From Thelocarpon superellum (Eukaryota), in assembly GCA_026025795.1 (NCBI GenBank), contig JAPEUG010000034.1, forward strand, positions 1 to 64,000: a stretch of 64,000 nucleotides of DNA, written 5' to 3'. Positions 1-64,000 of the stretch are shown in pieces (the stretch's first letter is position 1; every line of letters starts with the position of its first letter). The notes beneath the pieces are model-generated. The model was not told where the DNA came from. It saw only the letters and a list, made by a program, of their open reading frames with translations, and made no database searches. A program made the translations under genes and the position numbers.

Positions 1-324
1 GCGGTTTGCCGAGCGACTTTGCGTCGCCTACAAGCTTCCGCTCCTTCGTACGGGTCTAGTGGAAGACATGAACCATCAGTATGCTTCCTTTGAACGCTGA
101 TGCGTAAGCCGAGCTGGGACGTCTTCATAATGCCAGCACCGACAGCTGAATAGGTTATCCGCTTTCCACTCCCACGGTAAGCGCTTCGTCAATTCATGTA
201 CAAGAAGCCTCGGCCTTCCTACGTGTCTCATGTGATCGTCATAAAACATCGACATGTACGTAACACACGGCTCGCCCTGTGCTATGCTTTCCAGAATGAT
301 GCAAGCCGAATCACGCAATCCGCT

Positions 325-3009
325 TCAATCATCGATCTCGCCAGCTTTGACCTGGCCCTCGTCGGGAAAGGCCTGGTATTTCCGACGAGGCCTCAACGGA
401 GCCGCAGCCCCGACCTCTAACCGTCCCACCTCGGCGTCGGGTTCGGCGTCTCCAACCCAGCCACGCAGCGCACCGAGGACGCGCATCGTGCGCTCGCCAT
501 CGCCCAAGAGCAGAGGCAAGTCCTCGGCGTTGGCCGCGCCGATGCGCATCATGGCGAAGGAATCGAACGAGGAGGTCCAGGTGTAGGAGAAGCTCGTGTA
601 CGTCGCCAAGGCGAGCAGGAGACAGAGGTCGATGCCAATCAGGAGGGAGATGATGATCATGGCGGCTTGAGACATCTGTGGCTTCGGTGTGTCGACGCCA
701 GGATCATACAAGACCGGCTGCCCTGGTACCGTCGATGAGGGACCCGTCATCCAGAGTTGGCTCGCGAGGATGACGGCCGCGTGGAGGCTATTCTGCATGG
801 CTCCGTTCTGGTAGAAGAGGGAAAGCCAGTCGGTCGCTTCGACAAAGGGCATTCGCCCACTCTCAACGTTGTCGATGCACGGTAGCCTGTCCACGAGCGG
901 GCCTGCGTCACCTTCCGACACGAATGTGGTGGGAAGCATGAGCTGGGCTAAGGGGACCAGTTCGATGCAGGAGTCGGTATCGAAGGTCTGGGGTGGATTC
1001 GGGTAGTCACTGTCGTCCACGTCACCGTTGATCACGCCTGCATCACTGAACCGGTCCTGAATAAACGAGCCTGGCCCAAAAAGCGCCTTCGCCACGGCTC
1101 GCAGAGGGCCGTTCCGCTGCGGCGACGTTGACGCAAAGCTGGTATACTCGACCGCCGCATCGCCCGCGTCGAAGTCGAACCTCGCTTGCTCGTTGCCGTT
1201 CACGGTGTCTGGGTCCGGCAAGTCGAGGCTGAGGAGGTTAGTGCCCGAGAGTTGTGTGGGGCGCGGTGGTGGAATCGCCTACCTGATTCCGATCGGGCAC
1301 GCACTGTCACAAAGGCCCTCCGTGTCGGCGACCAGCGGTCCAGCGACGCCCTGATTCTTGTAGTTGGGCAACTCAAACAACCCGAGGGTACTTTTCACGG
1401 TGACCCGATGGACGGTCGGCGCCAAGTGCATGTCATTGTTGGTGTCGGTGACGAGGTTTTGGCCTCGGGTGGCTGTGAGGTTGAGATACATCAGCTCAGT
1501 CAGGTCCTTGCGACTCTGCTTCGACACCCAGGCCGAGTCGTCCACCATGCAAGCCTACGCCTTGAAGCTGCCCTCGATCCCGTCACTTTGACCGCTTGAG
1601 TTGGAGAAGGTCGCGGTCCAGGCGCCGGCCGGCAGGGGAACGGAGTTGCATTCGCTCGGCCACAACGCGGCGTCAACCTTCTCGTACGCACGGAGCTGTT
1701 CAATCGCGGAACGAATTGCGTGGTGACGCCGGTACTGAAATTCGCGGGGAGTTGCGCGAGATACGGCCGTGGTAGAGCGGAGATGTCGTCGAAGGTGGGA
1801 CCGGACGTCTGGCATATCGGAGGCGGCTTCGAGTTGCCGAGGGTTAACGTGTTGCAGTTCGAGGACCCCTCGAGCCAGATGAGCGGCTGATAGTCGGCAT
1901 TGCTGGTGGAGGTCAATGCGCTGCGCAGTCGTGCCAGCCGAGTGGGGTCGTCGATGGCGTTGGTGTGCTGGAACAGGCTGTCAATGTCCGTCACGTACAG
2001 TTGCGATGGACTCGACATTGAAGGCGCCTTGACCGTTTCTTAGCCGACCAAGATCTCTTGCAGTGGTCCGATCGAAGCACCTGCGACAGGGTTAGTGGCG
2101 TCGTTCGAGATTGAAGCGGGAGGGGACTGTCTGACCCAACGCGCTCAGAGCGACGGCAAAGAGCAAGAATGAAGAAGATCGAATCTTCCAACCCGACGGT
2201 CGCAGGAGCGCCAGATATACTTCCGGGCTCGTCCATCCTTCATCTGCCAGGGTGCTGATCTGTCCACGGCTCAAGCGCGCGCGTTTTCCGCGATGATGGA
2301 CATAGGTGACGGCCGAGCTTGCGCACACGGCTGAGGTCAACGGAAGGATGAGGACGTTGGCAATGGCCATGAGGACGTTGGTCACGCGAAGCCACTGTGC
2401 ATTCTGCGCATACCCCGGACGCAGATCCATCAACGTTGGCAGTGTCTGCAGATACGGCCAGTCCTCGTGATACAAGTGGCCAACGACGGGGCGCTGAGCG
2501 AGGACGTATTGGAGGGTCCACTCGACAACGACCAGGACGGCGTAGAGGATGGTCATGTACAGGACATATTGACGGCGGTGTAGCTCCAAGGCCGGCACCC
2601 CGGTGTCCTTCTCTACTGACGGATCGATCACAGCTTCGGTCTCCGGGTTCGTGGCTTTTGGGCGCCCGTCTGGCGACAGCGGCAGGAGTGGCACGCTGGC
2701 CGCTTCTTGAGCTGCCAACGGTCGTCCTCTGTCATGAACCGAGAGGCCGCTGACACTGCTGGCGGATCTGGTGTGCAACTGTTGTCGCGTTGGCGATGCC
2801 GATGAATGGACATCCTGTGTAGTGTCCGCTTCGCTCCTGAACCCCACCATGAGCGAGATCCGTCAAACCACGGGCGTCCGTCCGGATCCCAGAAGCATCA
2901 CATACCTGGTAGGGTCGTTGTCGACCGAGCCGTAGAAATCCACCGGGCTCACCGAAACTGGAGGAATGTGCACGGGGTGTGCCGGCTCGTCTTCTGCGTC
3001 GGAGAACAT
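325..3009 (-). pseudogene. Disrupted multi-exon fungal membrane protein of unknown function (N-terminal TM segments, large luminal domain, C-terminal TM)
   Basis: ATG at 3009 (MFSDAEDEP). Canonical introns at ~2839-2905, ~2081-2136 and 1229-1282 (GTAGGC..CTAAC..CAG). In-frame TAA at 2040-2042 (PLQEILVG*ETVK), a 1-nt frameshift near 1690 (PRLNSSV/AYEKV) and an in-frame TAG at 1555-1557 (FKA*ACM). Last exon ends with TM helix IIISLLIGIDLCLLLALATY and WTSSFDSFAMMRIGA. Confidence 0.7.
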
Positions 3010-3958
3010 GATCGAGCTAGTTCAGATCTCGTCACAATCCTGCGCGGGTCATGATCGCAGAAGATAGGATCCGATGATGAAGATCCCAGTCGTTGAACCC
3101 GTCGACTGTCAGATCCGGTCGATCCAGCCTTATGACTGTCACATAGCTTTCCCAAAACAGAATAAGGCACAGATCACTTGGCAACGGGCGGCGGTCGAGG
3201 TCTGTGGGGGCACATGTATCGTTCCGCCACAAACACGGGCCTTGGTAGAGCAACGCTGCGCCATCGTACAGCGGGCTCCAACCACGGATGACGACTACTG
3301 GTGAACACCAAGAGTCTAGCGTTTGCTGCATGTAAGACGGGCGGTGTTTCCTGTTTCCCCATCACCTCCCATGACAGGCCTGTCACCCCACCGCTTCGGC
3401 GAGGGGTGTGGCCCTCGTACGGACCGCCTCGTAGGGCGAATACATCTCGCTCAGGAGGGGGAGGTGTCGGTAGACTCTCACACATTGGATTTCCATTCGA
3501 CATGGACGCGCATGGCTGGGGCTTGGTCAAGTTGCTACTCGACGTGGTACATTCAAGTAGACAGGAACCCTCATCTACCCGGCCGTGCCCGCCTGGGTGT
3601 TACTACTAGTAGTAGTGCCCGGCTGCGACTTCCGGTAACGAGAGCGCGCAGGAGAGCCTAGGCGAGCGGAGAGAAGGCGAGGCGGCGGAGCCTCAACTCG
3701 CTAAGCTGGCGGTAGGTTCTAGGCAGCGTTGGCAGGGGCCTGGGGCCCGGTGCCGGCGCGGCGATGAGCCCCTCTCGGCAGTACGGATGCCTGAAACTGG
3801 TTCCTGGATGTAGACATGGAGATGTTCCTTTCGAAAGGCAGATATACAAAGAGGTCTTATCTACTATGTTGCGATGGAATTGAAGGTAGTCTACTGTTTC
3901 TTTTCTTTCCCGGTCCTCGATGAATGCAACACAGCGATGTGAACGAACTTTCGAGACG

Positions 3959-5140
3959 TCACGGCTGGTCGACGAGCCCGCCCAATCTCAACCCCGCCGG
4001 TTCCCAGATGAGGCCGGATGAGCCGCAGCAGCCGTGGGAGACGTATGTAGTGTTGCACGGGCAGGCCAGGGGATGCTGAAGCCCGTCGACCCAGAGCCAG
4101 GCTGCGTCGTTGTCGCCGCCATCATCGTCGTCGTCGTGCTGGCGGCGATGGCCGTCTCCGTCATTGTGCGAACCTGCGCTCTCGTAGGGATAGAGCTCGC
4201 TGCGTCGCCGCAGCCGATGGCCCACACTCGACATGCAGAGGCCGTGGAACAGGACGGGGGTCTTGCGAAGCGCGACGCACGCGCAGCCGCCGTCCGCCCC
4301 ACACTTGGAGCTGACGCTGCTGCAGGCCATGTTGCATTTCTTGGTGCCGGTCGTGGCCGGGGTTTGAGGCGGAGGCTGCGGTAGATCGGACTCGGATGGC
4401 GGCTTCGGCTGCACCTGCGGCTCCACCGGAGGTGGCTTCTGCTCGGTCGGCGGACTGGGCGCTTGGTTTGGATCCGCGGTTTGGTTTGCGGCGGCGTCGG
4501 CTCCGGCGGGCTGTGGTCTGGACCATCCGCACGTGTCGGGATCCGGGCTAGTCATGAAGGTGCAGCTTTGGTTCGCGGAGGAGGGTCGCTGATGCGCGGC
4601 CACATTCCCCGCCGTGAAGATTTGATAGTCCTTACCGGTGATGGGCTCGCCGGTCTCCGCATGCCACCTAGCCAAGGCGTCGAGTTCGCAGGCCACGCGC
4701 AGACTGCCGTCGTGCTCGTCGACTACGATGTCGACAATCTCGGGCTCGTTGACACGCCGCTCCTGGTCATTTCCTTCACACCTGCACGCACTCATACACA
4801 GCTCCACCCGTCGGAGGTGGTCTTGCCGCCTGATGACACTCTCCAACGTCTGTCGATTCTTGCGCCGTATGTCGCGGCACTTGACTTGGGGGTCTGGTTC
4901 ATCATCGTCGTACGAATCCACACACTGACAGCCCATGTTGCTTAATGCCGCTGTTTGCAACGTCCTGTCACACATTTTTTGCAACGTCCCCCATGGCTGC
5001 ATGTGCTCATTGTGTTGGAGTGCAAACGACACAGGCGGACAGACGAGCTTGTGCGTCCGCGACGCATCGATCACAGGCGCGACGCACATGGCCAGGAGGG
5101 CTGAGATGGTCGTCGACACGACCACGCCTCGTCGTGCCAT
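3959..5140 (-). CDS. Secreted cysteine-rich protein with Pro-rich linker
   Basis: Single ORF; likely start MARRGVVVSTTISALLAMCVAPVIDA (signal-peptide-like). Many Cys residues; C-terminal ACPCNTTYVSHGCC...IWE module. Confidence 0.7.
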   Translation of the reverse strand: MARRGVVVSTTISALLAMCVAPVIDASRTHKLVCPPVSFALQHNEHMQPWGTLQKMCDRTLQTAALSNMGCQCVDSYDDDEPDPQVKCRDIRRKNRQTLESVIRRQDHLRRVELCMSACRCEGNDQERRVNEPEIVDIVVDEHDGSLRVACELDALARWHAETGEPITGKDYQIFTAGNVAAHQRPSSANQSCTFMTSPDPDTCGWSRPQPAGADAAANQTADPNQAPSPPTEQKPPPVEPQVQPKPPSESDLPQPPPQTPATTGTKKCNMACSSVSSKCGADGGCACVALRKTPVLFHGLCMSSVGHRLRRRSELYPYESAGSHNDGDGHRRQHDDDDDGGDNDAAWLWVDGLQHPLACPCNTTYVSHGCCGSSGLIWEPAGLRLGGLVDQP

Positions 5141-5809
5141 GATGCGGTGAGAAAGGAGGGTTCCGCCAAAAGGCAGTGGATTGATCAGGTAGTCTTGCGA
5201 CGTGGGTATCTGCAAGAACTTCTATCTGTCATCTGCGCCGATGCCAGGTAGGGGAGAGAAACAACGCGTGGCCGAGGACAGAAGTTCTAGGAGCCGTGTG
5301 GCATCGCACTGCTGCCAATAATAGGTGGTCTGCGGGCTCCACCCTGGGCACCGCCATGGACAACCAGGAGCTCGACGGAGGGAGCGACGGCGCGTGAGAT
5401 CGAGAAGGAAAAGACGCATCGATGAAATTGCGACTAGACATCGCGTGAGACACCTGAACATGTGAATGTCGGGCCCTTGAGCTGGAGCGCAACCTGGCTT
5501 GGGTTTTCCGCAGAGGCCAGCCTGGACTACTTGCGCGAATATCTCCGTTAGCTCGCATGCTTCCACGGCAGATGCAAAAGCATGTTCGACGTAGCCCAAG
5601 GATGAGGGACACAAGGCAGAATCCCCCGGGGTGCGGTGAAATGGGCGCGTATGGGAGGAGCTGCTGCATTGGTCGCCAGGCACCGTTACTCAAGGCGGTG
5701 GCGAGATCTGGCGGGGCCGTTAGACCTGTCAAGGCGTGGCGGCAGGTTCCGTGGGGGCAGGCAATTTGACAGAGGGTGGCCTATGCAATAATACTATTAA
5801 TACTATGTT

Positions 5810-5899
5810 TGTAGGAATCAGAGCTGAATTGCTAATCTACGCGTAGTCGGGATAGTAATAGGAGTGGACACGTGACCAAGTCACGTGCGCGCTCCTACA
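5810..5899 (+). mobile_element. 90-bp TG..CA element, copy 1 (solo-LTR/TRIM-like or MITE)
   Basis: Termini TGTAGGA...TCCTACA, flanked by direct repeat TGTT (5806-5809 and 5900-5903). 84/90 identical to the reverse complement of 13739-13828 by manual alignment. Confidence 0.85.
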
Positions 5900-6434
5900 T
5901 GTTCGTAGTATTGCAGCGACCTCGGCGTGATGGCGCAAGCACAATTGAGGTATAACCTGGAGAAATGTACTCTGGAGTCCGACCACGTTTTCAATAGGTT
6001 TGATGGCGGCCATCATGTATTGCACTTCGCCCTTGTATGCGGGTAGCTGACCAGCCATAGATCGCACGATTCTGCGTCGGTGGAAGATGGGGATCTCGGG
6101 CCGATTACGGACAGGCGGTGCCGCGTACCGAGTGCCACCACCAACGGCTTATTCCTACTACGGGTGGACGCAAGTACAAGTAGTCCTCGTTATACAGGTA
6201 AGAACTATCCCCACTTGTACTTCAGCTTGGCTCGTTGAGACTGGTTTCATTCAATTTCCTACTCGAAGAGTAGACACGCCGAGAGGAATAAAGGACCTCT
6301 AATACAGGACAAACAGCGGGGATCCTGTCTCAGGCAGGTATTCAGGGTAACATGCGTCCAAGCGGTGAGTGGCGGCCGTTCCTCCGCCTCCTCGCCTCCG
6401 TCTTTCCACAGCATCCCCGACACGTTGCATTCAT

Positions 6435-7442
6435 TCATCCACTGAAGATGCAGAGGAGGGCGAAGAGGAGGGCAGTCTTGCCCAACATCCCCGGCGTGCC
6501 CAACGACGCACCGTCTCCTGTGTCGGCAGCGCTTGTCGTCGGAGACAATATGCCGCCCGCAGAGCGGTTGGTGGTCACAGCGGCGGTGGCGGCGGTGCTG
6601 GTGGGTCCGGAGGCATCGCAGACGATCGAGGCCGACACCGTGGACGCAGGTAGGGACACCCCGGACGCGACTGTGGCAGCGACGATGTGCGCAGGAACGG
6701 TAGACAAGAGCGAGCTGCTGGCGGAGATGGCCGTTCCGTTACTCTTGAGGCCCCCCAGCGTGCTCGCGGCAATGGCACTGCCTACACCACTGCTAGTCCA
6801 GGGCGTCGGTAAGGTCAGCATCGCTGGGTTGGGTCGGTCCGCCTCGTCGGCCGCGTAGATGTTACCGGTCGTGCCGTTTGGCAGACGGTAGTCACCCGTG
6901 ATAAGGTTGCCGCTGGTCCCATCCGCCCGCGTGTAGATGCCCGTGGCAAGGTTGCCAAACGACGCGTCGGGGAGGAAGAAGTTGGTCGTGAATTTGTCCT
7001 GGTCATCGTGAGCCGCGGACCGGAACAGGGAGGGTGGTGAGCACTCACGTAGCAGAATGGAACCAGGTACTCGGAGAGTAGAAGGCATTGCGTTCCCTCC
7101 GCACCTGCCATGGCTGTCAATTGGCGCTCGGGTTCATTCGCTTCCCCACAGGGTTGACGTACAGCAAAACGGAATCGATACATCGCGGACGCCCAGCCCA
7201 CCGGAGACTTCATCGACACCTCGCTTCTCGGCCGACAGCTCAGGCAGAGAATGGAGGAGGTCCTTCAAGAGGTGTTGAGACTGTTGCACCACCGACTTGT
7301 ACGCGACAGGGTTCTCGCCCGGTGGGACGCAAGGCGTGTAGGTGCTCTGGCAGGCTTGCTTCGCGACCAGGAGGGAGGCTTGCGCGAAAGTCACGGCCCA
7401 CACTGCCACCAGCAGGACCAGAATGCGTCCGGCGAACGACAT
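6435..7442 (-). CDS. Putative GPI-anchored secreted Ser/Thr-rich cell-wall protein (3 exons)
   Basis: Signal peptide MSFAGRILVLLVAVWAVTFAQA. Two canonical introns join ...FCC-AEGTQCLLLSEYLVPFCY-DKFTTNFFLPD. Ser/Thr/Ala-rich stalk and hydrophobic C-terminus GMLGKTALLFALLCIFSG. Confidence 0.8.
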
Positions 7443-8305
7443 GTCGAGGCGCCACGAAGAGATACGGTCCGGGTACGAGGGGAGCGAAGGAAGGTGCAAA
7501 GGGTGGCAAACACGACGAGCAGCGAGCGACGGTAGTTGGAAGGCCCGGAGTCAGCGACAATGTGCCAGGGTTGGTGTTGTTAGGAAGGAGAGAGTGCGCG
7601 TCGAAGGACGGAAGTACAGACGAGGATTCTGTCACCCCTTGTGCAGAAGCAAGTAATGGGACAGCTTGTGTTCTGATAGCTTGTGCGATTTCCAGAAGCC
7701 GCAGTCACAGCGGTGAGCGACGCGTTCCCGGCGACGTGACGGGTACACGATCCACGACCAAGAGTGACCAGGCAGACTACAGCCGGCAGCCTGCAACTAT
7801 CCGTGGCTCGGATTCACCATGATCAAGACGCCTCTTGGCTCCAGTACACGACACCATCCACGACAAGAAGCAAATATGCTTCGGTCTTGGGCCTGCACAT
7901 GTCCTTGAAATTGGAAGTGTACTTGATCACGAAGACCACAGGAGACGGTGGCATGTCCCCCGAGTCTCAACGGGAAAGCACAGCAGTAATGGCAGGTTGC
8001 GCATTGGCAACGCACGCAATCCTCAACAGCTTTCACAGCCATTCATCTTGGCTCTTGGACCCTGTCTGCGTCCGACCGAGGTCATAAGCTGGACGATGCT
8101 CGTCGCGATCTGCCCCGCGGACGTGATTGGCGATGGCGCCTGCTGAAGACTTAGTCAGCCTCCTTGGAGCTCCCCCGCCAGCTTCACATGTCATCGCCGT
8201 CGTCTTCCCTCAAATGTTGCCCGCCTGCTATGATCTCAATCTGAACCTCAATTGCTCTCGAACTGCAATCGATTGATCGACTGTGAGCTGATCTCACCCA
8301 CGGTG

Positions 8306-8974
8306 ATGGAGAATCCAGGTACGGTGCCACTCTCCGCCCCAACTTCCACCTTCATTGACGCTTCGTTTGGGCGGCAGTGGAGGAGATCGGCCACGTCATA
8401 CGTTCGTTGACGCAAACACCACCTCACATCCAACGATACACCATCAACAGGTACTTCACGCCCAATGCGAGCTTCACGCATCCCTTCTGCCGCACGGGAT
8501 CCTTCGAGAACTCGCGATGGGTCATTGGTATGATCTACCGCTGGTACAAGATCATGTCGCCGCACATCGACCTCGATGTGACGAGTGTCGGTACGCACTA
8601 CGCCCACCTGCCCGCCTGCATGTGCGCCATTCACTGATTATGACTGCGTGGCTGGGATCGAAGCCTACGACGAGAAGATGCTGCGGCTCTACGTGGAGGT
8701 GCATCAGATCTTCTCCATCTGGCTCGTCCCGTTTTACGCGGCCAACGTCTCGCTGGTGACGGTGATTGATCTGGCTTACGACAAGCCGCGGCAGGTCTAT
8801 CTGATCAAGAGTCAAAATGACTTGTACCAGACTACGGAGTTTATCAAGTTCTTCTGGCCCGGTGGCTGGGTCGTGGCAATGCTCTGGCAATACGTTGCCA
8901 CTCTGCTCAGCATCCTGGGCGCTTTGATCTTGTGGCCGGTGACGTTGGTCGAGGATAAGTTTAACTTGGGATAG
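8306..8974 (+). CDS. Conserved fungal NTF2-like domain protein with C-terminal hydrophobic segment (3 exons)
   Basis: ATG GAG AAT CCA G|gtacgg; exon 2 contains YFTPNASFTHPFC and YRWYKIMSP; exon 3 contains QIFSIWLVPFY and IKSQNDLYQ. The pattern matches a widespread fungal hypothetical family recalled from memory. Confidence 0.75.
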
Positions 8975-9061
8975 AGGCGGCAATCAAGCTTGTACGAGTA
9001 TGTCGGTGTACGGGTCGTTTTACCACGTCCTCCTCGCCGCCTAGCGCCTTCACGGCGTGGC

Positions 9062-10663
9062 TCAGTTCGACTTGTATCCTAGTCCGTTGCGGATCCGATC
9101 CTCCTGCCGCACGACGCTCATGGGTAGGGCGGTGCCGATGCCGAAAAAAACGAAGAGGGCCCATTTCCATCGGAAAGGGTTGATGGCGACACAGAAGACG
9201 AACCAGTAGATCAGCTCGCTGTAGGTGAAAAAGTCAAAGGCACCGACGGGACTGCGGGCCTTGAGCCAGCGCGTCATGTCAATCCACGTCTTCATCAGAC
9301 GCTCCTGCGGGCGAGTCAACGGGTCCACCAGGAACATCAGCAGCAGGCGCGTGTAGATGCCGATGTGGTAATTGCCGACGGTGCCGATGGCGTTGACGTA
9401 GGTGCAGTTGTTGCAGCAGACGGACATGTGCTCGGGCGGGAAGGTCTGCAGATACCAGTTGGGCGGCGCATACGGCTCCTTGAAGACCTCATCGGGGAGG
9501 AAGCTCAGACTCGGGCGCGTGAAGCCCGTGGCCATGATGACCATGTCTCCTTTGACCACGATTTCTCGGCCCGGCCCGTCTTTGGGCACGCCCTGGGCGC
9601 GGTGGTTGAAGCGGATGCCGTCCGCTTCGAAGCCGTGGATGTCGCCGCGCAGCCACTCGGCGGTGCCGTCGCGGATCTGGTCGAGCACGTCACTGTTGAC
9701 CATGGGCGTATCGGTGAAGATGCCTTTGTTGCTGGGCGCAAGGTCTTCGAGGTCACGGTAGAAGAGGCGCTTCAGGAGGGTCTCGGGGATCCACGAAAAG
9801 AAGGTCTCCTGGCCCAGGACGTTCATCGCCAAGAGTCCATCGATGAGAGGATTGCGCGGGATGATCCATTTATCCGTCTACCCTTTGTCAGCCCGCTTCC
9901 ATCGCTCACGGGTCTGGGGTGGTCGAACCCTGGCGAGGATCGTCGTCTTCGCAGCAGCTTCATGCGCGGCAAATTCGAGGGCTTCAACGGCGCTCGCACC
10001 ACCACCGACGACGATAATCTTCTTCCCCTTGGCGCGCTTGCCATCCAGGTCCGAGGAATGATAGATTTCGCCTTTGAACTGCTCCTGACCCGAGATGTGG
10101 GGCATCTTGGCGTCGCCGCACGACCCGATGGCGGCCAAGATGCCGTCAAATCGGCCTTGCGACGGGTCATTGATCACCCAACGTTTCTTCTCGTCTTGGT
10201 ACACTTTGGTCACCCGGGTATTGAATCTGGTGCGCTCGGCAAGGCCGTAGCGCTTCCAGAGCTCGGTGATCTGGCTCACGATCTGTTTGCGGTCGGGATA
10301 GCCCTGGTGCCATTTCACCGACGGATGAAACCGATACATCAGACTGTGGATTTGAAGGCCGGACGTGTTGTTCACGCGCTGTCGAATGATTAGCCAGCAT
10401 GCAGACCTCGCATGCGATTCACCTACGCTCCAGATTCCGCCCAAGTTTTCTGGACCTCCGGCCTCGAAGATGACAACATCGAAGCCATGGCCCACACAAT
10501 GGGAAGCGGCGGCCACGCCGGTCAGGCCCGCTCCAATGACGGCAATCCTGGGTCGCGCAAGGGTGGCATGCGGGGGCGGCGGGGTCGGCGACAGCACTTT
10601 GTCGAGAATCCATTGGAAAAGATCATAGAGCCACAAGAACAGATTGAATCGGTGGGGCGCCAT
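9062..10663 (-). CDS. Flavin-containing monooxygenase (FMO/BVMO-like, FAD/NAD(P)-binding)
   Basis: Rossmann motif IAVIGAGLTG, GGIWS, FMO signature FKGEIYHSS and second dinucleotide motif VVGGGASAVE. Two introns. Confidence 0.9.
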
Positions 10664-11502
10664 GATGCGCGACGTCGGAGAAGGAAATCAGCGATGTTGT
10701 GCTGTTGAGATGCCCCGGAGTGGAGCAACGAGTTGGGGGCAGGCCGGGGAAACGGTGGACAAGCTGGGCAGGATGTGAGGGGCTGAGGGACTGATGACGA
10801 TGGACCCATGTGACGATGCTCTTCATCCTTGGAGAGCCCCAGAAAACCGCGCGCTGATGGTACTCGTTGGGGAGCTCTAGCGGAGGAACGACAGCCTGGA
10901 GTGCGACGGAAGTAGGCGCGGGTACGTCTCCATGCCGATCGACGTCATACCAAACCAACGCTCTCCAGCCACAAAGGCCCGTAGCAAACAAAGAAATCGA
11001 GTCGCGGATGCCTCCCGATTTGGGTGGTGAAGATGGGTTAAACCCCCATCATCGCCGGAAAAATGCATGCAATCTACGCCGGTGTCCGCCGTTGCCCATT
11101 TTCCACGGTTTCTCCAAGCCGGTCGCCGGACTGAGAGCGACAATGGCCCGCTTCACTCAGCTTGAGGGTCGAGGGCCAAGCGATCAAACCTGGCGACGGC
11201 GCTTCCCGAGCCGATCCGAGCCGCCTACGAGCACTCTGCCCGGGCGGTCTGGTCGAGTCTCGGTGTGGGTAGCAGCACGAGTGGCAGGGGGAAGCTTTGG
11301 GACCTATTCATCCTCTGCGCACTCATCTCCACCCGCGTCGCCGAAGCGCTCTACCGGGGCTGGGAGCCTGCGGTCCAAGTTCTCCAAGGAGCATTATGTG
11401 ACAGCATGTCTGGCCCTTGCCCAACAGAATCTGCAGCTTCGCCGACATCTTGGTGATCGGACGGGCGAAGGCGTGGTCGATCGCACGCCACCCCTCGCCA
11501 AC

Positions 11503-13300
11503 ATGTCTCTTGCTACGCCGACCCTGGACAACTTCTTGTCGTCTGTGTACAAACTACTCCAGTCAAAGGATGCCGTGCAATTGCGGCGCTATCTGCTCGT
11601 CGAGCCACCCTTGCCCGACATCTATTCCATGATGATCACGGAGCTCCGCCAGGCCTTTCCGGCCCCCCGGGCCGAGGCCTTGTCCCGGAAATGCGAGACC
11701 CTCCTCCCCGAGAACGTGGACCGACGCCCGGAGGATGAGGTGGGGTCGCCCTGGCCAGGCTTTCTCACCTTCATGAAGGAGTATCTGGAATATCTACGCG
11801 AGGTCAACGTGGAGAATCTCCTGGAGACGCACCAGCTGCTGAGCAGCTTGACCAAGTACGAGGCACAGATAACCCCCACCCCACGATAGACCGGCTGACG
11901 ACGGCGGCCTGTCTAGCCAATGCATCACGTCATTGTCTAATGCGTCCATGGGTCTGGTGGTGCTGCCCACGTGCCTGTCGCTCTCGGCCACGCTGGCACG
12001 GCTCGCCATGGGCCTGGACAAACGACCGGAGCTAACGGCCCACCTCATCCGGCGCAAGTCGATGGTCGACGCCGGAGACGATTCGGAGTCGAAACAGACC
12101 CTGGTGGAGGGCACGGCCGAGCTCCTGCAACGACCCTTCACCATCTGCTTGACGGATCGGACGGCCAGCGGCACAGGTATCGGTCGCGACGGTCGACCGG
12201 AGGGAAAGAAAGTGGGCATCTACCTGTTCGCCAACCTGGTGCTCAAGCTCTTGTTCCAGTGCCAGAAGACCCGCCTGGCCTCGCAGATCTTCACCAACAT
12301 CTCGCAGCACTCGCCGCCACTGGCCAGCTTCCCCGCCTCGCAACGGGTCACGTACCTGTACTACCTCGGCCGCTTTGCCTTTTCCAACAACCATTTCACG
12401 CGCGCCCAGACGACGTTGCAGGCGGCCCACGATCAATGTCAAGTGCAGGGCGTGAGGCAGCGCCGCCTGATCCTGATCTATCTCATCAGCAGCAACATCA
12501 TCTTGGGACGATTCCCGACGACCTCGCTCCTACAACAACCGGAAGCGCGCGGACTTGGGCCCAAGTTTTGGCCGCTCTGTCAAGCCATTGGGCGAGGCGA
12601 CTTGGCCGGCTTCATCCAGAGTTTGGAGGGAGAGCATCACCAGTGGTTCTTGGCACGCGGCATCTTGCTGCCGCTGCGTAACCGATGCGAGGTGCTCGTC
12701 TGGCGCACGCTGGCGCGGAAGACGTATGTGATGAACGGGGTGCCGGGGGGCGAGAGCCGAAGGGCGCCAACCTTTTCCCTTTACGATTTCTTACACCTCG
12801 CTCGCTTCCTCCAGCAACGCTCTCAGTCCTCGTCATCGCGTGCGGGCAATGCGCTGACGAACGGACGGGTGCACATCAATTCCATCTTCTTGGCCGCCCC
12901 GGCTCCTGAGTCGAGGACGAGTCACGCTCAACTCTCCCCCGATCCGGATCTAGTGGACGGCGACCAGGCCGAGAGCGAGAGCGAGAGCGAGAGCGATCTC
13001 TCTCTTCCCAGCATGTTGGATGTCGAATCGATCCTCGCATCACTCATCGCTCAAGGCCTCCTCCATGGCTTTTTGAGTCACAAGCTGCTCCGATTCGCCA
13101 TCCTGGGGTCCAAGAGCAAGGGCGCGCTCAGTGCCGGCTTTCCCGCTCCGTGGAGCGTGCTCAAGCCACGAGAGGACCAGGCGGTGCCCGGATGGGTCAA
13201 AGAGGAGTCCCGCGCGCCCATGATGGCGGGCCGGGCAGTCGGGCCGGGCATGGTGGTCAACCTGAGTGGGGCTCGACCGGCGGGTGCCTTTTCCGCTTGA
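11503..13300 (+). CDS. PCI-domain protein, CSN12/PCID2/Thp1-like
   Basis: KKVGIYLFANLVLKLLF, SQRVTYLYYLGR and winged-helix end VESILASLIAQGLLHGFLSH. One intron at ~11855-11917. Confidence 0.85.
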
Positions 13301-13738
13301 GCTCCATTCTCTCCTGTTGTGATTTGAGCGACATGATGAGGACGTTTGCCTCTCTACTTCTGTATCCAGCTCGTCCTATTCGAAAGCGCTCACCCTCGGT
13401 CGCGGCTGTTCCACGCAATGAAAGTAGGTATCAGCCATATGATTTAGAGGCTACCTGGTCCCGCACGTAGGTCATGTGGTTATCGACCCATCCATTTGTA
13501 AAAGCGTAAAGTCGCCGGAGAGTTGGTGCGTCCGACACTAAACTCCATCTGTCGCAAAATCATGTCTGAGCGGATGAAAGGACCTACTATTGGTAAAGAA
13601 GTCTTGTCACAGCGGATGAGCGGGTTCAAGTAACCGTGGCGGCGTGCGCGTTTGATATGGTGACGGTGTGGTGTTAGTTGTACGGCACGCTTGCTAGGCC
13701 AGGTGCGCCGTCTCTTGCCGCAACGCGACTCTTCTCCT

Positions 13739-13828
13739 TGTAGGAGCGCACACGTGATCTGGTCACGTGCCCAATCCTATCACTATCCCGACTACGCGTA
13801 GATTAGCAATTCAGCTCTGATTCCTACA
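13739..13828 (-). mobile_element. 90-bp TG..CA element, copy 2
   Basis: Termini TGTAGGA...TCCTACA, flanked by direct repeat TCCT (13735-13738 and 13829-13832). Opposite orientation to copy 1. Confidence 0.85.
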
Positions 13829-14172
13829 TCCTTAACATTCCAACAAGTTGATTGACGGACAGCCCAGACCATCCAAGGTTCGCCCAGGCGTTAGGCAGAT
13901 CCATTATCAGCCCAAAGGCTGTACATTCCTTGGCTCATCGGCTCTCGCGTTCTTTGTCGGCGCTTCATGTCGCGTTCTACGTGTCGACGGCACGTGACGG
14001 ATGATTTCGTTCAGCTATCACGTATGAGGTCAACAATGACGTCAGTCCGGAGGGACATCCTTCGTCAAGGAACTGAGACACTTCTGCTTGGCCATGCCCT
14101 CTGCCGCATTCATCCTACACTTTCCATCTTACCCCCGTAAAGGTGCCAGAATACCGAACCCGTCTTTTCATC

Positions 14173-16880
14173 ATGTCTGCGCCCGGTGGGGACACTTCCG
14201 GTCAAAGTCATCGACCTTCCGACCCCAACCTTTGTGACCCCTCCCATCCTGCCACAGGACCAGCCACATCGACGGCTGGACCACACAAGCACAACCTGCT
14301 CAATAAGATGGACCCTCGCGTCGACTCGGATCTTGATGGATCACGAACGAGTGGGTCAAGCCAGCCCTCGAACTCAAACCTACATACGCCGTCCTCATCC
14401 TGGAGTGCTCCGAGCTTTGTCGGCGAGGACCAGCGTTCCCCAGATCCAGCGCCACCTTCCCCCGAGGGAACTGCACGTGGGGTATCAAGCCTACCCGATA
14501 CCGCCTACGGTGCGACCCCAGGCGCTCCAGACACGAAAGTCGACCCACGCATCGATCAGCCCACTGCAGAAGGGACTCAAACACCGCCTGACAGCGAGAT
14601 GACAGGAGCGACCAGGGTTGCTCCTGGCCCCAGGTCTGAAAAGCATGTGGCATCTCGTGGAGCTCCACCGCCTTCAGTCTCCGAAAAGGAAGTGGCCCCC
14701 AGCATGACCGCCAGTGCACCGGCGGGGTTGCACAGCGCGCCGACAGAAAGTCACAGCCTTGCTACCGCCGACCACGAGGAGAAAGGGACGGCTCAGGAAG
14801 ACCACGACGAGAGCGAAGTCAAAGATCTTGGCTGGAACCAGCATGTCGACCAAGTCCCCGCTCCGCTGGTCGGGGGCCTCCCCAACGAGGAGGTGTGGAC
14901 CTTGGTTCGACGATTCAACAAGGTGGGCGATGCTTGAGGGCGTTTCCGGATCGTGGCTGACATGTGGAACTGCAGCAAATGTACCACGTCAAGGCGACGC
15001 CCACGGCTCCACCGGGAGGTCTGGATCTCAATATCGCCGAGGATGAGGAATTCTCTCCGGACAAGCTGCGAAGCAATATCGAGCGACTTTATATGACGGT
15101 GGTATGTACGCAAATTCCCCGGGCGGATGGTCTGCTGATGACACGGAGATTGTTGGCATGGCTGCGTTTGTCAAACACATCGCACGTCTACGATCGTGGA
15201 ATGAGACTCGACGGACGGCGTCGTTCTGCACGGTACGTGATAGTGGTTCGAGTCGCGTCCGCGCGTGTCTGACAGGATCAGGTGTACTATCTCGCGTGGT
15301 TCTTTGACATCATTGGCCCAGTCTTCTTATCCACGATGCTCGTTTTGATCGTCTACCCTCCGTCGCGCAAGATTCTGTTTCCTCCGGCCCCACTGGCCCT
15401 GGTAGACGCGTCCACAGGAGGGATGAAGAAGCCCACGGCAGGTATGCTCGGCAGTCATGATAGCATGACGGGGGCGCCGGAGAAGCACCAAGGAGAAGCG
15501 GTGGAACAGGAGGCCCATAATTTCGTCACGGGCCTGACGTCGATTGGCTTGAGCAGCGCGACGGGGAAACACCCGGAAGATACGGCGCATAAGGACGGAG
15601 TCGTTGAGGATACCGTACCGGATCCGACGAACCTCGCCACGGGAGCCGCCAATGCTCGAGAATCGGCCAAAGGAGGGGATCCTACTACGACACACGACAA
15701 GTCCAAGCAGCCCATGGAAGTGGCCATGTGGCAGAAGGCACGACCGGTGATGCACATCCTGGCGAATATTGCGGACACGTGGGAGCGATTTGCCAAGTGT
15801 GTCACCCCGTGATGTAAGGTTGATGAAAGCTGACGTTTCAGTGCGCTCTCGCCCACGCCCCCCTTTCCGCGCGATGCCGCACGCCTTCGACTAGGCGCAA
15901 TTCTGGGGTCCGCTATTCCCGTGGCGTTCATGACGACCTCGGCCGTGGCGGTGAAAGCGACGGGCTTCATCATGGGTGCCGTCTTCTTCGGAGATCCCAT
16001 CACGTCGCGGGGACTGAAGCTACTCAACGAGAAGGTGCCGCACTGGGAGCGATTCCTGGACATTCGCAACACGCTGCTCCTCGGCGTGCCGACCAACGCA
16101 CAACTCACAGTGACGCTGCTCCGCATAGGCGAAGCCAACCGCGCGCCCCTCCCGCCTCCACCCCAGTCCGACGCGCCGCCCTCCTCTCGCCCCCCATCGC
16201 TCCACGGCGACGACGTGCCAATGGACGTCTCGCACGAAGAAGTACAAGACGCCATCCACCCTGAGGCACCAACGCCATCGTCCACATCTCCCACTGGAAG
16301 CGATAAGAAGGGCGGCAAGAAAGTCACGGCGGGCACGCGCATCCTGGGCTTCTTCAAGCGCACGACGCGCATCGGGGTAACGACGACGCTAGGCGCGGAC
16401 CGGTTCAAAGCGGCTGCGGGATCCGGGCACGCGCGCAATCGGCTCGGCGTGCTGCCGAAACCCAACGAAGACCCCTTCTCAGGCCCGGTGGACTTCAAGG
16501 CGCGCTACCAGGGGAAGAGAGGATCGATCTATCTCAGCACGGCGGGGAGCGACACGCCTTGTCTGACCTTTACGCGGGAGGGTGAATCGGCACCACCACC
16601 ACCGTCCACTACTGCAGCCACCGACGCCACCGCCGCGGACACGAAGAAAGCAGCGCCGCGCATCCCACTCACGAGCATCACATCCATCAAGAAACTCAAC
16701 GGGCTAGGCTGGAAAGTGAAGCTGGTAGTGGGCTGGGCAATGACAGATCGCGAGGTGGCGGACGGGATCGAAATCGAGGATGGGCAGGGGAACTCGTGGG
16801 TCTTCACGGCCATGCAGAAGCGCGATGAGCTTTTCAATCGCCTCGTTGCTGTCGGTGGACAGATTTGGGTGAGTTACTGA
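14173..16880 (+). CDS. DUF3292-like membrane protein (about 5 exons)
   Basis: KDLGWN, GGLPNEEVWTLVRRFNK, DEEFSPDKLRSNIERLY, LFPPAPLALVD, GVPTNAQLTVTLLRIGE and RDELFNRL; canonical introns. Confidence 0.8.
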
Positions 16881-16993
16881 GCGTGGGCGTGGTTATAGTG
16901 TATGTTTACATGTGTCCCTTGCTCTCTCTCTCTCTCTCTCTGTGTCGTTTTCGGGTATGAAGTAGATCAAGTAGAAGAGTGTGCATGTCATCT

Positions 16994-17737
16994 CTAACTG
17001 TCATTTCTCATCCTCTTTCGACTTCGTTCCAGCACCCCTCCGCCCGAGGCACTCCTCTTTCCCCCTGATTTCTCGCCTCCTCGTGAAGAGGAGGAAGGGC
17101 CAGACAGCAAGCTCGCCACCCTCTCCGCCCCGCGTCCAAGGCCCGTAAACTCCTCACCACCGTACACCTGTCTCGTCCCCCCACCCTCCTCTCCGTCCCA
17201 CGCGCCGCTCCTGTTCTTCTTCCCCTTTGCCTTGCTCTTCCCCTCTTTGGGCAGGCGCACGAAATTCGCCTCTTCGTACTCGCGCCGCTCCTGTGCTTCT
17301 TGTCGCGCGCGCTGCGTGTTCCCTTTGCTCCCTCGCCTGCCGGACGATGAGAGCATCGTGCTTCCGATGGACGGCTCCGCGACGGGCGTGCTTGATAGTT
17401 CCGTCGTTAGGAACTCTGTGAGTGTTGCCGAGGCTCGATGGGCTTTGTTGGTGTGAGATGAGGTGGCGAGGGAGGACGGGTGGGATGTGGAGTGGGAGGC
17501 GGACAGGGAGAGGGAGGTCGGTGTGATTCGTGGCGGCTTGTACGCCTGTGATGTGCTGCTTGATTGTGCAGCAGTAGGAGCAGGTGGTGGGGAGGAGGTG
17601 CGTCCCACTCTGTTGGTGGAGATGCGTGTGCTCGAGGATGGTCGAGTGGCTCGGGCAAAGGCGGATGGATTGGGCCGGTACGAGAGCTCGTCGATGCTCG
17701 TCATCGCGGGTTCGGTTCTTGATGCGTCTTCGTCATC

Positions 17738-17771
<34 letters not shown>

Positions 17772-18274
17772 TCCTCGTCGTGCGATTCTTCGTCTTGGTC
17801 ATCCTGCTTGGTGCCATTCGCCTCTCGCACGGCCAGCTGGTCCTCCTCCTCAGCCGCTCGCACGACCTTGTCGATCTGATATTTCAGTTTCCCTTCCAAC
17901 GGTCGCACTCCCCGCTCAAGATAAATTCGTAATTCGACCAGCATCCGGCGTATTTCGTGTTCCAGCGTCTCCTCTTCTGGTGTTGTGACGACAGCTGGTT
18001 GGTCTGGTCCTGCATCTTCCGCTCGGGGCTCCGGCGCCGTCGAAGAGGTTGCAGTGGGGGAATTTCGATGATGGCGGAGTTTCACGAGGATGAGAAAAAT
18101 AAGATGGTGCAGATAGGAAAGTAGAAGTTCATTCTTGGTCTCGAGGAGCGAGATTCCCTCGGCCCCGGTGACGGTCGATATATCTCCGGATGAGTCGGCC
18201 GGTAAGGAGGTCGACGCGGATGTCAGAGAGGTGGTCAGCGACTGGAGGAGCTCCGGCAGCGCAGGTAATGCCAT
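16994..18274 (-). CDS. LCP5: Sas10/Utp3/C1D family U3 snoRNP protein (Lcp5/neuroguidin-like)
   Basis: EGISLLETKNELLLSY, LVELRIYLERGVRPLEGKLKYQIDK, YRPNP, YKPPRI and YEEANFVRLP; internal poly-Asp tract. Confidence 0.85.
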
Positions 18275-19120
18275 GTTTGACGTCCCTTGCGATGTGCCTT
18301 CGTGGTGGTGCGTCGTGACCGTGAGGACTGCATGGGGAAATAATTCGAACTGAGATCTTGCTTACCGCGAATTCTTTCCCACTGAAGGCGGAGTATTCGT
18401 GGGGCATGTGTCGGTCCAGCTGTGTTGGTGGCGGTGGTGGCTTGGCTCGCCTACTCTTCCATCCCAATATCACCACCACTTACCCAGCGCGCCTTGAGAG
18501 CTGTCCGTCTCTGTCACAGACAGCCATAAGCGGTAAAGATCTGAGCCATGAAGAGACAGTATTCTGACGTTCTTGCCTTTGCCCTTGTCGCATTCCCAGG
18601 GTCACGGTATGGGTGCGTGATTCTTGAGATGTACAGTATCTGGCATTGGCTGGTTTTTGGAGATAAGAGCAGACTCATACATGCTCATCGTACCATTACA
18701 GTCAACCCGTTACATTGGAATATCTGTCACGTGAGTGACCTGCCTGTGCAGTCAGGTGACCAGGGAATAGCCCGGGTACATCTCACTGTAGGCTACCTAG
18801 CTATATGAAACCATCAACTCACAAGCATCCTGCCGAAGGCATAACAATCTTGAAGGACGGCGGAATCATCCCACCATTGCCCAACACGTCTCAATCGGCA
18901 TCGTGGGATGATGACTGCGTATCTTAGCGACAGTAACGGGTCTGAGTATCGCAGCACCAGCAGATCAAATTACGTCGCTTGTCTGCCCACGAGGTTGGGG
19001 CGCTGTCAGATCCTCCTTGAGAGTCTCTGACCTGCAGTCACCAGCCTCGATGCGGGTCACTCCCAGCCTGGAGGCAGGCAAGCCTGTCCATCTTCTTCGA
19101 ACGTTGCTGCTCTACCTCCT

Positions 19121-20050
19121 ATGCACATGGTCTTAGCACAGCTTCGTGTCCCGTACATCAAGCGACTCGACTCGGTCGTGGTTCAGGCGACGCTCGACCT
19201 GCTCGACCAGCAACGTATTGCACGCCTGACGGACATATTGGCAGGCTTCGATCGCGACCACATTTTCGCAAAGCACCTTCTGGACGTGGGTGCAAACGTG
19301 ACATTTAATACATACGCTGCCGCATTGGCCAAGGCAAGGGACGACGTCTTTGCCTTTGCGGCTTCGCGCCTCGCACCCCGTCAGATGCGCCACGCGGCGG
19401 CGACGGCCCTGCATGGTATGGAGATCCATCATCCCTGGTCGAAAGTGTTCCACAATGTGTCGGCGACCTTAACCCTCCCCCACGCTCCTTTCAGCACGGT
19501 CCGTAGGGAAGAACAGATGCCGAGAGCGTTCAAGGGGTGGCAGCGGTTGAACCCCGACTTGGCTATCACCATCTTCGACGACCAGGACATGGACACCTGG
19601 CTACACCAGAATCTGACTACCGACGGCCCGTTTGGTCGGCAAAGGACGAACCTCTGGGAACGGGACTTTCAGCTGCTACGACCCGTGCTCAAGTCGGACT
19701 TGTTTCGCTACCTCGCCATCTTCGTCCACGGCGGCTGGTACGGCGACTCGAGCTCGAGCAGCGTCGAGCCCATTGAGAAATGGGGCAACAAGGGCCCGAC
19801 GTGTGACTGGACCGATCCGGTCCTGCCGTAGCTCACCTCGCAAGCGCAACGGATCGTGACATCGAGGCGAGCTCCAGGTCCCGGTCCAAGACCACCGGGC
19901 CCAACGATGCCCCACGCTCGTGATTGCGATGGAGACCTCCGTGACCCGAGACCACAAGCAGCGCGGCCATCTTGTGCAGGGGAGTTTCGGCGCTGCGGCG
20001 GGCCAGCCGGTCTTTCTCGACCTCATCTAGCGAATCGTGGACTTTTGGAG
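19121..20050 (+). pseudogene. Glycosyltransferase family 32 (Och1/Hoc1-like alpha-1,6-mannosyltransferase) relic
   Basis: WQRLNPD, VLKSDLFRYLAIFVHGGWYGD with the DxD position read as DSS. TAG at 19829-19831. After a frameshift the homology continues as PTLVIAME...VQGSFGAAAGQPVFLDLI*RIV (TAG at 20028-20030), then truncates. Confidence 0.75.
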
Positions 20051-20127
20051 GTGCTCTTAGAATTCTGGTGGTCGGCGTTTCTGGTGTGTTGGGAGTCAAA
20101 TGTTCGCTGATTCATTCGTCTTCTTAC

Positions 20128-20182
20128 CATCGTCCTCCTCATCGTCCTCCTCATCGTCCTCCTCATCGTCCTCCTCATCGTC
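20128..20182. repeat. Tandem 12-mer (CATCGTCCTCCT) x4.5
   Basis: Directly visible between the GT32 relic and the 3' end of the APSES gene. Confidence 0.9.
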
Positions 20183-20411
20183 ATCCGTCTCCATAACGCC
20201 CATCACACCTCAGCCATGCAACTAAATGAAAGCCCGGATCTCCCCGTCATGCAACGACCAAGGAAAGAGAAAAAAGGAAAACGCATGTACACCTCTCTTG
20301 TTGTTCATCCTCCTCATTATAATCTTCTCCTCCGACCATTTCCACGTTCTATGATTTCTTACTCCCCCACTCCACAGTCATTCTATAGACCATACCATGC
20401 ACGTGATCCTC

Positions 20412-21945
20412 TTACCATGTTGATGCCCGCCGTCGTTTATTCGGGTGTTGACTTGCCAGACTGTGATCGTCCTCATGGAGACGCATGAGGAGATAGGCCG
20501 CGTGCGCATCGTGGGAGACCTCGGCCGAGATGGCTGGGAGGTCCACTTTTCCGCGTCGTGAAGGAGGATTTGAGCTTCGTTCATGCGTTTCGTCATGAGT
20601 CTCGTCACGTTGGTCATGTCTGCCCTGTCCGTCCGGTACTTTCTCATTCCCATCCTCGCCGTTGCCGCCGGACGGTACCCGCTTGACCCGTCGTTCCATC
20701 GTCCTCGTCGCAGGTCTCGACACGATGGGCGTCTGGACGGCAGAAGCAGGCGTAGCATGACTGGAGCTCGTGGAAAACGCGGTGGTAGACTTGGGCGTCA
20801 CACACTCCCAATCCCCTCTGTGCGACGCCACTTGCGGGCTGGCGAGAAAGCCATCGCTCTCGTCCGTGTCCGTGCCATATCCACTTTCCGTGTACCCCTC
20901 ACATTTCCCCATCTGCTTCCGCAAACTCGGCGCCGGACCCAGCCGCGGCGTCGGATGCCCGCTGCGCACCGATGAGGCCTCCCTTGAGCAGGTAGCAGTG
21001 GCCGCAACAGCCTCGGCCCGGTATCGCTCCGCCTCGCGGGTGCAGTACTGCACGATCTCACGGTCGATGACCATTCGGCCAAAGGCAGGGTCCTCTGGCG
21101 ACAGGCAGAGCTCGACAAAGTCCACGCCAAAGACAGGGATCAATGCGTACCGAATCGGGTGGCAGAAGGTCGCGGCCACTGCTTTGGCGGCCTCATATGG
21201 CATCCAGTATCCTAGCCCCGTCAGCGCGTGGTCTTCGTCCTACTGCCGCCTCCCTTCCCACCTTGAGCCGCCAATGCGCCACCCGTGATGCTGTGGCAGA
21301 TGTCGCGAAGACCCGGGTTACTGTTGAGCATCTTTGCTGGCGTCGTCTGGAGAAGATGAGACGATTTCCTTCTTCGTCCATGGGCATACTCACCTTGGAG
21401 TATTTGCAGCATTTGAAAAAGGGCGTGATTCGCACCAATCCAATGTTGTAGTCCCAGATGACCGTGTACTCTTTGTGCTCACCCACCACCTTGAAGGTGT
21501 ACTGGAAGACTATTCCCCACGTCAGCGCCGGACCCATCCTCCCATCAGAGGTGCCGTCACCTTCGAAGCTCTCACGCCCCGTCTTTTCCAAGAAGCCTTT
21601 CTTGTCCGAGTTGTATGGAATATGTCGAGCGTACATCTTGATCTGTCCCAAGGGGAACAGACTCATGCGTTGCATCTGGCCTCGGACGGCCTCGTCGACC
21701 GCTTCGTGGGGCTCGAAACGGACCTCTCCTCGAGTCTTGCCCTTGATGAAGCTGGGTGCATCTTTGGTCAGCTTGGCCTTGACCGGCACCGCGCCACTCG
21801 TCGTCGCTGGCGACGAGGGCGAGCAAGGTGATGCGTCGGCAGATGGAGTGAGATAGTCGATGGGCGTGAAACGCGTCGAGCGTGCCGTCGTCGTCGCCGT
21901 CCCGTCCGAAGGCAGCGGATTGAGCAGCGAAGCAACAGTCACCAT
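20412..21945 (-). CDS. APSES/KilA-N domain transcription factor, Xbp1-like
   Basis: Start [75 protein letters not shown]; three introns. Confidence 0.88.
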
Positions 21946-24271
21946 GGCGACCTTGACCCTGGCCCTGGATCTGGACCCGGACGCTTTACCACGCTCAACT
22001 CGCGAGCGGATTGGTCGGAGGATCGAGGGAGATAATGACTGAGCGCTGGGACTGGGACGGTGGTCATGGAGGACTACCCGTGGGTCTAGTCCCGGCTGGG
22101 ACGGACCTGTCTGCTCCGGGTCTCTCCCGCCTGACGCAGTGCTGCTGTTGCTGCTGCTGCTGCAGGATGGAGCCAGTCCGTGGCAAACAGGGATGTGACC
22201 GCCGTCATCGCCGTCGACGTCGTCTGTCCCCGTGCACAACATCCTAAGGTAGGCCAAGCGTGAGTCCACGCGTCTGGAGGGCGGGGAAAGGCGGCGGGGG
22301 AGAACGAGCAGGCCGCGGTGCGAGTCCGGTTCTTTCCGGTCCCTGACCGCCTCGCCCTCCAGTAGCCGCGGATAACAAAAGCGCTACGCTTGTCGGGAGC
22401 CTTTCATGTCTTGGACCTGCATGTCCTTGGGCAGATACGAGCATGGGTGGGGTCATGGCGTGGATCGATGTGATTGACGTGAGCAGAGATGGCAGAGGGA
22501 GATGTCGAGGCGTCTGGGTTAGAATGTCCGGTCTGGTCTTGTCTAGTCCACGCTTGGGAATCGATCACCAGCCCCGACGAAACGTTCTCGAGATCGTGAG
22601 TCAGGCGACCGTCACTCCCTCGAGGCGTCAGGGAGCACAGCAACAAGCACGGCCCTGCCCAGCCGTTCAGTCACCGCCAATCAGTCTCTCTCTCCCCCCC
22701 CTCATGAGTGCATTGATCGAGAAGGACTCGCATCCGGACAGCTGGCGTCGGGGGTGGCCCGTCGAGGCGGGTCCCGTTGACCCCTCTCCTCCCCGTCACT
22801 TCGTTCTTCACGCGTCGCGCGCTCAGCCCTGCACCTTTCCCCGGAAAAGAGGAGTTGATTGCTGCATGAACAACGCAACCACCCCGGCGCTGCTGCGGGC
22901 GCCGGCGCGGACACGGACGCAGGCACAGGGAGGTTGAGGACATGGTAGGTGGGAAAAATACGGGGCCATGTCGGTGACGAGACCTCATTCGTCAGAGGGC
23001 CGCGGAGCAAACAGAGGCAGCATGGGTCGCCGGCACGGTCACGGTCGATGCCGCGCTTGGTCCAGCCGGGCCGGCAAGGTCGAAGAGAGCCCCACGCAGC
23101 GCGCACGCCCTGGACCCCCATCCCGCGTCGAGCCTAGAGCATCTGGGTGTCTGGGCGTCTAGGTGACGTGCTGGCGAGTGGCTTGCTGGACCGCGGCTGG
23201 CTGCAGGACCAGTGTCACCGGTAGTTCGGCAGGTAGCCGAGGGGGCAGGGCGCTTGCTGGTCAGGCCTAGTGCCAGGTGGCGAACAAATGGACAGATCGA
23301 CGGACGGACAAGCTATTCCGCCGGGACCCACGGGCGCCTGAGCCGGAGCCAGGGCCAGAGGGCATGTTGGACAAGCAGGGGAGCGAAGGCGTGGTGTTGC
23401 TTTTGGTCAGACACGCTCAAGACTCGATGCATCTGTCTCACCTAGGCCATCTAGACGGTCCCTACCCATGGTCCTTGTCGTCGCCCTGTCGCCTTACAGA
23501 CAGGGTCTGGGGGTGGCTGTGGGCATGGACGGGCGGGTCTGGATCATACTCTCTTTTCCCGTAGCTCCGTCCCCTTCCTAGGGAACGGCCATGAGAGAAG
23601 ACGCCACGCACCACGCACGAAGCTCCACACATCGCACATCACGCCCTGTGAGCCTTCCTTCTCTCTGCGCCGCTCCGTCACCGACCGCAGCATACCAGGG
23701 TCATCAAAGGAACAATGAATGAGGCCGGTCGGATCCAGAACCTTCTACGTCAGCTTCTACAGACCGGCACTCGATCCGGCAGTGGAGCGATCCCTCGTCT
23801 CCTGCAGGGCTGAAGGTTGACAACATGGACACCCGTAAGCATACTCTCGTGAACGTGCACGCAATCTCTTCGCATTCCTACCAGAACCTAACATGGGGCA
23901 GAGGACCGCATGGGCGTATCTGCTCGTCTGCTCTCGAGCTCACTGCTCGCCTGGACTCTACACCGCCGTATCCCCGCACCGTGTGGACGGCACGACGACC
24001 CCAAGAGAGCAAAGCTTGTGGCTACGCGGGTCCGCGCGCGGATGCTGGCAGGTCGAGGGAACTAAACATTCCTAGCGGATGGATGCTACAGATAGCGCAA
24101 GCAGGGAAGAACCAGGGAACCACAAGACAGAAAACCACCAAAGGAAAAAGATGCCACACTTGCCACAACACGTCCAGCGTGACCAATAGACTGCCTCGCC
24201 CCTTGCACCGACCCTCCGTAACGAACCCCCTCCTACCTGAGCGCCATTCTCGTGACGGACAGCGCGGACGC

Positions 24272-27200
24272 TCACTCGCTGCCAGAGTAGTCTTCCGACG
24301 GCACATCATCGCTGACCACGTCGTCATCCTCGCTCTCGCTGTCGAGATACGCGGGCTTCTTCTTCTGCGCCACGGCACGCCGGGCCGGTCGACTGGGCGC
24401 GGCACGAGCTGGGGCCGGCGCAGCCACGTCCTCGCCAGCCGAGTGGAGGAGATCGTCCGCCATGACGTCGACCTCCTCGTCCGCGGCGGCCGTTGTCTTC
24501 TTCTTGGTCGCTTTGGCTGCGGGCGCTTTCTTGACCGGTGCTTTCTTGGGCTTGGCCACAGCCTTTGGTGCGGCCTTGACTGTGGCCTTTGGCGCAGCCT
24601 TACCGACCGCTTTCTTTCCCGCCTTAGCTGGCGGCGGGATGGGCACGTCCGCGTCCGATTCCTCATTGCCGTCCTCCGAGATGGATGGGGCCGTCAAGTT
24701 AAGGGCCATGGACGGGCGCCCCCCGCTCGGCGGGACAAGTTTCGAGAAATCCGTGTCGTCCGCCGAGGCCTCCATCTCCTTGCGGAGGGAGGGCTTGGAT
24801 CGTGCCTTGTGCAGGCCCGCGCTGCTCCCAGGGCGGGACAGCGAGGCTGAGAAGAGGGGTCGCGATCCGGCAGTGCTGGCACCCACGTCCGCACCCACTG
24901 TCTTCACCATCATCGACACGTCGCCGAGCAGATCGTCGCCATTGTCCGAGTCCGAGTCGCTACTACCGTCATATTTGACTGGCTTGCGCGCCACGGCCCG
25001 CGGGCGCCGCATCGGCGACGGCACGGCTTCGTCAGTCGCCGACGCAGTATCCGCCGGGCCGTCCAGCGCCATGCCATCGGCAGCGACCGGCTTCGGCGGA
25101 GCCGCCTTCGTGGCGGGCGCGGCAGCTTTGGCCGTGGCCTTCTTGGCGCCGCCCGGCGGAGGCGAAAATTGACCGAAAAAGGACGAGGTCACCTTGCTGT
25201 TGGGCGCGACCCGCGTCGCCACGGCCGCCTTCTTGGGCTTGCTCACCCCAAAGTCCGAGTCGTCGGGATCGTCACCCTGCGCCTTGCGCTTCTTCGCCCC
25301 GACCCCCTTGGCTCCGATCTTGAGCTTGTTGGACGCCCGACGCCCGAGTTGGGCCACCTTGCGCTGTCGCTTCCGATCGTCCTCCAGCTGGAAGCGCCAC
25401 TCGGTGATGAACTCGTCCAGGTCGCGCGTCCAGAGATCCTTGACGCTCAGCTTGATCAGCGCGTCAATCTCCTCCTCCTTGTCGCCCACTTGCCGGAGCA
25501 GCTTCTCCACGCGCTCCTTGGTCAGGGACCAGATGGCCATGCCAAGCAGGTAGTCGTAGCCGTTCGCCGCTACTTCACCGGTGTCCTCGCCTGCGCCCTC
25601 GTCCTCGTTCTCCGCCGCTGGCTCCGACTCGCCAGCCTTGGCGGCATCTTTGACCTTGGGGAAGGGCCGGAATTCCTTGCGCTGCAGTTCGAGCACCAGG
25701 TCGCCCTTCTTCTTCTTCGAAACCACCAACTTGCCGTCAATGATCATCTGCACGAAGCGCGCTTGGTTGGTCAAGCGGTCGAGTTCACGCTGCAGCTCGG
25801 CCAGTTGATGGGCCTAGTCCGCAACGTCAGTGGTTGTGGGACGTGAGCGACGCCTCGGCCTAGGATAGGGACGTACCTTGCGTTTCACGTAGAACTCCTT
25901 GCGGTGCGTGAAGAACTCCTTCAAGATGTCGTTGACGCTCTCATATTTCTGGAGCCGGCCGTGACGATCAAAGGCCACGAGGTTGGAGGTGGCGAGGGTC
26001 CGAGATAACTTGAACTTCTCCTCGAGCCCTTCCTCCAGTGCCTTCTTCATGTGCTTCTCCTCCATTTGGATGACAAAGTGCACCTTCACGTGCGTGTTGT
26101 AGTCGGTGTAGTCCTTGATGAAGGATGGCACCTTCTCGGCCTTGATCACTTCCTCGAGCTTGTCCTTGAAGTCCTGCGTCCAGAGGCGGATGGGCAGCTC
26201 CGAGATCTCCACCTCGTTGTCCGCCGTCTGCTGAATCTTGCCACTGAACTTGTACCGGTCGGGGGCGATCTGCTTGACCTCGCCCTCCCAGCCGCGGAAC
26301 CAGGGCATCATGGGCTCGGGCTCCTCGTCGTTGAGCATGCGCCGCAGATTCGTGACAATGTCCTCGGGGTTGTAGTTGGGGATGGACGAGCTCCAGCCGG
26401 TGCCGATGCCGTCGGCCCCGTTGATCAGCACCATAGGCACGACGGGACAGTAGATCTCCGGCTCGATCTGCTCGTTGTCGTCGGTGTTGTACGTGAGCAG
26501 CGGGTCGTCGAGCGGCGAAAAGATGCGTCGGGCAAAGGGCGAGAGGCGAGTGTAGATGTACCGCGCGCTGGCACAGTCGCTGCCGCCCTGCAGCCGACTC
26601 CCAAAGTTGCCGCTCGGCTCGAGGCAGTTGATGTTGTTGCTCCCTACGAACGTCTGCGCCAGCCCGACAATGGTCTGTTGTAGCGACGCCTCGCCGTGGT
26701 GATAGGCCGTGCGCGCCGACACGGACCCAGCCAGCTCGACGACCTTGACGTCCTTGCGCAGGTTCCGCTTGAAGCAGGTATAGAGTACCTTGCGCTGGCC
26801 CGGCTTGAGTCCGTCAATCATGGAGGGGATGGAACGCATGTTATCCGCCATGCTGAAGAGGATGAGCTCCTTGTTGACGAAGTCGGTGTAGGAGATCTTG
26901 TCCATCGAGTGGTCGAGGAAGGTGCCGGGCTTGAACTGCCGCAGCCATTCCTTTCGCTCGTCGGCCTTCTTCTTGGAGAAGGCCAGGTCGATGAGCTTCT
27001 CCTCAGCCTCCTGCATCGTGTGAAACTCCTTGAGATGGCGATCGAGGTCGCGAAAGTAAACCTGCGCGTCCTCCGTCGTGCTAGTGCCCAATCCCTTGTA
27101 GTACTTGTGCTCCCAAGCCCGCTCGTCTTGGTGCTCCTCGCGCCACGCCTCGTATTCGGGCATGGTGAAGAAGGACTTGGACTGCCTCGGGTTCTTCGGG

Positions 27201-29395
27201 TCGCCCTTCCACACCTTGACGATGGGCGTGATGAACTCGATGAGGAATTGGGGGATCTTGAGCAGGCTCGGGAACTGAACCTGCAGGAAGTTGATGAGCA
27301 GGCCCTTGATGTGGCTGCCGTCGTGATCCTGATCCGTCATGATCATGATGTGCCCGTAGCGCAGGCCACGCGTGTCGGTGTACTCCTTCTTATGCTGCAG
27401 GCCGAGAAACTGCTTGATACTCTGAATCTCCGTGTTCTTGGAGATCTGCTCGACCGAGGCGTCGCGCACGTTGAGCAGCTTGCCGCGCAGTGGGAACACG
27501 CCGAATTCGTCGGGCCCGACGACGGAACGACCAGCAATCGCCAGTCCCTTGGCCGACTCTCCCTCGGTGAGGATGAGGGTGCACTTCCAGCCATCGCGGG
27601 TGCCGGCCTTGTTGGCGTCGGTGAGCTTCGGGTTGGTCATGCGCGAGCGGCGGCCACCGTCGCTCTTCTTCAGGGCCTGGTCGGCCTTCTGCTGCGCAAA
27701 GTGCAGGATGTTGGAGACGACCTCGGTGCGGGCGATGTCCTTGAGGAACTTATCGGAGACGGTGCACTTGCTGCCGAACTGGCTGTGCTTGGTCGTGAGC
27801 TGCTCCTTCGTCTGCGAGGTGAAGGCGGGGTTGACGATGGAGCAGTTGACGAAGAGGAAGATGTGATTACGGATCTGGTTGTTCTTGAGGATGGCGCCCT
27901 TGGGGTTCTTCTTCTTCACGACTTCCAGGAGCTTGGTCACGATCTGGTCGCCAATGTAGTTGACGTGCGTGCCGCCCGACGTGGTGGCGATGGAGTTGAC
28001 AAAGGAGACCTGCTGGAAGGAGCCGTCGGATACGGCGAAGCCGATCTCCCAGCGCTCGTCGGGCTTCTCCGTGATGATGGTGCCGACGGTCTCCTTGACG
28101 TCGCCTTCTCCCTCGGCGCCGTCGGCATTGGCGTTGCTCTCTTTTTTGATGGCCTTGACGTACATCTCGACGTACTGCTTGAAGTTGCGAATCTTGATGC
28201 GCTCGCCATTGAGCAGCACCCTGACGCCGTGCACCGTACCAGCCAGATCGTAGACACGGCGCTTGACGAGGGCCTCGAAGTCGTCGTCGATGCCCGTCAT
28301 GCCGAACTTGGCGAAGTCGGGCAGGAAGGTGACCTTGGTATAGTCGTCGCTCTTGTTGGCTGTAATCTTGGCCTTGCCAATCTTGCTCATATTGGCCGTC
28401 CAGGTCTGCTTGTACTTCTGATGCGAGCGCGAGTCGGCCGTCTCGAGGGCGAATTCGGTGCTGAAGATGTTGCACAGCTTGGCACCGTAGCCGTTGCGGC
28501 CGCCGGTGATCTTCTTTTGGTCGTCGTCGTAGTTGGAGGATGTGAGCAGGTTCCCGAAGATCATCTCCGGGATGTACATCTTCTCCTTCTGGTGAATCTC
28601 GATGGGAATACCCCGGCCGTTGTTCCACACGCTGATCTCGCCCTTCTCGCGATCGATGGTGACCTTGATAGCGTCCATGTTCTTGTCGCGATGCTTATTG
28701 TCGGCCGCGTTGACGAGGATCTCGTCGAAGATCTTGTACAGACCAGGGACGAAGCTGATCTCGCGCATCTCCATGGACTCGGTCTGGGAGTTGAAGACCC
28801 ACATCTGCTTCTCTGTGCGCTCAACGGAGCCGATGTACGTGTCGGGTCGTTTCAAGATGTGCTCGAGTTGCGTGAGTCGTTGGTACTGTTCGGAGGCGGT
28901 TCCCGTCCCAGCTCCGGTCCCGCTCGGGCCGCTGGGCTTCTTGGGTTTGGCATCGTCCGTACCATCGGCTCCGCCAACTTCGTTCTCAATGGCGTGCAGA
29001 GGCTTGCCGGCGCTCTTCTTGGGCGGGGCCGTCTTCTGCTTCTTGGCGCTGGGTGGGGTGATGGACAACAAGGAATCGTCGTGCATCGAGGTCCGATCCA
29101 CGTCTGACTGTTCATCGTCGCTGATGGGCTTCGCCCGTTTCTTGGGCGCGGCCGCGGCAGCCTTGGGCTTCGCCGTCGTCTGCGCGGTTTTCTTGGCGGG
29201 CGCGGCTTTCTTGGGGCCGGGTTTGGCCTTGGCTTTGCCGGCCGCTTTCTGTACGGCATCGTCAGTCTATCGGCGCGAGCCGTTACCGCAATGGTCGAGC
29301 AGGGGTCGACGCACCGTCACGGCCACGGGGGAGAAGTTGTCGGAGCTGGCCCCATAGTCGTCAAAGACAGAATCCTCCATGATGGAAGAGGCCAT
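24272..29395 (-). CDS. TOP2: DNA topoisomerase II
   Basis: EHILKRPDTYIGS, GGRNGYGAKL, LTEGESA, PLRGK, MTDQDHDGSHIKGL, YYKGLGTS and catalytic ASARYI. Start MASSIMEDS at 29395; introns near 29250-29314 and 25815-25876. Confidence 0.98.
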
Positions 29396-30351
29396 TGCAG
29401 GATCCGCGGGAAGCAAGGGTCGTCAAGAGCGTTGGGCCATCTAACGCCCAATGGTACGCGAATGAGAGGTGAACCGCTTCACTCACTCTGCAGATGATAT
29501 GTGGAACGGAGGTGTGGAGGAGAACAAAGTGGGCGTGTGGTTGAGACACCGTCCGTTTCGGTGTTTGTTTTGTTTGGGGCCGGCGATTATGGGGAGGATT
29601 GCGACTTCGGTAACCGACCTTACGTAACCAATCGGTCGTTGTTGGTTGTTGATAGCCACGGAGTTTCGAGTAGCGTCGCGCAGCCCGTCCTGTGTGCGGA
29701 ATGCGAGAGCGCACAATGGTGCGGACGCAACCGTTGTCTGTTGCATGCTTAACGCAGGCTGTCTCGGCCCCTTGTCAGGTGACCAATGAGGTGTCAAAGT
29801 TGGAGTTGAGAAGAACCCTCATTATCAATAGTCGTGCGTCTCATTGCGATCATGAGCCTTGTTTACCACGTCTGGCCTGTACAATTTAGAAGTGAGGTCA
29901 GCGGCCTGCGCAGAATGACATTGACCCGCGTGTCCGGCTGTTGGCGAGGGAGTGACTGAGCCAATTGTGAGCTCCAGAAGCTTTCTTTGTGCGTCTTACG
30001 GGGACGGCTGCGTGTCGGATTAGGCCCGCGTATCAGGTGATCAGCTTGTCACAGCTAGAGGGGAACACGTTCTGCCCCGCTCAGTGGCAGAGGCGCCCAA
30101 GGGCCGGCATATGACAGATCTTGTCCGAGGTGCGCCGTGTCGATCGGCCTTTGTCACCAACTATGCCTCAGCTGGCACTAAGTCGTGCCGCTCTGTAGTA
30201 ATACCTACGAGTAGGTCATACGCAGATCGTACAAGCCTACCATACATAGTATGTGACGGCGCGAGAAGACGAGACGCCATCAAAGCATCTCGTAACCATC
30301 AAGTCCTGGTTTGCCCTCCGCACCTCGGCCCAATCCATCGAGTAACTAGTC

Positions 30352-31035
30352 ATGGCCAACACCGTCGGTGATCAGGACGAGGGTCGCGCCCGAAAGCGAG
30401 GCCGATCGTTTTTTTCGCGGCTGACGACGCTGAATCTGTGGACGCCGATGCTGAAAGACTGTAACCAGGACGTCGATCTGAGTTTCCAGCAAGCTGACAA
30501 TCTCTTCCGATGGCAGCTGGCCTCGGAGCATTCAAGGCAGCTGAACGAGCTTTCCTGCTTCATGTGCAGCATCGTGGAGAGCAAGTACCAGTCGCGCGAG
30601 GCCTACAAGGGTCTGCTCCAGGCCGGTGTCCTCTGCCCCGGTCGCGGCGACCTTGATACAACACGCATCGACAAGAACTTCACTCATCACCTGGCCACGA
30701 TCCCCCTATTCCGCCAGCGCAAGATTATCGGCATGCTCTTCCACTGGGAGGAGGAGCTGACACGGTGGCGGCTTCTGGACGAGGAGGAGTCAGAGATTCG
30801 GCAGGTCATGCAGGCGGTGGGGTTCGATGACGAAAATTGCGTTGTGGGGCTGGCCGCTATTGCGTGCAAGAGACGCCTTGCGCTAAGCGAGCGGGTTGAG
30901 CAGACTTCTCAGGCGGAGCCGCCAGGCTATGCCACCGCCGTGGAGCAAGGCGCTCGGCAGGTTAATTCGCGCAGCCACAGCCCGCCCACGGATACCCTGG
31001 CGGCGTGCCCGACGAGCCTGAGTGATCAGGGCTGA
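30352..31035 (+). CDS. Hypothetical protein (227 aa), divergent from TOP2
   Basis: Single ORF with coding-like codon usage and a globular core (FRQRKIIGMLFHWEEELTRWRLLDEEE); no family recognised. Confidence 0.7.
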   Translation: MANTVGDQDEGRARKRGRSFFSRLTTLNLWTPMLKDCNQDVDLSFQQADNLFRWQLASEHSRQLNELSCFMCSIVESKYQSREAYKGLLQAGVLCPGRGDLDTTRIDKNFTHHLATIPLFRQRKIIGMLFHWEEELTRWRLLDEEESEIRQVMQAVGFDDENCVVGLAAIACKRRLALSERVEQTSQAEPPGYATAVEQGARQVNSRSHSPPTDTLAACPTSLSDQG

Positions 31036-32559
31036 ATGCCGGTGGAAATGCGCCACGAAGATAATTCGAGAGATGCTCAGTTTATCCTTGTTCTTCAGTA
31101 TATTTCTCCCTCTTGTACAAGTAGTCGTTATGCTTTGAGCCGTTCAAAATGCTTAATCCATACTTGATTCCGCTCAGATGGAGCCCCTCATCACTTCGGT
31201 ACCTTGCCATCTCTCCTCCACATCAGAATGCACACGTTCCCGTGTTCGGGACGATGATGGTCGGGTGAGAAGTATCGAGACGTATGAAATCATTCGTACG
31301 CATCATTGTGGAAGGTTTTACGTCCGCCAAATGAAGGATAGGAAACAAACACGAAAGACAAGCGTTGGATATCTTGCGTCACGCCGATGACGTTCGCAGA
31401 ACTAATCATTCGTCCTGGGTCAGCTTGACATGAATCCAATCGGACACAGATGACGTACTGACCGTCGAACCTCCATTCTGTGCATGATGGAATCCCCTGC
31501 AGCGAAACTCACGAGGAGGTAGGGTGGAGGCGGTGGGAGGAGGCGGTGGGAGGGGGCGCTGCGACATCATGCGACAGTTTGCGATAGCGAGGCGGAGAAA
31601 GTAGTGCTTCAAGAGCAACTACCAGCAACTTTCGGCCTCGGGCGGTGCGTCGGCGCAGCCGACGACGTGGCGTGAGTGGCTCCGGCAGTGGTTCGCCTTT
31701 GGCCCTCGTCACCTGTCACGCGTCGTCAGCATGTCCGTGTCGCAGGCACTTCAGGCGATTCAGCCAGCCCCTGAGCTCGGTACCGCGACCACTTCAACTT
31801 TACTAGTGCAGAGTGGAGTCGAACAATAGGAGGCCACGGAGAAGACCGTAGTGCCGGCGCCAAGGCCAGACCTTACTCATGGGTCCGACGAGGGCTCGTA
31901 CAGAAGTTGGCGGACCGTAGGATAGGGAGTGGACAGGCGTGGGGAATCTCTAAGATTACGATGTTGGCCCCCTATGCGAGAGCGCGCCGACGCCATGGCA
32001 TAATCTTAGCCCGGCCGAGCGTACGAATGGGGCGATGGGACTGAAACGGAGGTCGCGTGTGATTGGCCGCATAATCCATCATGGTCCATGGCAACACCAC
32101 CCTCACAGACACCCTCGCCGTCTCGTCCCTGTCTCGTGCTACGAGTACCACTTTACCACCATCTCCCTGCAGTGGACGATCGGTCCTCTCCTTTAGCTCC
32201 TCGACTGGATTGGACCTGGACGTTCCTCTCGCTGGTCTTCTTTCGCTCCCTCCCCCTCTTTCTCGCGTTCGTCGCCTTCGGCCTTCGTCTTTCCTCGTGC
32301 CTTCATCTTCTTCCGCCGGCCTCGATGGCTGGCTCCATGGTACGGACGGGGTAAATTGGTGCATTTGTGCTTGTCTCCCAACGTGCCTCGCGTCCTTCCT
32401 TTGTCGACCCACGAGGACTTCGACGTCATTCATTGACCTCCATCCAGCCTCGCGGTCGACCGCATAATTCATGCCCAGCCCCAAACATTCGGATCTACTG
32501 CTGGTGCGTTCTTAAGAGGCCCGCGCGCAACCAAACATCCTCTTGTCCGCGAGCTCGCC

Positions 32560-35500
32560 ATGGCCGACGCCAACATTACCCCCGACCACGAGGCCCGACC
32601 ACATTCCACACCGTGCGAGCCGGAGCAGGAGATGGAGCTGCCAGTGTTGTCCCCTATGCTCGGCGAGCACCCAGGACGGACAACCGACTCCATGATCACC
32701 GTGCCGCTGTACGAACTCGATCCGCCTGTGGGAATGGTCCAATCGCCCGAAGACCTCACCCAGCCCTCTATCCATGCTTTCCCCCCCATGCCACGTCCCG
32801 ACGACCAGGATCCCTCCGTTGGCACGAACGAACCCTCCGCGTCCACCACGTTCGAGGCCGAGCTCCATCCCCACTTTCACCACGGCACTCATGACGACCA
32901 TGACGTCGCACCTCCCGGACCGGATGGCGACGAGACGGAGGACGAGAAGCTTGAGGACGAGACTGTGGTGGTGGAGCCATCATCAGACGCACGGTCCGAG
33001 CACTTGGAAGATATGACGGATGACGACTCGTCCTCCGACGCTGCGACCGACCCGGATCGTCCTCACAGTGCTTCGGACGTCAACTCCTCGGATACGGGCG
33101 GGGAGGTCGATTGGGAGGAGCTCGAACGAAATGAGGAACAAGAGCCACGCGATGAGGCCTCGGACGAGGTGAGTAAGCCTGGGCTTCGCTCATTGTGATG
33201 CACGACTGACCCTCCTTAGTCCACCGCCTTCCTCCTCGCACGCCTGGAACAGGAGAACAACGCGCTCGCCATCGACCCTAAAGCCGGCCTATCGAAGCCG
33301 GTCGAGGGCGTCCAAAAGCGTAGTAAATCGCGACCGCCGTCGATCCACCAACTCCGCAAGCTGGTCAACGAACCAACGCGGTCATCGCTACGCTATTCGA
33401 CGCTCCCCAGTCCCCCACCCATGACCGACTTGGACTTCTACGCGGCGCTGGTGGCCGACTTCCCCAAGACGGCGCAGCGACTGCCCACGCTCCTCTCAAA
33501 CAAGATCCGGAGCGGCATCCCACCACCGTTGCGGGGCGTGGTCTGGGTCAGCATGGCCGGTGCCCGCGATCGGGCCCTCGAAGATCAATACCAGCGGCTC
33601 GCCAACGAGACCTCGCCCTACGAGCACCTGATCGGCAAGGACATCGGCCGCAGCTTTCCCGAGGTCGAGATGTTCCGGGACAGCAAGGGGGAGGGGCAGC
33701 AGATGTTGGGGCGGGTGTTGAAGTGCTTTAGTCTGTACGACGAGAAGATTGGCTACTGCCAGGGTCTGGGCTTCCTCGTCGGCCCTCTGCTCATGCACAT
33801 GGGCGAACGCGAGGCCTTTTGCGTCCTGGTGCGGCTAATGGAGCACTATGGGCTCCGCGCCTGTTTTCTCCCGGACCTCTCGGGGTTGCACCTCCGCATC
33901 TTCCAATTCCAGGAGCTCCTTGGGCAGCAACTCCCCACCCTGGCGGCGCACCTTGACCGGCTGCAGATCGAGGCGGGATACGTGTCGCAATGGTTCCTCT
34001 CCTTCTTCGCCGTCACTTGCCCGCTGCCGATGCTCTTCCGCATCTACGATGTCATCCTGGCCGAGGGGGCGTCGGAGACGTTGATGCGGGTGGCGCTGTC
34101 GCTCATGCGACGGAACGAGGGCAAGATCCTGGCCTGCACCGAGGTGGAGGACGTGATGCAGCTGTTGCTCTCGCGCGGCCTGTGGGACGCATACGCGGAC
34201 CAGGCGGATGACCTGGTGAACGACTTCGTCGGCCTGACGGGCGTGGTGACGCACGAGAGTCTGGAGGCGCTCGAGACGGCCTTCACGGAGACGACGCCGG
34301 ACGCGGCGGCACGGACGGGATCGCTGCCGGACTTTCAAGCCGTGGCGTCACGCTTTCTGGGCCGGCTGTGGGCGGGGCCGGCGACGACTAGCAAGCCCAC
34401 GGGGCTCAGCCCGCTGACGACGACGACGACATCGTCGTCGCGACCGCACAGCTTCCTCCAACGCAGTCCGTCGAAGCACAGCATCGCGTCGACGCTCAAT
34501 TCGACCGAGGGCGGATCGGACGGCAGCGCCAGCACGGTGCCGACGGAAGTGTCGGGCATGTCGCGGCAAGCGTCGGTGGCGGAGTCACTGGCCAAGCTGC
34601 ACCCCATCGCGACGACTTTTGCGGCCCCGGCGGCGTCACGGAGCCAGGGCAAGGATCGCGACGCGGATGGACAGATTGAGGATCTGCTGACGGCCTTGAG
34701 CGAGATGCAGCGTGACCAGGCCGTCCTCGCCAACGAGCTGCAGCGTGAACGCGAGGAGCGTGAGGAGGATCGCAAGGTGGCGACGCTGTTGGTCGACCGG
34801 CTTAGACAGCGCGGGCCCCTCCAGACGGTGCCGGAAGATGAAGATCCGATGTCGCCGCGGGCCACCGCGGCCGGGGCGGAGACGTCGGTGCCGATGAGTC
34901 CCACGCCCGATCTCGACGGCGTCCCTGAGCTTCTCGACCTTGTGGAGCAGCGGTTCGCGGTCCGGCCGGATCCACGGCGGTCGTCGATCTTGGAGAGCAA
35001 ACATCAGCTGCGCGACGAGCTGCGACGGTCCAAGGAGCAGTACCACGTGGAGATGTCGCGGAGCCAGGATCTGGGGCGACAGCTGGCGGACCAGGAACAG
35101 CACGCGGCGCAATTGCGCGAGCAGCTCAAGGAGGCCCGCTCGCTAGTGCAGGAAGGGCAGCGGGAGAAGCAGCGGCTGGAGCAGTCGATGCAGGAGCTCC
35201 GCGCGCGCAAGCCGACGCCGCTGGCCATCGACAGCAGCGCCGCTGCCGAGACCGGATCCTCCCTGGACGCGACGGAGGCGCGGTTATCCGTGGCGGGCGG
35301 TCTGCGGGAACTCAGGCTGAGCAAGCCCACGACGCCCGTCTTCTCGAAGCGTACCAGCAGCCTCCACGCACTGGCGGGCGCGACGCCAGAGCCGGAGCCG
35401 GAGCGGTCGGCGGACGAGCAAAGTCTCTTGGTCGAGCTGGTCCACTCTAAGACGGCAGAGGCGGTGGCGAAGCAAGAGGCCGAGGAGCTGCGGGCGAAGC

Positions 35501-35823
35501 TGGAGTCGCTGCGCAAGATGATCGGCGGCGGACTCGGGGCCAGTCCGTCGGCGGCGGCGACGACGACGGGTCATCGGCCTAGCCCGAGCCAACCCAACAT
35601 CGAGAAGAGCGCGACGCTGAGCTCCTTCAGCTCCTACCTCAACTCGGTCAAACCCGCGAGCGCGGTCGCCGTGACGGGCGATGCATCGGCCTCGACGGCG
35701 ACGCCGACGCCGACACCGGCTTCGATGGCGGGAGGATTCTGGGGCGGGTGGGGAAAGCGATCGCTGTCGAGCGCGGTGTCGGCGGTAGCGGCGGTGTCGA
35801 CGGTGTCGACGGAGTCTTCGTGA
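32560..35823 (+). CDS. Rab GTPase-activating protein with TBC domain and coiled coils (Gyp5-like)
   Basis: GIPPPLRGVVW, IGKDIGRSFP (Arg finger) and GYCQGLGF (Gln finger); one intron at 33169-33219; long coiled-coil C-terminus. Confidence 0.93.
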
Positions 35824-36735
35824 GACCAGCGATGGGCGATCGCCGGCCGGCCTGCGCCTTGGTCTGTATCTGACGCAATTTGAGCGAGTGAGGGTAATTT
35901 ACCGGCGTCTTGTTCCGGTCGTGTCCATGTCTGGGCTACGGAGTATCTTCGTGTGGGTATGGCGGCTACACTTCTTCCTCGAGTCTTGAATGAGATGTTA
36001 CATGAACCGGACCGACCTCAGACTCGTAAACATGACCATGGCCGTGACACGAGGTGGTCTTTCGCCGCGGAATCGTAGTGCAACGGCAGGTGTTGACGGC
36101 GGGCCAATGTCTCGAATGCCTCGAGCACAATGTGTCTAGCACTGGATGTACTCGTCTTCCCGTCTCTCACTCTGCGACCCTCCCTCATCTTCACGGCGCA
36201 AACCGGCCGAGATTTAATGATGGGACGTATCTTTCACCGTCGAACGTCGGCGCTGGACGAGGAGGTGGACGGGCGCGATGGAAAGACAGCACAGTAGAGG
36301 CGAGACACGCCAGCACTGAGGACATTATTGGGCGAACGCGAGGTCCTACGGCATCCCAGCATCCCGGCGTGCCAGCGTCCCAACGGGGCATAGCCTGCCG
36401 CTTTGCCTGTCTGCCTGCCTGCCCGCCTACCGCGACCACGTACGGCGTGCGCGCTTGCAATCCATCGCGCGCAAGATCCCACCACATCCAATGCCCTCGA
36501 GTAGGACAAGAACAAGCTACGTGGAGTCCCAGTGCCAGTGGCAGTGCCAGCGGATGACGCCGTCGACGAACAAGCGTTGCTGCATGACCATCCCCGTCCG
36601 ACGATAGCCCGGCCCTTCTCACGCCCGCACGCCCGCACGCCCTGACGCCCGCGCGCGCGCTCGACCTCTCCACCGTGACGGCGCCGCTCCACTGCGCCTC
36701 GCCAATCATCCGTTCCAGACACGTCCATCTCGCAA

Positions 36736-36798
36736 CAGCACCCAGCACCCAGCACCCAGCACCCAGCACCCAGCACCTAGCACTCAGCACCCAACACC
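36736..36798. repeat. Tandem heptamer (CAGCACC) x9
   Basis: Six perfect units followed by TAGCACT, CAGCACC and CAACACC, about 170 bp upstream of the ATG at 36965. Confidence 0.9.
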
Positions 36799-36964
36799 CG
36801 TCGTGCGCGCCGCCGCCTCCCGGTGCACCGTCTGCTGGTGCAGCAGCACGAGGCCGAGTCTGCTCGACCCGCCACCCCGCCGCTCCCTCCATCGGGTCTC
36901 CCTGTCCCACCCTACTCCGCCTTGAGCTGCCCCTCCCTGTCCCCGGTCGACCAATGACGATGCG

Positions 36965-38429
36965 ATGAATTACCAAAACGGCTACCATCCGCCCGGCTTC
37001 GCGACCCCACAGAATGTCAATGGCGCCCCCCCCGGCTTCGACGGTCCGCCGCGCCTCTCGGTCCAGCAACAGATGCTGCAGCAGCAGTTGCAGCAGCAGC
37101 AACAGCAGCAACAGGCACAAGCGCAACAGCAGCTCTTCCGACAACACCAATTCGCCCAGGCCCAGGCCCAGGCCCAGGCTCAGGCGCACGCCCATGCTCA
37201 GGCCCAGCAACAGTTTGGCCCGATGGCGGGCGCCAATCTCGGGGTCGGGCCGGGTCCGGCGGGTCCGGCGGGTCCTGGCGGGCCGATGATGCATGCCGCC
37301 ATGCAGCAGCAGGGCCCGCCGCAACAGCAGCAGCCGGCGCCGCTACCGCAAGCGCCGCCGCAGCAAGTGCCGATGGGAGGTGAGCAACGCGCCGGGCGCC
37401 GGGCGTGCGGACGAGACTGATGCAAGATGATTTGGCTAGGTCACCAGGGTCCGTATCCCACCGCGCCCTTCGCCCCGCCGGGTATGCCGAACTCGGCGAC
37501 GTCCATGCCCCCACAGGCGCCCATGCATCGCACGTCCTTGTCGCCGGCCAAGCAGGAGTCCCCGCAAACGCCCCAGCCTCGACCAGCGGCGCGGCAAATG
37601 TCCGGTCCACAGGTCCCCCCCGCCGCGCCCATCAGCCCGCCGGGCAAAGCGCCGGCAAACGCACGGGGCGCGGTGCAGGCGCCACTGTCGCCGTCGGCCA
37701 AGGCGCGCGAGAAGGAGCGCATCTCGTTGCTACTCCACATCAATGGCGAATTGCTCAAGGAGGTGGTCAAGCTCCAGGGCGAAGGCAAGGCAGGTGTCAC
37801 CGCGGCAACGCCAAATACCTCTGCCGGTCAGACCTCACCCACGCAGGAGAATGGTGAGATCAAGAAGGAGGCTCATGACGGCGAGGCGTCCAAGGAGAAG
37901 AAAGCCGTGCATCCCGAGTTTGTCGAGTGAGTGCTCCTGCACTCTGAGAACGCTCCCGCTCCCGCTCCTTGCTCACACTCATGCTTCTGACTACAGGTGC
38001 ATGCGTCGTCTCCAAGCTAACCTGGCCTACCTGGCTTCCATCGCCGACCGGGCCCACAAACCCGCCTCGCAGATTCTTGCCTCCCCGGCCATCATGACGG
38101 CGCCTCAAAAGGTGCCGGGCATGGTGGAACCCTATCGGAAGCTAACGGTCTTGTTCGCCACGAATCCGGCGGCGAAGACGAACTCAGCAACAAGCGCAAC
38201 ATCCGGTCCGCCCGCGATCCCTCCCACCAGCGGCGCCATCAACCAAGACCCGGCATGGTCCCAAACGCCGCCGTCGGAAAAGAATTACAAGCAGTGGCTG
38301 GAAGAGATGGGCAAGCCACCGAATGAGCACATGACACCACAGTCGGTGCCGCTCACGCAGATGCAAGCACAGCAGATGCAAGCCGCCCGACAGAATGCCG
38401 TCTACCACAGCGTGAACCGGACTGAATAG
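36965..38429 (+). CDS. Gln/Pro-rich nuclear protein with SS18/SSXT (SNH)-like helical domain (3 exons)
   Basis: PolyQ/QA N-terminus; ERISLLLHINGELLKEVVKLQ and spliced EFVE-CMRRLQANLAYLASIAD, resembling the SSXT motif LQxNLxYLAxxAD. Confidence 0.7.
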
Positions 38430-39001
38430 GAATGGGCGTCTCGGAGCGGTAAGGCATCTTCCTGCTGTGGTGTCCTTCATTTTCCCCTGATCGTGGAGTC
38501 TGGTTTGGACGGGCCGCCCAGCGATGCCCCCATCACTTGTCTCTCTTCTCCTGTCTCTTGCATACGGTCACTCGCTCGCTCGCTCGGTCTCCATTACCGT
38601 CAGATCGAGTCGGCGTCGGCGAGGGTGATACTACGCGGTATGCGGAACACGGCGCGTGGACCGGATGGGTGAAGTGATTCTTCCCTGTATGCTATAGGTA
38701 AAATAGATTAGATTTGGATCAATGAAGGAGGTGGAGATGGATATGATGTGGACATGACTGGAGTCTTGGTGCTGGAGGCACCACGTATTCGTCCTTCATC
38801 CTTGGTACTTTCCCTACCGACCGTTTTCACTCTGACGAGACGCTCGGCAAGTGCCGGATTGCCCGCCATCAGGTATCTTGTTCTCAAGACCCGACAAACG
38901 TGGGAGAACGAGCCTGTAAAAGAGGATTGCGGCTTCCAGAAGATGGAACCAGAATTCCCCACAGAAGCCCTCGGATCCCATCAGTGAGCAGACCCACCAG
39001 C

Positions 39002-40485
39002 ATGGCTCCGACCGCCCCGCCGCCAGCCGCGGGCCCCGCACTCCCTCCCGCGCTGGCCGAAATCCGCAATGGCAGCGTGGACGAGGTCGTGCGTTCCATG
39101 AAACAGCATCCTTTTTTCATGACGTCGCAGGACGAGATCGACTCCGGGAGCAACCGAGGTCCCCACCGGGACGGCAGTGGCGGCCAGGAGAGCAATGCCG
39201 GCGAGCAGGAAGATAACGTGGCGCTAGAGGCGTTGAAAGCCCTCGCATATGAAGGCACGCGGTATGAAATCGCCGAGAACTTTCGCCAGCAGGGGAACGA
39301 ATGTCACGCCGCGAGAAAGTGGGCCGATGCCGTGCGGTTTTATACCAAGGGATTGGATGCCTTGAGGGCGCGAGCCGGGGAGGGACAAAGACATGACGAG
39401 GAAAACGCCACGGAGGAAGAGCGGAAGGAGACGGACGGGGGAAAGATGGCGGAGACAGAGAGGGAGAAGGTCGACACGCTCGTCGACGCCCTTCTTCTCA
39501 ATCGCGCAGCTGGCAATCTTCAACTTCGTAAGATTTGCCCTCCGTTCGCTCTTCTCCCATGTCTTCGTCCTGGGACTCGCAACTGATCATGGATAAACGT
39601 GCGGTAGAAAACTACCGAAGAGTCATCAACGACACCTCCGTCGTCCTCTCACATACCCCCACCTCCACTAAAGCCAGCTATAGAAGGGCACAGGCGTATC
39701 TCGCCCTCTCCCAACCGTCGTCCGCTCTCTCCACCCTCGCCGAGGTTATCAAACATCATTCGATGCCGCAAGCACCACCAGCACTCCTCTCCCTTCGTGA
39801 CCGCGCGCAGAAACAACTCCAGGACCAAGAAGTCCAAGCCGCAGCGACGGCTAAACGGCTAGCAGAAGAGCAAGCGGCTGCTCGAGCACTCCAAGCGGCC
39901 TTGACTCGCCATGGGATCCGCACGTCCTCATCCACCTCCTCCCCATCCGACACAACACCCATCACGGACCTACCCGACGACACGAAGATGCATCTAGCCT
40001 CACCGCTTGACCCCTCTTCCACCCTCTACATCCCCACACTACTCATCTACCCGCTCACGGGCCAAACAGACCTCATCAAAGCGTTGGACGTCGACTCGGC
40101 CGTGTCGTCGCATCTGGAGTATATTCTCCCGCCGCCCTGGACGTCGTCGCTTGGTCCTGCTGACGGCGAGTACACTCCGGGCACAGTTTCATGTTACTTG
40201 GAGACATTCAGCCCTCCTCCTCCTCGTGCCTCACATAACACGGTACAGAGAGAAAAGGGTCTCATTAAAATCGGCCAGAAAGTGCCCATTCTGCAAGCCT
40301 TGCAAGGAACACAGAAGAAGAAGACCACTACGACTGCCACTAACATGAGGGGAGGAGGTGTAGAAGAAGGAGAGCGAGAGAAGAGAGTAGAGGTACAAGA
40401 CGGTATTCTCCGCATCATCGTCGTGCCCGCTTCGCGCGCAGAAGAGTGGTTGGGTAACTTCAAGCGCCGGAGGGGAGTGGCTTAG
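39002..40485 (+). CDS. CNS1: TPR-containing Hsp70/Hsp90 co-chaperone Cns1/TTC4
   Basis: HPFFMT, ALEALKALAYEGTRYEIAENFRQQGNE, LNRAAGNLQL-NYRR and C-terminal wheel-domain YPLTGQTDLIK; one intron at ~39528-39607. Confidence 0.9.
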
Positions 40486-41658
40486 GTGCCGTACTTATGC
40501 TACTCGATTCACATCCCCGCCCCCACTTCTTCCCACGCATCCTTGTACTCTCCTGAACGTGAGATCAAAATGGGTCCAATATGGGTGTGTAGTCAGCTTA
40601 TGTATATTTGGCCGATCATCGCGGACAATGTAAAAGAAGGGCAGAATAAGAGGCGCTCCTAGCAGGCTCTCCGACCTCACTTTTCACATGACCTGAAGGC
40701 TCTGCGGGTCGACAGGCATCGACTGACTGCTGAAAGGCTGCCGATCGAGCGGGTTGCTCGTGTACTGCCGCGAGTCCTTGAAGTCCGGCGGTGTACCCAG
40801 GGTGGGGCGCTCGCTGGACAATCCGAGCGTCTTTCTATTCAGCGAGTGTCTTCCCCGCCGCGAGACCAACAGTTCGGTGGCCGAAGTCAAGCAGCTAGGT
40901 AACGGTTTCCCTTCGAAATTCTATCAAAACATTTCTCTACCTAGCTATGTTCATCCTCCAGTTTGGTGGAAGCACGGCGGAGGAGAGACGGTGTGAGGCT
41001 CTCGGCGGCAGTCGGATAGAGACAAGAGTCATCACGTGAGATGCACGTGATTGATTAGCTAACTTTCCCAAGCTTCACCTATGACGAGGCGGGGTGGAGG
41101 AGGTAAAGACGGGAGCTCAAGGTGCTGAGGGATACGTAAAGGCACCACCAATTCGCGTATGATATCCACCTAAACGTTTCACCAAAAACTATAGCTAGAG
41201 CTGGTGCAACTCTACTCGGGATTTAGTGGAGGATCCCGGAATAGCAATGCATCACGGCATATCATGCGTGGCCCAGACAATGACTAATATGCTCCCCGTG
41301 TCTTCCACGACGCTTGGACTCGGCCACGTCTCAGCAGCAAAGCAAGAGATACTTGTGTAGTTCCTATCGTTCTTTTCCCCAGCGGTCTGCCGACTATGTG
41401 TTCCGGGCTCCCCCTTAGCTCGTCCGACACCGAGATAACACATCATCGGCAGATGTGCTCCCCTAAGCTACTCTCTTCCCTCAACCATCCTCAGGACATC
41501 AGGCGTCGACCTCTTGCCCTGCCACTAGCCTCATGCCCGAGACATGCCTGATCCTCCCTGTGGGTCACAGGCCATATACACGATGAGAGGGGATTAGGCA
41601 ATTGTCTGTCCGCAGCATCCGCCCATCAGGTCAGCCAGACATCACACCGACCGCCAAT

Positions 41659-43635
41659 ATGCCGCCATCCGAGCGGTCTAGATCCTGCCACCTCACCGGC
41701 ACCCTGCCCGACGACGAGGAGACCCAGCAGGTCGACGATCCGCATTCACCGGCCTTTTCCAGGCTGCCGCCTGACAGACACTGCTCCGGAGATGCGGGCA
41801 ACAGGATGCACACCGACGACCTGAAGGCAGAAGAGGGTTGGGACGACGAGCTCTCGCAATCATGCTGCTGGCACCGCATCCCCCTTCCGACGCAACGAGT
41901 GATGGGCGCGTTGGTTGATTGGGCCATGGGACCTCAGCCGGCATGGACCCACAAGATTCGTCCGGCGTTTCCACGCCTGCAGTTGGCGCTGCCACGGCTC
42001 GTGCGGAGGGTGTTTCCCACACGGAGACACCGCCTGCTCCTGCTCCTGGCCTTCTACTTTGGCTGGGTCCTGGCCTTTCGTGCGGTGGTGCATCACTCGG
42101 CTTTCCCCGGAAGTACCGTGGCGCATCAGACGCCGACGCCGGTGGGATGTGGGGCTACATACTGGAGGCGTGACAACCTCTGCGGCGTCGACGGCAATGG
42201 CTGTCGGCCATTCGCCGACAGATCCTTCATGTTTCGCTGTCCCGCCAACTGCCTCAAGCAGCGTGTGCTGAACCCTCGCTCCGTCGGCGCCCAGGAGATC
42301 GTCTACCGGCCGCTCGTCGTGGGCGGGCCGCCAGACGACCGGCTCGGGTTGGTGCAGAATTCCGTGTACAGAGGCGACTCGTTCCTTTGTTCAGCGGCCA
42401 TCCACGCCGGCGTGATCAGCAACCACGCCGGTGGATGTGCTGTAGCCAAACTCATCGGCGAGCGCGACAACTACCCTAGCACACTTCGGAACGGCATCCA
42501 GAGCATCGCCTTTGACTCAAGCTTCCCGCTTTCCTTCACGTTTGCTGAAGGAACAGCACCAGGGTGCGAAGACAGGCGTTGGCTACTGCTCGCCATATCC
42601 CTGACCTTCACCATCCTCCTCTCCATCTTCACGACCTCGCCTAGTGTCTTCTTCTTCTCAACATATGTAGGCATCTACTTTCACGTTGGACTTGCCTCAG
42701 ACCCCCCCAGCATAACCAGCGACTACTATTCTAGTCTGTCGCTGCTCCTGGAGCGCTTCCTTCCTGCCACATTCGTTGCCTTTGTGCTATATAACTATGT
42801 GGTGTACCGCTCACTGCTGCACCTGACGGCACAAGTGGAGAAGACTGTGCTGTGGCTGGGTGGGTGCTGGCTCGGTGCACTGACCAACTACACCTTCGAC
42901 TTTGTTCCAATCCAACGCTTAACAGCACACGACCTGGCGCAGCAGCCGGGAGCACGTGCCGCCCTCGCTGTCATCCTTGTGATTCTGCTCAGTGTGGCAG
43001 CTGGGCAGCTCTGGTCCTTGCGCCTAGAGGGTCGGCTGCTGCCCACTCTAGGGCTGTACACGCTTCTCGGCGTCGGGTTGGCTCTGTCGGCCGCCATGCC
43101 TGGGCTGAAGCTGCGGATCCATCATTATATTCTGGCTCTCCTGCTGCTTCCTGGGACTTCGCTGCAGACACGGCGGTCTTTATTTTACCAGGGTCTCCTG
43201 ATCGGACTGTTCATCAATGGCGTCGCGCGATGGGGGTTCGCCTCTGTGCTGGAGACACCTGCAGCCTTGCTAGGCGACGGGCGGAAGCATACGGCACTGC
43301 CGGCCATGCCCGCGCCTGAGCTGGCGCCGACCAACATTACCTTTCGCTGGCCGGACCTCTTCGAATCGTTCCCACCCATCCCACCAGACCCGGCTCGTGA
43401 TCGCAGCGCCAACGCGACTTACGATGGCCTCAGCATTCTCGTCAACGACGTTGAGCGTTATGTCGCCTACAAAGGCTACCACGCTCCTACCTTCTCGTGG
43501 CCGCGGACGCTGCCAGACAAGCCGTATTACTTCCGGTTTGGATACCTCCAGGGCAAAGTCACTGCGGACTATACGCGTGCTGGCGTGTGGACGACTAACG
43601 GCAGCTGGATTGAGCCGAACATGGGGCTGAGCTGA
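41659..43635 (+). CDS. LCCL-domain polytopic membrane protein
   Basis: FRCPANC, YRGDSFLCSAAIHAGVI (LCCL motif), multiple TM helices and LRIHHYILALLLLPGT; no intron apparent. Confidence 0.9.
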   Translation: MPPSERSRSCHLTGTLPDDEETQQVDDPHSPAFSRLPPDRHCSGDAGNRMHTDDLKAEEGWDDELSQSCCWHRIPLPTQRVMGALVDWAMGPQPAWTHKIRPAFPRLQLALPRLVRRVFPTRRHRLLLLLAFYFGWVLAFRAVVHHSAFPGSTVAHQTPTPVGCGATYWRRDNLCGVDGNGCRPFADRSFMFRCPANCLKQRVLNPRSVGAQEIVYRPLVVGGPPDDRLGLVQNSVYRGDSFLCSAAIHAGVISNHAGGCAVAKLIGERDNYPSTLRNGIQSIAFDSSFPLSFTFAEGTAPGCEDRRWLLLAISLTFTILLSIFTTSPSVFFFSTYVGIYFHVGLASDPPSITSDYYSSLSLLLERFLPATFVAFVLYNYVVYRSLLHLTAQVEKTVLWLGGCWLGALTNYTFDFVPIQRLTAHDLAQQPGARAALAVILVILLSVAAGQLWSLRLEGRLLPTLGLYTLLGVGLALSAAMPGLKLRIHHYILALLLLPGTSLQTRRSLFYQGLLIGLFINGVARWGFASVLETPAALLGDGRKHTALPAMPAPELAPTNITFRWPDLFESFPPIPPDPARDRSANATYDGLSILVNDVERYVAYKGYHAPTFSWPRTLPDKPYYFRFGYLQGKVTADYTRAGVWTTNGSWIEPNMGLS

Positions 43636-44167
43636 CCGTCTACACATACCGCGACGTGCTGTACCACATGTCATTTCCTTGGACGCCTTTAGAAGGATCG
43701 GGATCAGACTGGGGCTAAGAGGCACGAGATGCTGTGTACTGAGAAGCAACTGAAATGTAACGTAGGGAGGTGTGGGTGCGTTCGACATGGGGCCTGATTC
43801 ATTCTCCGACGCTAGAGTTCCAAGGCGTGAGTTCTGTCTGGCTTCACAGAGGGTGCCAAGAGAGGAGAGGGTGCGTCAAAAGACATGAGCGAATCTCCTC
43901 CACTGGGTAGATCAAGGAAAGACCACTTGGTAAAAGGATGCTTCGTGTAGAGACGACCGACGGATCCAACACAAGAAGGGGGAGATGAGATACAGATCTG
44001 TCAGCCCGTGGACGAACCCCTGCCGTCGAGAATCAGGCTTCCTGCCAACGTTGGCCATCCTCATCGTCTACCTTGCCGACGATGCTGAAGACGCCACCAT
44101 CCTCCACTTGTATGCGAGAGTAGCCCCATCCACTTGTTCCCGTCCACCCATCACGACACGGGCGATC

Positions 44168-44501
44168 TTACAGGGCCGCGGCGACAAGGAACGAAGCACA
44201 GGCAAGCTAGTATGAACCAAACGTCAGTCTTGAGAAACACCGCCCCTCCCGGCAAGCCGGTAGGCAGGAGCCGGGAGCCAGGAGCAGGGAGAACGCGGGG
44301 GCTCCTCACCGTGATCCCGCCCATGAGCGCCGGCGTCGCGCCGTGGCTGGCGGCTCCTTCAGGAACGAGTACACCGTTTTCGTCGTAGATCGAGTGAATT
44401 TCTGCGTTCGAGCCGTCTGCTTCGCTTCCAGCAATAGGAGCCTGAGCGGCGACGAGGCCCGCGCTCGCGACGAGGAAGGCGGCAAGAGTGGAGAACTTCA
44501 T
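44168..44501 (-). CDS. 76-aa secreted, probably GPI-anchored microprotein (2 exons)
   Basis: Exon 1 is 44501-44310, intron 44309-44207 (GTGAGG..CTGAC..TAG), exon 2 is 44206-44168. Product: MKFSTLAAFLVASAGLVAAQAPIAGSEADGSNAEIHSIYDENGVLVPEGAASHGATPALMGGITLACASFLVAAAL*. Confidence 0.8.
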
Positions 44502-44976
44502 GATTAGTATGCAGATGAGTTCTGTGCGAATCGGAAGGGGGTGCTGTGAAAACAGGGCAGAGTATGAGCTATCTTGATTGATTGATTGATTGAAAGAAAA
44601 GTGAAGCAATGGGAGGGTTTGGATGGTTCAATGATGGAGATGGGATCTTATGGGACGGGCGATATCTTAACAGGAGACACAGAGAAGGCCCTTCGGTAGA
44701 AGACGGTCGAGAGTTGTAGAAAATCTCCAACCCAATTTGTTCAACTGCATTATTATGTAGCAGTAGGATTGCCTTATGTGTGCGCATTGCGTGATTAAGC
44801 TATGAGGCAGGATTGTCTGCGCATCCTACATTAAGCACGTCGATCTATCTGGCATCTTGCATGATGGAAATGGAGGCGATTAATGTCCGGGAGGTTATGG
44901 CACTGCGGCTTTAATGCCATAGGATCACGCATTGCCCCTAGGTCTTGGCTTCATTGCCTGTAGTTCGAGCCTTCGA

Positions 44977-45012
44977 GCAGCGTGGCAGCGTGGCAGCGTG
45001 GCAGCGTGGCAG
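44977..45012. repeat. Tandem 8-mer (GCAGCGTG) x4.5
   Basis: Directly visible in intergenic DNA. Confidence 0.9.
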
Positions 45013-45192
45013 GCTCGACGTATGATGGGGCTGTGACGTGAGACTGCGGTTTCTCCTTGGCGTGGGGCCCGGACCACGGTGCGCCAGGGAGAACACGTCC
45101 CTCTCTGGATAAGTATTGTTGACTAGAGAGGTCGGAGGAGAGATCAGAGACACGATGTGACCACCGAGTGATCAGTCACATGACCTGACGCC

Positions 45193-45642
45193 TAGGGTGG
45201 CCGCGAGGTTCGGTTTATCCGGTGTCAATCGACGGTTTCCTGCAGGCTTCCCTACGGATAGGGTTTCGGTCCAGAGATTGAACCCTGAAAGCGGTTTTTT
45301 GTGTCCCATATTGCTACCAAGCAAACCAGGTTGGAGCAGCAGGTATCGCTGTAGGGAACCTCCATAAGTGACTCCAATTTTTGGGAGGCGGGACGCAGCC
45401 GCAATGATGACTAATATAAAAATCCACCCTGAAAATGACTGCTTATGTGATTCACTAGCCAGATATAGACAAAGGCATTTATGGACCAATCAGCCAGGTA
45501 GGGTCGGTATGGGTACGGGTACGGGTACGGGTATGGGTAGGCTACAAGTTGTAGCCTACAACTTACCTGCCTTATCCAACCCGGGTGTTGGCAGGTAGGT
45601 ATGGCCTCACGACCCGACCCAAGTGAACCTACGGCCACCCTA
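45193..45642. mobile_element. Degenerate ~450-bp non-autonomous TIR element (MITE-like)
   Basis: Left end TAGGGTGGCCGCGAGGTTC; right end GAACCTACGGCCACCCTA (reverse complement TAGGGTGGCCGTAGGTTC). Internal GGGTA/CGGGT/ACCCG repeats; no 8-bp TSD recognisable. Confidence 0.55.
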
Positions 45643-46023
45643 ATGGAGGGGAAGACCATACTGGCATGTTGCATGCGCGCAGTAGAAAAGAAATTGAAGA
45701 GTACGGAGTCAGTTTGTACAGTTCATCCACTATGAGAAGCCCTCTTCTTCCCACTTTCCTTGCACTGCTTTTTCAAGAAACGAACGAGAATAATGGTAGG
45801 ATTGATGATACCCTACTACCGCCCCAACGACCACGACAGCAATGCCAGCGCCACCACAGGGAAAGGGAATGACACCAAAGGGATCATCATCGCTCATCCA
45901 AAACCCGTGCCTGCTCGAAATGAGGCCCCAGCCCGAGGAGGCCGAGTTATGCCACGACTAACAAAAAGGAAAAGCGACGGCCCGACCTTTTGATCGCCCC
46001 TCCGCCTCCAGCCCCCGCGAGGA

Positions 46024-47211
46024 CTACAGGTCAAAAGTCCAACCCCCGTTGGCAATCAGCTTCTCGCGGGCCTCGGCGTCACGTCGGACCTCGTCCTGCG
46101 TCAGACGATCCTGCCCCGTCCAGTTGGCGCTGCTGGTGCGGTTCCGGAAGCGATGGTGGCGCTCCTTGTTGCGGAAGATGTCCTCCATGTGCAGGGGCGC
46201 GATCGGCCCAAAGACCCCTTCAGGGTCCACCAGCTGCTGGCCCTCGAGTTGCGACCGCAAGGCGGGTGACTGCGCCCACTCTGGCCGGACAAAGTCCCTC
46301 TTCTCGTCCGCGGAGTCGTCGGCTTCCGAGTCCGTCTCGATCTCGGGCAGTTCAATCTCCTCGCCGTCGCGAAAACGCGGAGACGATCGAGTAGCCTCTT
46401 TGGCGGGTCCGCTGGTGCTCCCCGCGCTCGGGATGATCGGTCGAGTGGCGCCGGCGCCGGCGTAGGCGTGAGCGAAGAGCGCCGGCTTGGGCGGCGCGTC
46501 TTGTGGCTGGGTCGAGCGTGAGCGCCACCGCGTCCACGACTTCTCGGAATGACTCACCTTCCGCATGCTCGACTGTCGCACTGGCGGCGGCATGGGAGGC
46601 ATCTGTCGAACGGCTTCTCTGACTTGCTGCGCTTGAGGCTGCGGCGGATGCTGCGGCGGATGCTGCGGCAGATGCCGCTGGGGTTGCTCCTCATCCTCCG
46701 TCTTACGTCGTTTGCATTGATTCGCGACATACTTACCGTGATGGTCTGGTGCATGTGCGTGTGCCGGTCCCACCGTGGCGGCGGCCCCGTCGCCTGCCTC
46801 AATCTCCATCAATCGTTTCGGCGGTCGCGCCGGATTGATCGGCGGCTGAATGACCGGTCGAATCATAGTTTCTTGCGCGGGCGCAGGCGCGTGCCCGTGC
46901 ACATGTGACGGTGGCGGTCGGACCTGTCTCGTCAGCTTCTTCCCCACATCTCCGGTATCGTGGGCCCGTCACATACATTGCTTGCGGCATTCATCTTGGC
47001 CATCGACCGCGCGGGACCCAACTCTCCACGTTGGTGGGCGGCCGTGGGCGCTGGCGCCTGCGCCCCCTTCTTCTCTACTTCCCCCGTCTGTCGACCACCG
47101 TCAGTCAATGCCACCCCAGATCTACCCATAGACACTCACGTGACTGTTGCCACCCTTGCTAGGAGCTGTCGGTGCCGCAGGCAGTGGTCGTCTCTGTTGC
47201 TGCGGCGGCTG

Positions 47212-47293
<82 letters not shown>

Positions 47294-48850
47294 TCCATCT
47301 TCTTGGCCAACTCCATGCGTCTCTTCTCAATCGCTCTTCGCTGCGCCGCCTTCTTGGGATCTTCTGCCGCTGCGGCTTGCTCACGCTCTCGTTCTCGCCG
47401 TTGACGATCCATTTGTTCCCGCGCATGTTGGTCAAGCCGGCGCTCTTGTTCTTGTTGCGCGGCACGACGTCGTTCAATCTCTTGTTCCACCTCTCGTTTC
47501 TGAATCAATTTCTTCTTGGCGTCGCGCTCCTCCTGCGAGGGGTCAGCCGAGTTTCGCACCAAGACCGTTGCTGACATGTCGCCTTACCTGCTCTTTCCTT
47601 CGCGCGGCAGCCAGCAATGCTTTGGGCTTGGACGAAACGCCACTCTTCATCGTTGCCGTCGTGCTGATGCTCGAGTTGCTTGCTTTCTTCTGCAGCGTCG
47701 GCTGCTTTGGCACCGCTGCCGCTGCCGCCGGCACTGAGGCTGGTGGCGCAAGCGAGTTTTGGAGATTGCTGGCAAGCGCCGTATTGGGCGGTGGATAGGG
47801 TGCCATCTAGCCGCGTGTTAGTCTCGAGGATAGGGAGCGGGATGATTGCCATTCAACCTTGCGATGATCAAGCTCGCGCTGTGACGCAGTCAACTGCGAG
47901 GCGGTGCCGACGCGAATCGCGATGGGGGCAGGTTTGGGCTGGACCTTGGCCGAAGCCTCCTTGCCACGCTGCACTTGCCGCTGCGCTTCCTTGGCCTTGG
48001 CCGCCTGCGTGGCAGCATGAGCCTGCGCGGCGGCTTTCTGCCGTTCCTTCTCGCGAGCCTTCTCCAGCTGCTGCTCCATCTCCTTCCTCTTTTCCTCGAC
48101 CTCCTGGTCTCGGGTTTCATGGTTGGCGGCCACGGCACTGCGGGCCATCAGATCACGGGCGGACTTCAGGATGGATGAGAGTTTGGCCTTGGGGCTATCC
48201 GGGGCTGGTCCGGACCGACCAAATTGCGACAACATGGTGATCCGATCGTGCAGCCTGGTCAACGGCTCACGGGCCGGGAGTGAGGCCAGGTTGAGGCTGC
48301 TCTTCCGCACGACCGGTCGGATGGGACTGGAGCCCTCCGACGATGACGCTCGTGACGGAGGGTCGATAGACATGGCGTCCTCCTTGTTCACCCCCGCCGC
48401 ATCCGTCGTCGTGGCCTCTGCCATGGTCACCTCCGTGGTCACCGCCGTAGCGACCGCCGTAGCCACTGCCGTAGCCACCGCCGCGGCCGGAGGGGCCGCA
48501 TCAATGTCTGGCTCGTCCGTATGAATACGAACCTCACTCCCGCCGCCCATGACCCCTCCGTCATCTGGAGGCGCCTGCACGTCCACGGGGAGGGCCTTGA
48601 GTGGCGAACGTCGTGGAGTCTTGCCGCGTAACCTGGCTGGTGTCTTCATCAACTCGACGACATTCACGATGGCGTTTTCGTCCAAGATCTCGGCCATGTG
48701 CTCGTTCAGCCAGTCCATCTCGTTGCGGACGGCCCACGAGAACTCGTCCACCTCCTGCTGCACGAACTGGGTCGTGGCCAGCCGCTCGTCGGAGATCCAT
48801 GGGCTCGAGCCCACGGCGAGCGGGGCGATGTTCGATCGTACGGGCGCCAT
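46024..48850 (-). CDS. Inner centromere protein INCENP (Sli15/Pic1-like), about 6 exons
   Basis: N-terminal FSWAVRNEMDWLNEHMAEI, ELMKTPARLRGKTP, a charged helical region and the C-terminal Aurora-binding IN-box LPEIETDSE...PEWAQSP...FRNRTSSANW. Confidence 0.9.
47218..47292 (-). repeat. Coding CAG/CAA repeat: 25 Gln including 21 uninterrupted CAG codons
   Basis: (CTG)n run on the plus strand within INCENP exon 3. Confidence 0.95.
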
Positions 48851-50187
48851 GGTGGAAGGCGGAAAGATGTGATGGATGAAGGAGGACGATGAGCTGGAGT
48901 CACAACAGACCCGTCAAGCTCCGAGTTGGAGATTCGGGTTTGTTTTGGTTCGGATCGCGCTAGTCCTTCAGTTATGCAGCTACTAGCACTAGTCGAGCTC
49001 TCGCCACTTCCACCGCCCACCGCCCCCCGCCAGCTCTTGGGGCACCCCCTTCTCGTCTCGTGGTCACCTGATCGCGACCACCGCCACTGCGCTCCGACGC
49101 CATTCGCTGCCAGAGCTGCCCCACATTGATTGGGCAGACGCATCAACATGACGAGGGACTCATAAGCTGCAGGAGTGAGATGGGACCACAGATGATGCGG
49201 AGGAGATCTCGTCACGCTACGGCGTATGACATGAAAATGACAAGTCGACAAATGCGCACGCTTGTCAGAGTATGGCAGTGCACAGTGGCCGTCAGAGTCA
49301 GCGCGTTCTCGCTACCGCCATCCAGCTTGGGCGCCTGGCAGGCTGGTGGCTGGTGGCTGGTGGCCGGTGGATCGCGTCCTCCGTAACTGGAGGGTTAGCA
49401 TATGTCGGCAAATCTTCCGTCACCGTCATGTTTTCCACAAGTACGCTTAGGTAGACACAATCCAGTGCTCGGGCCTAAGCATGACGGCCTGTCGTCGTTA
49501 CGTTATGAATCATTGATGTGGACGAAGAACCGTCTCCGGGCCTGCCATCTTGGGTCCATCCCGTCCGTCCGTTCGTGGATCTAGCATCTAGCACGGGTAG
49601 GCAGCTACTTGGCGTCCAGGCACATGTACGCTGCATCCCCGGTAAGATGAAGATCATAGCGTCGCGGATCGGTAGCGGTTCGTGGCTCGGCTGTAGCAAT
49701 AACCCACCGGACTAGCTGTAACTCGGAGCAACTGACGCCTGCAAGTCGTAGTCACGAGCAGCTGGCAGCCGGCAGTTGGCAGCTCGTTTGGTCGTAGGGT
49801 AGACGCCTGTGAGCGCGCCGCATCAACCAATCCAGATCACCGGCAAGTGACAAGACGCTGGACAACTCACCCTTCTCCATCGTCGGGACCAACCACGGCG
49901 AGGCGGTGTACAGGCTACAAGACCCTTCCACCGCCCGCTGCTCCGTCCACCAAACATCACGTCCCTCATCGCTGGACCGGGCCATCTCGCCTTCACGGTG
50001 CACCGTCCGGCTCGCGCACGACCAGCCTCCACGACGGCGAGGCCCATCGAATCCGGATGCGTCCATGCGGAGCCGCCAGTCTACACCCTCCCACGTCGGC
50101 CGGTGATCCCATCGTGCCCCACGTGGCCGACTTTGCCGCCGTCATTTCCGTCACGGCCCCGCTCCATCGTGACGTGCGAGGTGCATC

Positions 50188-52993
50188 ATGGCCCGGGCCG
50201 ATCCCAAGCGGGATTACTATGCCGACCTCGAAGTCCCGCAAAGTGCCGACATCAACGAAATCAACAAGCACTTTAAGAAACTCGGTGCGTTCCGTTGCGT
50301 CGGCCCCTCGGCCCCTGGGCCCCTAGATGGATGAATGCGCGACTGACCGGCCCGGCCATTAGCCTTGAAATACCATCCCGACCGCAATCCCGGACGAGAG
50401 GTGGAGTTCAACGAGAAGTTCCAGAACATCAAGTCCGCCCAGGAGATCCTCACCGATCCCGTTCAGCGGGCCAAGTATGACGCCGAGCGCGCCCGACTGG
50501 GCTTGGGCTATGGCTACGTGCCCCCGCGACCCGGCGTGCCCACCCGGAACCCCTACACGGCCACGTCCAACTTCCCTCCGCCACCCTCGCGCACCAACCC
50601 CCGACCGCCCTACGGTCCCACGCCGTCGACGTCAGGAGCCAATCGCTATGCCAACTTCCCTCGACCCCACGCCAATGGCACGGCGCGGGAGGAATCACAC
50701 CCCAAAGCGAGTGCCTTTCGCGCCTTTGAGAACATGAACAAGACCTCTCACCATCATGCCCACCCGACGAGCAGTGGCAACGCCTACCCTAGTCCACCCA
50801 AACCTCCACGCCCACAAGACTATGATCGAGATGGACCGAGCCGGAAGGCGCGGACGGGGGCCGACTCGGACTCTGACGCCTCCCATCCTGGCATCCATCG
50901 CACCCAAAGCACCCGTACGTCGAGGCAACCCGCCTCTTCCGGCACCCCCAGTCGCGATGACCCCGTCACCTCGTCTGCCTCGTACTTCAACGCCGCCCGT
51001 GCCGATGGTCGACCCGGCGCCTCCCGGGCCAAGACGACCGCTGCCCCGCCGCCTATGCCCCAGCGCGCGCCGAGGCCCGACCCCCTCGGACAATTCAAGG
51101 CGCAAAACCTGGGTGCCACGGGTCCTAGCAGTCCGCGTCTCAGCACGCCGTACGCCACCAAGGGCGGCGAGAAGACGTACTTCTCCAGCTCCGTACTTGG
51201 CCGATCCGCCTCGGTGCGGACTCCGTCGACGCAGTCCCCCGCCGGCCGACATCGTAGTGCCAGTCCGCCGCGGAGTCGATTCTCCTCTGACCAATCGACC
51301 TCCCCCACGAAGCGCAGCACACCGTCCAGACCCCGCGAGCATCGCACTCGATCCGACGCGGGACTGTCGACGGACACACAATCCCCGTCGCCTCAGACCA
51401 CCCGCCAAGCAGACGGGGAACGTGCTGAGTCCCGCTCGAGTGACGAGCGCGTCCGCTCGGGGAGCGATTCGCCCAGCTTTCGAGAGCGCCTGGCGCGAGA
51501 TAACCTTGAGCGGGGACGACGGAAGGGTCATCACCGCGTCTATCCCGATTACGAGCCGGTCTTTCAGCCGAATCCGTGTGACGAGTATGGCCTGCAGGGC
51601 CAGCCGGCGAGTCAACCTCCGCCTCGAGATCCACTCCACCAGAGTCATTCGCAGCCCCCGAGCCGTTCGCGGGAGGGGCCCACCAAGGAATCGTGAGTTT
51701 CTTGACTTCGTCACGCGTCCGTCGATGCTGACCGCGTGATGCAGCTTCACCTTTGACCTGGACGAGGATACCTTTACACCAACCAGACCGGCGAGTGGCA
51801 AAATGAGATCGGACAGTCCCGAGACGATTGACACGCAGTTCTCGTCGGAGGACTGGGACGGCCAGTTCACCAGCAACAACCCGAACTTCCTCCACGCTCC
51901 GTCGACATCGAAGCGGGGTAGCCCGACGCGTGGCCGGTCCTCCCCGCTGAAATCGAGCGCGAGACCTGCACCGCCAGTGCGTGTGATGGATGGCATCCCG
52001 CCCATCATCCCGCCCAAAGAACCCATCCCGGGGGCCGGTGGTCAGACATCCTTCTCACCCGCCTACTGGACGGAAACGCTAAAGGACCACAATTGGGAAG
52101 CTCCGCGAGCGCCCCCGTCTCCGGCCCGGAGTGGCTCAGTGCCGGGAAAGCGATCGGACGCACGGCTGAAGGGAACACGAGGGCGACAGATGTCCAAGAG
52201 CTCCGTGAAGCGAGCACCAGCCTCGAAGGCTGCGCACGTGGCGGAGGTGTCGGACGAAGACGGGGACGAAGGCGACGACGCGTCGCCGGAACTCACCCAC
52301 AAACACAACGTGAACGGGGGGCCGGAGAGACGTAGCGATGGCGATAGCAGCGCCATGGACATTGATCCCGCGACCCCACCCGGGCCGATGACTCCACCAA
52401 CCTCACACCTGCGCCACGCGGGCCCTCCCGTCCCGCCACGCACCGGCGTCTCTCCCCACGGACGTCCCACGTCATCCAGCGGCGGCAAGATCGACCTCGA
52501 CAGTCTCCGCACGGTGGATCCCCTGGGCCCTCACCAGCCCGGTCTCGCCGACCTGCACGACCTCTCCGCCACCCTGCCCTTTGAGTCGCGCCCGTCCAGC
52601 CTTCCGCCCGGGAAGAAGCTCAACCCGCGAGCGTTGCAACTGCCACGGCCACCCAAAGCGCCACTGGCGCCTAACACGGTGACGCAGGGGGCGTGGGAGA
52701 TCTACCTCGCAACGTCGCAGGCGTACCTCGGCGAATGGGCCGTCTTCAACGACAAGATGCTGGGGCACTTCAACGACCGCCAGCGCGACGTCAAGGACGG
52801 CATGGCGCCGGACTGGATGGGCATCGTGGGCGAGGGCGAGAAGGGGGGGTACTTGAAATACATGCAGGGCGTGGAAGAGGACTTCCGCGTGCGACAGCAC
52901 TGGGACGTCGCGTGGGATAAACACCGGGAGGCCATGCGTGTCTTTGGACGGACGAGGGATCTGGCCATTCAGAATGTCTTGAGGTTGGCGTAG
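50188..52993 (+). CDS. DnaJ (J-domain) protein with long disordered region (3 exons)
   Basis: MARADPKRDYYADLEV, spliced FKKL-ALKYHPDRNPG (HPD motif), ILTDPVQRAKYD; C-terminal helical block YMQGVEEDFRVRQHWDVAW. Confidence 0.9.
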
Positions 52994-53459
52994 CATGATG
53001 GTCCTTGGCACGGGGAAGGGGGGAGGAGTTGTGCTGGGTCAGGAGCGTCAGTGGTAACCTTGGCTGGCTTTCGGTCGATATCTGTCTTCTCTCCTCATTT
53101 GTTCTACTCCTTCTCCCTCTCTACTCGTCTCATCCTACCCTATCCGCCACTCTACTCTACTCTACTAGACCGATTGGCGCTATACATCTACCGCCTACTC
53201 TTCCTGCTACTCCTCTGTCTGAGATCATACATATAGCATATCCAGGTCTATAGCACAGTCTCTCTCTTATTCTGTATCAGGGAACATACAATATAGAGTA
53301 CAGTACAGTACGATATGGACAAGGTCAGACTCCAGACTAGATCAGACCTGACCAGATCAAACCAGACTAGAGATCTTACACATGTAAATACCACGGCCAG
53401 CAACAAAGAACAACAGCGGCCAAGAAACAAAGGAAGAAGGGAGAAGGAAGGCAAGAAGG

Positions 53460-56280
53460 TCAGATCCAGGTCTGAGTCTGCAGCGAGAAGCGCTTCGCGT
53501 CTCGCTTGCTGTCCTTTCTTGATCCGGATCGTGATCTTGTCCTTGCTCTCAATCGGTTATTTTCTCTCTCTCGTACTTTCTCTCCCCCTCGTTCTCGAAT
53601 TGGTAATGTTCCTTGCTCGCGGGGCGCTTGACTTACTGCGCTCCCGTCCTCTTCCTTTCTCTCTTTCCTCTCCGTTGATCTCTCCGGCTCTTTTCCCCCC
53701 TTGAGGCTCTCTAGCCTTTTCGTGGCGAGCGGAGCGAGAAGTAGTGGGACTTCACTCGCCGTCGCGTTCTTTTCTCCATCATTCTCTTCTTTCTTCGCGG
53801 GCGGAAGGGGAGGTGGTGGTGGTGGCGGCGGCGGCGGTGGTGGAGCCCCGTTCCATATGTCTGTCTTCTCGGCCCCCGGAAGCTCGTAATATCTCTGTTG
53901 GACGTGAGGTGCGATCATTGCTGGTGGTGGTGGAGGAGGAGCAGGAGGGAAGTAGACATGGTTGACGCTGCCGTTGTTGCTGCCGCCGTGGCTTTGCGTG
54001 CTTGCCCATTGCATCATTTGTTGTTGTTGCTGCTGCTGCTGTTGAGGGGACAAGGGCGTGTACGCTGGGACAGGCATGGCATGTTGCATCGTGCCCGGTT
54101 GAATCTCCTGAAGAGGGGGAAACGGAGGAGGCGGAGGATAAAAGAGCTGCTGGTGATTCGCAGGCGGCAAGGGATGATAGTAACCCGGGAGATGTTGAGA
54201 TTGGAAATGAGCAGGGCTGATGCCCGTGTTCGCCTCGTAGATTGGTGATGCCGTTTGGTATATCCCTTGTTGCTGTCGCTGCTGCTGCTGGAGTTGCCGT
54301 AGTAGAGGATGGCAATGGACAGGGGGTGGTGGAGTCGTCGACGAGCTGGTGGTGGTGGCGATAGTGGTGAGACTAGTCACGTCCTTGGTCGTCGACAAGG
54401 GACTCGGTAGCTCCACGGCTGCGGAGGAGGAGCAGCGCTTGAACTCCCCTTTGCTCTCTGCCCCTCGTGTTCCCGCTCCCACGTTCCCACCATATCTGGC
54501 GTGGGCATCAATCGCACCCTTTATACCCAAGCCGGGGGTATTCCTCCCCTTCCGCCATCGTTTCTGCGCGCAGAACAGCAAGAGGGCCACTAGCAGTGCG
54601 AGGCCCGCGCCACCGAGACAAGCCCCAATGACGACAGGGGCACCGATGTGAGATTCAGCATCATTGGAAGTGCTGACCCCTGTTGCGCCGGGAATGGCGC
54701 GTGTGGGGCTGCGAGGCGCGATCGTCGCCTTACGCGTGAAATATACCGAGAGATCGTGCGAGCTGAAGCCTGCCGAGGGCGTTTGGAGACTTGCGCCACC
54801 TGTGGGTCTGTTTCCGTCATCGGCGCGTCAGTCGTGCGCAGGCTCCATAAACTTGTCACATGAGGAGATAACTTACGTTCCACCCACTGCGGAAATGATC
54901 TCCATTGGCACCTTATAGCTAGTGACGTTGGGTTCGAAAAACGCCCACTGGGAAGTCGTCGGGTCGTTCTTGCCCAGGTTGAGGTTGTGTGTACCCCAGA
55001 CGTCTGGCGCGTCGCAAGCCGTGCTATTCTCAAAGGTGCCCCCGATGATGAGCATCTGTGATTGGTCGATGATATTGCATGAGAGGGAATGATGTGGAAA
55101 GGATGTCGTCCCAGGTTCCGTTGGATACCACTTGATCCATATGAAGGAGGGAATGGAGAGGATGTAGACGTCGTCGAATCCAATGGTATCAGGTGCCATG
55201 CCCATGCCGCCGTAGAGATATCTACTCTCGTCAGTAGGCTCACGGGGCATCCGGAGCACGCTCACATGTTGTAGGATGATTGATCCTCCGCCCAGGTCAC
55301 CCCGGCACAGAATCTCCGTCGTTCCTCAGGCACCTGTCCCGAGGCTGACTGATTGTACCACTTTGCGTTGGCAATGTCGTAGAGGTAGATATTCTGTAGC
55401 GTCATCAGACGACGAGTTCCACATACCCCAAAAGTCAAACGCTTACGCTCATATCCTCCTAGAGATCGTCAGTCTATAGTCAAAGTCACATGTGGGAAAA
55501 ACACAGACTCCGACGACACTCTCATTTCCAAATGGGGTCGAGATCCCCCCAAAGTAGATCAACATTCCTCCGTCCGACGCCGGGATGTAGACCATTTGTC
55601 CCTCGGCCCGTCCGACGCCATCAGGTCCGGTGCTGTTCGTCCACACATCTTGGACCATGTCGTATTGAACCAGACCGCTGGTCGCCATCGCTTGACCGTC
55701 CCATGCCGGTACGGAGAGATTACTCAACCAGCCACCGTAGTAGTAGGCGAGACCTGTCTCGTTGACGGCCACGCCGGCACCGTACGAGACCCGTTCGATC
55801 TGCTCGGCGGGATTGTCGGGCTGCGTCCATTTGTCAAAGAGAGTGTCGTAGGCCCACAAGGAGAACCTGTCGGGCGCATTTTGATACTGGCCGCCGAAGA
55901 GGTAGAAGATCTTGTTAACGTCATCGGCCCACAGGATTCCGCCTTCGACGCTGGGGACGGCAGAGGTCTTGTTGAGATCGTCGTGGAGCTGCGGCATCCC
56001 ACCCTGAACCGACAACTGGTCGAGGTCGCTGTAGAGAAGGCCCGTATCTGCAGCCCAGTCAGTCTCGTGTGTCACATCTCATCAACAAGCAACACCCACT
56101 GGTAAAGTTATCCGGATTCTGTGCCAGCGGATTCCAGTTCACCAGCCCACCATCAATGTACAGTCGGCGATCGACGACCGCGGTCTGATGTCCAAACCGA
56201 CGACAGAAGTCATCGAGCGGGTCTTCTGTTGCATGGCACGCCACGATCAAGGAAAGAACGAGCACGCTCTTATCCCACAT
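53460..56280 (-). CDS. Kelch-repeat single-pass cell-surface protein (multi-exon)
   Basis: Signal peptide MWDKSVLVLSLIVACHA; DFCRRFGHQTAVVDRRLYIDGG, YYYGGW, YLYGG, DDVYILSIPSFIW; TM helix VVIGACLGGAGLALLVALLLFC; Pro/Gln-rich tail. Confidence 0.85.
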
Positions 56281-57685
56281 GATCCGCCGTGTTGTCCACA
56301 TCGCCGACGAGGATGCTGAGGAGAACAAAGGAAAGGAACGAAGGAAAGGGACGACTCGAGGACGGTCAGCATGTAGCCGGTGGGTACGTCCACGAGAGAA
56401 TCAAGAGATCGAATGGCCTCGGCACAATTGACAGTGAAAGAGGGAAGTGCGAGAATGGGCACGGCTGACTGGCGCCATCGTCGGAGAGGGACAAGGCCGA
56501 CATGGGCTGGGAGGATGGATGAGCTGTGGTATATTGGCGAAAGGGAGCAGCGTGGCGCATTTTCACGCCCGCAGCCATTGCTCGAGCTTGACCCTGGCGG
56601 CTGGAGGATCGGTCTTGGTGGAAGCCATGTGGCAGTGGCACGGATCATGGCAGGGATGAGTGCAGGATGACGCCGTCACCATCTGGAGACGACGTACTTT
56701 CGCCATCGTCACCACAACCCGGAGACCGTGGAGGGCCGCTCGAAGACACTGGAACAGACGGGGCACGGCCAAGCGCGATGGAAGGGACACATTCGGAAAC
56801 CGGGCGGATCCGACGCGACGGACGGACCCCACGATGTGAAACACCGTCGGCGCTGTGAGCCGCGAGCTGGCTTTGATGGAGATCTTGCCGCTGCGTCTAC
56901 TAGACTACACTGTATACGGAGCCCCACCAGGTTGTAGCCGGGGCATTTGGCCACCGCTCTGGGCGCTTCTTTCGGAACTTGACCGAGAGTCGTGTCGCTT
57001 CTGTCCGTCACTCGTCGCCTCCGCCATCGTCCTCCAAGCAGGACTGGATCATAAACGTAGTACTCGTACGAAGAGACCCGGGCTTGGGTTGCAGAGCAGA
57101 GTGTAAAGCCGTCGTCGAGATCGAGGATTTCCACCGTCTGGTCGGGTAAGTGAAAGATGGCGCGACAGGCGACAGAATGTCGACGATGCTCGGGGGAGCC
57201 TCAAGTCACAATCGTGTCAATGGTATTTGGGTGAGCGGCAAGGATGGCTCCGTCGGCGCTAGTGGATCTCCCGGACATCCCTGCCAAAGCCATTCGCTTC
57301 GTGGGACCGCACCAACACCTCGTCCTCGACTGCAATTTTAGTCCCGGGTCCTCCTTCACGATACCGGATCTGTCTGGGAGAGCTGTTTCGCGGGTCCATC
57401 CTTCTGTTGAGGTCCTGCTGTTGATGTTAAATGACCTCGATCGGATTCCCTGAGGACGCGTTGCCAGAATGAGAGCGGCAGCAGTGACGTGCCGTAACGC
57501 CCGGCCGCGGATGCGTCGGCGTCTACCCAGAGGACCACGATAGACTTGGACCAAGTGTCCTCAAATGGCCCAAATGTATCACTCAAGTCTCGGGGTAAAT
57601 TCGCCACGGCATATCCCAGTCTAGACTCCTGACCCAACCGTCTACTCCGACATTATGCTCCATATGGACGATCATGACTCCCACT

Positions 57686-59108
57686 CTACGCCACCACATC
57701 GTTGGCTTCCCTCTCCTCTTGCGCCTCATCACCCCTGGCTGGCCACTGGTCGTGGTAGATGGACTCCAGGACGACGCGAATCTCCCGCAGGAAGCGTGTC
57801 ACTTCGTCCTCCACCCCGACCGTAATCCGCAAGCAGCCCAGGCAGCCATATTCCATCCCACGGAAGCGGACCACCACTCCTTTGCTCGCCGCCAGGCCTT
57901 GGTACACCGCTAGTGCCACCTCGTTGCTAGGCCTTCCCCCTGGCGCATCGAGCATCTCCACCAGGAGGAAGTTGGAGTCTCGTCCACCAAGAAACCGGCC
58001 CACGCCGCGAATCTTGGGGAGCTCATCGAGCAGCCGGTCGCGCTGAAGCATGATCTTGGTCCGGTGCTGACGCATGATAGCTACGTTGGCCGGCGACAGG
58101 GCGATGCGGGCCAAGGCGCTGGTGGGCGCCGGGATATTGTAGGGTGCCTTGACGTTGTTCATCAAGGCGGCGATGGGCGCGGCCGTAAACACCCCGCCCA
58201 ACCGGATGCCCGCCATGCCAAAGGCCTTACTGAGTGTCTGCATCACCACGAGGTTTGGCCATTCGAGCACCTCCTGGGCAAGACTGGCGCCGTCCGGGGC
58301 AAAGTCAACATATGCTTCATCCACGACGACCAGTCCGTTCCACGTTGAATGTTCGAGGATATCTCTCAACGCCGCACGTGAGATCAGACTCCCCGTCGGG
58401 TTGCCCGGGGAGGTGACGTAAACAAGCTTGATGTGTGCGTCTTGTGAGAGTGCGTCTTTGATCGCCGCTGGCCGTAGCGAAAAGTCGGCCGGGTCCAGCG
58501 GGAGCGGGACGACTTCCACGTCGTTCACGTGGGCGGACACGGCATACATGCCGTAGGTGGGCGGACAGGTCAAGATCTTGTCAACGCCGGGGCGGCAAAA
58601 GCACCGGAGTAGGCTGTCGATGGCCTCGTCCGATCCCACGCCGACGAAGACATTCTCCGGACGCAGTTGGCCTTGGTGGGGGTCGACGTTCCGTAGATCG
58701 CAGAGCAGCTGTTTAACGTCGTGCTGGTGTCTGTCGTCCTTTAGCATCGACCGTCGACCACCTCGGCGGCGTGAGTCGTAAACGTACGGGTCTGGATAGC
58801 GATGCAAGCCCGAGAGATCAAACGGAGAGGCATGGGCCTCGCCATTGGCGCTGCCGTTTGTAGACTCACGCTTCAATCGCCCGTGGGAATCCAAGTCTAG
58901 ACTGGGTCCATAGGCATTTTCATTGGCATCCAACAGGATGTTGGTCCCATCGTCTTTATAGTCACTAGTTCGCCAGCCTTAGAACGACAGTGTACGTGAG
59001 AGCATGAGATTGACCCACTTACTCTCTCGCACATCGGTAAGGTTTCAAGGTCAAGATGTTTGGTCTTGCACATGTCTCGAGGCGGAAAGGGACTTGGCGA
59101 GGTGACAT
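57686..59108 (-). CDS. HIS5: Histidinol-phosphate aminotransferase
   Basis: Start MSPRQVPFRLETCARPNILTLKPYRCARD; LLDANEN, GVGSDEAID, PPTYGMY, SPGNPTG, VVDEAY and PLP-lysine TLSKAFG; two introns. Confidence 0.96.
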
Positions 59109-59430
59109 GTCGCGTCGATGCCGCCGGCATCGGCAGCGTCCGAATCTGTGAACAGACTTGGTGAAGGGTGGAGGAGGGTGGTGGAGAAAAAGTCATGGTG
59201 GGATTCACAATTATGACGCATCGCCATTTTGATAGACGTCCAACGCGCTTGGGCCTGGCGCGGGGCCTCCCTGATCGGATCCTGGCCTGTGCTCTAATCT
59301 CACGAATCCACCAGGTCAAAAGGGTCGGCAAAGAAGAGACATTCTATTCGACTATTCGTTCCTGGTCTACGGGCTCGGATTACGACCACTGATCTCGCTG
59401 GTACACCGCGACCGTCTCCAAAGCGCACTT

Positions 59431-62400
59431 CTATTCTCGTCCCGTCACCTCAAGAATGGGGCGCACACACGAGTCGGCGGCGGCTTCGAGAGCACCGCCT
59501 TCGTCCATGGCCTCGGCCGCCAACGCGCCGATACCCTCGGCCGCCGTCCCATTTTCGTATGTGAGTCGCTTCCATCCTGTCGGCTCCGAGGGATCTTTGA
59601 TGAATTCCATCGTCGGGAACTAGAGCCGGTCAGTCCGTGGGCTTCATCCTGACCATCCATGCTCATCACTCACATAGTGCTCGTTCTTCTTCATCGTCAC
59701 GACCCACGGTACGTTATCGAAGGTGACCGCCTTCAGGCGGAAATCTGTTCGCGTGTAGGTCAGTCGGCGTCCGGCATTGGTGGGCGGAGACACGTACAGG
59801 TGTTGTCGGGGATCTTGTTCACCTGCTCGAGGAAGGAGCCCAGATCTGGCGTCTGGGTGCCATTGACCGCCGTGATGAAGTTGGTGGGCGCAAGCCCGTA
59901 CTGGTAGGACGGAGATCCTCGCGTCTAGCAGGAAGTCAGCCGCGCGCCGTCCGGACGCCAGGGGTGGGCGCGATACGTACCCTTGCCGAAACGTAGATCT
60001 CCGAGTGCATCTTGCTGCTCTGCTGTCGCACAGCATGGTGGGGCGCGTGCAGCACCGCGCCACAGAAGATGACGGCCCGATCGGTCTCGAGGTCCTCGGT
60101 CGGGACGGTCGGGACCTTGATGTGCATCTCCTGCGACTTGCGCACAATCACGGCGTCGAGCTCGTCGTGGTCGTACATGATGTCCAGCTCCGACACGCGC
60201 GTCATGAGCTTGCCGTTCAGGGTCAGAAGCACGTCGCCCTCTTGGAGCGTCTGCGGATGGCCGCACTCCACCTTCCGCACCATGAAGAGCTGGTGGCGCT
60301 CGGGATTCTCCGCCTCGACGCGCTGGATCCACTCCTCCGACACGCCCATGATCCGCACCTGGCTCATCTGCGCCGTGTTGAACTCGACGTTGATGATGCG
60401 GAGGTTGGGCACGTCCCCGCGTTGGATCTGTCGCACAATGGGCACCAGCGATGGTGTCGCCATGCCGATGTGGTACTCAATGTCCTTGTTGTTGCCACTC
60501 GTGCGTTCGCCCAGGTAGCAGAGCCAGAGCGCCTGCACGGTGCCATCCTCGGCCACCAGCACGCCGCTGCCGCACTGGCTGCTCAGGTTTGTGTCGACGG
60601 TGATGGCGTCGAGGTTGATGGCGTGGTAGCGGGGCGCGGCCGTGTTGGCGGGGATGGTCACCGTCGTGATGTCCGTCACCGTCGTCTTGGCCACGACGAC
60701 GCGCAGATTCTGATTGAACCCCAGGAAGATGGTCGACGCGCCTTGCTTGATCGCCTCCTCGCTCAGTGTGGCGCTCTGCACCGGGGCTTGGACCAATGAC
60801 GGGTCGTACTGGATGATGGCGTAATTCTCGAGCGGGTGCATGAACAACACCTTGCCATCTACCACGATCGAGTCCGCCACCGTGACGAAGATGTCGCACA
60901 TGTCGTAAGGCACGATGGCGCGCGACACCACCACCAAGCCCTTGGCGGCGTCCACGACCAGGCCGAAGCCGATCTTGTTAGTCCAGGGGAAGCCATCGAG
61001 CTTGACGTGCATGGAGCACGTGATGCGTACGAAGCTGCGCACCACGTCCGCCGCAGCCGGGATGTTCAGGCTGTCGAGCCGGATGAAGTTGGCCTTGCGC
61101 GGCACCGGGGCGTTCGGCGGCAGCGCTTCGGCCAGCGTGGTGAAGTCCCACTTGCCGCTCACGTCGTTCCGCACCGCCAGCTTCATCCGGCTGGTCCAAT
61201 GCCGGTCGATGTAGAGGATGCTGGTGTTGAGCGTGTGCAGGTCACGTAGGTGCTTATACGTCGCTACCACGCGCTCGCGGTCAGGGATGGCTTTCATCAC
61301 CTCCACAAAGGTGTCCAGATCCGGCGTGTCCTGCTGGTTCACCGATTGGATGATCCAACCCTGCTCCGTCCCGTCAAACTTGAACGACCCCGCCGCCTCG
61401 CACACGAAGACCCCCTTGACCGCCACGGCGTAGAGACGCGCTTGCTGGTAGGAGAGATTGTGGAAGGCAGCTCCGGCCACGGTGACGAAGCGATCGGGCG
61501 TGATGGCATGGAGGTCGCCGACGTCTAGCTCCACATCGAGATCCTGACCGCCGCGCTGCACCGTCAAGCGCAGCTTCTGGCCCACGCTGTCGTCCAAGAT
61601 GGCATCCAGATGCACAAACTGCGTCAGGAGCTTCCCGTTGACCTTGATGAGCACATCCCCCTCTTCGACCTTCTCATCGGCCGGACCCTCGGGCAGGACG
61701 ATCTCCGCCACTAGCATGCCCGTCTCCTTGGGGAAGGACTCGCGAATCGCTTTCTCCCAGTGAGGCGTCAGTCCGAGCCGGCGGCACTCATCGAATGGCT
61801 TGATCATCCACTGGCACTGAATCGTGCCGCGGCTCACCGCCTCGCCCCGCTGGATGCATTGTAGCGCGCGTAGGGGTCGGTCGAGGGGCAGGAAGTAATC
61901 CGTCGCCGCGCCATCCGATCGACCACCGGCCTGTAAGGCGATGGCATGGCCGTCCATGTTGACCACGGGACTGCCGGAGCTACCTCCGCTGGCGGCGGCT
62001 GCTGCCTGAATGTAGTTGGTATCTGTCTCGGTCAGCGTCATCCAGGGCGGGTTGAGCACGCGGGCGTGGCACGGCGTACTGAAGTCACTGTATCCTTCGC
62101 CATATTCTGGGGCATTCCGGTCGAGGCGACTGATGACCCCCGACAAGATACTCAGCTTCTCGCCCGCGTCATTACCGACGACACGAATCTCGACGCCGAC
62201 GCCTGATGCGTGTTAGCGGTGCAGGGTCAGGGGAAGCGGAATGGAGTGGTCCATACGGGCCAGATCTGGTCGCAAGGCCAACGCCGACAAAGGCATGTAC
62301 TTGATCGCTTTCGGATCGAAGCGCAAGATACCAAAGTCATGGACGGGGTCCCGGTAGACGGGGTAGACATCGCACTGCGTCGCACGTCAGCCGGCCGATC

Positions 62401-62931
62401 TGGTCTTCAGGGTGCCACCACCCGACCGTGGACATACCTCCTCATGATTGTCAAAGATACAGTAGCCCCAAAAGGGTCCGGCGCCGACGACCTGATCAGA
62501 GGCAGCGTTAGTGAAGCTCGACGGTGGGAGCGTGGGTGCGGGTGGGTGACAGAGCTTACGTGTCGGTTGGTCAAGATGTAGCCGCGCTCGGAATCGACGA
62601 CAAAGCCCGTGGCTTCGCTGGAGACGGCGGACTCGGTGTCAAAGGAGCAGGTCTGACAGAAGCGGATGGAGACGACGTTCTGCACGACGTTCTCGATGGT
62701 GGCTTGCCACTCGGCGGAATCGGCGGCGATGGGAGCCAGCGAGAGCAGATGGCCAGGATCGACGTCGCTCTCGTCGTCGACCATGTCCGATTCGACGGAG
62801 CCATTGGGCGGCAGATCGTCGGCGTCCATGGAATCGATGGGATGAGCTTCGGGCTTCATCTGCTTAGACGGCCGGTGCCCGACCGGCGCTGGAGGGTGCT
62901 TCCGTTTACGAGGATCATGCATCTGGTCCAT
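59431..62931 (-). CDS. NMA111: HtrA-like PDZ serine protease Nma111/Ynm3
   Basis: NLS-like [29 protein letters not shown] and catalytic [11 protein letters not shown] repeats; last exon FPTMEFIKD...GRE*. Confidence 0.96.
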
Positions 62932-63721
62932 GTTGGTAGCCTTGACTAGATCCGATCGTCCCCTGCGGCTCCGGCAGCCTGCCTGGCAGCTGGTGGCGTC
63001 GGGGATGAACAAGGACGGCCGCCGCGGAGCTTGCACACACCACGATCGCCGCGGCCACGCTGGGACGACAATGCGATCATAGACCCGGCCGGACGATGAG
63101 CCGACGAAGCTGACCGGCGCTGTGGCGATCCAGGCACGACCCAGTGCTGTTCCGCGCGGCGTCCACCGCGTGCGGCTGCTGGGCCCGGACAGAGGAAGAC
63201 TCTGCAGACTACGAGCTAGAACGACATGGCGGCGAGCACACATTCAGCTGACGCGCTGCATAAATCCGTAGGCCTCCGTGACAGGCACCTCGTTCACGGC
63301 AAAAGAATTGTCAGGCACAAGTTGTCCCGCCGGCGCTCGCTCTTTCCCTCTTGCTCGCACGCGCGGATCATTGCGAGCGGGACTGGCGTGTTAGAGGAGC
63401 TCCGTCCGCCGTATTGGAACGAGGCTCGCCATCCTTTACCGTGGTTGAGCTTGGCAGGCCGCACCACGGGGCGTCACAAAGACCCTGTCCCGGTCCCATC
63501 AGGGCCTCTCTAGCTCACCGTAGCCGCAGTAGTTGGAAAATCCTACTCGTCACATCCCATGAGGAGGAGTGAATAGTGCTGAACGGGTCAAACCTCTGTG
63601 GAGATCCACCGAGAACCCGAATAACTCGCATGCTGGCTGACCTCATCGGCCAATGGATCCGTCTAGTCTATAAGTCTATGTACATGTCGCAAGCGCCGAT
63701 TGGATTGGATGTCTTGCGGCA

Positions 63722-64000
63722 TCATGGGGATGGGGACGGACTCTTCGCCTCATCCTTGCTCCCGTCGGCCCCCTTGGCCTTCTCCGGGTCCGCGTTGGTC
63801 TGTGCTTCACGAGCCTGTTCGGCCTGGCGATCTTGCACCCGGCCTTGACGTCCTTTCTCGACCTTGTCGCCGAGATATCGCCAGGTTCGACCCACCCCGG
63901 CGGTCAAGACTCCCTTGAGGCTCTGCGTCGTGCTGGGCCAGTTGATGGTCTTCTTAATGACCCCCACCATTTCCTGCTTCAGATGCTCGTTATCCGTGGC
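63722..64000 (-). CDS. TAM41: Mitochondrial phosphatidate cytidylyltransferase Tam41/Mmp37, 3' end only
   Basis: C-terminal motif WPSTTQSLKGVLTAGVGRTWRYLGDK; the gene runs off the end of the window. Confidence 0.8.
   Translation of the reverse strand, partial: ATDNEHLKQEMVGVIKKTINWPSTTQSLKGVLTAGVGRTWRYLGDKVEKGRQGRVQDRQAEQAREAQTNADPEKAKGADGSKDEAKSPSPSP

Follow-up and report, generated by a model that had tools for sequence, protein, structure and literature searches.

A 90-bp mobile element with TG...CA ends and 4-bp target-site duplications in a Pezizomycotina ascomycete

How did two nearly identical sequences of only 90 bp come to lie inverted to one another, 7,839 nt apart, in a 64-kb stretch of an ascomycete (Pezizomycotina) genome, and what kind of enzyme put them there? 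Re-comparison of the two copies in this window (the whole of the DNA analyzed; Table 1) reproduced the coordinates, the 90-bp length, and the 84/90 identity given in a first-pass annotation. All six differences fall at element positions 48–79, which leaves the first 47 bp identical, as had also been noted. The inverted termini TGTAGGA/TCCTACA (7 bp, on both copies) and the separate target-site duplications (TSDs; TGTT and TCCT) of that annotation were likewise found, the flanking 4-mers being equal on the two sides of each copy. The likeness between copies ends at the element borders. A repeat finder stretches the pair to 101 nt, and just ∼5 of the 11 added bases agree. By our own arithmetic, the probability that both copies would show 4/4 identical flanks by chance, with the boundaries fixed, is ∼(1/256)^2. 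A 23-mer from the 5′ end of the element occurs exactly twice in the window and had matches in 0 of 100 shuffles; the window holds no third copy.

Table 1. Coordinates in the window of the two copies, their target sites, and their internal palindromes
Feature	Position	Strand	Basis
Copy 1 of the 90-bp element (TGTAGGA...TCCTACA)	5810..5899	+	Sequence comparison; contig matches from other loci start or stop exactly at both ends (run X1)
Copy 2 of the element, in the opposite orientation to copy 1	13739..13828	-	84/90 identical
Left target-site duplication of copy 1 (TGTT)	5806..5809	.	Sequence and flank comparison
Right target-site duplication of copy 1 (TGTT)	5900..5903	.	Sequence and flank comparison
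Copy 2 target-site duplication, first repeat (TCCT on +; AGGA in element orientation)	13735..13738	.	Sequence and flank comparison
Copy 2 target-site duplication, second repeat (TCCT on +)	13829..13832	.	Sequence and flank comparison
Left arm (AATACTA) of the 7-bp inverted repeat at the original target site of copy 1	5799..5805	.	Flank analysis
Right arm (TAGTATT) of the copy 1 target inverted repeat	5906..5912	.	Flank analysis
Internal imperfect palindrome (hairpin), 3′ half of copy 1, element positions 50–88	5859..5897	+	ssDNA fold and nhmmer self-match
Same internal palindrome in copy 2	13741..13779	-	Fold -14.8 kcal/mol, z -2.4; reverse-strand self-match E 9e-4
Perfect 10-bp palindrome CTACGCGTAG (includes ACGCGT), invariant 5′ half of copy 1	5837..5846	+	blastn self-matches, both strands
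10-bp palindrome CTACGCGTAG, copy 2	13792-13801		Sequence, blastn self-matches

Contigs from the probable source sequencing run (run X1) were placed on the element and its flanks. The element attracted 408 of them, with 125, 148, 98, and 37 being 99% or more, 95%–99%, 90%–95%, and less than 90% alike to it, respectively (273/408 at least 95% alike). Summed depth was 28,751–163,353 over the element (52,156 at position 5857 and 37,375 at 5868) versus 131–145 on the flanks; overlapping contigs all add to this depth, and a copy number read from it may be too high, perhaps by a factor of about two. At position 5868, 74 distinct contigs are represented, with G as the majority letter. Among the matches listed, 29 contigs diverge just before the element, at 5809/5810 (12 + 17), and 24 just after it, at 5899/5900 (20 + 4), and the divergence of these contigs independently confirms the element boundaries. 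Flank agreement at the loose ends is low (0.44–0.55), which means that many different flanks are present. The first 44 nt of the element also occur in a moss-metagenome contig (run X3), beside yet another flank that ends AACATA+CTGC. In one metagenome record, the element has the inverted orientation at the 5790–5810 site. Together, these data suggest a high-copy family, with roughly 10^2 to 10^3 copies in each genome; the run X1 depth bears out the earlier guess of a high copy number.

The flanks are more alike than unrelated sequences (z 3.2–6.3, in three of the four lines compared). Their consensus in the run X1 contigs is palindromic, AACTTA-CNNG-TAAGTT: the heptamer AACTTAC occupies positions -10 to -4 in both left consensus lines, and its reverse complement occupies +4 to +10 in both right lines (7/7 and 6/7 matches). 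The pre-insertion target of copy 1 also has an inverted repeat around the TSD, with 7-bp arms; of 20,000 positions drawn at random from the window, 0.7% have arms of at least 7 bp. Copy 2 has no palindrome at its target (best arms, 2 bp). A palindromic target as the rule is thus supported by copy 1 and the consensus and not by copy 2. A rule of 4-bp duplication is based on 2/2 copies plus the consensus flanks of other copies. A 9-nt tandem duplication beside copy 1 was considered as an excision footprint of the element and set aside, since this 8+1-nt duplication is equally explained by slippage or by the footprint of another element.

Conservation is lopsided along the element. No difference between the copies falls in the 5′ 47 bp, where run X1 depth is also far greater, and the 3′ half is variable; the six differences all lie within the hairpin half or just before it. 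The hairpin of copy 1 folds as ssDNA at -17.8 kcal/mol (z -3.7, equalled in 0 of 200 shuffles), matches itself on the reverse strand in nhmmer (model positions 50–88, E 1.3e-4), and contains two CACGTG motifs in inverted RTCACGTG-like contexts. The ends share just the 7-bp inverted repeat, without subterminal similarity. Neither TATAAA nor AATAAA is present in the sequence of either copy, and at 90 bp the element is too short for protein-coding capacity.

Both copies lie between genes, as first annotated, in lower-GC DNA without codon periodicity. Among 47 ORF translations scanned from the window, there was no match to reverse transcriptase (RT), RNase H, integrase, or transposase, and no autonomous partner, excision footprint, or empty site was seen. 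Beyond the window, a metagenome scan with the 24-nt conserved core gave 0 matches, as did prokaryote genome contigs and viral contigs. Nineteen metagenome loci that match the 5′ 20-mer were rejected as relatives: they have only those 20 letters in common with the element, diverge directly after, and represent one unrelated repeat in DNA of 32%–35% GC. The best Rfam model over the element scored 15.9 bits (E 2.8) versus a gathering score of 155; with no Rfam match, a tRNA-, 5S-, or SINE-like origin is unsupported. Literature searches with three sub-strings of the element returned unrelated primer-type matches only, and no fungal element with TG...CA ends and a 4-bp TSD was found described in keyword searches of the literature.

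The separate TSD of each copy and the unlike outer flanks show that the 8-kb segment was not mobilized as a block; this supports the two independent insertions proposed in the first-pass annotation. The inverted orientation and the spacing would otherwise suit the two ends of one 8-kb composite transposon or a segmental rearrangement, an explanation to which we assign negligible probability. A composite transposon is contradicted by the TSD pattern (different outer flanks, yet the same 4-mer on both sides of each copy) and is rejected; the interval moreover holds ordinary genes, such as one for a flavin monooxygenase, and run X1 contains hundreds of other junctions at the 90-bp boundaries. A connection with introns, in which the element would be introner-like or would target or create splice sites, draws on the flank consensus, which contains the fungal 5′ splice-site hexamer GTAAGT: GTAAGTT or GTAAATT begins 3 nt past the 3′ end, and the complement AACTTAC stands 3 nt ahead of the 5′ end. 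Fungal introns are typically about as long as the element with its duplication (∼90+4 bp), and introners with terminal inverted repeats (TIRs) and TSDs are described, in the excerpted literature, from many eukaryotes. The GTAAGT motifs, however, flank the element and face outward, which places it outside any such intron. The intergenic position of both window copies also argues against this connection, since neither appears, from the DNA alone, as a spliced intron in a gene, and a palindromic target preference accounts more simply for the symmetry of the motifs. We regard the intron connection as very improbable.

We conclude that the 90-mer is a genuine non-autonomous mobile element of high copy number and that the enzyme responsible for its insertion cuts target DNA with a 4-bp stagger. 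A footprint of the retroviral-integrase type, as originally proposed, is supported. The termini reported for Gypsy LTRs and Ginger elements follow the pattern TGTNR (PMC2836005, in excerpt), to which TGTAG conforms. Whether the element moved as DNA or is the remnant of a retrotransposon is a closer question. We tentatively prefer, at somewhat short of even chances, a MITE-like DNA element moved as DNA by an integrase-like (Ginger-like) transposase encoded elsewhere. This fit comes from size (short, below ∼800 bp, and non-coding), copy number (the many contigs are largely homogeneous), and gene-proximal position, together with the 4-bp TSD at both copies; the TIRs, in turn, are 7 bp only, and the lopsided conservation counts against a transposase that binds two like ends. 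Inverted ends as short as these are more typical of LTRs. Rather less probable, and still a real contender, is that the 90-mers are LTRs from a Gypsy-type retrotransposon, either solo or belonging to a TRIM-like derivative. The retroelement's own integrase would then have made each insertion with a 4-bp TSD, and LTR–LTR recombination would have deleted the region between the LTRs. In the opposite reading direction, U3 would correspond to the variable hairpin half that contains the CACGTG boxes and R-U5 to the invariant 47 bp. The TG...CA ends, short inverted repeat, TGTNR terminus, and 4-bp TSD form a classic LTR signature, with the TSD inside the 3–6-bp range of LTR elements (PMC10045372). 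A variable U3 with a conserved R-U5 would suit the lopsided conservation, and both window copies are complete, as expected of solo LTRs. Against this, the element is shorter than the shortest LTR documented, the 120-bp LTR of the TRIM Helenus-1_SMo, in the excerpted text of PMC10886601. The window contains just the two copies, inverted, with ordinary genes between them and no direct pair with PBS, PPT, or gag-pol, and RT, RNase H, and integrase are missing from all 47 translations. A TGG-type primer-binding site is absent from the sequence next to both copies and from the flank consensus, although identical internal junctions could hide, collapsed into few contigs. Hundreds of solo LTRs would also be many for a gene-dense, repeat-poor region like the window.

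The preferred MITE-like reading leads to the following proposal. A DDE enzyme of retroviral-integrase type, acting in trans, would catalyze insertion by joining the CA-3′ ends to target strands cut 4 bp apart. It would favor AT-rich, roughly palindromic targets with the flank consensus given above, and such sites would be rare outside intergenic DNA in this 60%-GC genome. At 90 bp, the element would be too short for repeat-induced point mutation, which would aid its multiplication. More speculatively, the two CACGTG boxes and the ACGCGT box could serve as transcription-factor sites wherever an insertion falls upstream of a gene. Taken to its furthest point, and here we are doubtful, the 90-mer would be the smallest substrate of a retroviral-type integrase yet seen in fungi. 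The 90-mer would then be a 90-bp LTR or, more boldly, a plain-DNA MITE whose enzyme (of Ginger type or even that of a retrotransposon) recognizes little beyond the 7-bp TG...CA ends, is aimed at a 16-bp palindromic site, and lands upstream of genes, spreading two CACGTG motifs and one ACGCGT motif through hundreds of promoters.

The 90-mers represent a new family and not a new principle; elements of this kind are ordinary, and small size is the main distinction of the family. A genome-wide catalogue would set a lower size bound for elements that use integrase-type enzymes, provide an unambiguous fungal example of strong preference for palindromic targets, and supply an ascomycete lineage that is under-sampled with hundreds of polymorphic, dispersed markers. 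It would also allow a test of promoter rewiring by a tiny element with E-box and MluI-box motifs.

Among known systems, the element resembles the small fungal MITEs in being tiny, non-coding, high-copy, and near genes, with a TSD and inverted termini. Those MITEs are short enough to escape repeat-induced point mutation, and the ones described belong mostly to the Tc1/mariner (TA), hAT (8 bp), PIF (3 bp), or Mutator groups. TG...CA ends with a 4-bp TSD set our element apart from the fungal MITEs found in the literature. With solo LTRs of Gypsy type and with TRIM and SMART elements, it shares the terminal signature and a TSD within the 3–6-bp range, and its complete, dispersed, solitary copies are like those of the solo LTRs. 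It differs in its length (90 bp, versus 120 bp for the shortest LTR documented) and in that no pairs, PBS/PPT, or internal region were seen in the window; SMART, at 292 bp, is the shortest whole non-autonomous LTR element in the excerpt of PMC10886601, where fungal Helenus TRIMs have 5-bp TSDs rather than the 4-bp TSDs found here. IS481EU (Banshee) elements of parabasalids likewise combine TGT...ACA termini with short TIRs (mostly <50 bp) and include non-autonomous derivatives and several families with 4-bp TSDs (PMC10045372). Unlike the present element, they are known only from parabasalids in that paper and many of their families have 15–16-bp TSDs; no transposase was seen among the window ORFs scanned.

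The TIRs of the Ginger elements span 40–270 bp (Ginger1, 40–270 bp; Ginger2, 50–180 bp), their TSD is 4 bp (4 or 5 bp in Ginger2), their targets are CCGG/CCGT (Ginger1) and RTATAY (Ginger2), and their autonomous members encode a Gypsy-integrase-like transposase, according to the excerpted PMC2836005. The MITEs derived from Ginger2 have 16-bp TIRs and lengths of 531–651 bp (PMC3845634, in excerpt). Our element, with TGTAG at both ends and a 4-bp TSD, has instead a 7-bp TIR, a length of 90 bp, and duplications (TGTT and AGGA) and a target consensus that match neither Ginger target; no integrase-like transposase partner was seen among the ORFs of the 64-kb window. The sole fungal Ginger2 in the 2010 paper is a vestige in Malassezia (PMC2836005), and a later survey reports rve-based "Ginger" calls as widespread in fungi (PMC5751038). 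What the element has in common with Ginger2/TDD and its MITEs (such as Ginger2_NA of Bombyx and Rhodnius) is, within these excerpts (PMC2836005; PMC3845634), a set of TGTNR...CA termini, a 4-bp TSD, a multi-copy state (tens to hundreds for the non-autonomous derivatives of Ginger2), and a target that, though it is not RTATAY/TATA, is likewise AT-rich and palindromic.

Each copy of the 90-mer (Table) had been read in the first-pass annotation as an independent insertion of a tiny non-autonomous element. Alignment of the two copies confirmed their lengths, inverted termini and 84/90 identity, without gaps. All six differences lie within element positions 48-79 (numbered from the TGTAGGA end), which leaves the first 47 bp free of mismatches, as had been claimed. 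The element boundaries are the limit of similarity between the copies; the repeat listing stretches the pair to 101 nt, with about 5 of the 11 added bases matching. The separate 4-bp target-site duplications (TSDs) were verified at both copies. The separate TSDs, together with unlike outer flanks of the 8-kb interval, show that the insertions are independent and rule out an 8-kb composite unit. The window contains a 23-mer from the 5' end exactly twice (0/100 shuffles), and neither blastn-short nor nhmmer --max detected a complete or partial third copy in its 64 kb.

Table. Coordinates of the two copies, their target-site duplications and internal palindromes
Feature	Position	Strand	Description
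Copy 1	5810-5899	+	90 bp; TGTAGGA start, TCCTACA end
Copy 2	13739-13828	-	90 bp; TGTAGGA start, TCCTACA end
TSD of copy 1	5806-5809 and 5900-5903		TGTT on both sides
TSD of copy 2	13735-13738 and 13829-13832		TCCT on + strand, AGGA on element strand
Perfect 10-bp palindrome	5837-5846		CTACGCGTAG; within invariant 5' 47 bp
Imperfect palindrome	element positions 50-88 (3' half)		TAGGAG...CACGTGAC-loop-GTCACGTG...CTCCTA

Contigs of one sequencing run (X1) and three metagenome runs (X2, X3 and X5) were compared with the stretch 5500-6300. X1 contains 90% of the sampled words from this stretch and is probably the source run of the assembly. It yielded 408 contigs, nearly all on the 90-mer (125 at 99+% identity, 148 at 95-99%, 98 at 90-95% and 37 below 90%). 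Summed word depth was 131-145 on the unique flanks versus 55,861 (5797-5823), 163,353 (5824-5850), 59,059 (5851-5877) and 28,751 (5878-5904) in the element bins, which bears out the high copy number suspected earlier; per-position depth was 52,156 at 5857 and 37,375 at 5868. These sums may over-count, since neighbouring de Bruijn contigs overlap, and are read as a family of ~10^2 to 10^3 copies, an order of magnitude and not a count. Because 74 distinct X1 contigs have G at 5868, this letter, the state of copy 2, is the family's majority letter. One sub-family has an additional T after 5848. X1 contigs break off matching exactly at the boundaries proposed for the 90-bp unit: 12 before 5809 and 17 before 5810 on the left, 20 behind 5899 and 4 behind 5900 on the right (counts among the lines listed; nine further lines exist). 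Flank agreement at these loose ends is only 0.44-0.55, and there are therefore many different flanks. Short X1 contigs across other element copies (records 2 and 4-7) have a depth of 34-95, versus 131-145 for the single-copy flanks; this could mean that certain insertions are confined to part of the sample (heterozygous or mixed genotypes), or that short contigs give noisy figures.

The invariant 5' 47 bp are by far the deepest part of the element in X1. Folded as single-stranded DNA, the 3' half gave -17.8 kcal/mol for copy 1 (z -3.7, 0/200 shuffles as good) and -14.8 kcal/mol for copy 2 (z -2.4), and it matches itself on the opposite strand (nhmmer, E 1e-4 and 9e-4). Beyond the 7-bp inverted terminus, the two ends have nothing in common. 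Rfam gave no match over the element. It contains CACGTG and ACGCGT, which we take to be transcription-factor motifs (an E-box of Cbf1/Pho4 type and a MluI box, respectively).

The window genes are of fungal nuclear chromosome type and include TOP2, RabGAP-TBC, INCENP, a Sas10/Utp3 protein, Nma111-like PDZ protease domains, a histidinol-phosphate aminotransferase, DUF3292 (a fungal family) and a flavin monooxygenase. The best named relatives of the aminotransferase reach only 59-63% identity and are spread over several Pezizomycotina classes, and unnamed ENA proteins reach 71%; the host is thus an ascomycete of a thinly sampled lineage. Both copies proved intergenic, as first described, in ~50% GC stretches without three-base periodicity (roughly 5670-6330 and 13290-14130) between coding regions with strong third-position GC. 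Copy 1 sits on the upstream side of a gene on the minus strand, the clearly coding part of which ends at 5215; the other copy lies ~440 bp beyond the stop of the 11933-13300 ORF and ~315 bp ahead of the ORF that opens the DUF3292 gene. A Pfam scan of 47 window ORF translations gave no match to reverse transcriptase, RNase H, integrase or transposase. The window repeat listing is dominated by long CAG/CTG (polyglutamine-type) trinucleotide runs inside ORFs (37064-37366 and 46621-47307). It also holds a 33-nt direct repeat (40684-40716 and 45176-45208, 73% identical, both starting TCACATGACCTGA) that is probably due to chance.

The four consensus lines of the X1 flanks are mostly noise, but not entirely. 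Agreement exceeded that of simulated unrelated flanks in three of them (z 3.2, 5.9 and 6.3); the fourth had z 0.7 with n=4. Both left lines have AACTTAC at -10..-4, and both right lines have its reverse complement (GTAAGTT in one, GTAAATT in the other) at +4..+10, which, with the 4-bp duplication allowed for, gives a palindromic target AACTTA-CNNG-TAAGTT. In an X3 (moss metagenome) contig with the element's first 44 nt at one mismatch, the flank is quite different and ends in AACATA+CTGC, which fits this consensus. At copy 1, the pre-insertion site as reconstructed encloses the TSD in an inverted repeat of 7 bp, AATACTA/TAGTATT; of 20,000 random window positions, 0.7% have arms at least that long. 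The copy 2 site lacks this symmetry, its arms measuring 2 bp; compared directly with the sequence, it retains TTA ahead of the TSD and AAG behind it. A multimeric integrase or transposase would be expected to have a symmetric, AT-rich target, which would also explain intergenic copies in a 60%-GC genome. The motif includes the fungal 5' splice-site hexamer, which could hint at a connection with introns; however, the hexamer is outside the element and, at either end, directed away from it, and the window has its two copies between genes, so that we consider this improbable.

Pieces of the unique left flank of copy 1 occur in X2, X3 and X5 (69-151 nt matched, 1-2 mismatches per piece), so these samples contain, at low depth, this fungus or one very close to it. 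In X5, a plant metagenome, a 151-nt contig of depth 2 (record 13) carries left flank 5730-5798 with 2 mismatches, joined directly to an oppositely oriented element (5898->5817, 5 mismatches), 12 bp left of the window's junction. A related strain may have acquired its own insertion at this hotspot, or the junction may be an inversion or a chimeric record. Directly left of the copy 1 TSD is a 9-nt tandem duplication, AATACTATT/AATACTATG (5790-5807); slippage during replication could have produced it, or an excised element with an 8-bp TSD could have left it as a footprint. The duplication includes a second CTAT, 5 nt past the 4-mer expected as TSD for an insertion of the X5 type. The single-copy left-flank contig of X1 (record 1) stops at 5798, 11 nt before the element, unlike the right-flank contig, which starts at 5870, about 30 nt inside it. 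The stop suggests a sequence variant there in the source sample; it coincides (5798/5799) with the X5 junction, and the right-hand side lends no support to a second allele. Long metagenome contigs of 32-35% GC have 19 occurrences of a near-identical stretch (155 nt or more; two copies each in three contigs). It was rejected as a relative, the one 20-mer in common being due to chance, and belongs to an unrelated low-GC organism, as a multi-copy element or gene.

The TG...CA ends and the TGTNR terminus, taken with the 4-bp stagger, are indicative of a DDE enzyme of the integrase branch. We tentatively favour a MITE-like DNA element mobilised in trans, a reading we hold at somewhat under even chances, because of the size, the copy number, the strong target word and the place near genes where repeats are few. 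A solo LTR of 90 bp, which is rather doubtful but deserves weight, would fit the very short inverted ends and the lopsided conservation, which on the opposite strand reads like a variable U3 with a conserved R-U5 behind it.

Our search of published text found no description of the element; three of its sub-strings gave unrelated primer-type matches only, and keywords found no fungal element of such form. As judged from published text, the 90-mer is a new family of known kind; it may yet prove identical to a repeat catalogued in Dfam or Repbase, and TE tables in fungal-survey supplements could bear on this. Its mild interest lies in the small size and apparent target specificity, and nothing suggests a new mechanism.

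Excerpts of the cited papers allow comparison with known systems. LTR elements have TSDs of 3-6 bp (PMC10045372); LTRs of TRIMs go down to 120 bp, and SMART, at 292 bp, is termed the shortest non-autonomous LTR element (PMC10886601). In parabasalids, IS481EU combines TGT..ACA ends with TSDs of 4 or 15 bp (PMC10045372), and GingerRoot/IS3EU has 6-bp TSDs (PMC6839031). Ginger2-derived MITEs of insects measure 531-651 bp, with 16-bp TIRs (terminal inverted repeats), TATA-like TSDs and 40 to more than 120 copies (PMC3845634). TGTNR is common to Ginger1, Ginger2 and Gypsy LTRs; Ginger1 has 4-bp TSDs at CCGG/CCGT and TIRs of 40-270 bp, and Ginger2 has 4-bp TSDs (5 bp in TDD-4/5) at AT-rich RTATAY and TIRs of 50-180 bp (PMC2836005). 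The 90-mer resembles both Ginger groups in its TGTNR terminus and 4-bp TSD, but departs from them in TIR length (7 bp) and target word, and for these two reasons we do not file it under Ginger.
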